Assembly (NCBI GenBank): GCA_043813215.1
Contig: JBDRLH010000015.1
Span: 1 to 36,185 of the forward strand
Direction of reading: 5' to 3'
DNA: 36,185 bases
Source of the DNA: Parcubacteria group bacterium
Lineage (GTDB): Bacteria > Patescibacteriota > Minisyncoccia > Minisyncoccales > JAQTPW01
Both the position numbers and the translations under genes were made by a program. The first letter of the stretch is position 1. Each line of letters begins with the position of its first letter. This document shows, one piece after another, positions 1-36,185 of the stretch. The notes under the pieces are model-generated. The model saw only the letters and a list, made by a program, of their open reading frames with translations, made no database searches and had not been told where the DNA came from.

Positions 1-57
1 TGATAGCACTCTAACCAGAGAAGAAGGTGAATCTCTAAGTTTAAAATGTGCCTATAA

Positions 58-172
58 ACAAACGACTCTCTTTTTGAGAGAGCCGCTTGTAATATTTCTA
101 TCGGTCAGTCCTAAGCTCTCTCTTCTTAGGACTAACCGCTACTTGTGGTAAACTTTTTGATTATTATCTAAT
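58..172 (-). other. Structured leader or small RNA with two hairpins (possible attenuator)
   Basis: Downstream of the consensus promoter at 179-207. Hairpins at 102-138 (14 bp) and 58-90 (13 bp) pair fully on the minus strand using G-U wobbles. Confidence 0.5.
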
Positions 173-178
173 ACCTGT

Positions 179-207
179 ATTATATCATACTACATTAATC
201 TTGTCAA
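179..207 (-). promoter_or_regulatory. Sigma70-type promoter, perfect consensus
   Basis: TTGACA (207-202), 17 nt, TATAAT (184-179), with a TG extended -10. Confidence 0.85.
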
Positions 208-222
208 GTGCTTTGATATAAC

Positions 223-247
223 AAAACCACGCCCCAAAAGGCGTGGT
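223..247 (-). terminator. Intrinsic terminator after rpsP
   Basis: 8-bp stem ACCACGCC/GGCGTGGT followed by a T run on the minus strand. Confidence 0.7.
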
Positions 248-259
248 AAATAGTTTTAA

Positions 260-757
260 TTATTTCTTTTCTTCGGCTGCCGGAGCCTCAATTTTCTTCT
301 CTTCTACCGGTGGTTCAATCTTTTTTTCCTCGGCAGGGGCTTCTATTTTCGGCTCCTTGCTCTCCGTAGCGTTAGCGGAAGAAGGTTCTTTTAGCGCTTC
401 CGCAGGTTTTTCGGCAGGTTTTGCCGCCGGAACTGGCGCTCCTTGGGTCGCCGCAACGCCCGCTGGCGTGGACGCGCCTTCTTTGACTTTCTTTTTATTG
501 TGCACGTCTATTTTTTTGCCTTCAATGATTTTTTCTGAAATCAATAAATTATGGATGCTGTCAGAGGGCTGGGCTCCCTTTGAAATCCAGTACTTGATTC
601 TTTCGGCATTGAGTATTTTTTTCTTTTTCACCGGATCAAAAGACCCCACCTCTTCCACAAAGCGGCCTCCTCTGGTGGGCCTTCTTTGGTCTGTGACGAC
701 TATTCTGAAATATGGCTGATTTTTTTTGCCGATTCTGAAATATCTTATGACTAGCAT
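260..757 (-). CDS. rpsP: 30S ribosomal protein S16 with long low-complexity C-terminal extension
   Basis: MLVIRYFRIGKKNQPYFRIVVTD...YWISKGAQPSD is the S16 signature, followed by an ~80-aa Ala/Pro/Glu/Lys tail with EEKKIE[AP]P repeats. Confidence 0.97.
   Translation of the reverse strand: MLVIRYFRIGKKNQPYFRIVVTDQRRPTRGGRFVEEVGSFDPVKKKKILNAERIKYWISKGAQPSDSIHNLLISEKIIEGKKIDVHNKKKVKEGASTPAGVAATQGAPVPAAKPAEKPAEALKEPSSANATESKEPKIEAPAEEKKIEPPVEEKKIEAPAAEEKK
355..385 (-). repeat. REP-like palindromic element, in frame in rpsP
   Basis: CCTTCTTCCGCTAACGCTACGGAGAGCAAGG; shares a core with copies at 1972-2004 and 23409-23435. Confidence 0.55.
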
Positions 758-764
758 GTTATTT

Positions 765-790
765 ATTATCGATTATAGATTATAAATTAT
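765..790. repeat. 7-nt tandem repeat (ATTATNR) in the rnc-rpsP spacer
   Basis: attatcg attatag attataa attat. Confidence 0.7.
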
Positions 791-1479
791 TACCACTTCT
801 TTACCTTCAGCGCTTCCTTGGCCGCGGCTAATTCCGCTTCCTGTTTTGAGGAGCCCTCGCCTTTGGCTATTAACTCTTCTCCCAAATAAACGCCGATTAT
901 GAAATGCCTTGCATGATCCGGCCCCCATTCTTCCAAAACTTTATATATCGGAGTAACGCCTTTTTCCTCCTGAGCTTCTTCCTGGAAGCCGGATTTGGCA
1001 TCTTTGTAAAGGCCTTTTTTTATGATTTCTGGCAATTCTTTGATTAAATGTTCGGCAATGAAATCTTGGCAGATTTTATAGCCCAGGTCAAGATACATTG
1101 CGCCCACAAAGGCCTCAAAAGTATTTGCCAGAATATACTGGCGGGCCTTTCCTTCTTCTTTTTCTTCGCCCCTGGAAAGCAGGATGAAATCGTTAAAGCC
1201 GAGATTTCTGGATGTTTCGGCCAGCATTTTGGCGTTGACCAAAGAGGCTCGCCAATTTGTCAGCTCGCCCTCGGATTTTTGAGGAAAATCAGCGTAAAGA
1301 TATTCGGTGATCACTAGCTCTAAAACCGCGTCTCCTAAAAATTCCAAACGTTCGTTGTTCTCTAGCCCGCAACCGGGGTTTTCATTCAAAAAAGAGCGGT
1401 GACAAAATGCCTGCGTTAGAATATTCTTATTTTTAAAATCAATTTTTAACTGCTTTTCTAATTTTGAGAAATCGTTCAT
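790..1479 (-). CDS. rnc: Ribonuclease III
   Basis: NERLEFLGDAVL signature and C-terminal dsRNA-binding domain (GEGSSKQEAE). Confidence 0.98.
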   Translation of the reverse strand: MNDFSKLEKQLKIDFKNKNILTQAFCHRSFLNENPGCGLENNERLEFLGDAVLELVITEYLYADFPQKSEGELTNWRASLVNAKMLAETSRNLGFNDFILLSRGEEKEEGKARQYILANTFEAFVGAMYLDLGYKICQDFIAEHLIKELPEIIKKGLYKDAKSGFQEEAQEEKGVTPIYKVLEEWGPDHARHFIIGVYLGEELIAKGEGSSKQEAELAAAKEALKVKKW

Positions 1480-1482
1480 TAG

Positions 1483-1920
1483 TTATTTGCTTTCCGGTTC
1501 TTTGTTTATTTCTTTATAAACTGTACCTAAAACTCCGTTGATGAATTTGCCCGAACTCTCTCCGCCGAAAGTTTTGGCAAGCTCTATGGCCTCATTTATC
1601 GCCACCTTTGGAGGAACTTCTTCTTTGTTGCTAAAAAGCAACTCATAGAGTCCGATTCTTAAAACATTCCTGTCTACGATGGTAATCTGGTCAAGCGGCC
1701 ATTCCGGGGCGGCTTTTTCAATAATCTTGTTGATTTCGGCAATATGTTGGACGGTGCCGGTTATTAATTGCCAGACAAAAGTCTGGTCTTCAAGTCCCGG
1801 CCCGAATTCCTGAATATTTTTTTCAACTATTTTTTTTAAATCTTCCGGCTTTTTACCGGAAAAATCCCATTCGTACAAGGACTGCATGACGATTGATCTG
1901 GAAAGATGACGAGAGGCCAT
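1483..1920 (-). CDS. nusB: Transcription antitermination factor NusB
   Basis: [32 protein letters not shown] motifs. Confidence 0.97.
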
Positions 1921-1926
1921 AGTAAT

Positions 1927-2229
1927 TTACATTTTTGAAAGCTCTTGCGCGTTTAATTCATTCTTTCCCGTCTTGTCCGCCGTAGCTTTTTGGGAGGCGG
2001 AGGCTTTTAATTCTTTTTCTCGCTCTTTTTTTTCTTTTTTGGAAAGTTTGGCCAGAACATCAATCATCTGCCTGCCCTTGTAAATTCCGCAGTTTTGACA
2101 AACAGTATGCGGCAAAACCGGTTTTTTGCATTTTGGACAAACACTAATAGTTGATGCCTTAATAAAAATATGCATCCGGCGCTGGTTCCTATGCCCTTTT
2201 GTATGTCGTTGTTTTGGCGTTCCGCCCAT
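1927..2229 (-). CDS. rpmF: 50S ribosomal protein L32 (Zn-binding type) with C-terminal extension
   Basis: PKQRHTKGHRNQRRMH...CPKC...PHTVCQNCGIYKGR. Confidence 0.95.
   Translation of the reverse strand: MGGTPKQRHTKGHRNQRRMHIFIKASTISVCPKCKKPVLPHTVCQNCGIYKGRQMIDVLAKLSKKEKKEREKELKASASQKATADKTGKNELNAQELSKM
1972..2004 (-). repeat. REP-like palindromic element, in frame in rpmF
   Basis: GCCTCCGCCTCCCAAAAAGCTACGGCGGACAAG; TCCGCC/GGCGGA stem; encodes ASASQKATADK. Confidence 0.6.
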
Positions 2230-2264
2230 AAATAATAGTCTAAATTAAAATTAATCTATTTGCC

Positions 2265-2293
2265 AGTATAACAAATAAACAAATCTATTTCAA
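2265..2293 (-). promoter_or_regulatory. Promoter for rpmF-nusB-rnc-rpsP
   Basis: TTGAAA, 17 nt, TATACT with TGn. Confidence 0.65.
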
Positions 2294-2970
2294 TGGTGGC
2301 GCACAGGAGCAAAGCTTTTTCGGTGGATTTTGCAGGGGCCGTGTTTTTTTAAAAGTTTCGTATGCAGCTTTGTGCCGTATCCCTTATGCAAATCAAATCG
2401 GTATTTCGGATATTTTTTGTGATAGCGCATCATTATCCTGTCCCGCGCGACTTTTGCCAGAATGGAAGCGGCCGCCACGGAAAAAACTTTTCCGTCACCT
2501 CCGACAATCAATTTTAAGCTGTAGGATTTAAGTTTTAAATTTTTAACGCCGTTGCCGTCAATTATCAAAAAATCCGGCCGCCATTTTGATTTTTGATTTT
2601 TACATTTTAAATTATCTATGGCTTTTTCCATGGCCAGTTCGGCCGCGTTTTTTATATTTATTTTATCAATCACCTTCTCCGAAACTATGCCAATACCCCA
2701 CTTAATGTTTTTATTTTTAGTTATTAGTCCATAAAGCTCTCCCCGTTTTTTTGCCGAAAGTTTTTTAGAATCATCGACTTCTCTCAACAACTTTTTACTT
2801 TTGAATTGTAATCTTGATTTTTGATTTTTGATTTTTGAGTTATTAAAAACTACCGCCGCAGCAACCACCGGCCCGGCCAGCGGGCCCCGGCCCGCCTCAT
2901 CCAACCCCGCCACTCTTTTATACCCTCGTCTCCACAAAATTTTTTCTTCTTGAAAATTCGAATACAACAT
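2290..2970 (-). CDS. rnhB: Ribonuclease HII
   Basis: GLDEAGRGPLAGPVVAAAV, DSKKL, IIDGN, AAASILAKVARD, HKGYGT, HRKSF. Confidence 0.97.
   Translation of the reverse strand: MLYSNFQEEKILWRRGYKRVAGLDEAGRGPLAGPVVAAAVVFNNSKIKNQKSRLQFKSKKLLREVDDSKKLSAKKRGELYGLITKNKNIKWGIGIVSEKVIDKINIKNAAELAMEKAIDNLKCKNQKSKWRPDFLIIDGNGVKNLKLKSYSLKLIVGGDGKVFSVAAASILAKVARDRIMMRYHKKYPKYRFDLHKGYGTKLHTKLLKKHGPCKIHRKSFAPVRHH
2512..2611. repeat. Two 7-nt-period tracts within rnhB
   Basis: 2584-2611: ttttgat ttttgat ttttaca ttttaaa. 2512-2546: ttttaag ctgtagg atttaag ttttaaa tttttaa. Confidence 0.6.
2813..2840. repeat. 7-nt tandem repeat within rnhB (encodes NSKIKNQKSR)
   Basis: cttgatt tttgatt tttgatt tttgagt. Confidence 0.75.
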
Positions 2971-2994
2971 TCGATTATTTTATCAATTAACAAT

Positions 2995-3033
2995 AAAAAG
3001 AAAAAGCGGCTGGTTTTGCTATACTAGCCGCTT
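2995..3033 (-). terminator. Terminator of the hydrolase cassette
   Basis: AAGCGGCT/AGCCGCTT stem with the stop codon in the loop, followed by a T tract on the minus strand. Confidence 0.7.
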
Positions 3034-3723
3034 AATAAAATCGTCTATTGCATCAACAAGTTCATTTGTTGCGCGTAGTTGCGGCGAGTGATCCCAGTCG
3101 AACTTCTTGATTTTACAGCCGGAAATCCTTTTCCAGCCGCTACTAAGATTTTTAATAGGATCGCGGCCGCTCAAAAATACCGTACATGCCGCTTTGATTT
3201 GCGTATGTTTTTCGGGTGGGATAAGAAACGCTTGAGCTGTCGCCATCATTTTTTTATTTCTCACCCACTTCATTTTTGGGAAAATAAAGGGAGCGAAAAA
3301 ACAAAACGGTATCCTGATTATCTTCCAGAAAAAAGATTGCCAAGGAAAAAATAGTCCCGGACTTAAGAAAACAACTCCCTTGCAAAAATTAGAACGGTTC
3401 TCTTTTAGGTACTTGAAAGCTATCCATCCGCCACCAGAGTGGGAAAAAATAATAAATTCCCGTTGACCTATCGAGGCAACCGCTAAGTCTTCAATCCATT
3501 TTCCCCATTCCTCCGGCCTAATATATTTTACGGGACTGTCACCAAAACCAGGGAAATCGGGTAAAATCACCCTATATCCCCTGCTAGCTAGTTTTATCTG
3601 CAAAGGAATGTAATCGTCAGCCGGACCCCCCCATCCAGGAAGAATCAAAATATTAAAACCACCTCCGGTTTCGCGATAAGAAACTTCTCCACCATTAATT
3701 AATACTTTCTTTTTAATTTTTAT
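3019..3723 (-). CDS. Alpha/beta-fold hydrolase (esterase-like); start uncertain (ATA 3723, ATT 3717 or TTG 3648)
   Basis: ILPGWGG, PDFPGFGDS, nucleophile elbow SHSGGG, GRDP (acid), DHSPQ (His). The frame stays open upstream as KIKKKVLINGGEVSYRETGGG, a typical hydrolase N-terminus, with SD AAAGGGGGT at 3727-3735. Confidence 0.85.
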   Translation of the reverse strand: MKIKKKVLINGGEVSYRETGGGFNILILPGWGGPADDYIPLQIKLASRGYRVILPDFPGFGDSPVKYIRPEEWGKWIEDLAVASIGQREFIIFSHSGGGWIAFKYLKENRSNFCKGVVFLSPGLFFPWQSFFWKIIRIPFCFFAPFIFPKMKWVRNKKMMATAQAFLIPPEKHTQIKAACTVFLSGRDPIKNLSSGWKRISGCKIKKFDWDHSPQLRATNELVDAIDDFIKRLV

Positions 3724-3758
3724 CCAACCCCCTTTCTCAAAGAGCTTTTTCTGGTTAA

Positions 3759-3787
3759 ATAATATAATACTATTTATATTTTGTCAA
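3759..3787 (-). promoter_or_regulatory. Promoter of the hydrolase cassette
   Basis: TTGACA, 17 nt, TATTAT. Confidence 0.7.
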
Positions 3788-3846
3788 TGTTTATTTTTTT
3801 AATAGAATTGTTTAAAATAATATAAACCTTTAATAGGTATTTTATT

Positions 3847-6800
3847 ATGCAAAAGTTTACGCATCTTCATGTCCACAGCCATTACTCCTTACTTGATGGC
3901 TTGCCAAAGATTGACGAGATTTTAGATCATGTCAAAAAACTTGGCATGGATGCCTGCGCCCTGACCGACCATGGTGTACTTTATGGGGCGGTTGAATTTT
4001 TCAAAAAAGCGAAAGAAAAAGGCATAAAACCGATTATCGGCGCAGAAGTCTATGTGGCTTTTGAAAAAATGCAGCAAGAGCGCCCGGGCATAGACGACAA
4101 AAGATATCACCTGATGCTGTTGGCAAAAGATCAGCAAGGCTACAAAAATCTGGTCAAACTTGTCACAAAGGCTCATTTGGAAGGGTTTTATTACAAACCC
4201 AGGATTGATCGCGAATTGCTGGAAAAATACAGTCAGGGTTTAATAGGAATGTCAGCTTGCCTGCAAGGAGAAATTCCCCAGCTGATTTTAAGAAAAAAAA
4301 TCAGGGAAGCCGAAGAACTTGCTCAAAAATATCAAAAAATTTTCGGCAAAGGTTATTTTTATCTGGAGCTTCAGCATCACCCCAATATCCCCGAGCAAAA
4401 AATTATCAATGACGGCTTAATCTCGCTTTCAAAAAAAACGGGCATTCCTCTTGTGACGACTTGCGACTCACATTATTTAAATAAAGAAGACGCCGAAGCT
4501 CAAGACATTTTAATGCTCATTAATACGGGAGCCGACCCCGATGACCCGGAGCGCTTAACCATGAAAAAAGAGGACTTATCCATGAAAAGCCCTGAGGAAA
4601 TGGAGAAGCTTTTCAAAGATTTGCCCGAAGCCCTGGAGAATACGCAAAAAATCGCGGATTTGTGCAACTTTGAATTTGAGTTAGGTATTACAAAATTACC
4701 CCAATATCCATCCTTACCGGAAGGAAAAACTGCCGAACAATATCTAAAAGATCTTTGCCGCGAAAGACTGGCAAGCAAATATCCCGATAAAACAAAAGAA
4801 GTTATGGACAGGCTGGAATACGAACTGTCGGTGATTGAAAAAACCGGATTTGCCGGATACTTTTTGATAGTTCAGGATTTTGTCAACTGGGCAAAACAAA
4901 ACCGCATAGTTGTGGGACCCGGCAGAGGCTCTTGCGGCGGTTCTCTGGTGGCTTATGTCTTGAATATTACCAATATTGATCCCCTAAAATACAATCTTCT
5001 TTTTGAAAGATTTTTAAATCCTGAGAGAATTTCCCTTCCCGATATTGATTTGGATTTTACCGACAGAAGAAGGGACGAGGTTTTAAATTATATTTCCGAA
5101 AAATACGGCAAAGACCGAGTCGCCCAGATTATTACTTTCGGAACCATGGCCGCCAGAGCGGTAATCAGAGACGTCGGACGAGCCATGATGCTCCCCTACA
5201 GCTATTGCGATCAAGTAGCGAAAATGATTCCTTTTGGTATGACTTTGGACCAAACTCTGGCAAACGTCACAGAGTTTAGAGACCTTTATCTCAATGACGT
5301 AAAATCAAAAAAACTGATTGATTTTGCCAAAAAATTGGAAGGCGTTGCCCGCCACGCCTCAACTCATGCCTGCGGAATTGTTATTTCAGCCGAATCTTTG
5401 GATAATTTAGTGCCTTTGCAGCATCCGACTCAGGACGACGAAAATATCGTCACGCAATACGGAATGCACTCAATTGAAGATTTGGGTCTTTTGAAAATGG
5501 ATTTATTGGGTTTAAAAAATTTGACGATTATTGAAGACACTTTGGCCAGAATTTATAAAGTCCAGGGCAAATCAATTGATATTGAGAAACTCCCCCTTGA
5601 TGACAAGGAAACTTTCAGGCTTTTACAGAAAGCTCAGACAATCGGCGTCTTTCAGCTGGAATCCGAGGGGATGCAAAATTATTTAAAACAATTAAAACCG
5701 ACCGAAATGGAAGATATTATTGCCATGGTGGCGCTTTATCGGCCGGGACCGATGGCTCTTATTCCCGAATACATCGCCGGCAAGCATAAGAAAAAAACAG
5801 TTGAGTATTTGCATCCGAAAATGAAACCGGTCCTTGAAAAAACTTACGGCATTATGCTTTATCAGGAACAAGTGATGAAAATCGCCCAAGAGCTTTGCGG
5901 ATTCACCCTAGGAGAAGCCGACGTTCTCAGAAAAGCCATCGGCAAGAAAATCAAAAAATTATTAATGGCTCAGAAAGAAAAATTTATTGAGGGGGCGATA
6001 AAAAACAGCGTCAGAGAGGATATCGCCAAAAAAATTTGGCATTGGATAGAACCTTTTGCCAGCTATTCTTTCAACAGGTCGCATGCGGCAGCTTACGCGC
6101 AAATCGCTTATCAGACAGCTTATTTAAAAACCCATTTCCCCGTTGAATTCATGTCAGCTCTTTTGACTTCTGAAAAAGCGGATGTAGAAAGAATCGGCTT
6201 TTTAATCGGAGAGTGCAAAAAAATGAGACTGGTTGTCTTGGCTCCGGATATTAACGAAAGCTTTGCCAATTTCTCAGTGGTGCCAAATCAAAAGACAATC
6301 CGCTTCGGTCTTCTGGCCGTAAAAAATGTCGGCAAGAATATTGTTGAAACTATAATTAAAGAAAGAAAAGCCAGCGGACATTTTGCCTCTATTGAAGATT
6401 TTATCAATAGAGTAAATTCAAAAGACCTAAATAAAAAATCTCTGGAAAGCCTGATTCGCGCCGGCGCTTTTGATAAAATGGCTGAAAGAAACCAGCTTTT
6501 ATTTAATCTGGAAAAACTGCTGGAAGTGGCCCGGGAAACCCAGAAAAATAAAAATAACGGCCAGAAAGGATTATTCGATATGTCGGATGGAAAACAAAAG
6601 ATAAATCATAAATTCCAATTATCCTTTGCAACTCCGGCGACTGACCACGAAAAACTTGCCTGGGAAAAAGAGCTTCTGGGGCTTTTTGTCACCTCGCATC
6701 CTTTGAATAATTTCAAAAATATTCTTGAGAAAAAAACTTCGCAGCTTTCCAAGGTAAAAATAGGCGCCAAAAACAAGCAGGTAAAAGTAGGCGGTATCAT

Positions 6801-7026
6801 CGCTTCTTTTAAAAAAATAATTACCAAAACCGGCCGGCCCATGCTTTTTGTCAACCTGGAAGATTTGTCGGATAAAATTGAAGTGGTTGTTTTTCCCAAT
6901 ACTTTGGAAAGAAACCCGGAAGTTTTCCAAGAAAATAAAATCGTCTTCATTTCCGGCAAAACCGACAACCGCGACGGCACAATTAAAGTCATCTGTGACA
7001 CAGCCGAAGAAATCTTGGAAGCCTAA
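3847..7026 (+). CDS. dnaE: DNA polymerase III alpha subunit
   Basis: PHP domain (HLHVHSHYS, TDHG), GPGRGS, PDIDLDF, KMDLLGL, clamp-binding QKGLF, terminal OB fold. Confidence 0.98.
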   Translation: MQKFTHLHVHSHYSLLDGLPKIDEILDHVKKLGMDACALTDHGVLYGAVEFFKKAKEKGIKPIIGAEVYVAFEKMQQERPGIDDKRYHLMLLAKDQQGYKNLVKLVTKAHLEGFYYKPRIDRELLEKYSQGLIGMSACLQGEIPQLILRKKIREAEELAQKYQKIFGKGYFYLELQHHPNIPEQKIINDGLISLSKKTGIPLVTTCDSHYLNKEDAEAQDILMLINTGADPDDPERLTMKKEDLSMKSPEEMEKLFKDLPEALENTQKIADLCNFEFELGITKLPQYPSLPEGKTAEQYLKDLCRERLASKYPDKTKEVMDRLEYELSVIEKTGFAGYFLIVQDFVNWAKQNRIVVGPGRGSCGGSLVAYVLNITNIDPLKYNLLFERFLNPERISLPDIDLDFTDRRRDEVLNYISEKYGKDRVAQIITFGTMAARAVIRDVGRAMMLPYSYCDQVAKMIPFGMTLDQTLANVTEFRDLYLNDVKSKKLIDFAKKLEGVARHASTHACGIVISAESLDNLVPLQHPTQDDENIVTQYGMHSIEDLGLLKMDLLGLKNLTIIEDTLARIYKVQGKSIDIEKLPLDDKETFRLLQKAQTIGVFQLESEGMQNYLKQLKPTEMEDIIAMVALYRPGPMALIPEYIAGKHKKKTVEYLHPKMKPVLEKTYGIMLYQEQVMKIAQELCGFTLGEADVLRKAIGKKIKKLLMAQKEKFIEGAIKNSVREDIAKKIWHWIEPFASYSFNRSHAAAYAQIAYQTAYLKTHFPVEFMSALLTSEKADVERIGFLIGECKKMRLVVLAPDINESFANFSVVPNQKTIRFGLLAVKNVGKNIVETIIKERKASGHFASIEDFINRVNSKDLNKKSLESLIRAGAFDKMAERNQLLFNLEKLLEVARETQKNKNNGQKGLFDMSDGKQKINHKFQLSFATPATDHEKLAWEKELLGLFVTSHPLNNFKNILEKKTSQLSKVKIGAKNKQVKVGGIIASFKKIITKTGRPMLFVNLEDLSDKIEVVVFPNTLERNPEVFQENKIVFISGKTDNRDGTIKVICDTAEEILEA

Positions 7027-7051
7027 TGAATTCGTGCTAAGATATTTAATT

Positions 7052-8764
7052 ATGGAAAAACAAAACATTGAAACAATCCGCCATTCCTTATCGCATATTT
7101 TGGCTTACGCGGTGCAAGACCTTTGGTCCGACACGAAATTTGGCATTGGACCGGCCATTGAAAACGGCTTTTACTACGATTTTCTATTTAAGAATTCTCT
7201 AACGCCGGACAATTTACCAAAAATTGAGGAAAAAATGAAAGAGCTGATTAAGCAAAATTTTGAATTTAGAATTAAGAATTTAGAATTCGACGAAGCAAAA
7301 AATCTTTTCAAAGACCAGCCGTATAAATTAGAATTAATTGAAGAATTGAAGGGACAAAAAATAACCGTTTACGAATCCGGTGAATTTATTGATTTGTGCG
7401 CCGGCCCTCACGTCAAATCGGCAAAAGATCTGCCAATTGAGAGCTTTAAACTAAACGAGGTCGCCGGTGCTTATTGGCGGGGCTCTGAAAAAAATCAGAT
7501 GCTTACCAGGATTTACGGCTTGGCTTTTGAAACAAAAAAAGAATTGGCAGATTATTTGAAAATGCAGTCAGAAGCCGAAAAAAGAGACCATAGAAAACTG
7601 GGGCCGCAATTGGGATTATTTATGTTCCATGAAACCGCCCCAGGCATGGCTTACTGGTTGCCAAAAGGCCTGGTTATATTAAACGAACTTTTAGATTTTT
7701 GGAGAAAAGAACATCAAAAATCAGGCTATCAGGAAGTCAGAACTCCCCTATTGAATAAAAAAGAGCTTTATGAAACATCGGGCCATTGGGATCATTACAG
7801 AAAAGAAATGTTTCTCTGCCAAACCGAAGAAGAAGAAATTTATGCTTTAAAACCCATGAATTGCCCCAACGCCATGGTAGTTTTTCAAAGCAAAACAAGG
7901 AGTTACCGAGATTTGCCTTTGCGATTTTCCGATTGCGATATTTTACATCGCTATGAAAGATCAGGCACACTGAATGGCCTCTTGAGGGTGAGAGAATTTA
8001 CCCAAGATGATGCTCATATTTTTATTTCTGAAGATCAAATAAAAGAAGAGTATCAAAGAATATTCGAGATTGCTGAAAAATTTTATTCTATTTTTAATCT
8101 TGAGTACTCCTTTAGGCTAGGCACCAAACCAGAAAGCTTTATGGGCGATGAAAAAAGTTGGGATAAAGCCGAAAAAGAATTGGAGAAAATTTTAAAATCA
8201 TCCGGAAAATCATTCACGATTCTTAAGGGAGATGGAGCGTTTTACGGACCTAAAATTGATATTTTAATGAAAGATTCTCTGGGCAGGCAATGGCAGTTGG
8301 GAACGATTCAGCTTGACTTTCAAATACCCAGAAATTTTAAACTTTGTTTTATCGACAAAGACGGTAAAGAAAAAACTCCGGCGGTCATCCATCGGGTGAT
8401 TTACGGCTCCCTAGAAAGATTCGTCGGCGTTTTGACAGAACATTTTGCCGGGGCTTTTCCTTTTTGGTTGGCGCCAGTCCAAATTCGCATAATTCCGATT
8501 TCCGATAAGCATGTTGAATATGCGGAAAAAGTGAAAAAAGAACTAGCAGACTTCAGGGTTGAGATTGATGCCGAAAATGAAACCATGGGAAAGAAAATCA
8601 GAAACGGAGAGTTGGAAAAAATCCCCTATTTGCTGGTTGTGGGAGACAAAGAAATCGCTTCAAACGCCGTCGCCGTAAGAGAGAGGGGCAAAAAAGACAT
8701 AACAACGATGAAAATAACTGAATTTTCGGAAAAAATTAAAATAAAACAAGAAAATAAAAAATAA
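7052..8764 (+). CDS. thrS: Threonine--tRNA ligase lacking the N-terminal TGS domain
   Basis: IRHSLSH, DLCAGPH, RDHRKLG, KPMNCP, GAFYGPKID, HRVIYGSLERF. Start placed at ATG 7052 (MEKQ), after the dnaE stop. Confidence 0.97.
   Translation: MEKQNIETIRHSLSHILAYAVQDLWSDTKFGIGPAIENGFYYDFLFKNSLTPDNLPKIEEKMKELIKQNFEFRIKNLEFDEAKNLFKDQPYKLELIEELKGQKITVYESGEFIDLCAGPHVKSAKDLPIESFKLNEVAGAYWRGSEKNQMLTRIYGLAFETKKELADYLKMQSEAEKRDHRKLGPQLGLFMFHETAPGMAYWLPKGLVILNELLDFWRKEHQKSGYQEVRTPLLNKKELYETSGHWDHYRKEMFLCQTEEEEIYALKPMNCPNAMVVFQSKTRSYRDLPLRFSDCDILHRYERSGTLNGLLRVREFTQDDAHIFISEDQIKEEYQRIFEIAEKFYSIFNLEYSFRLGTKPESFMGDEKSWDKAEKELEKILKSSGKSFTILKGDGAFYGPKIDILMKDSLGRQWQLGTIQLDFQIPRNFKLCFIDKDGKEKTPAVIHRVIYGSLERFVGVLTEHFAGAFPFWLAPVQIRIIPISDKHVEYAEKVKKELADFRVEIDAENETMGKKIRNGELEKIPYLLVVGDKEIASNAVAVRERGKKDITTMKITEFSEKIKIKQENKK
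7258..7285 (+). repeat. 7-nt tandem repeat within thrS (encodes FEFRIKNLEF)
   Basis: ttttgaa tttagaa ttaagaa tttagaa. Confidence 0.65.
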
Positions 8765-8777
8765 TGCAGATGATGCC

Positions 8778-10391
8778 ATGCCAGAACCGTCTCAATCAAC
8801 TCAAAAATTAATACAGCGCTATCAATCTTGGTTCAACGATTCACAAAGGAAAGAAGGCGTACCGACGATTCATGTAGATGAAGTGGCTTCGGCAGTGGCT
8901 GCTTTTTATGAAAAAATAAGGGGGGTGGTTGACTGGAGAGAAGAACATTTGATGCGCAGGGGCGCTATCGGCAGAATGCTAAAGCGGAGATTAGTTTTGA
9001 CAAAAGACAGCAAAGCGATTGCCGAACCCTTGATTTTTGAATTAATAAGGGGGGGTCATTTCCCCAGCGACAGAATAGAAGAATCTAAAATTGCCGTCGT
9101 TCAAAAATCACTAGAAAAATATTTTTATATTTCTGAAAACAGACCCACAAATATTTCAGAAAGAAAAAAAATACAGACATACAGCTGGTTAATAGACGTG
9201 GCCGCCTGCGAGATAGAAGAAATTCTTTCTTCTTCCCAGCGAGAACGAGCGCTGATAGAATATATGTCTGATTCCATGCAAATGAGAATAAAAATTAACC
9301 AGGGAACTCAGTTAACAATAAAAGTAAGCGAAGAAGAAAAAAACACCCAAATTTATATCGCCGTCCAGCGGGCTTTATTTAAACTTGATTCGGCAACAAT
9401 CTGCTACCATCTTTTAAAGAGGCGATATCCCGAATGGTTTAATTTATCCCTAAACCAACTTCAGGAAATAACTAATAAAATCTACACAATCTCCGATGAT
9501 TTGGAAAAAGAATTGAATCATCGCTTGGGAGATAAATTTTACAAAATCTGCGAAAGATACGATACTCCTTATTTGCTTCTGGGCGATATTCTTTCTCAGA
9601 AAATCTCTCCCCTGGAGATTGAAAAAAAAATCACCGAACCCGAGGCGATGGAAAAGCTGATTAAGGAAGCCTACGCAAAAAGATACGCTACGTTAAAAAA
9701 ACGGCTTCATCGCGCCGCCTTTTATTCCACCCTTTCCATGTTTTCAACCAATGTTTTTTCCATCATAATTTTAGAGTGGCCAGTAGCAAAATATCTGCTA
9801 AAAATGTACATGGGCCCGATAACCATTGCCGTTGACATTTTGGGCCCCACTTTCTTAATGTTTATTTTGGTTTTAACTATCAGCCTCCCTCCAAAAAGCA
9901 ATCTGGATGCTGTAATTATAGAAACAATGAAAATTGCGTATAAAAGAGAAAAAGTCGGCATATACGAAATAAAGGCCCCTAAAAAAAGAGGGCTGATAAC
10001 AAAAACGCTGATCGCCTTGATTTATATCTTGGGGGCGATTTTTTCATTTGGAATTGTAATTTTAATTTTTATGGCGGCCGGATTTCCTCCGACTTCGATT
10101 TTTATCAATCTCATGTTTGTGGCGTTGATTGCCTTTGCCGGCTCAGCCGTCAGAGAAAGGTCCAAAGAATTAACAGTCGAAGAAAAACCCAGCAACGTTT
10201 TGGAATTTCTCTTTGATATACTATTTTTGCCGATTGTCAGCACGGGCCGCTGGCTGTCTAACAAATGGAAGCAATACAATGCCGTAGCCGCTTTTTTTAA
10301 CGCACTTATTGATATGCCTTTCTCTATGTTCACGGAATTCCTGGAACAGTGGCGAAATTTTTTAAAAGAAAAAAAAGAAGAAATCCATTGA
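8778..10391 (+). CDS. Hypothetical membrane protein: large soluble helical N-domain plus about 4 C-terminal TM segments
   Basis: 537-aa ORF filling the operon gap, with hydrophobic stretches at about aa 315-370 and 410-455. No recognised motif. Confidence 0.85.
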   Translation: MPEPSQSTQKLIQRYQSWFNDSQRKEGVPTIHVDEVASAVAAFYEKIRGVVDWREEHLMRRGAIGRMLKRRLVLTKDSKAIAEPLIFELIRGGHFPSDRIEESKIAVVQKSLEKYFYISENRPTNISERKKIQTYSWLIDVAACEIEEILSSSQRERALIEYMSDSMQMRIKINQGTQLTIKVSEEEKNTQIYIAVQRALFKLDSATICYHLLKRRYPEWFNLSLNQLQEITNKIYTISDDLEKELNHRLGDKFYKICERYDTPYLLLGDILSQKISPLEIEKKITEPEAMEKLIKEAYAKRYATLKKRLHRAAFYSTLSMFSTNVFSIIILEWPVAKYLLKMYMGPITIAVDILGPTFLMFILVLTISLPPKSNLDAVIIETMKIAYKREKVGIYEIKAPKKRGLITKTLIALIYILGAIFSFGIVILIFMAAGFPPTSIFINLMFVALIAFAGSAVRERSKELTVEEKPSNVLEFLFDILFLPIVSTGRWLSNKWKQYNAVAAFFNALIDMPFSMFTEFLEQWRNFLKEKKEEIH

Positions 10392-11413
10392 AAAAATATC
10401 TTATCATCACTTACGGCTGCCAGATGAACGAAGCTGACAGCGAGAGAATTGCCACTCTTTTAGAAAGAAAAGGTTATAAACCAGCTCCCGACGAAAAGGA
10501 AGCTGATTTTATTATCGTTAATATGTGCTCTGTCAGACAGACGGCAGTAGACAGAATCTGGGGAAAAACCAAAGAATTGGCTAGATTAAAAATAAAAAAC
10601 AAGAAGCTCAAAACCGTTTTGACCGGATGCATCATTAAAACAGACAGAAAAAAATTTCTGGGGCTTTTTGACGAAATTTGGCAAAACAAAGACTTCTCTG
10701 AAATTCCGCCAAAGTGCCAAAAAAAATCAGCGTTCCTTGTGCCGATTTCCAACGGCTGTAATAATTCCTGCACCTATTGCGTGGTTCCCGAGACTCGCGG
10801 CAAATTAATCTGCCGGGATCATAAAAAAATCTTAAAAGAAATAAAAATTTCGGTAAAAAACGGCGCAAAGGAAATCTGGCTTTTAGGACAAAATGTAAAC
10901 GATTATGCCTCTCCCGCCGATGCTTCCATAAATTTTGCCAAATTACTAAAAGCAGCCGCCGGCATTCCTGGAAATTTTAAAATAAGATTTATGTCGCCAA
11001 ATCCCAAAAACTTCACCAAGGAACTGATGGATGTTATGACAAACTCCAAAAAAATCGACAAATTCCTCCATCTGCCCTTGCAGTCGGGAGACAATAAAAT
11101 TCTAAAAAAAATGAACCGGCCATATACGGTCGAGCAATACGAAAAGTTGGTCAGAGAAATAAGAGAGAAAATCCCTGATATTAATCTGACGACTGACGCA
11201 ATAGTCGGCTTTCCGGGAGAAACTAGACTGCAATTCCTGAATACCGTAAAATTATTCAAAAAGATCAAATTTAACCTAGCTTATATCAGCAAGTACTCTG
11301 CCCGCCCAGGAACCGCCGCTTTTTCACTAAAGGATACCGTTTCTTTGAAAGAGAAAAAAAGAAGAGAAAAAATTCTAAGAGAAATAATCACTAAAAATGC
11401 TGAAAAATTATAA
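10388..11413 (+). CDS. miaB: MiaB-family tRNA methylthiotransferase (radical SAM), short and lacking TRAM
   Basis: YGCQMN, NMCSVR, TGC, CNNSCTYC, HLPLQSG, IVGFPGET, YSARPGT; adjacent to miaA. Likely TTG start at 10388 overlaps the upstream TGA. Confidence 0.88.
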   Translation: MKKYLIITYGCQMNEADSERIATLLERKGYKPAPDEKEADFIIVNMCSVRQTAVDRIWGKTKELARLKIKNKKLKTVLTGCIIKTDRKKFLGLFDEIWQNKDFSEIPPKCQKKSAFLVPISNGCNNSCTYCVVPETRGKLICRDHKKILKEIKISVKNGAKEIWLLGQNVNDYASPADASINFAKLLKAAAGIPGNFKIRFMSPNPKNFTKELMDVMTNSKKIDKFLHLPLQSGDNKILKKMNRPYTVEQYEKLVREIREKIPDINLTTDAIVGFPGETRLQFLNTVKLFKKIKFNLAYISKYSARPGTAAFSLKDTVSLKEKKRREKILREIITKNAEKL

Positions 11414-12335
11414 ACTGATAACTATTCTGGGCCCGACCACTTCGGGAAAATCGGCCTTGGCCGTACATTTGGCTAAAAAAATCAAAGGAGAAATAATCTC
11501 TGCCGACTCTAGACAGGTTTATAAGGGAATGGATATCGGCAGCGGCAAGGTGACAAAAAAAGAAATGAAAGGTATTCCCCATCATCTTTTAGATGTCGCT
11601 TCTCCAAAAAGGAAATTTAGCGTGACTCAATATAGAAAATTAGCAATTTCCGCTATAAAAAAAATATTCAAGAAAGGAAAACTTCCAATAATTTGCGGAG
11701 GAACCGGTTTTTATATCCAAGCCCTAATTGACGGCATTGTTATTCCTGAAGTAAAACCGGATTGGAAGCTGAGAAAGAAATTGGAAAAAAAGACAACCGA
11801 AGAACTTTTTAGAGAGCTTGAGAAAAAAGACCAAAAAAGAGCAGAAAATATTGATAAAAAGAACAGAAGAAGGTTAATAAGGGCCTTGGAAATTATAATT
11901 AAAACAAAAAAACCTGTTCCTGAAATCAAGTTCAATCCTTTCCCTTGTCCGGTTTTAATTTTAGGAATAAAAAGAGAAAAAGAAGAGTTAAAAAAAAGAA
12001 TTTACAAGAGATTATTAAAAAGATTAGGTGAAGGAATGATAAATGAAGTGAAAAAACTAAGAAAATCAGGGCTTTCATGGGAACGACTTGAAGAATTCGG
12101 CTTAGAATACAGATATGTCGCTCTATATCTACAGGAAAAATTAAATTATGAAGAAATGATTGAAAAACTGCAGAAAGAAATTGAACATTTTGCAAAGAGG
12201 CAGATGACGTGGTTCAAAAGAGATAAAAGAATTAAATGGGTAAAAAATAAAAAACAAGCCCTAAACCTGATCAAAAAGTTTCTAGAAAATGAAAAGAGGG
12301 AGAACACTTGCGCGTCTCCCTCTTTTGGCTGGTAA
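11397..12335 (+). CDS. miaA: tRNA dimethylallyltransferase
   Basis: GPTTSGKS, ISADSRQVYKGMDIG, PHHLLD, GGTGFY, AKRQMTWF. Confidence 0.97.
   Translation: MLKNYKLITILGPTTSGKSALAVHLAKKIKGEIISADSRQVYKGMDIGSGKVTKKEMKGIPHHLLDVASPKRKFSVTQYRKLAISAIKKIFKKGKLPIICGGTGFYIQALIDGIVIPEVKPDWKLRKKLEKKTTEELFRELEKKDQKRAENIDKKNRRRLIRALEIIIKTKKPVPEIKFNPFPCPVLILGIKREKEELKKRIYKRLLKRLGEGMINEVKKLRKSGLSWERLEEFGLEYRYVALYLQEKLNYEEMIEKLQKEIEHFAKRQMTWFKRDKRIKWVKNKKQALNLIKKFLENEKRENTCASPSFGW
12292..12326. terminator. Bidirectional terminator between miaA and the 65-aa ORF
   Basis: 12-bp inverted repeat AAAAGAGGGAGA...TCTCCCTCTTTT. Confidence 0.8.
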
Positions 12336-12341
12336 GTTTCA

Positions 12342-12539
12342 TTACCAACCAATTTTGCCAATTGGCTTCCAGTAAATAATCTTCCCCGAAGAAAGCCTTT
12401 TAGCGCCCTCTTTCAAGGGAGCAGGATCCTCCGATCTGGGCACCCCCCGACCGAATAAACAACCATCATGACCAGGTAAGGCAATGGCGCTGTTGCCATC
12501 GCCGCAAGTCTTCTTTACATCTCCTATAGTTGTTAACAT
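12342..12539 (-). CDS. Small hypothetical protein (65 aa)
   Basis: AGGAGG 5 nt before ATG; own consensus promoter and terminator. Confidence 0.75.
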   Translation of the reverse strand: MLTTIGDVKKTCGDGNSAIALPGHDGCLFGRGVPRSEDPAPLKEGAKRLSSGKIIYWKPIGKIGW

Positions 12540-12555
12540 TTTTTCCTCCTATTCG

Positions 12556-12570
12556 GGACGTTAAACGTCC
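12556..12570. promoter_or_regulatory. Perfect palindrome GGACGTT-A-AACGTCC (operator or 5'UTR hairpin)
   Basis: Lies between the promoter and the SD of the 65-aa ORF. Confidence 0.45.
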
Positions 12571-12589
12571 TTTATTTTTAACTGGTATA

Positions 12590-12618
12590 ATTATATCACC
12601 CTATTTTATTTTTGTCAA
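12590..12618 (-). promoter_or_regulatory. Perfect sigma70 promoter of the 65-aa ORF
   Basis: TTGACA, 17 nt, TATAAT with TGn. Confidence 0.85.
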
Positions 12619-12619
12619 T

Positions 12620-12660
12620 AGAAAAGAAAAAGAGAGGCCTACAAGCCTCTCCTCTTTTTT
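12620..12660. terminator. Terminator of the mraZ-like gene
   Basis: GAGAGGC/GCCTCTC stem flanked by A and T tracts. Confidence 0.75.
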
Positions 12661-12664
12661 GTGT

Positions 12665-13057
12665 TTATCTGCTTTGAGGTATCGTTTCCCTGAAGAAAGT
12701 TTTTTTATCTGGTTTGTTTTGCTCCTCTGTCCATCTTTTCTTGCTCCAGATCTCAAGATATCCGGAACTTTCAATCATGACTACCACCACTTCCCTGTCT
12801 AATCCTGCATATTCCCGAAAGCCCGGTGCGAGAAAAATCCTCCAAGAATTTCTATTTTTCCTAATTCGCAGTTCGTTTGGATCTTTTAATCGGAATAAAG
12901 AGTTAAACTCTCTGCTTATTTCCTGCCAGCGATTCAGAGTGCAAAGGAAAAGACATCCATCCGGACTTTTACTGATTATGAGTTTGCCCGTGAGCTTCTT
13001 CGCTAGTATTGAAGGAATATAAATCCTTCCTGAGCTGATTCGACAATTAAAAAACAA
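12665..13057 (-). CDS. Divergent MraZ-like (SpoVT/AbrB-fold) DNA-binding protein
   Basis: GRIYIPS, DGCLFL, REYAGLDREVVVV and YLEIWSKKRW match the two MraZ repeats; TTG start with AAAGGAGG SD. Confidence 0.75.
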   Translation of the reverse strand: MFFNCRISSGRIYIPSILAKKLTGKLIISKSPDGCLFLCTLNRWQEISREFNSLFRLKDPNELRIRKNRNSWRIFLAPGFREYAGLDREVVVVMIESSGYLEIWSKKRWTEEQNKPDKKTFFRETIPQSR

Positions 13058-13108
13058 GCTTCCTCCTTTTCTTTTGTAAATTTTAAAATAGCATTTTATG
13101 TGCTGTTT

Positions 13109-13137
13109 AATTTACTAATTTTTTGTTAATTTGTCAA
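13109..13137 (-). promoter_or_regulatory. Putative promoter of the mraZ-like gene, overlapping the gatB 3' end
   Basis: TTGACA, 17 nt, TAAATT. Confidence 0.55.
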
Positions 13138-14574
13138 TGCTCTATTCAGTATTTTTTTCACCATCTGCGGATTGGCTTTACCGCGGGTTTTGGCCATAAC
13201 CTGGCCAATCAGATATTGAAAAGCGTTAGCTTTCCCCGTTTTATAATCCTCAACAACTTTTGGATTGTCAGTAATTATTTCTTTTATAATCTTTTCTATC
13301 TCGGCTTCGTCGCTCATTTGGCTAAGCCCTTTTTCTTCAATAATATGAGAAGGGTCGGCACCGGAAACAAACATTTCCGTCAAAACTTGCTTGGCAATTT
13401 TGCTTGATATCTTCCCGTCATTTATCAAATCAATAAAATCGGCGAAATTTTCAGGTGTTATTTTAAAATCTTTATCAGCCACTGATTTGTTGCCCAATAA
13501 ACCCTGAAGATCGGTGGCCAAATAATTAGAAGTTAGTTTTATCAAGCTCAATATTTTTTCATGAGTAAGCCCCGGATCAAATTCGCTTATAACTTTTTCA
13601 AAATATTCCCCGAATTTTTTATTTTTAACGAAGAATTCTGACATATTTTCGCCTAATTCGTATTGCTCTTCCAGCCGCTTGCGCCTATGCTGGGGCAATT
13701 CCGGAATTTCTGCTTTTATTCTGGAAATTTCTTCTTGCAAAAAATGCAGCGGCGGCAAATCCGGTTCCGGAAAATATCTGTAATCATGAGCTTCTTCTTT
13801 TTCTCTCTGCGAGACCGTTACCCCCTTGGTATCGTCCCAGCCTCTGGTTTCCTGAATTATTTTTTCTTCGCTTTCTAGGGCCTTCGTTTGCCTCTTAATT
13901 TCAAAATCTACCCCTCTTTCCACTGACCGAAAAGAATTCAGGTTTTTAATTTCAACTTTCGTGCCTAATTCTCCTTCTTTATCGCTCAAAGAAATATTTA
14001 CCTCAACTCTCATTTGCCCTTTTTCCATATCGGCATCCGAAACCTCAAGATAATGAAAAATTTCATGCAGTTCTTCGGCAAAAATTTTCGCTTCTTTTCC
14101 CGAAGTTATGTCGGGCTCCGTTACAAGTTCCATCAAGGGAATTCCTGCCCGGTTAAAATCGACCAAAGAAAACTCTGCTCTTTCCGGATGAACTAAGCGA
14201 CCGGTATCTTCCTCCAAATGAATGCGTCTTATTTTTATCTTTCTGTCGCTTATATCTAGATAGCCGTCTTTGCAAAAAGGCATATCATATTGAGAAATCT
14301 GATAACCTTTTGGTAAATCGGGATAAAAATAATTTTTCCTGTCAAATTTTGAGTCTTTCGGGATTTGGCAATTCAAAGCCAGGCCGGTTTTAATTGTTTT
14401 TCTAACCGCTTCTCCGTTAATAACCGGGAGAGTCCCCGGATGCCCCATACAGATGGGGCAAACATTAATATTGGGCCCGTGTTCGTCAGGATTATTCGCG
14501 CAACCGCAAAACATCTTGCTTTTTGTGTTCAGTTCAATATGAATTTCCAAACCAATTGTCGGTTTATATGCCAT
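13126..14574 (-). CDS. gatB: Asp-tRNA(Asn)/Glu-tRNA(Gln) amidotransferase subunit B
   Basis: IGLEIH, FDRKNYFYPDLPKGYQISQ, HLEED, EIKNLNSF, DYRYFPEPDLPP; start at MAYKPT. Confidence 0.98.
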   Translation of the reverse strand: MAYKPTIGLEIHIELNTKSKMFCGCANNPDEHGPNINVCPICMGHPGTLPVINGEAVRKTIKTGLALNCQIPKDSKFDRKNYFYPDLPKGYQISQYDMPFCKDGYLDISDRKIKIRRIHLEEDTGRLVHPERAEFSLVDFNRAGIPLMELVTEPDITSGKEAKIFAEELHEIFHYLEVSDADMEKGQMRVEVNISLSDKEGELGTKVEIKNLNSFRSVERGVDFEIKRQTKALESEEKIIQETRGWDDTKGVTVSQREKEEAHDYRYFPEPDLPPLHFLQEEISRIKAEIPELPQHRRKRLEEQYELGENMSEFFVKNKKFGEYFEKVISEFDPGLTHEKILSLIKLTSNYLATDLQGLLGNKSVADKDFKITPENFADFIDLINDGKISSKIAKQVLTEMFVSGADPSHIIEEKGLSQMSDEAEIEKIIKEIITDNPKVVEDYKTGKANAFQYLIGQVMAKTRGKANPQMVKKILNRALTN

Positions 14575-14578
14575 AAAT

Positions 14579-15274
14579 TTATTCTGCTTTTCTCCAAAAT
14601 TGGCTGTAAGAAATATTTTTACCCTCGGCCTCATTGACAATCTCTGCTCCCGAACTCGTGCCGATAATATCGGCTCCGGCTTCTATCATCATTTTTAAAT
14701 CGGCCAGGGTCCTGATGGAACCCGCCGCTTTTACTAACAATTCTGGTGCTAATTCTCTCATTATTTTTACGTGTTTTGCTTTTTCCGGCAACTCCGCACC
14801 ATCCAAAGGATCGTTTATTGTGGCGGTTTTTACGCAAATTGCGCCCGATTCTCTGGTTATTGCAGAAGCTTTTTTGATTTCCTCGTCGGTCAAATAACCC
14901 GAGCCGATAATCACTTTTGTCGGTAAAATTTTACAAATTTCTTTTAAGTCATTTAAAACTTCATCGTATTTTCCATTTTTAAAAGCATCTATCTTCATGA
15001 CGACGTCCAATTCATCCGAACCCTCATTTTCGGCTTTTTTGCACATTTTTATTCTTTTTTGATGCAAACTTGCGCCGGTCGGTTCGTCAATCAGAGTGGT
15101 AACTTTGACGTCGCTGCCGCTTAAAATCTCTTTTGCCCACTTGACGTGTGCGGGTAAAACGCAAAAGCCGCGAAAATTATATTCCCGAGCTTCTTTGGCA
15201 ATTTTTTTTACTTCATCTTCGCCGGCTTCTTTTTTTAAAAACGTCTGATCAATTATCTTTGCTATATTGGTCAT
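14579..15274 (-). CDS. deoC: Deoxyribose-phosphate aldolase-like protein (divergent)
   Basis: IDQTFLK, DELDVV, VKTAT (Schiff-base Lys), VKAAGSIRT, IGTSSG. Confidence 0.82.
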   Translation of the reverse strand: MTNIAKIIDQTFLKKEAGEDEVKKIAKEAREYNFRGFCVLPAHVKWAKEILSGSDVKVTTLIDEPTGASLHQKRIKMCKKAENEGSDELDVVMKIDAFKNGKYDEVLNDLKEICKILPTKVIIGSGYLTDEEIKKASAITRESGAICVKTATINDPLDGAELPEKAKHVKIMRELAPELLVKAAGSIRTLADLKMMIEAGADIIGTSSGAEIVNEAEGKNISYSQFWRKAE

Positions 15275-15873
15275 AATCTTATATATTTTTTTACATCATT
15301 ATGAACTTTTTGGACTGAATTGTTGCCATTAATAATATAAATATTGGAAAATTTTTTTATAAATTTCAAATAATTCCTTGAGACTTCTTTGAATTTTTCT
15401 TCATTTTCAAAAAGTTCTTCGTGAAATCTTTCTTTCTTAATTCTGCTAATACATACTTTTGGCGGAGTTTTCAAAAAAAATGTTTTATTGGGAAGAATAA
15501 AATGTTTGTTGATTTTCATCAGCCAATCACTGTCTTTGACTCCTAAACTTCCGTAAGCCAAAGTCGAGAGGATGTATCTGGTGCAAATTACGGTTATTCC
15601 TTTTTTCAACAACGGGATTATTTCTTTCTCCAGGTGATAGGCCCTGTCCGCCGTAAATAATAGCTGAAGACATTCATTGCTGCTTTTCCATTCTCCGGCC
15701 AGCTGGCTTTTAATCAACCCGCCGATTAAAAAAGTTGTGGGCTCAGCCGTCAAATAAACTTTTTTGCCTTGATTTTTTAAATATTTAAACAATAAGTCAG
15801 CCTGTGTTGTCTGCCCCGAACCGTCCAATCCCTCAAAAACAATGAATTTTCCGGAATATGGATTTTTTTTCAT
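15271..15873 (-). CDS. tmk: Thymidylate kinase
   Basis: FIVFEGLDGSGQTTQ, EPT, LLFTADRAYH, RYILSTLAYG. Confidence 0.93.
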   Translation of the reverse strand: MKKNPYSGKFIVFEGLDGSGQTTQADLLFKYLKNQGKKVYLTAEPTTFLIGGLIKSQLAGEWKSSNECLQLLFTADRAYHLEKEIIPLLKKGITVICTRYILSTLAYGSLGVKDSDWLMKINKHFILPNKTFFLKTPPKVCISRIKKERFHEELFENEEKFKEVSRNYLKFIKKFSNIYIINGNNSVQKVHNDVKKYIRL

Positions 15874-16421
15874 ATCATTTTAAGCACCTTTTTAATCCGG
15901 GCATAAAAATCTTCTATCGAACCGTCATTTTTTATTATAAAATCTGCTTTTTGACCGAGTTTGGGAATCTGTAACTCAGTGGCCGCTCTTTCTATCTGTA
16001 AAAATTTTTTATAAGAAACTCTGTCGTCTTTTTTCTCTCCTCTGCTTCTTACTCTTTGCCATCTGATTTTGGAATCGACAGTAACATAAATAATTTTGCC
16101 GCCTATTTGTTTAATTCCCCTATACTCATCGGCAAATCTTATTCCGTTTAAAATCACAATGCCGCTTTCTACATTTTCTATTTTTTTCTTTAAAGCTTGC
16201 CATAAAATATCTCCACCGAACCTTTCCCTCAAAACGATCGCCAGCCATTGCTGGTCTTCTTTTCTTTTTTCGTTTAAAAAAATCCCCAGCGCCTCCCTTA
16301 AAGGATCGGAAAATCGCAAAACAAGCACCTCGGGATAATTCTTTTTAATATAATCGGAAACCGTATCCTTGCCCGAACCCGTCTCGCCTATTAACCCTAT
16401 TATTATTTTCTTTTTACTCAT
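15870..16421 (-). CDS. P-loop kinase of the dephospho-CoA-kinase/dNMP-kinase-like family
   Basis: GLIGETGSGKDT Walker A, RFSDPLRE, GIRFADE, IKNDGS; ATG 16421 overlaps the upstream TAA. Confidence 0.8.
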   Translation of the reverse strand: MSKKKIIIGLIGETGSGKDTVSDYIKKNYPEVLVLRFSDPLREALGIFLNEKRKEDQQWLAIVLRERFGGDILWQALKKKIENVESGIVILNGIRFADEYRGIKQIGGKIIYVTVDSKIRWQRVRSRGEKKDDRVSYKKFLQIERAATELQIPKLGQKADFIIKNDGSIEDFYARIKKVLKMI

Positions 16422-16960
16422 TATGTTTGCTTTTCTTTTTTTTCTGTCGCTACCCTTCCTCCTTGCCACTGGCCCCGATAAAGATTGGATTCTCCTTTTA
16501 TTTCAGAAAACATAATATGCAGAACTCTGGCTCCCATTTCCAGCAAAAATGGCTCTTTTCTGAAATTATATATCCCCATAGATAATTCTCCGCAGTATCC
16601 CGGGGGAACTTGACCGCCGAAAATATAAATCCCGGATCTGAATAAAGTTGATCGGGGCGTTGATATGGCCAATAAATCCTGGGGCATATTCACTTTTTCT
16701 ATGGTCTTCATCAGATAATATACGTTGGGCTCTAGAATTACTTTCGCAACTTTTCCCTCCTGATACTTGGCAACTAGTTTGACTTCCGGAGTTTCTCTTT
16801 CCTTAATCCCCATGAAACCCTCTCCCTTGAGTTTGTACAGCTCCCCTATCCTGATGTCAAAACCGGCGCCCTCGGGCGCCTCAAGCTCCCTTTGACAAAG
16901 CCCTTCCATTAATTTTTTTTCTTTTACCAGTTGCAATAATTCTTTTGCGCCAAGAAACAT
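16421..16960 (-). CDS. Trimeric dUTPase/dCTP deaminase superfamily protein
   Basis: AGFDIR, PRSTLFRSG, PGYCGEL, YRGQWQGG. Confidence 0.8.
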   Translation of the reverse strand: MFLGAKELLQLVKEKKLMEGLCQRELEAPEGAGFDIRIGELYKLKGEGFMGIKERETPEVKLVAKYQEGKVAKVILEPNVYYLMKTIEKVNMPQDLLAISTPRSTLFRSGIYIFGGQVPPGYCGELSMGIYNFRKEPFLLEMGARVLHIMFSEIKGESNLYRGQWQGGRVATEKKEKQT

Positions 16961-16961
16961 A

Positions 16962-17435
16962 TTACTTTGTCAATTCTACAAATTTATATTTCAAACCGTT
17001 TTCTTCTTGTATCTCGCTTTCTGAAATTATCTGTTTAAATTCTGAATAATCCGGAAAAAAAGTATCGGCCTCCGGAGAATCCTCCACTAAAGTTAAATAT
17101 AATTTAACGGCATATCGGATAAATTGTTTATAAATGCTGGCTCCGCCGATTACAAATACCTCTTCTTTTGCGTTTTTATATTTGTCGGCGATATCCTGAA
17201 GATTATTAGAAACCTGACAATTTTCGGCTTTATAATTAGGGTCCAAAGAAAGTATTATGTTTTTTCTGCCGGAAAGCGCCTTGCCGATAGATTCAAAGGT
17301 TGTCTGTCCCATAATTACGGTGCGGCCCATGGTTATTTCTTTAAAATGCCTCATATCTCCCGGCAGGCTCCAGAGTAATTTATTTTTAAATCCGATTTCC
17401 TTATTTTTACCGATAGCGCAGATCATTGAGATCAT
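16962..17435 (-). CDS. folA: Dihydrofolate reductase
   Basis: IGFKNKLLW..DMRHFK.IT, IMGQTTFESIG, GRKNI, VIGGASIY, ADTFFP. Confidence 0.95.
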   Translation of the reverse strand: MISMICAIGKNKEIGFKNKLLWSLPGDMRHFKEITMGRTVIMGQTTFESIGKALSGRKNIILSLDPNYKAENCQVSNNLQDIADKYKNAKEEVFVIGGASIYKQFIRYAVKLYLTLVEDSPEADTFFPDYSEFKQIISESEIQEENGLKYKFVELTK

Positions 17436-18421
17436 GATTGTTTATTTTTTTGGACGAAATCTTTCCATTCTTTTGTTACCAACCCTCCCACAGGAGTAAG
17501 CTCGGCTTTTATGGGTGGATGCGGATCGTATCCTATGATTTCTACGTCTTCTGGCCTGAAATCATCTATTTCTTTGACGCTCGAATTTAACTTTATTGTT
17601 GGAAACGGTCGAGGCTCTCTTTTTAACTGCTCTTTTAAGGCGTCTAAATGATTTTCGTAATAATGAATATCTCCAAAAATATGAATAAATTCTCCAGGCT
17701 TATTTCCGGTTATCTGCGCCAATATTATTGTCAGCAAAGCATAGCTGGCAATATTGAAAGGCACTCCTAAAAATACGTCGCAAGAACGCTGGTATAATTG
17801 AAGCGACAGCCGTCCGTTATTGGCATTTAACTGAAACATATTGTGGCAAATCGGAAAACGGCAAGCCTCACCCGGTAGAGCCATTTCATAAAGATATTCG
17901 GGATCCCAAACATTGACAATGGCATTGTGGGCGCTTTTGTCTTTGCGCAAAGTATCAACAACCCATTGCAGCTGATCAATCGTCCGGCCCGATTTGGCCG
18001 GCCAATGGCGCCACATATCTCCGTAAACGTGTGGCAAATTTCCATGTTTTTCCGCAAAATCATTGTCTTGGGCAATTTTTTCTATAAATTCTTTTTTGGT
18101 CATTTCTTTCTCGGTGCCAGCGTTTATTTTTTCACGATAGATTCTGTACGGGTAATCATCCCAAATGTGCACGTTATTATCAACAAGATATTTGATATTT
18201 TTTTGACCGCTCAAAAACCAATGCAGCTCATAAAGCAGACCCTTCCAGTAAACTTTTTTAGTGGTTAGCAGCGGAAAACCCTCTGAAAGATCAAAAACAA
18301 ATCGCCTACCAAAAACGCTGTAGGTTTTGACGCCGGTGCCGGCGTCAACCTGCTCGCAACCTTTATCAATCAACTCTTTTAATAAATTAAGATATTGATA
18401 TTCCGGATGAAGTTTGTCCAT
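17432..18421 (-). CDS. thyA: Thymidylate synthase (ThyA)
   Basis: GFPLLTTKK, ELHWFL, IWD, PICH (catalytic Cys), QRSCDVFLGVPFNIASY, HYYENH. Confidence 0.97.
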   Translation of the reverse strand: MDKLHPEYQYLNLLKELIDKGCEQVDAGTGVKTYSVFGRRFVFDLSEGFPLLTTKKVYWKGLLYELHWFLSGQKNIKYLVDNNVHIWDDYPYRIYREKINAGTEKEMTKKEFIEKIAQDNDFAEKHGNLPHVYGDMWRHWPAKSGRTIDQLQWVVDTLRKDKSAHNAIVNVWDPEYLYEMALPGEACRFPICHNMFQLNANNGRLSLQLYQRSCDVFLGVPFNIASYALLTIILAQITGNKPGEFIHIFGDIHYYENHLDALKEQLKREPRPFPTIKLNSSVKEIDDFRPEDVEIIGYDPHPPIKAELTPVGGLVTKEWKDFVQKNKQS

Positions 18422-18435
18422 GATAAAGTATAATC

Positions 18436-19008
18436 TTATTTTTTTTCTTCACCTATTTTACTGGCTGTGGCTTTGATTTGGCCGGCGTATTTATGGTCTT
18501 TTTGCTTCAAATAAGGAATTTCCGCCTCTGAAGAAAGCGTTTCAAAGGTCATGGCGCAAATGCGCATGCCCGGATAAAGGATTATCGGCATGATTCCCAT
18601 GTTTCCAAATTCCATAACCGCTTTTCCCTGCCAGCCGGGGTCAAACCTGCCGGCTGTAGAGTGAACCACCAGCCCCAGCCTGCCCAAAGAGCTTCGGCCG
18701 TCCAATCTCCCCATAATATGAGCCGGAAGGGTTATTTCTTCCTCGGTAATGGCTAAAATAAATTCTTTTGGCTGGATGACAAAAGGCGATCCATTAGTAA
18801 CATTTATGGTTTCCATCAGATCTTCAAAATTAGTAGTTCTTTTTAGGTCTAAATAGGGATAGCGACTGGGCTTGAAGGTCTTAAAGCTGGTCCCTAAATG
18901 CAAATCCAAAGAACAGGGGCCCAATTGCTCCTCAAAGTTAGGCGTCGGGTTAATTTTAATAATTCCTCTTGCGATATGATCTTTGATGTCTTTATCAGAG
19001 AGTATCAT
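18436..19008 (-). CDS. dcd: dCTP deaminase
   Basis: MILSD, SLDLHLG, GRSSLGRLG, HSTAGRFDPGWQG, EFGN, KYAGQ. Confidence 0.95.
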   Translation of the reverse strand: MILSDKDIKDHIARGIIKINPTPNFEEQLGPCSLDLHLGTSFKTFKPSRYPYLDLKRTTNFEDLMETINVTNGSPFVIQPKEFILAITEEEITLPAHIMGRLDGRSSLGRLGLVVHSTAGRFDPGWQGKAVMEFGNMGIMPIILYPGMRICAMTFETLSSEAEIPYLKQKDHKYAGQIKATASKIGEEKK

Positions 19009-19045
19009 GATATTATGGTGTTATGCCAATTAATAATTATATCTC

Positions 19046-19074
19046 ATTATACCCCACCCTCAAATTTTTTCCAA
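19046..19074 (-). promoter_or_regulatory. Promoter of the dcd-thyA operon
   Basis: TTGGAA, 17 nt, TATAAT. Confidence 0.6.
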
Positions 19075-19085
19075 GTTATTTTCCT

Positions 19086-19117
19086 AAACAAAACCCCCAC
19101 CAAAATAATGATGGGGG
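19086..19117 (-). terminator. Terminator after rplK
   Basis: CCCCCA/TGGGGG stem followed by TTTTGTTT on the minus strand. Confidence 0.65.
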
Positions 19118-19134
19118 CTGAATTTAATTTATTG

Positions 19135-19560
19135 TTAGCCGACGATTTCTATGCCCATGTTTTTGGCCGTACCTTCTAAGGTTCTCATGGCGGCTTCAAG
19201 GTCATCGGTATTCATGTCCGGCATTTTCTTTTCGGCCACCTGGCGCAACTGGGCGCGGGTAATTTTGGCCACTTTAGTTTTGTTGGGTGTGCCTGAACCC
19301 TTTTCAATGCCCGCGGCTTTTTTCAGAAGCTCTGCCGCCGGCGGTTGTTTTAGAACAAAAGTGTAAGTCCTGTCTTCAAAAATGGTCACTTCCACGGGAA
19401 TTTTAAAACCAGCCATTTCTTTGGTGGCGGCATTGAATTTCTGACAAAAATCCATAATGTTCAAACCGTGCGGGGCAATAGCCGGTCCCACAGGAGGTGC
19501 CGGAGTAGCCGCTCCTGCGGCAATCTGTAATTTTATAACTACTTTTATTTTTTTTGCCAT
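19135..19560 (-). CDS. rplK: 50S ribosomal protein L11
   Basis: [27 protein letters not shown]. Confidence 0.98.
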
Positions 19561-19575
19561 AAATAGAATAATAAA

Positions 19576-20121
19576 TTAAACTTTCTTTATTTGCAACGAA
19601 TCCAGCTCCACCGGAGTGTCCCGGCCGAACATATTGACCAGAACCTTTAATTTTCCTTTTTCCAAGTCAACTTCGGCAATTTTTCCGTCAAAATCACGAA
19701 AAGGCCCGTCAACAATTTTTACCAAATCACCCACTTTCACTTCAATTTTATACTGAGGCTCATCAACTCCCATTCTCTTCATCAAGGTATCAATTTCTGC
19801 TTTTGACACCGGGACCGGAGTGGTGCCAGCTCCCACAAAACCGGTGACGTTAGGCGTGTTTCTGACAACATACCAGCTGTCATCGGTCACCACCATTTCA
19901 ACCAAAACATAGCCGGGATAAATTTTTTCCTCAATCACTTTTCTTTTGCTGTCTTTTATCTTAATCTTTTTCTCCTTGGGAACAATAACGTTGAAAATCT
20001 TACCCTCCATGCCCAAAGACTCAATTCGTTGCTTTAGGTTTTTAGCTACCGCGTCTTCATATCCCGAATAAGTGTGCAGCACATACCAATTTTTTTCCTG
20101 AGGAAGTATTTGCCTGGGCAT
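19576..20121 (-). CDS. nusG: Transcription termination/antitermination factor NusG
   Basis: WYVLHTYSGYE, YPGYVLVEM, KOW motif DGPF, FGRDTPVEL. Confidence 0.98.
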   Translation of the reverse strand: MPRQILPQEKNWYVLHTYSGYEDAVAKNLKQRIESLGMEGKIFNVIVPKEKKIKIKDSKRKVIEEKIYPGYVLVEMVVTDDSWYVVRNTPNVTGFVGAGTTPVPVSKAEIDTLMKRMGVDEPQYKIEVKVGDLVKIVDGPFRDFDGKIAEVDLEKGKLKVLVNMFGRDTPVELDSLQIKKV

Positions 20122-20143
20122 AATTTTGAGCGTTGGTGAAAAA

Positions 20144-20335
20144 TTATAAAATAAATGTATTTAATAATCTGGTAAACAAAAAGTCAAATCCGCCTAAAAA
20201 AATTGCTACGCCAACTGAAACCCCGATGACAACCAGGGTATACCTGATTGTTTCCTGGCGCGTCGGCCAATTGACTTTTTTCATTTCAACTAAAACTTCT
20301 TTCAGAAAAGTTTGAATTTTAGTAAAAATTGTCAT
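20144..20335 (-). CDS. secE: Preprotein translocase subunit SecE
   Basis: EMKKVNWPTRQE plus one TM helix; directly upstream of nusG. Confidence 0.95.
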   Translation of the reverse strand: MTIFTKIQTFLKEVLVEMKKVNWPTRQETIRYTLVVIGVSVGVAIFLGGFDFLFTRLLNTFIL

Positions 20336-20398
20336 CTAAATGATTTTTGTACTTAAAACGGCCTTTCCGGCCACATTTTAATGGTAGTTGAAAATGGA

Positions 20399-22351
20399 TT
20401 AGATGTCAAGATTCTTTACCTTTTTGGCGTATGTCTGGATAAACTTCTTGCGAGGCAGGACCTCATCCCCCATCAGAACATCAAATGTCCTGTCAGCTTC
20501 TTTGCTGTCAGCAATGGCTACCTGCAATAAAACCCTGTTTTGGGGATCCATAGTTGTTTCCCAGAGCTGGTCGGCGTTCATTTCTCCAAGACCTTTATAC
20601 CGCTGGACATTGATTCCTGTAAGTTTTTTCATTGATTGCAGGATCTGGTTTTTTTGGTCTTCATTGTAGGCGTACTTTAATTCTTTGCCTGCTTGGATCC
20701 GGTAAAGCGGCGGCTGGGCAATATATAAATAGCCCTTTTCAATTATTGGTTTAAAGTATCTGTAAAAAAAGGTCAAAAGCAAGGTTCTGATATGACTGCC
20801 GTCTTCATCGGCATCGCACATTATGACGATTTTGTGGTAGCGGGCTTTTTCAATGTTAAAGTCGTCAGCCACCGCCGTGCCCAAAGCGATGATTAAGGAC
20901 TTGATTTCTTTTGATGTTAAAATTTTATCAAGGCGGGCACGTTCAACGTTTAATATTTTTCCGCGCAGGGGCAGAATCGCCTGAAAATGCCGGTCTCTCG
21001 CCTGTTTGCTTGAGCCCCCGGCCGAATCTCCTTCTACGATAAATAATTCTGATTCCTCCGGGCTTCTTGAGGTGCAGTCGGCAAGTTTGCCCGGCAAAGC
21101 CAGACCCTCTAAAATTCCTTTCCTCAAAACGGTTTCTTTTGCCGCCCGGGCAGCTTTTCTCGCTTTTTGGGATAAGACGCATTTTTCAATTATAGCTTTG
21201 GCATCTTGAGGATTTCTTTCTAAAAAATCCTTCAAAGCCTCGGTTATTATGCCCTCTACTGCCACTTTTGCTTCCGGATTTCCCAGCTTGGCTTTTGTCT
21301 GACCCTCAAACTGTGGATCAGGAAGCTTTACCGAGACAACGCCGGTAAAACCCTCTCTGATATCTTCACCGGAAAGATTTTCATCTTCTCCCTTTAAAAG
21401 CTCATTTTTTCTTGCATAGTCATTAAAGGTTCTGGTAATGGCTGATCTTAAACCTGTCAAATGCGTTCCTCCTTCTCCGGTATTAATGTTATTGGCGAAA
21501 GATTCCTCGTAATATTCATACTCGTCAGTATATTGGAAAGCCGCCTCTACTAAGATTCCGTCTTTTTCTCCCAAACAATAAAAAATATTTTCATGGCGTC
21601 TGACTACCCCTTGAGTCAGATATTTGACATAAGAGGCCAGCCCGCCTTCGAAATAAAAAGTGTAGGGTTTTTTTTGACCATCTCTTTCGTCTATGACGGT
21701 TACTCTTATTCCCTTTGTCAAATAGGCCTGCTGGCGCAGATGATTGAGAATCTTTTTTAAATCAAATTTAATTTCGCTGAATATTGCGGGGTCCGGCTCA
21801 AAAATTTGAGTAGTCCCGGTTTGTTTGCATTTGCCGAATATTTTGACAGGGGTTTTTGGTTTTCCCTGGGCATATTCCTGAAAATATAAATTCCCGCCGC
21901 GGCAGACCTCGGCCCTCATCCATTTAGAAAGCGCGCAGACAACCGCCACCCCTACGCCGTGAAGTCCTCCTGAAATTTTATAAGCCCCCGAGCCGAATTT
22001 GGCTCCCTTGTGCAAGGTGGTCATAACAGTTTCCAAAGCTGATTTTTTAGTCTGAGGATGCTTTTCAACCGGGATTCCCCTGCCATCATCAGTCGTTTTT
22101 ACTTTATTTTGCGGCAAAAGAAAAACTTCCACGTTCTTGGCAAAACCGGCCATGGCCTCGTCAATGCTGTTGTCAACGCATTCCCAGATCAAATGATGAA
22201 GACCATCGGGCCCGGTCGAGCCGATATACATACTTGGTCTTTTTCTTACGGGTTCCAGCCCCTGCAAAACATAAATATCCTTTGCCGTGTAATCGGCTTT
22301 CGGGGTAAAATTATCTTTTTGCTCTTTTGCTTCCGTTTTTGGTTTTTCCAT
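20399..22351 (-). CDS. gyrB: DNA gyrase subunit B
   Basis: VRKRPSMYIG, ECVDNSIDE, DDGRGIP, GGLHGVG, EGDSAGG, PLRGK, RYKGLGEM. Confidence 0.95.
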   Translation of the reverse strand: MEKPKTEAKEQKDNFTPKADYTAKDIYVLQGLEPVRKRPSMYIGSTGPDGLHHLIWECVDNSIDEAMAGFAKNVEVFLLPQNKVKTTDDGRGIPVEKHPQTKKSALETVMTTLHKGAKFGSGAYKISGGLHGVGVAVVCALSKWMRAEVCRGGNLYFQEYAQGKPKTPVKIFGKCKQTGTTQIFEPDPAIFSEIKFDLKKILNHLRQQAYLTKGIRVTVIDERDGQKKPYTFYFEGGLASYVKYLTQGVVRRHENIFYCLGEKDGILVEAAFQYTDEYEYYEESFANNINTGEGGTHLTGLRSAITRTFNDYARKNELLKGEDENLSGEDIREGFTGVVSVKLPDPQFEGQTKAKLGNPEAKVAVEGIITEALKDFLERNPQDAKAIIEKCVLSQKARKAARAAKETVLRKGILEGLALPGKLADCTSRSPEESELFIVEGDSAGGSSKQARDRHFQAILPLRGKILNVERARLDKILTSKEIKSLIIALGTAVADDFNIEKARYHKIVIMCDADEDGSHIRTLLLTFFYRYFKPIIEKGYLYIAQPPLYRIQAGKELKYAYNEDQKNQILQSMKKLTGINVQRYKGLGEMNADQLWETTMDPQNRVLLQVAIADSKEADRTFDVLMGDEVLPRKKFIQTYAKKVKNLDI

Positions 22352-22361
22352 ATAGATATAA

Positions 22362-24419
22362 TTACTTTCTTACTTGCCACTCCGGGGTTTCTTCCAGAGC
22401 CTTGATTATTTTATTAAAAAATCCGTCTATTTCATCGGAAGACAAAGTCTTATCCTCTGCTTGAAAAATTATATGAAAGGCTAAATTTTTCTTCTGTCCG
22501 GGCAATTCGTCGCCTTCATAAATGTCAAATAAATCAATGTCGCGGATAATTTTTCCTCCGGCCTCTTCAATTTTGTTTAAAACCTCCTCAACTTTTATAT
22601 CTCTTGGCACTAAAATGGCCAGATCCCTGACGGCCGCCGGAAATTTGGAAATCGGCCGGTATTGATGCTCTTCGGAGGAAAATTTACTCAATAATTCAAA
22701 ATCAATTTCTAGCACCGTTGTCTTGGGAATTTTGAAATCTCCTAAAATTTTTTGTGAAATTACGCCCAAAAAACCGATCTCTTCACCGTCAATTTTTATC
22801 TCAGCGCATCTTTGTTCCTGCCATATCCGCATTTTTGATTCTTCCGGCGTAGCCCTGTAGGAATCATACCAAATTTCACCGATACCAAGCTTATTTAACA
22901 GAACATCAACCACCCCTTTTAAATGATAAAATTCTTCTCCGGTGGCGGCTACCGTCAGCATTCTTTTCTCTTCTGTCCCGCCGGAAATTTTTTTGAATAT
23001 TTTCCCTAATTCAAAAATTTTAATATTGCTGAAATTTTTATGATTTGTTTGGATGACCTTTAGGATGTTGGGCGTCAAACTGGGCCTTAGATATTTCTGG
23101 TCGGCACTGAGAGGATTCTCAACTTCAACAGAATTAGTTGCGCCAAAAACATTTTTGTCGTTTTCTGAAATAAAACAATAATTATAAATTTCCGTAAAAC
23201 CTGCTTCCTTTAGAGCATCTTTTGCTATATCTTCCCAAAAGATATCCAGGTTTCTTTTAGGGATGGCCAAAGAAGCTTTTGGAAAAACTGCCTGGATTTT
23301 TCCGTAGCCAAAAATCCTCCCGACTTCCTCAATTAAATCCTCCTGCAAATTAATATCTAACCTTATTGTAGGAACCTCCACATTAATAATGTTTGACTTT
23401 AAATTTTTCTTTCCCGCTGAAGTCTTGGCGAAGGCGAGAATTTTAAAACCCAGCCTTGATAAAATTCCTTTGATTTCTGCCGCAGGAATCTTTATCCCCA
23501 ACAAGCTCTCGAGATAACCTAAATCTAATCTGATTAATTTTGGAAAAACTTTTTTAGGATAAACGTCAATCAATCCCTTTGTTACCTTGCCGCCGGCAAT
23601 TTTTTGAATCAGAAAAGCCGTCCTGTCTGCCGAAGCCGCTGCGAGATTTCGATCCAAGCCGTGCTCAAATCTCAAAGAGGCATCTGTCTTTAACCTTATC
23701 TTTTGCGAAGCCACTCTTATCAACTGGGGATTAAAATTGGCGGCTTCTATAATAACTATCTTTGTATTTCTGCCAATTTCGGGATTCTTGCCTCCCTTTA
23801 TGCCGGCAATAGCTATGGGTTTTTTACTGTCGGCTATAACCAAAATATCATCGTCCAAATCAACTCTATTGCAGTCAAGGGTGGTAATTTTTTCTCCCGT
23901 CTTGGCAAATCTGACTATAATTTTCCTATCCTCTATTTTATCTCCGTCGAAAGTATGAAGCGGCTGGCCTGTTTCCAGCATGACGTAATTTGCCGCATCC
24001 ACTATATTATTAATCGGCCGCAGGCCACAGGCAATTAATCTTTCTTGCAGCCATTTCGGCGATTCTTCCACTTTAACTCCCACCAGGACTCTCGCCACAT
24101 ACCTGAAGCAATGCCCTTTCCCGGAAAGCTGAACATCAACAAAATTCTTGGCTTTTAAATTTTTTGCCTCTCTTAGTTTCAAATTTTCAGTCTTTAATCT
24201 TAAATCTAAAATAGCTGAAATCTCCCTGGCAATTCCATTGTGCGAAAAGCAATCACCTGCCCTGTTTGGCCTGACGTCAATATTCAAAACAAAATCTCCT
24301 CCGGATTTTTCTACCCCTTCAACTTCAGCAAAATGCAACGTCAAAAGCTCCGCCAGTTTTTCCGGCGCCGGGAGTCTTTTTTGAAAATAAGATTGTAGCC
24401 AATTGTATGAAAATTTCAT
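22362..24419 (-). CDS. pheT: Phenylalanine--tRNA ligase beta subunit (short, no B2 OB domain)
   Basis: PNRAGDC, INNIVD..NYVMLETGQPLHTFD, DLIEEVGR, C-terminal ferredoxin-fold anticodon-binding domain (RDLA...LFDIYEG). Confidence 0.96.
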   Translation of the reverse strand: MKFSYNWLQSYFQKRLPAPEKLAELLTLHFAEVEGVEKSGGDFVLNIDVRPNRAGDCFSHNGIAREISAILDLRLKTENLKLREAKNLKAKNFVDVQLSGKGHCFRYVARVLVGVKVEESPKWLQERLIACGLRPINNIVDAANYVMLETGQPLHTFDGDKIEDRKIIVRFAKTGEKITTLDCNRVDLDDDILVIADSKKPIAIAGIKGGKNPEIGRNTKIVIIEAANFNPQLIRVASQKIRLKTDASLRFEHGLDRNLAAASADRTAFLIQKIAGGKVTKGLIDVYPKKVFPKLIRLDLGYLESLLGIKIPAAEIKGILSRLGFKILAFAKTSAGKKNLKSNIINVEVPTIRLDINLQEDLIEEVGRIFGYGKIQAVFPKASLAIPKRNLDIFWEDIAKDALKEAGFTEIYNYCFISENDKNVFGATNSVEVENPLSADQKYLRPSLTPNILKVIQTNHKNFSNIKIFELGKIFKKISGGTEEKRMLTVAATGEEFYHLKGVVDVLLNKLGIGEIWYDSYRATPEESKMRIWQEQRCAEIKIDGEEIGFLGVISQKILGDFKIPKTTVLEIDFELLSKFSSEEHQYRPISKFPAAVRDLAILVPRDIKVEEVLNKIEEAGGKIIRDIDLFDIYEGDELPGQKKNLAFHIIFQAEDKTLSSDEIDGFFNKIIKALEETPEWQVRK
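23409..23435 (-). repeat. REP-like element, in frame in pheT (encodes AFAKTSAGK)
   Basis: GCCTTCGCCAAGACTTCAGCGGGAAAG, similar to the rpmF and rpsP copies. Confidence 0.5.
24171..24212. repeat. Degenerate 7-nt-period tract in pheT
   Basis: tcttagt ttcaaat tttcagt ctttaat cttaaat ctaaaat. Confidence 0.45.
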
Positions 24420-24422
24420 AAA

Positions 24423-25442
24423 TTAAAATTGATTCAAAAATCGTAAATCTCCCGACCTGAATAATCTGATGTCGTCAATTTTATATTTCATCATGGTCAG
24501 GCGTTCCAAGCCAAATCCGAAAGCCCAGCCCTGCCAATCTTTAGGATTCAAACCAGAATTCTTAAAAACATTCGGATGGACCATGCCGGCTCCGGCCACT
24601 TCCACCCAGCCGGTTTGCTTGCAAACGGGACATCCTCGCCCCCCGCAAACCAAACAAGTGATGCTGACATCAAAAGACGGCTCAGTAAACGGGAAAAAGT
24701 CGGGGCGCAAACGAATTTTCACTTCTTTTTTGAAAAAACTTTTGAAAAATTCTTCGATTACTGCTTTAAAATTTGCCGCCGAAATCTTTTTGTCCACCAT
24801 CAGTCCTTCAATCTGATAAAGTTGAAATTCATGGGAAGCATCGGTCGCCTCATGCCTGAAAACGTCGCCCGGAACAATTATTCTCAAAGGCGGGTTATTT
24901 TTTTCCATATAGCGTATCTGAACCGGACTGGTATGAGTTCTCAATAATAATTTATCAGGTGTTTTGAGCCAGAACGTATCCCACTGATCTCTGGCAGGAT
25001 GATTTTTAGGGATATTCAAAGCATCAAAGTTGTGCCACTCTGACTCGATATCCGGGCCAGAAATAACTGAAAATCCCATTGATTTAAAAATATCTTCCAC
25101 TTGGCGCAAAGTTCTGGTCAGCGGGTGTAAATGACCCATTGACGGCTTCTTGCCGGGAACAGTAACGTCAATCAGTTTTTCTTCATTATCCGAAACTTTA
25201 TTAAAGGATAATTTTTTATCAGAAAATTTTTCGTTAAAAAAAATTCTGAAGCTGTTGGCTTCTTTCCCTATCTTTATTCTTTTGATTTTTGGCATTTTCT
25301 CCAGAGAACGCAAAACCAAGGTAAGTTTTCCCTCCTTGCCAAAATACTCCCCTAAAACATCGTTTAATTCCTGCAGATTTTTGCTCTCCCGGATGCGCTT
25401 TTGCGCCTCTTTTTTGAGTAATTTAATGTCAAATTTTGCCAT
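24423..25442 (-). CDS. pheS: Phenylalanine--tRNA ligase alpha subunit
   Basis: HPARDQWDTF, LRTHTSPVQ, FPFTEPS, CxxC-G-x-GCxxC, GWAFGFGLERL. Confidence 0.98.
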   Translation of the reverse strand: MAKFDIKLLKKEAQKRIRESKNLQELNDVLGEYFGKEGKLTLVLRSLEKMPKIKRIKIGKEANSFRIFFNEKFSDKKLSFNKVSDNEEKLIDVTVPGKKPSMGHLHPLTRTLRQVEDIFKSMGFSVISGPDIESEWHNFDALNIPKNHPARDQWDTFWLKTPDKLLLRTHTSPVQIRYMEKNNPPLRIIVPGDVFRHEATDASHEFQLYQIEGLMVDKKISAANFKAVIEEFFKSFFKKEVKIRLRPDFFPFTEPSFDVSITCLVCGGRGCPVCKQTGWVEVAGAGMVHPNVFKNSGLNPKDWQGWAFGFGLERLTMMKYKIDDIRLFRSGDLRFLNQF

Positions 25443-25454
25443 TGTTATTCTTTA

Positions 25455-25483
25455 ATTATACCCTATTTTTAACCCGGTTTCAA
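25455..25483 (-). promoter_or_regulatory. pheST promoter (very short leader)
   Basis: TTGAAA, 17 nt, TATAAT; the -10 ends 12 nt before the ATG. Confidence 0.7.
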
Positions 25484-25504
25484 CCCTAAAACTGGGGATA
25501 ACTT

Positions 25505-25545
25505 AAATAAAAAATAGCCCGATAAGATAAACTTCTCGGGCCATT
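25505..25545 (-). terminator. Terminator after the 76-aa ORF
   Basis: GCCCGA/TCGGGC stem followed by a T tract on the minus strand. Confidence 0.65.
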
Positions 25546-25568
25546 ATTTGCCACCTAAATGCCGCTGG

Positions 25569-25799
25569 CTACTTGGCCGCTGCTCTGAACTTTTTGCAGA
25601 GATCGTCAAGTGTTTCTTGAGGAAACCTTGACGCGCCGCAATCTCTTAAACCCTCCAGAAATGGCCCAATATTATCTTCGGGTTTAATATACCAAGTCAA
25701 TAATGCTTCTCCGTTTTCTGAACTAATGCTTCCCTGCCAAAACCGACATCCTGATTCGGTTTCTGGTAATACCTTTTTGACTTCGGTTACAAGTTTCAT
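25569..25799 (-). CDS. Small hypothetical protein (76 aa)
   Basis: Purine-rich SD (AAGGAGAGGAG) before ATG, TTGACA at 25902-25897 (weak -10), downstream terminator. Confidence 0.72.
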   Translation of the reverse strand: MKLVTEVKKVLPETESGCRFWQGSISSENGEALLTWYIKPEDNIGPFLEGLRDCGASRFPQETLDDLCKKFRAAAK

Positions 25800-25902
25800 T
25801 TCTCCTCTCCTTTTCTCCCTTTTTGTTTATTTGTTAAAAATCCAGGTTGTTGAAAATCTACAATATTTATATTATTTCTACCAGATTTTATAAATTTGTC
25901 AA

Positions 25903-25945
25903 AAAATAAAAAAGCGGCTCGGTGAGACAAACTCATCCGAGCCGT
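25903..25945 (-). terminator. Terminator after pyrE
   Basis: CGGCTCGG/CCGAGCCG stem extended by TGAG/CTCA, then a long T tract on the minus strand. Confidence 0.8.
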
Positions 25946-25972
25946 TATATATTTAATATGGACTTGTCCGCC

Positions 25973-26623
25973 CTACTTATTAGCGGCAATGTAAGCTATC
26001 ACCTCGTTGCGCTTCATCTGAGTAATCTTGCCGACTCTAACGTAGTGGTCAAGAAGCACAGAAAGCGGAAGAGTAGTCAAGAGATTATAGCCTGCTTTCT
26101 TCAGTTTTTCTGAACCACCTTGCTCTCGGTCCACTAGAACAGCTACACCGGCAACTATTAACTTGACCTCTTCACAAACTCCGATAGCCTCTATTTTTGT
26201 GTCAGCCTGAGTGATTAAATCGTCGATCAGTAAAACGCGCTGGCCAGGAAGGTATTTACCTTCGATAATCGAGTCAATCTTGCGGCGATCTCCCTCAACC
26301 TTCTTACCGAATTTTAGCAACGGCCTTCCAGATAATTTTGAAACCACCATAGCAAACGGTTCGCCTGCTCGGGGAATACCTGCGACTAAATCGAATTCCA
26401 ATCCCTTGCCCTTGATTGTGCCAAAAAGTGCTTCGCCGATAGCTATAGCATCCTCATAGGTTAAAGGTCCGTCCGGCGGTCTCCGCAAGTTGATATAAAT
26501 TGGCGACAAGGGCATGTCTGGGTTTTTTTCATGGAGCTTTAGTCTGAAAGCATCGAACTTTATCGCTCCTCGATCAAATAATCCATCAACTAAACATCCT
26601 AGACAACTGTTCCTATCTGGCAT
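25973..26623 (-). CDS. pyrE: Orotate phosphoribosyltransferase
   Basis: F.LK...SPIYINLR, AGIPRAG, PRPP-binding VLLIDDLIT, VDREQGG; SD AAGGAGGTGA. Confidence 0.88.
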   Translation of the reverse strand: MPDRNSCLGCLVDGLFDRGAIKFDAFRLKLHEKNPDMPLSPIYINLRRPPDGPLTYEDAIAIGEALFGTIKGKGLEFDLVAGIPRAGEPFAMVVSKLSGRPLLKFGKKVEGDRRKIDSIIEGKYLPGQRVLLIDDLITQADTKIEAIGVCEEVKLIVAGVAVLVDREQGGSEKLKKAGYNLLTTLPLSVLLDHYVRVGKITQMKRNEVIAYIAANK

Positions 26624-26649
26624 CTTTCACCTCCTTGGATTTTTTATTT

Positions 26650-26760
26650 TTACCGACCCATACTTATCTTAACTTCATTAATCTGGTCGCGAAGTTTTTT
26701 AGCTTTTACTCCGGCAGCTTCGGCAAAATCTTCGCCTTTTGAGGCAAAAATAATGCCCCT
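26650..26760 (-). pseudogene. pyrF: 3' remnant of orotidine-5'-phosphate decarboxylase
   Basis: Translates as RGIIFASKGEDFAEAAGVKAKKLRDQINEVKISMGR*, matching the C-terminus of PyrF subfamily 2 (SSRGIIFAS.G.DFA.AA...A..L...IN). No in-frame start before the upstream stop at 26782-26784; directly precedes pyrE. Confidence 0.75.
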
Positions 26761-26890
26761 CCTTATAATTTTTTTTACTTCTTATAATCCATTTTCTATT
26801 GTTAAAGTTATACTCTCTCCTTTAATAAAAATAGGGGCTAAACCTCCTTTATTTTCTTTTTATCAAATTTCAAAACTATGTCAATTCAAG

Positions 26891-26919
26891 TTGATATGCT
26901 AAATAAATTGTGCTAAAAT
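26891..26919 (+). promoter_or_regulatory. tRNA operon promoter
   Basis: TTGATA, 17 nt, TAAAAT with TGn, 5 nt before the first tRNA. Confidence 0.7.
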
Positions 26920-26924
26920 GTTTT

Positions 26925-26997
26925 TGCGGGGTAGAGAACGGGTTATCTCGCGACTCTCATAAGGTCGAGAAGCTGGGTTCGAGTCCCACCCCCGCAA
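26925..26997 (+). tRNA. tRNA with CAT anticodon, initiator-like acceptor and D arms, atypical anticodon stem
   Basis: Cloverleaf: TGCGGGG/CCCCGCA, GAGA/TCTC, CGACT/GGTCG with loop CTCATAA, T loop TTCGAGT; CCA not encoded. Confidence 0.88.
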
Positions 26998-27088
26998 CAC
27001 ATACGAAATTACCCCGTGGTGAAAAAATGAGAACGAAGCGAACTAAAAAACCGAAAGTTTTTTGAGCAAGGAGTCGGGATAATTTCTT

Positions 27089-27161
27089 GCCGGCATAGCT
27101 CAGTGGTTAGAGCGAGCGCTTCATAAGCGTTAGGTCGTAGGTCCGAGTCCTACTGTCGGCA
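27089..27161 (+). tRNA. tRNA-Met(CAT), probably elongator (Ile2 not excluded)
   Basis: GCCGGCA/TGTCGGC, GCTC/GAGC, AGCGC/GCGTT with loop TTCATAA, GTAGG/CCTAC with loop TCCGAGT. Confidence 0.9.
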
Positions 27162-27177
27162 TCACGTAAAAAATTAT

Positions 27178-27253
27178 GGGCTGGTGGTGTAGCCCGGTCT
27201 AACACGCCTCCCTGTCACGGAGGAGATCACGGGTTCAAATCCCGTCCGGCCCG
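27178..27253 (+). tRNA. tRNA-Asp(GTC)
   Basis: GGGCTGG/CCGGCCC, CCTCC/GGAGG with loop CTGTCAC, T loop TTCAAAT, G73. Confidence 0.96.
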
Positions 27254-27256
27254 CAG

Positions 27257-27296
27257 AAACAAAAACATCCTGAGTCTAGAAGGATGTTTTGTTTTT
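27257..27296. terminator. Bidirectional terminator
   Basis: AAAACATCCT/AGGATGTTTT inverted repeat between convergent units. Confidence 0.8.
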
Positions 27297-27303
27297 AATT
27301 TAT

Positions 27304-27816
27304 CTATATTTCTTTTAAGTCAACTAGGGCTTTTTCATAAATCTCCATGACGCGCCTTGCCTCTTCTAAAGTTAATTTAAAATCAGGATCGTGGACTATA
27401 TTATTGCGAGTTTTATGAGCTTCCGAAACATCCGCCAAGTTGGGGATCGTAGATTCGGTCAGCTTTTCTAATCTTTCTCCCAAGGTCTCTCCGACAAAAC
27501 CTTCTTTTTTTAAAATATCGTCCAGTATCGAATCGGCTCCTGTGACCGCTAATTTATAATCTGATTCCAGGCCGGTATCTAGTTTTTGTTTTAATTTTTG
27601 CCATTGCCGATAAAGTTTTTTTTCTCCGTAAGGATGGAAGGTAAAAAATTCCTCCAAGTCCATTAATATCAGCCTTTTTAACCAGCTGGTATGAATCAGG
27701 GCAAAAACAATGAAACCGAAAAAAAAGGCAGAAATAATAATAAAAACAATCTTAATAATCAAAAGAATATTGTGGAAAGCGGGCGAATTTAAATATTGAC
27801 TTATTTCCGGAGGCAT
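27304..27816 (-). CDS. Membrane-anchored protein with a HEPN-like helical domain
   Basis: N-terminal TM helix (about aa 17-41); GETLGERL and RNNIVH (R-x4-H) in the C-terminal domain. Confidence 0.8.
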   Translation of the reverse strand: MPPEISQYLNSPAFHNILLIIKIVFIIISAFFFGFIVFALIHTSWLKRLILMDLEEFFTFHPYGEKKLYRQWQKLKQKLDTGLESDYKLAVTGADSILDDILKKEGFVGETLGERLEKLTESTIPNLADVSEAHKTRNNIVHDPDFKLTLEEARRVMEIYEKALVDLKEI

Positions 27817-27820
27817 AACT

Positions 27821-29236
27821 CTAATTTTTAATTTCTAAAAGATGGGCAATGTCAAAAATTTTATTTTCTTCAAATTTATTTGCGATAATCTGCAATCCGA
27901 CCGGTAATTGATTTATCATACCACATGGCAGGGAAATTGCAGGCAATCCGGCTAAATTGACGGAAATCGTGAAAATATCCGACAGATACATCTTCAAAGG
28001 ATCGTCAATTTTCTCACCAATTTTAAAAGCTGTCGTGGGCGAAACCGGGGTGAAAATAGCATCTACTTTTTCAAAGACCCTCTCAAAATCTTTTTTAATC
28101 AGCTCCCTGACTTTTTGAGCCCGCAAATAATATGCGTCGTAATAACCCGACGACAAAGTATAAGTGCCCAATATGATTCTTCTCCTGACCTCTGTACCGA
28201 AGCCTTTTTTCCGGCTTTTTAAATAAACGTCCAGCAAATTTTTGCCGTTTTCCGATAAGCCGTATTTTATTCCGTCATATCTTGCTAAATTTGCCGAAAC
28301 TTCAGCCGGCATAATAATATAATATGTCGCCAGGGCGTATTCGGTATGGGGCAGACTGATTTCCTCAATTTTTACCCCCATATCTTCATATTTTTTAATT
28401 GCCTGCTTGATAATTTTTTCAACCTCTGGGTCTATCCCCTCAATAAAATACTCTTTGGGTACGCCAATTCGTAAATTTTGATTTTTGATTTTTGAATTTT
28501 GAATTTCAGATTCAACCGAAGTTGAATCTAGCGGGTCTTTGCCTTTTATGGCGTCAAAAATCAACTGGCAGTCCTCAGCTGTTTTGGCTATCGGCCCTAT
28601 CTGATCCAGCGACGAAGCCATAGCCATTAACCCGTATCTGGAAACCGCCCCATAAGTCGGTTTTAGCCCGACTACGCCGCAAAACGAGGCTGGCTGGCGA
28701 ACAGAGCCTCCGGTATCCGATCCCAGGGAAAAAGGGCAAAAACCGGCCGCTACAGCCGCCGCAGACCCTCCGGAAGACCCTCCCGGCACCCTTTCTAAAT
28801 CGTGAGGATTTTTGGTAATCTGGTAAGCCGAATTTTCAGTAGAACTGCCCATGGCAAATTCATCCTGATTGGTTTTACCCAGAATTACCGCACCCTGCTC
28901 TTTTAATTTTTTTACAACGGTTGCGTCATAAGGGGCTGTATAATTTTCCAGAATTTTTGAGGCAGCCGTACACTTTATGCCTTCAACTAAGATATTATCT
29001 TTTACGGCACATGGCACGCCCGCTAAAATTGGCTGGCATTCTCCTTTTGCTATTTTCTCGTCAACTTCTTTTGCTTGGGACAAGGCCAAATCTTCCGTTA
29101 TATTTAAAAACGCGAATATTTCTTTATTCTCTTTTTTTATTTTATTCAAATAATTCTGGCAAATTTCAACGGCGGAAAATTCTTTTTTTGCCAAACCTTG
29201 GTTGATTTTTTTAATTGTTAATTCTTTTAATTCCAT
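27821..29236 (-). CDS. gatA: Asp-tRNA(Asn)/Glu-tRNA(Gln) amidotransferase subunit A
   Basis: Amidase signature: [37 protein letters not shown]. Confidence 0.98.
28476..28510. repeat. 7-nt tandem repeat within gatA (encodes [11 protein letters not shown])
   Basis: ttttgat ttttgat ttttgaa ttttgaa tttcaga. Confidence 0.75.
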
Positions 29237-29247
29237 AAATGTTTATT

Positions 29248-29276
29248 TTGACAATGCGTTCTATTTATCTTATGCT
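29248..29276 (+). promoter_or_regulatory. Promoter of the antisense micro-ORF unit
   Basis: TTGACA, 17 nt, TATGCT. Confidence 0.75.
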
Positions 29277-29333
29277 AAAAGTGGTTCTTTTCTTCTATTT
29301 TTGTCTTAGATAAGGAGAAAAGGAGGTAGCCAA

Positions 29334-29357
29334 ATGTTGCTTCTCTGGTTTCTCTAA
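29334..29357 (+). CDS. Putative micropeptide 1, MLLLWFL
   Basis: Perfect SD AGGAGGT (29321-29327) 6 nt before ATG; TAA stop. Confidence 0.5.
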   Translation: MLLLWFL

Positions 29358-29440
29358 ATTCCTTCACTACTATATCGTGTCTCCAGCAAAGAAGCGATAT
29401 AGTCCCTTTAAAGGTAATATTTAAAAGGAGGTATGGCCTT

Positions 29441-29467
29441 ATGAAAGTACTAAAGTCCCTGAAGTAG
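29441..29467 (+). CDS. Putative micropeptide 2, MKVLKSLK
   Basis: Perfect SD AGGAGGT (29426-29432) 8 nt before ATG; TAG stop. Confidence 0.5.
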   Translation: MKVLKSLK

Positions 29468-29516
29468 CAGCACCCTAGACGACGCCTCAGTCTTAAAATG
29501 AGGGCAAATGTCGAGC

Positions 29517-29553
29517 GAGGCTCTTTCTGATCTTCAGAAGAGCCTCTTTTTTT
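29517..29553 (+). terminator. Intrinsic terminator closing the micro-ORF unit
   Basis: GAGGCTCT-T-TCTGA/TCAGA-AGAGCCTC stem followed by T7; T tract on the + strand only. Confidence 0.85.
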
Positions 29554-29556
29554 ATT

Positions 29557-29835
29557 TTAAAAAACCGATTTTACTTTTAAAAATCCGTCTTTTTTATCGG
29601 GCGCCGAATCTAAAAGATTTTTATTGCCAAGCGGCTTTGCCTCATCTTTTCTGCTGACGTTTTCAATTGTTATGGCATGGTCGGCCGATTCTGCTTTGGA
29701 AATATCAACTTCTTTTAATTTTTCAACGTAACTCAAAACGGCAGAGAGTTCTTTTTGGAACCTCTCTGTCTCCTTATCATCCAATCCCAACCTGGCAAGC
29801 TTAGCAATGTGTTTTACTTCTTCTTTTGATATCAT
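29557..29835 (-). CDS. gatC: Amidotransferase subunit C
   Basis: MISKEEVKHIAKLARL...APDKKDGFLKV. Confidence 0.95.
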   Translation of the reverse strand: MISKEEVKHIAKLARLGLDDKETERFQKELSAVLSYVEKLKEVDISKAESADHAITIENVSRKDEAKPLGNKNLLDSAPDKKDGFLKVKSVF

Positions 29836-29836
29836 A

Positions 29837-30904
29837 TTATTTTGGGGGTTCCAGCTCTGCGGTTTCAACCAGCACGTCTTCTAATTCGTCTAAATTCTCT
29901 AGGACCATGCCCGCTCCCCTGACTACCGCGGTCATCGGATCTTCAATTATTTTTGTCGGTATTTTTGTTTCTTTGCCGACCAGAACATTTAAGCCGCGCA
30001 GTAAAGACCCTCCGCCTGCAAAATAAATGCCCGAAGCCATGATGTCGGCCAAGAGCTCGGGCGGACTCTCTTCTACCGCGGTTTTAATCTCGGCGACTAT
30101 CCTTTTTACCGATTTTTCCATGGCCCTCCTGATATCGTCATCGGAAACCAGTATCTCTTCGGGCAAACCCGTTACCAGATTTCTGCCCCTCATAGGAAGC
30201 TCTCTTTTTTCCTTTAGCGGATAAGCCGAACCAATGCCTATTTTTATAGCTTCGGCCGTCCGCTCACCTATTAAAAGCTTATATTCTTCCTGAGCAAACT
30301 GGATAATGTCTTCATTAAGCTTGTCGCCGGCGATTCTTAAGCTTTTTGACAAAACAATCCCACCCAAAGAAATGATGGCGATTTCTGTTGTCCCGCCGCC
30401 GATGTCAACGATAAAGTTTCCGCCGGCTTCTTGAATCGGGAGCCGGGATCCTATAGCCGCTGCCATGGGTTCTTCAATCAAAAAAACCTCTCTGGCTCCG
30501 GCAGATTTGCCCGCATCAATGACTGCTTTTTTTTCAACCTCGGTTACTCCGGAAGGAATGCCTATTATCACCCGAGGCCTCGGAGCCAAAAAAAATTTTC
30601 TCTTCTGGGCTTTTTCAATAAAATATTTAAGCATTTGTTCTGTCGCTTCAAAGTCGGATATTACGCCGTTGCGCAAAGGTCTTGTAGCAATTATATGAGA
30701 TGGCGTCCTGCCGACCATCTTTTTTGCTTCCTCGCCTATAGCCAAAATCTGGCCGGTTTTTTGGTTAATGGCCACCACACTTGGCTCCTGGATGACAATT
30801 CCCCTGCCCCCGACATAAACTTCGGAGTTTGCCGTCCCCAGGTCAATGGCGATATCTTCAGAAAATATTTTCCAAACCTTATTTAATATATTTTTCGATT
30901 TCAT
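29837..30904 (-). CDS. mreB: Rod shape-determining protein MreB (copy 1)
   Basis: IDLGTAN, EPSVVA, IEEPMAAAIG, VDIGGGTT, AGGGSLL. Confidence 0.96.
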   Translation of the reverse strand: MKSKNILNKVWKIFSEDIAIDLGTANSEVYVGGRGIVIQEPSVVAINQKTGQILAIGEEAKKMVGRTPSHIIATRPLRNGVISDFEATEQMLKYFIEKAQKRKFFLAPRPRVIIGIPSGVTEVEKKAVIDAGKSAGAREVFLIEEPMAAAIGSRLPIQEAGGNFIVDIGGGTTEIAIISLGGIVLSKSLRIAGDKLNEDIIQFAQEEYKLLIGERTAEAIKIGIGSAYPLKEKRELPMRGRNLVTGLPEEILVSDDDIRRAMEKSVKRIVAEIKTAVEESPPELLADIMASGIYFAGGGSLLRGLNVLVGKETKIPTKIIEDPMTAVVRGAGMVLENLDELEDVLVETAELEPPK

Positions 30905-32108
30905 TAATTTTTATCAATTTGGTTTCTTTGCTGTTTCTTTTTTTTATTTCAACCGATTTTTCCGCCAAGGTCTTTTCCGAAACGACTATTCTTTCGGGAA
31001 TTCCGATAAGATCGCAGTCGGCAAACTTTTCTCCGGCTGTTTTATCTTCCCTGTCGTCAAATAAAACTTCTTTGCCGGCTTCCGTCAGCTCTTTGTAAAT
31101 TTTTTCCGCAGCCTCGTTTTGCCCCAGGCTTATTAAGTGGGATCGGAAAGGAGCGATTGACTCGGGCCAAATGATACCATTTTCATCGTGATGAACTTCC
31201 ACTATTGTCCCCATCAGGCGCGACAAGCCAATCCCATAACAACCCATCAAAACTGCTTGTTCTTTACCGTCTTTGTCTTTAACCGATAAATCAAACGGTT
31301 TGGAATATTTATTCATCAGCTTAAAAATATTTCCCACTTCTATTGATTTTTTTTCTTCGAAATCTTTGCCTTGGCAATTTGGGCAGATTTTCACTTCGCC
31401 GAATATCTCTCGGTTTATTGCCTGGCTGCACTTTTTGCAAACGTAAATTACATCTTCTCCCGCCTCTGAAACAGTCTGGAATTCATGAGAGTATTTGGAA
31501 AAAGAACCTCCCGAGGCAAAAGTCAGAAAAGTTTTTTCCGAAATCCCCGCTCTTTGGAAAATTTTAAGATAGGCTTCTTTGGCTTTTTCATAGTAATCAT
31601 TCAGATCGTCTTCGGTTAAATGGAAAGAATACAGATCCTTCATGATGAATTCCCGGCCACGAAGGAGACCGGACTTGGCCCTTAGTTCCATTCTGAATTT
31701 ATTCTGAATCTGGTAAACATAACAAGGCAAATCTTTATAAGATTTTATGTATTTTTCCACCAAGGGCACGACTATCTCTTCGTGGGTCGGCCCGAGAGCA
31801 AACTCCCGGTCGCTTGAATCTTTTAATTTGAACAAATCATCCATCGAATCCCATCTGCCCGTCGTCAGCCAGTTTTCTTTAGGATGCAGGGTCGGCATTA
31901 ATATTTCTTGGCCGCCTATTAAGTTCATCTCTTGCCGAATAATATTTTCAATTTTTTCCATTACTCTTAAACCCAAAGGCAAGAAGGTATAAACTCCGGC
32001 CATTAGTTTATCTATAAAACCGGCTTTCAGTAAAAGCTTGGTATTGACAGAAATTTCATCTTTGGATACCTCTTTTTCAGTTTTTGTAAAAAGTTTTGAT
32101 TGCTGCAT
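30879..32108 (-). CDS. proS: Proline--tRNA ligase (short bacterial type, no INS editing domain)
   Basis: LGPTHEE, KFRMELR, RGREFIMKDLYSF, IEVGNIF, MGCYGIG. Confidence 0.95.
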   Translation of the reverse strand: MQQSKLFTKTEKEVSKDEISVNTKLLLKAGFIDKLMAGVYTFLPLGLRVMEKIENIIRQEMNLIGGQEILMPTLHPKENWLTTGRWDSMDDLFKLKDSSDREFALGPTHEEIVVPLVEKYIKSYKDLPCYVYQIQNKFRMELRAKSGLLRGREFIMKDLYSFHLTEDDLNDYYEKAKEAYLKIFQRAGISEKTFLTFASGGSFSKYSHEFQTVSEAGEDVIYVCKKCSQAINREIFGEVKICPNCQGKDFEEKKSIEVGNIFKLMNKYSKPFDLSVKDKDGKEQAVLMGCYGIGLSRLMGTIVEVHHDENGIIWPESIAPFRSHLISLGQNEAAEKIYKELTEAGKEVLFDDREDKTAGEKFADCDLIGIPERIVVSEKTLAEKSVEIKKRNSKETKLIKINEIEKYIK

Positions 32109-32113
32109 ATTTG

Positions 32114-33196
32114 TCAAAATAATTTTATCACATCTTTTACGGTGACAAAAATCATTAATAAGATTAACAGCCCGAAAAAGAATGTGGTCACATTTTGCTC
32201 AACTTTCTGGCTGACGGGTTTTCTTCTTATCGCCTCAATAACCAAAAATAGAAATTTTCCGCCGTCTACCGACGGAATGGGCAAAATGTTAAATATGGCT
32301 ATGTAAACGGCGACCATGCCGACAAACTGCAAAAAATAATTAACTCCCAATCTGCTTACCTGAGAAAACATAGAAACTATTCCGACAGGACCCGTCATCT
32401 CTACTCCTGAAGGCACCCCTTTTATAACATTTACTATCGCTCCGGCATATCCCCGAATTATCCTCTCTGTCATATTGACGGTAGCCAAAATCCCCTGCCA
32501 AGGCGCTTGCCACCAAGGATAAATTTTTGTCGCCACCCCGACCAAAGCTATTCCCAAAGGCCCTTCGCCCGAAGGCGGATTTGGCCTGGCCAATAAAGAA
32601 ACTTTAAAATCATCCCTGCCTCTTTCTATCGTCACGGTCAGCTCCTGGCCGAGATTGGCTTTGGTAAAATTTTGCAGATCTTCTACTTTATCAATTTTTT
32701 GTGCGTCATAACCCGGGCTCTTTATTTCGGTTATATTGTCCCCCGCCCTTAAGTCGGCTTGCTCGGCCGGAGAATCTTTGGCAACGGCCAATATCTGGAC
32801 CTTGGGATTGATAATACCTGAAATTTCATCATCAGAAATTGCGGTTGGCGCCCCCAAACCCATGACAATTGAAAAAAGAACGGCGGCAATTATCCAAAAA
32901 GATATTACGCCAGCCAAAACAATAATCATTCTCTGCCAAACCGGTTTTTTGAAAAAACTGGCCGAATCCTCCAAATGCTCTATTTCTCCGGGCATTTTGA
33001 CAAATGCGCCAAACGGCAAAAGATTCAGCGAATAAATAGTTTGGCCTATTTTTTTTCCGATTATTCTGGGCGGATAACCAATACCGAATTCCTCAACTTT
33101 GACGCCGAAATGCTTGGCCGCAATAAAATGCCCAAGTTCATGGAGAATAATCAAGCCGATTAAACTAAAAAAAGCCAAAATTACAGTTAATACCAT
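32114..33196 (-). CDS. rseP: Site-2 (M50) intramembrane metalloprotease with PDZ domain
   Basis: HELGH, PDZ (DSPAEQADL..GD.I), NILPIPSVDGG; next to frr and proS. Confidence 0.93.
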   Translation of the reverse strand: MVLTVILAFFSLIGLIILHELGHFIAAKHFGVKVEEFGIGYPPRIIGKKIGQTIYSLNLLPFGAFVKMPGEIEHLEDSASFFKKPVWQRMIIVLAGVISFWIIAAVLFSIVMGLGAPTAISDDEISGIINPKVQILAVAKDSPAEQADLRAGDNITEIKSPGYDAQKIDKVEDLQNFTKANLGQELTVTIERGRDDFKVSLLARPNPPSGEGPLGIALVGVATKIYPWWQAPWQGILATVNMTERIIRGYAGAIVNVIKGVPSGVEMTGPVGIVSMFSQVSRLGVNYFLQFVGMVAVYIAIFNILPIPSVDGGKFLFLVIEAIRRKPVSQKVEQNVTTFFFGLLILLMIFVTVKDVIKLF

Positions 33197-33243
33197 TGTT
33201 ATATTGTTGAAATTTTCTTAAACATATTAAATATTTTAACAAT

Positions 33244-33804
33244 CTACAGCTCTGTTTCTTTTTTCTTTTTTTCTCCCATTTCTTCAATTTTTTCGTTGTA
33301 ATAATCAACCAATTCTTGCAGTTCGTCTTTTGCCCTGAATTTGTCATCTTCCCGAATCTGACTCTCGCGAAAGCCAATTTGCACTTGACTCCAGGCCTCC
33401 TCTCTCCATTTCCTAATGGTTTTTCTCGTTTCTTCCTGTTTTTCCGAAATTAAACGTAAAAGCTCCTGGCGATAATCAGCCGTAATTGAAGGTAAATTTA
33501 TTCTGATTTGGTTCTGATCAACAATTGGATTTGACCCGATTCCGGTCCTTTCTAAGGCCGCGACTATGCCCGGAATATAAGAATTGTCCCAGGGCTGGAT
33601 CAAAATCATCCTGGCTTCAGGAATAGATATGGCTGCCAGTTGTTTTAGGGGAAATTTTTGCGAAAAACAATCAACGACAATATCTTCCACCAAAGCCGGC
33701 GTGGCTCGGCCCGTTCTGATTTTTCCCATTTCGCTGTTTAAAAAATTGACGGCTTTATCGCACTCTGGTTTTATTTTTTGAATAATTTCTTTATAATTTT
33801 CCAT
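33244..33804 (-). CDS. frr: Ribosome recycling factor
   Basis: IRTGRATP, IQPWD, helical C-terminus. Confidence 0.95.
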   Translation of the reverse strand: MENYKEIIQKIKPECDKAVNFLNSEMGKIRTGRATPALVEDIVVDCFSQKFPLKQLAAISIPEARMILIQPWDNSYIPGIVAALERTGIGSNPIVDQNQIRINLPSITADYRQELLRLISEKQEETRKTIRKWREEAWSQVQIGFRESQIREDDKFRAKDELQELVDYYNEKIEEMGEKKKKETEL

Positions 33805-33815
33805 AAAACTATTGG

Positions 33816-34694
33816 CTACATATCTGTTAATAATATCTCCAAAACTAATCTTTGATTTACATTTGTGGTTCTGGTTAAAAAAATGGCGGTTTGAATATTT
33901 TTTAAAATACTTTTTAATTGTAAAAAACTATATTCTTTTTTCGGAACGATCCATTTTTTTTGAAGATTAAGCTTAGAAAGCAATATGTTCCTGAAGCAAT
34001 TCAGCCAGATATCCAAAGTTTCTTTTTGGCTCTCTTCTTGTGAAAGATTTTTTGCGTACAAAAAACGTTTGCCCAGATCCGAATCTAAAATCGCGCTAAA
34101 TTCTTTTATTTTTGTTTTAAAATCCGATAATTTCTGGGGGTTCAAAAGAAAATCAATCGCCGCTCCCGGCCTGCCCATGGCAAGCTCCGAAATAATTTTT
34201 ATCTCTTTTTCCTGAACTTTTTTTGCTTTCAAATAGTTCTCTATTTCTGTTTTGGGCACCGGGAAAAATTTTATTTTCTGAGCTCTTGATCTGATTGTCG
34301 GCAAGATCTGACCGGGATATTCGCTTATTAAAATTATAACCGTATTGCCCTTCGGCTCCTCTAAGGTTTTTAAAAAACAATTCTGCGCTTCCTGATTCAT
34401 CAAATGAGCCCTGTCTATTACCGCGGCTTTTAAAAATCCCGAAAAAGATTTTAGCGACAGTTTCCAATTTAAATTCCTTATCTGGGAAATCTGGATTTCA
34501 TTTTCAGAGGGTTCCACAAAAACGACATCAGGATGCTTTAATGTATTTTCTCCAAAAAATAATTTTAAAAATTCGAAAGCGGCTGTTTTTTTGCCGAGTT
34601 TTTCCTCTCCGCAAAAAAGCATGGCATGGGGAATCTTATTTAATTTAACCATGCTTTGCAAGTTACGCCATTGTTTTTGATGACCAATTAACAT
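33816..34694 (-). CDS. holB: DNA polymerase III delta' subunit
   Basis: HAMLFCG..LGK, HPDV, AQNCFLKTLEEP, PTIRSR. Confidence 0.88.
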   Translation of the reverse strand: MLIGHQKQWRNLQSMVKLNKIPHAMLFCGEEKLGKKTAAFEFLKLFFGENTLKHPDVVFVEPSENEIQISQIRNLNWKLSLKSFSGFLKAAVIDRAHLMNQEAQNCFLKTLEEPKGNTVIILISEYPGQILPTIRSRAQKIKFFPVPKTEIENYLKAKKVQEKEIKIISELAMGRPGAAIDFLLNPQKLSDFKTKIKEFSAILDSDLGKRFLYAKNLSQEESQKETLDIWLNCFRNILLSKLNLQKKWIVPKKEYSFLQLKSILKNIQTAIFLTRTTNVNQRLVLEILLTDM

Positions 34695-34719
34695 AATGCG
34701 AAAGCGTTCGGATTATATT

Positions 34720-35733
34720 TTATTTTTTGCTCATTAAGCTTTTTTTATAGGCATCCAGGCTTTCTAAAATCTGGCCCGTGCCTTTTGCCACGCAAAGCAG
34801 AGGATCATCAACCACAAAACAAGGAACTCCCGTACTCTGGGAAATTAATTTGTCAATGTTGCGTAAAAGTGCTCCCCCGCCGGCCAAAACCATACCTTTA
34901 TCCATGACATCGGCTGACAATTCCGGCGGAGTATCGCGCAGAACTAGTTTTATCACCTGGATAATTTCAATCAATGTATCTGTTACCGCCTCACAAACTT
35001 CATTTGAAGAAATTTTGATGTTTTTGGGCAATCCCTGTATCAAATCCCTGCCGCGAATCTCGATTGATTTTTCTTCTTTTTCGGGAATAGCCGTTCCTAT
35101 CCTTATTTTAACTTCTTCAGCTGTCTGCTCGCCTATGGCCAAGTTATATTTTTTCTTGATGTAATCAGAAATCGCCGAATCAAGCTTGTCGCCGGCGATC
35201 CTTAAAGAACGGCTGGTGACAATCCCGCCCAACGAGATAATCGCCACTTCGGTTGTTCCGCCGCCGATATCTACAATCATGCTTCCCGAACAAGAGTTGA
35301 TGGGTATCCCGGCACCCAGCGCCGATAAGACGGGCTCCTTGGCTATATAAACCGCTTTTGCCCCGGCAGTAAGTCCGGCTTCCATGACGGCTCTTCTCTC
35401 CGTTGAAGTGATGCCAGCCGGAACGCCTATTAATATTTCCGGTTTAAAAAATTTAAAAGTTCCTGAAACTTTATCAATAAAATATTTAAGCATAGCTTGA
35501 GTGACTCTGTAATCGGCAATAACTCCGTCGCGAAGCGGCCGGTAAACGCGAATCGTGTCGGGAGTCCTGCCCGTCATTTCTTTTGCCGCCTGTCCCACCG
35601 CCAAAATTTTATTGTCGTCCAGGGTCACTGCCACCACAGACGGCTCTTGCAAAACCGGGCCCTTGCCCGGTAAAAAAACAACCGAGTTGCAAGTCCCGAG
35701 ATCAATGCCGATTTTTCTAACAAATAATCCCAT
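34720..35733 (-). CDS. mreB: Rod shape-determining protein MreB (copy 2)
   Basis: IGIDLGT, EPSVVA, VDIGGGTTE, AGGGALLR; start at MGLFVRK. Confidence 0.95.
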   Translation of the reverse strand: MGLFVRKIGIDLGTCNSVVFLPGKGPVLQEPSVVAVTLDDNKILAVGQAAKEMTGRTPDTIRVYRPLRDGVIADYRVTQAMLKYFIDKVSGTFKFFKPEILIGVPAGITSTERRAVMEAGLTAGAKAVYIAKEPVLSALGAGIPINSCSGSMIVDIGGGTTEVAIISLGGIVTSRSLRIAGDKLDSAISDYIKKKYNLAIGEQTAEEVKIRIGTAIPEKEEKSIEIRGRDLIQGLPKNIKISSNEVCEAVTDTLIEIIQVIKLVLRDTPPELSADVMDKGMVLAGGGALLRNIDKLISQSTGVPCFVVDDPLLCVAKGTGQILESLDAYKKSLMSKK

Positions 35734-35774
35734 AATAAATATATTCAATTCTATTTTATCTTATCTGATTTCCT

Positions 35775-36185
35775 TTATTTTGACAACCCAAAATCCTTAA
35801 CTGAATTTTTACTAAAAAATCCTGCAAAAAACAGCAAAATGCCGAATATTATGAATATTATTGGATATCCCAAAGGCGCAATCAGAAAAGCTCCTAATAG
35901 GGCTCCTGAGGCTGTAGCGAGGGGAGAAAAAACAGTATCAATAGCGGCAGATTCTTCTGGAATTTCTTTTAATTTGGTAGACATCAAACCACTCCTGCCC
36001 GAGCCGGTCATTAAACTTCCGATATATTTTCCAATCACAATGAAGAATATATAATAAAAATTAAGGATGCTAGCCAAAGCTCCCATCAAAACCGAAAAGA
36101 TTCCGGCAATTTGAGCTCCTCGGGATATATTGATTTCGCTTTTGAATTTTGCGACTTGTTTTATTATCCAAAAGGAAATCGGCAG
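35775..36185 (-). CDS. C-terminal part of an MFS-like membrane protein (continues beyond the window)
   Basis: Frame open to the window edge; several TM helices ending GALLGAFLIAPLGYPIIF, typical of MFS TM11-12. Confidence 0.6.
   Translation of the reverse strand: MPISFWIIKQVAKFKSEINISRGAQIAGIFSVLMGALASILNFYYIFFIVIGKYIGSLMTGSGRSGLMSTKLKEIPEESAAIDTVFSPLATASGALLGAFLIAPLGYPIIFIIFGILLFFAGFFSKNSVKDFGLSK

Follow-up and report, generated by a model that had tools for sequence, protein, structure and literature searches.

The locus described here lies in a window of 36,185 nt, which is the whole of one contig (C15) in the assembly of a tiny groundwater bacterium of the Parcubacteria group. The assembly (G000) comprises 612,632 bp in 44 contigs with 39% G+C and is 94% complete as judged from marker genes. 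Two genes of the window, gatC and gatA, are separated by a 320-nt spacer, DNA that has been seen in this genome only. The genes that define the locus are as follows.

27821-29236, minus strand: gatA (Pfam Amidase, 527 bits)
29237-29556: gatC-gatA spacer, 320 nt
29557-29835, minus strand: gatC (Pfam GatC, 61.2 bits)
30904-29837, minus strand: mreB (Pfam MreB_Mbl, 449 bits)

GatA is 65-74% identical to its counterparts at 29 aligned loci of relatives. The neighbours also include a class II tRNA synthetase gene, again on the minus strand, and a DUF4145 protein; among these five neighbours there is no transporter, receptor, export or processing gene. Further along the window, at 26925-26998 on the plus strand, ARAGORN calls a third tRNA (Met, CAT) that the Rfam tRNA model does not report at its gathering threshold.

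The gene order itself is conserved. The arrangement mreB-gatC-gatA recurs at 29 of 29 relatives' loci, and gatC-gatA at 79 of 80 loci from metagenomes, the remaining locus being too short. The first-pass annotation had remarked that gatC and gatA are normally adjacent, and our comparison set of 108 related gatC-gatA loci (relatives plus metagenome) bears this out. The spacer is at most 10 nt long at 75 loci, 11-100 nt at 29 (so at most 100 nt at 104 of the 108), 122 nt at one and more than 200 nt at three, each of which has different and unrelated content. A gap of 320 nt is exceptional. In the two closest genomes, which belong to the same family, the two genes lie only a few nucleotides apart.

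The same junction was seen to carry quite different DNA elsewhere. At the G039 junction (L043, 551-1500) there is a 241-aa RAYT/IS200-like transposase flanked by GATGTTAGACATCGGATGTCTAACAT-type palindromes, at the L131 junction (736-1607) a gene for a 286-aa prepilin-type, pilin-like LamG protein and at the L085 junction (1260-1724) a GC-rich, non-coding stretch of 465 nt without an Rfam match. On comparison of loci, the gatC-gatA junction is a recurrent insertion site in the order.

The borders of the spacer are marked by two copies of an 8-bp direct repeat, TTTATTTT.

29242-29249: left copy of TTTATTTT, which provides the first two T of the -35 hexamer described below
29551-29558: right copy of TTTATTTT, which overlaps the T-run of the terminator and the stop codon of gatC

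The copies flank a segment of 301 bp, and removal of one copy together with this segment leaves a spacer of 11 nt between the gatC stop codon and the gatA ATG, the normal arrangement. An exact 8-mer shared by both borders is found in three of the 106 gaps of at least 150 nt in the genome, this one included, giving a background of two in the 105 others; the repeat, a candidate target-site duplication, is therefore suggestive as a mark of insertion but is not proof. Among the inverted repeats listed, none lies at the ends of the 301-bp segment (29250 and 29550).

Contigs of related organisms from the same habitat jump from about 29222-29234 to 29554. We judge from the assembled reads that the insert is genuine and not an assembly artefact, because 29125-29584, with both junctions, recurs without a difference in a 460-nt contig of run X2, and because run X3, from another study, shows some depth at 29405-29451. 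By comparison of loci and contigs, the gap is established as a lineage-specific insertion of about 300 bp.

A relic duplication of gatC was considered as the origin of part of the spacer. The 31 nt at 29239-29269, immediately upstream of the gatA start, share 71% identity with the antisense strand at the 3' end of gatC (29568-29598). The likeness is marginal in a 60-nt window chosen post hoc (42 of 2000 shuffles); set against the whole gap it lacks significance, 103 of 500 shuffles scoring equally, and we rejected the idea.

The insertion carries signals of the kind that delimit a gene, all of them oriented alike, on the plus strand and opposite gatC and gatA.

29248-29276, plus strand: sigma-70-type promoter-like site, TTGACA (29248-29253), 17 nt, TATGCT (29271-29276), matching at 10 of 12 positions
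29283-29553, plus strand: predicted RNA of about 270 nt, its start deduced from the -10 hexamer and its end from the T-run of the terminator
29517-29553, plus strand: intrinsic terminator, stem 29517-29530/29534-29546 (9 + 4 bp) followed by T7ATTTT

Both hexamers and their spacing are thus as the first-pass annotation had read them, and no other site within 27000-32000 reaches 10 of 12. Of the 271 sigma-70-type sites at 10/12 or better genome-wide, 91 are intergenic, a strong enrichment. Such signals are used by this organism; the gene for its RNase P RNA lies between a TTGACA promoter and a hairpin-T terminator. The strong terminator claimed previously is also in place, with a stem of -19.8 kcal/mol ahead of its T-run. 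It ranks second by strength among the 52 promoter-to-terminator pairs found genome-wide, is predicted with pair probabilities of 0.89-0.94 and is canonical on the plus strand only; on the minus strand, GCTCGAC stands behind the hairpin in place of a U-run. Only one RNA run, X6, contains a near-identical piece of mreB (215 nt, one difference), and it has no contig on 29264-29545; this run is available as contigs only and is uninformative on expression.

We note that relatives with gatC-gatA spacers of 33-85 nt often have a hairpin of -11 to -25 kcal/mol just after gatC (L044, L048, L078, L086, L090, L104, L108, L119, L133 and L141 among others), frequently preceded by A-rich and followed by T-rich sequence. 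These hairpins may be intercistronic terminators or stabilisers. Because so many of these relatives also have one, the 'terminator' of the spacer may primarily be a gatC 3' hairpin.

Other orphan promoter-to-terminator units, with no ORF and no Rfam match, occur in the genome. They are G000:C25:15487-15615 (plus strand), a GC-rich RNA of about 90 nt without a blastn match in 60 relatives; G000:C40:3975-3740 (minus strand), a GC-rich RNA of about 200 nt immediately preceding tRNA-Glu; and G000:C25:21330-21215 (minus strand), an RNA of about 75 nt. A further promoter-to-terminator unit, of about 165 nt, is present in two nearly identical copies on different contigs (G000:C16:6379-6545 and G000:C43:4097-4260).

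Between promoter and terminator there are two very short reading frames, each preceded by a perfect Shine-Dalgarno (SD) sequence. Their sequences, start and stop codons and spacings agree with the first description of them.

29320-29357, plus strand: SD1 AAGGAGGT (29320-29327), 6-nt spacing, mini-ORF 1 with ATG at 29334, MLLLWFL (7 codons), TAA at 29355-29357
29425-29467, plus strand: SD2 AAGGAGGT (29425-29432), 8-nt spacing, mini-ORF 2 with ATG at 29441, MKVLKSLK (8 codons), TAG at 29465-29467

The remark that core genes lack SD sequences holds broadly, since this is an SD-poor genome: no SD core precedes the first start codon in 523 of 606 ORFs, as against 90% of random positions. A strong SD is used by a minority of genes, with AGGAGG in front of 4.3% of starts compared with 0.3% of random positions. 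Counting both strands, the 612,632-bp genome contains the heptamer AGGAGGT 56 times, upstream of ORFs of at least 87 codons at 13 of these sites, and the two copies considered here are 105 nt apart on one strand. Genes that are genuinely led by AGGAGGT have a spacing of 4-7 nt. ORFs of fewer than 30 codons whose ATG lies 4-8 nt behind an AGGAGGT number only four in the whole genome, and the spacer has two of them. In a genome so poor in SD sequences, and with only four such short ORFs, two perfect 8-mer SDs each with an ATG at a working distance are therefore not a chance pattern. Read by eye, the frame of mini-ORF 1 has many stops, and the ORFs of 20-49 aa in the gap either overlap the flanking genes or have no SD.

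Elsewhere in the window, at 26848 on the minus strand, there is a further AAAGGAGGT that leads no ORF. About 200 nt downstream of it comes a 216-aa gene (26623-25973, minus strand) with an AAGGAGGT SD of its own, which by eye we take for an orotate phosphoribosyltransferase; AAAGGAGGT may be a leader element.

The predicted RNA folds into the following elements, apart from the terminator.

29285-29324, plus strand: 5' hairpin, 29285-29296 with 29313-29324, pair probability 0.89; its 3' arm covers most of SD1 (29320-29324)
29335-29469, plus strand: long-range helix, 29335-29343 with 29461-29469, pair probability 0.91; it encloses the central hairpins
29369-29403, plus strand: central hairpin, 29369-29378 with 29394-29403, stems of 10 + 3 bp, pair probability 0.98; also an inverted repeat
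29480-29513, plus strand: hairpin upstream of the terminator, pair probabilities 0.4-0.8, a weakly supported element

Two of the pairs in the 5' hairpin are G-U and would turn into A-C mismatches on the minus strand. The long-range helix, which covers AUG1 and the stop codon of mini-ORF 2, likewise has two G-U pairs, again a feature of the plus strand only. All of the hairpins proposed in the first-pass annotation exist and two of them are well predicted (0.89 and 0.98), but the one over SD2 has a pair probability of only 0.44 and that at 29480-29513 has values of 0.4-0.8. The probability of being unpaired is 0.09 for SD1 and 0.37 for AUG1. The predicted fold does not favour efficient translation of mini-ORF 1, because SD1 and part of AUG1 are buried in helices.

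It had also been proposed that a module is repeated twice in an RNA of repeated architecture. The repetition shrinks to an exact 11-nt repeat, AAAAGGAGGTA, at 29318-29328 and 29423-29433; outside it there is no similarity between the two halves of the spacer. As for the architecture, the full 274-nt plus-strand RNA is more stable than expected (z = -2.41, with two of 200 shuffles as stable), but the body without the terminator (29283-29516) is statistically indistinguishable from shuffled sequence (z = -1.09, 29 of 200 shuffles as stable).

Searches for relatives of the insert were made at several levels. The whole window has only two tRNAs when scanned with Rfam 15 at gathering thresholds, which agrees with the earlier statement that no family could be recognised. 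At E values of up to 10 the best matches in 29100-29700 were PyrR (27.2 bits, threshold 54) and PVT1_5 (26.9 bits, threshold 60). A PyrR site was rejected, the match resting on the terminator and an AT-rich hairpin, with 3 nt against the 12-nt stretch of the model. By blastn, the gap has no second copy in its own genome. Against 60 relatives the only matches were T-rich or SD-like and 14-55 nt long (best E value 2.5e-4), and among 400 genomes of the order five gave matches at E values of up to 0.001, all of 20-28 nt, one of which is the SD of a pyrF-like gene in G109. A covariance model (R1) of 53 pairs, made by entering a single sequence twice, scores 248.7 bits on itself and 15-20 bits on the eight genomes that it matched among 149 relatives; most of the model is deleted in each of the four alignments displayed. 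Phage and plasmid collections searched in a distant mode gave no match. Exact probes of 27-35 nt had no match in viral contigs (two scans) or in genome contigs. A metagenome scan with GatC returned 80 loci, the best at 65% identity, with no near relative and no similar insert. The short T-rich or SD-like matches that recur across these searches are at chance level, and in the collections searched a homologue or a known family is absent. The literature searched on small RNAs or SD use in the group contained nothing bearing on the insert. The locus, as read from its DNA, is an orphan insertion that carries gene-like signals.

Our preferred explanation, which we put forward tentatively and regard as possible rather than probable, is that the insertion is a young orphan transcription unit on the plus strand, convergent with the mreB-gatC-gatA operon. 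The insert of about 300 bp would have carried a self-contained unit of promoter, RNA of about 270 nt and terminator, or would have created it on arrival. We infer that the plus-strand RNA is made. Expression of gatA most likely relies on read-through from gatC across the insert, because there is no minus-strand promoter-like site above 9/12 in or beside the gap. RNA polymerases from the convergent unit and from operon read-through would then collide, and the small RNA would pair perfectly with an intercistronic stretch of about 270 nt in the operon mRNA; either event would lower gatA expression or uncouple gatA from gatC. If the unit acts at all, it most likely does so in cis, by antisense pairing or by transcriptional interference. 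The predicted RNA overlaps neither the gatC nor the gatA coding sequence and is antisense only to the spacer that the insertion has made.

The choice of the plus strand is supported by both SD-ATG pairs, by the U-run and by the four G-U pairs that the two main helices contain. Active peptides are the less likely purpose of the two strong ribosome-binding sites and their frames of 7 and 8 codons; more probably these sites load ribosomes or stabilise the RNA, or were left over from the donor DNA. Because its -35 hexamer and the T-run of its terminator each consist in part of the flanking repeat, the unit may have arisen by accident at insertion. It shows no conservation and is confined to one genome.

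Nearly as likely as a cis-acting unit is an eroded, functionless remnant of foreign or mobile DNA. A cassette or fragment would have landed in the antisense direction and lost its coding part by deletion, leaving a promoter, two ribosome-binding sites with their first codons and a terminator, perhaps still transcribed. The setting suits such a history, with a junction recurrently invaded (by the RAYT-like transposase of G039 and the pilin-like LamG gene of L131, for example), an 8-bp direct repeat at the borders and a segment that is single-copy and confined to one genome. The product suits it as well, as both mini-ORFs resemble ordinary N-termini that run into early stops and the body of the RNA has no excess structure. 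Erosion is harder to reconcile with signals that are all intact, the -35 hexamer and both 8-mer SDs being perfect and the terminator stem unbroken, while of a longer frame there is no trace. Nor are there terminal inverted repeats at the ends of the 301-bp segment, and the phages, plasmids, viral contigs and genome contigs searched contain no donor. In the stricter sense of a MITE or insertion sequence recognised by terminal inverted repeats and multiple copies, the segment was rejected; it shows neither feature and is single-copy in the genome.

We also considered that the minus strand is the functional one, the spacer serving as a long gatA leader or intercistronic region with a gatC 3' hairpin and a structured regulatory 5' UTR, and the plus-strand signals being coincidental. 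Relatives whose spacers measure 33-85 nt commonly have a stable hairpin behind gatC, and gatA must be expressed across the spacer. Over 29283-29556 the minus strand folds equally well (z = -2.72), but without the terminator hairpin its folding is at the level of chance (z = -0.99, 38 of 200 shuffles as stable). No Rfam cis-regulatory family, T-box included, matches the minus strand of the spacer. The few-nucleotide spacers of the two closest genomes imply that a leader is not ancestral, and the promoter, the SDs and the U-run all suit the plus strand. We therefore consider a functional minus strand unlikely.

The first-pass annotation had proposed, as one option, a dedicated micropeptide system. 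On this view the RNA would encode two peptides, MLLLWFL and MKVLKSLK, that are secreted or have a regulatory role. What speaks for this is the quality of the initiation signals, perfect SDs at the optimal distances of 6 and 8 nt in a genome where AGGAGG precedes so few starts, together with the presence here of two of the four short ORFs led by AGGAGGT. The proposal does not stand well against the remaining evidence. The peptides are confined to one genome and have no homologues in the collections searched, and thus no evidence of purifying selection; the predicted fold sequesters both SD1 and AUG1; and the adjoining genes have no export, processing or receptor function that could make them partners. 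To our knowledge, there is no established precedent in bacterial signalling for peptides of 7-8 residues that come straight from their own start codon without a precursor. On balance such a system is quite unlikely. We think it very unlikely that the locus is a mini-gene recently acquired by this SD-poor, host-dependent, ultra-small bacterium, with a promoter of its own and the strongest ribosome-binding sites of the genome, whose products are a hydrophobic and a cationic peptide, each translated directly at a length of 7-8 residues and acting, for example, as signals or as membrane-active agents towards a host or neighbours. A pheromone or quorum-sensing locus was rejected, the neighbours containing no receptor, transporter or processing genes. 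Type I toxin-antitoxin systems have a hydrophobic toxin of roughly 18-60 residues and an overlapping antisense RNA. This assignment was also rejected; the hydrophobic ORF has 7 codons, and the fstAT model, whose threshold is 72 bits, reaches 16.5.

Least credible of all is a diverged housekeeping RNA that the Rfam models have missed, such as 6S or SRP RNA, although RF00013, RF00169 and RF01854 have no match in the genome; such an RNA would be expected to be conserved in relatives, which is not seen. 6S RNA forms a closed rod with a central bubble, whereas the predicted fold of the insert is a chain of local hairpins, and with no RF00013 match this identity was rejected. For SRP RNA, neither RF00169 nor RF01854 was found in the genome, and the gap has no match to them at E values of up to 10. 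RF00169 is missing from all 41 genomes examined, this one and 40 relatives of the order, as is the Ffh M domain (PF02978; 0 of 41), while the controls matched. Because the protein is missing too, no SRP RNA is expected and the insert is therefore not a hidden one. Loss of ffh and ffs in Parcubacteria has already been published (PMC4508563).

What the locus means depends on which of the two leading explanations applies. If the plus-strand unit is transcribed, it would offer a clean natural case of a new antisense RNA gene born by insertion, here into gatC-gatA, an essential, translationally coupled operon in a strongly reducing genome, with the empty-site state open to reconstruction. It would then bear on how small RNAs arise and on how tightly the subunits of the tRNA-dependent amidotransferase are controlled in minimal genomes. 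If it is a remnant, it would only document the gatC-gatA junction as a recurrent landing place of foreign DNA in the order.

Several known systems share features with the insert. The segment of about 300 bp resembles small non-autonomous (MITE-like) elements and promoters generated by insertion in its 8-bp direct repeat, in the choice of a junction that is invaded in other lineages too and in a -35 hexamer formed across the junction. It differs in that it has no terminal inverted repeats, is single-copy and has no related element that we could find.

Leader-peptide regulators, among them the transcription attenuators of amino-acid operons and the translational attenuators of erm and cat, combine the elements that are seen in the spacer, namely a strong SD, a very short ORF, hairpins that mask an SD and a terminator. 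Here, however, the same strand has no gene behind these elements, the ORF that would be 'regulated' is 8 codons long and the antisense of gatC lies past the terminator. A transcription attenuator was rejected since what follows position 29553 is gatC on the opposite strand, and the spacer RNA has no convincing antiterminator alternative. An erm/cat-type leader was rejected in view of the 8-codon ORF after SD2 and its poorly predicted masking hairpin.

The STAB-SD of cryIIIA is an SD-like 5' stabiliser of Gram-positive mRNAs that works through ribosome binding and not through protein production. The spacer RNA would similarly have a perfect SD-like sequence near its 5' end; in contrast to STAB-SD, this SD1 is paired with an upstream pyrimidine tract in the predicted fold.

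A further parallel is GadY, a cis-encoded antisense small RNA opposite the gadX-gadW spacer of E. coli. Unlike RNAs of this type, the unit described here is a predicted RNA with two strong ribosome-binding sites, its spacer complement exists through the insertion alone and it is not conserved in relatives. Its own promoter and terminator opposite an operon, by which a cis-antisense small RNA is recognised, are present at the level of the sequence only. As with GadY-type RNAs, a small unit opposite an operon and complementary to its intercistronic stretch could, by analogy, shift the relative expression of the flanking cistrons.
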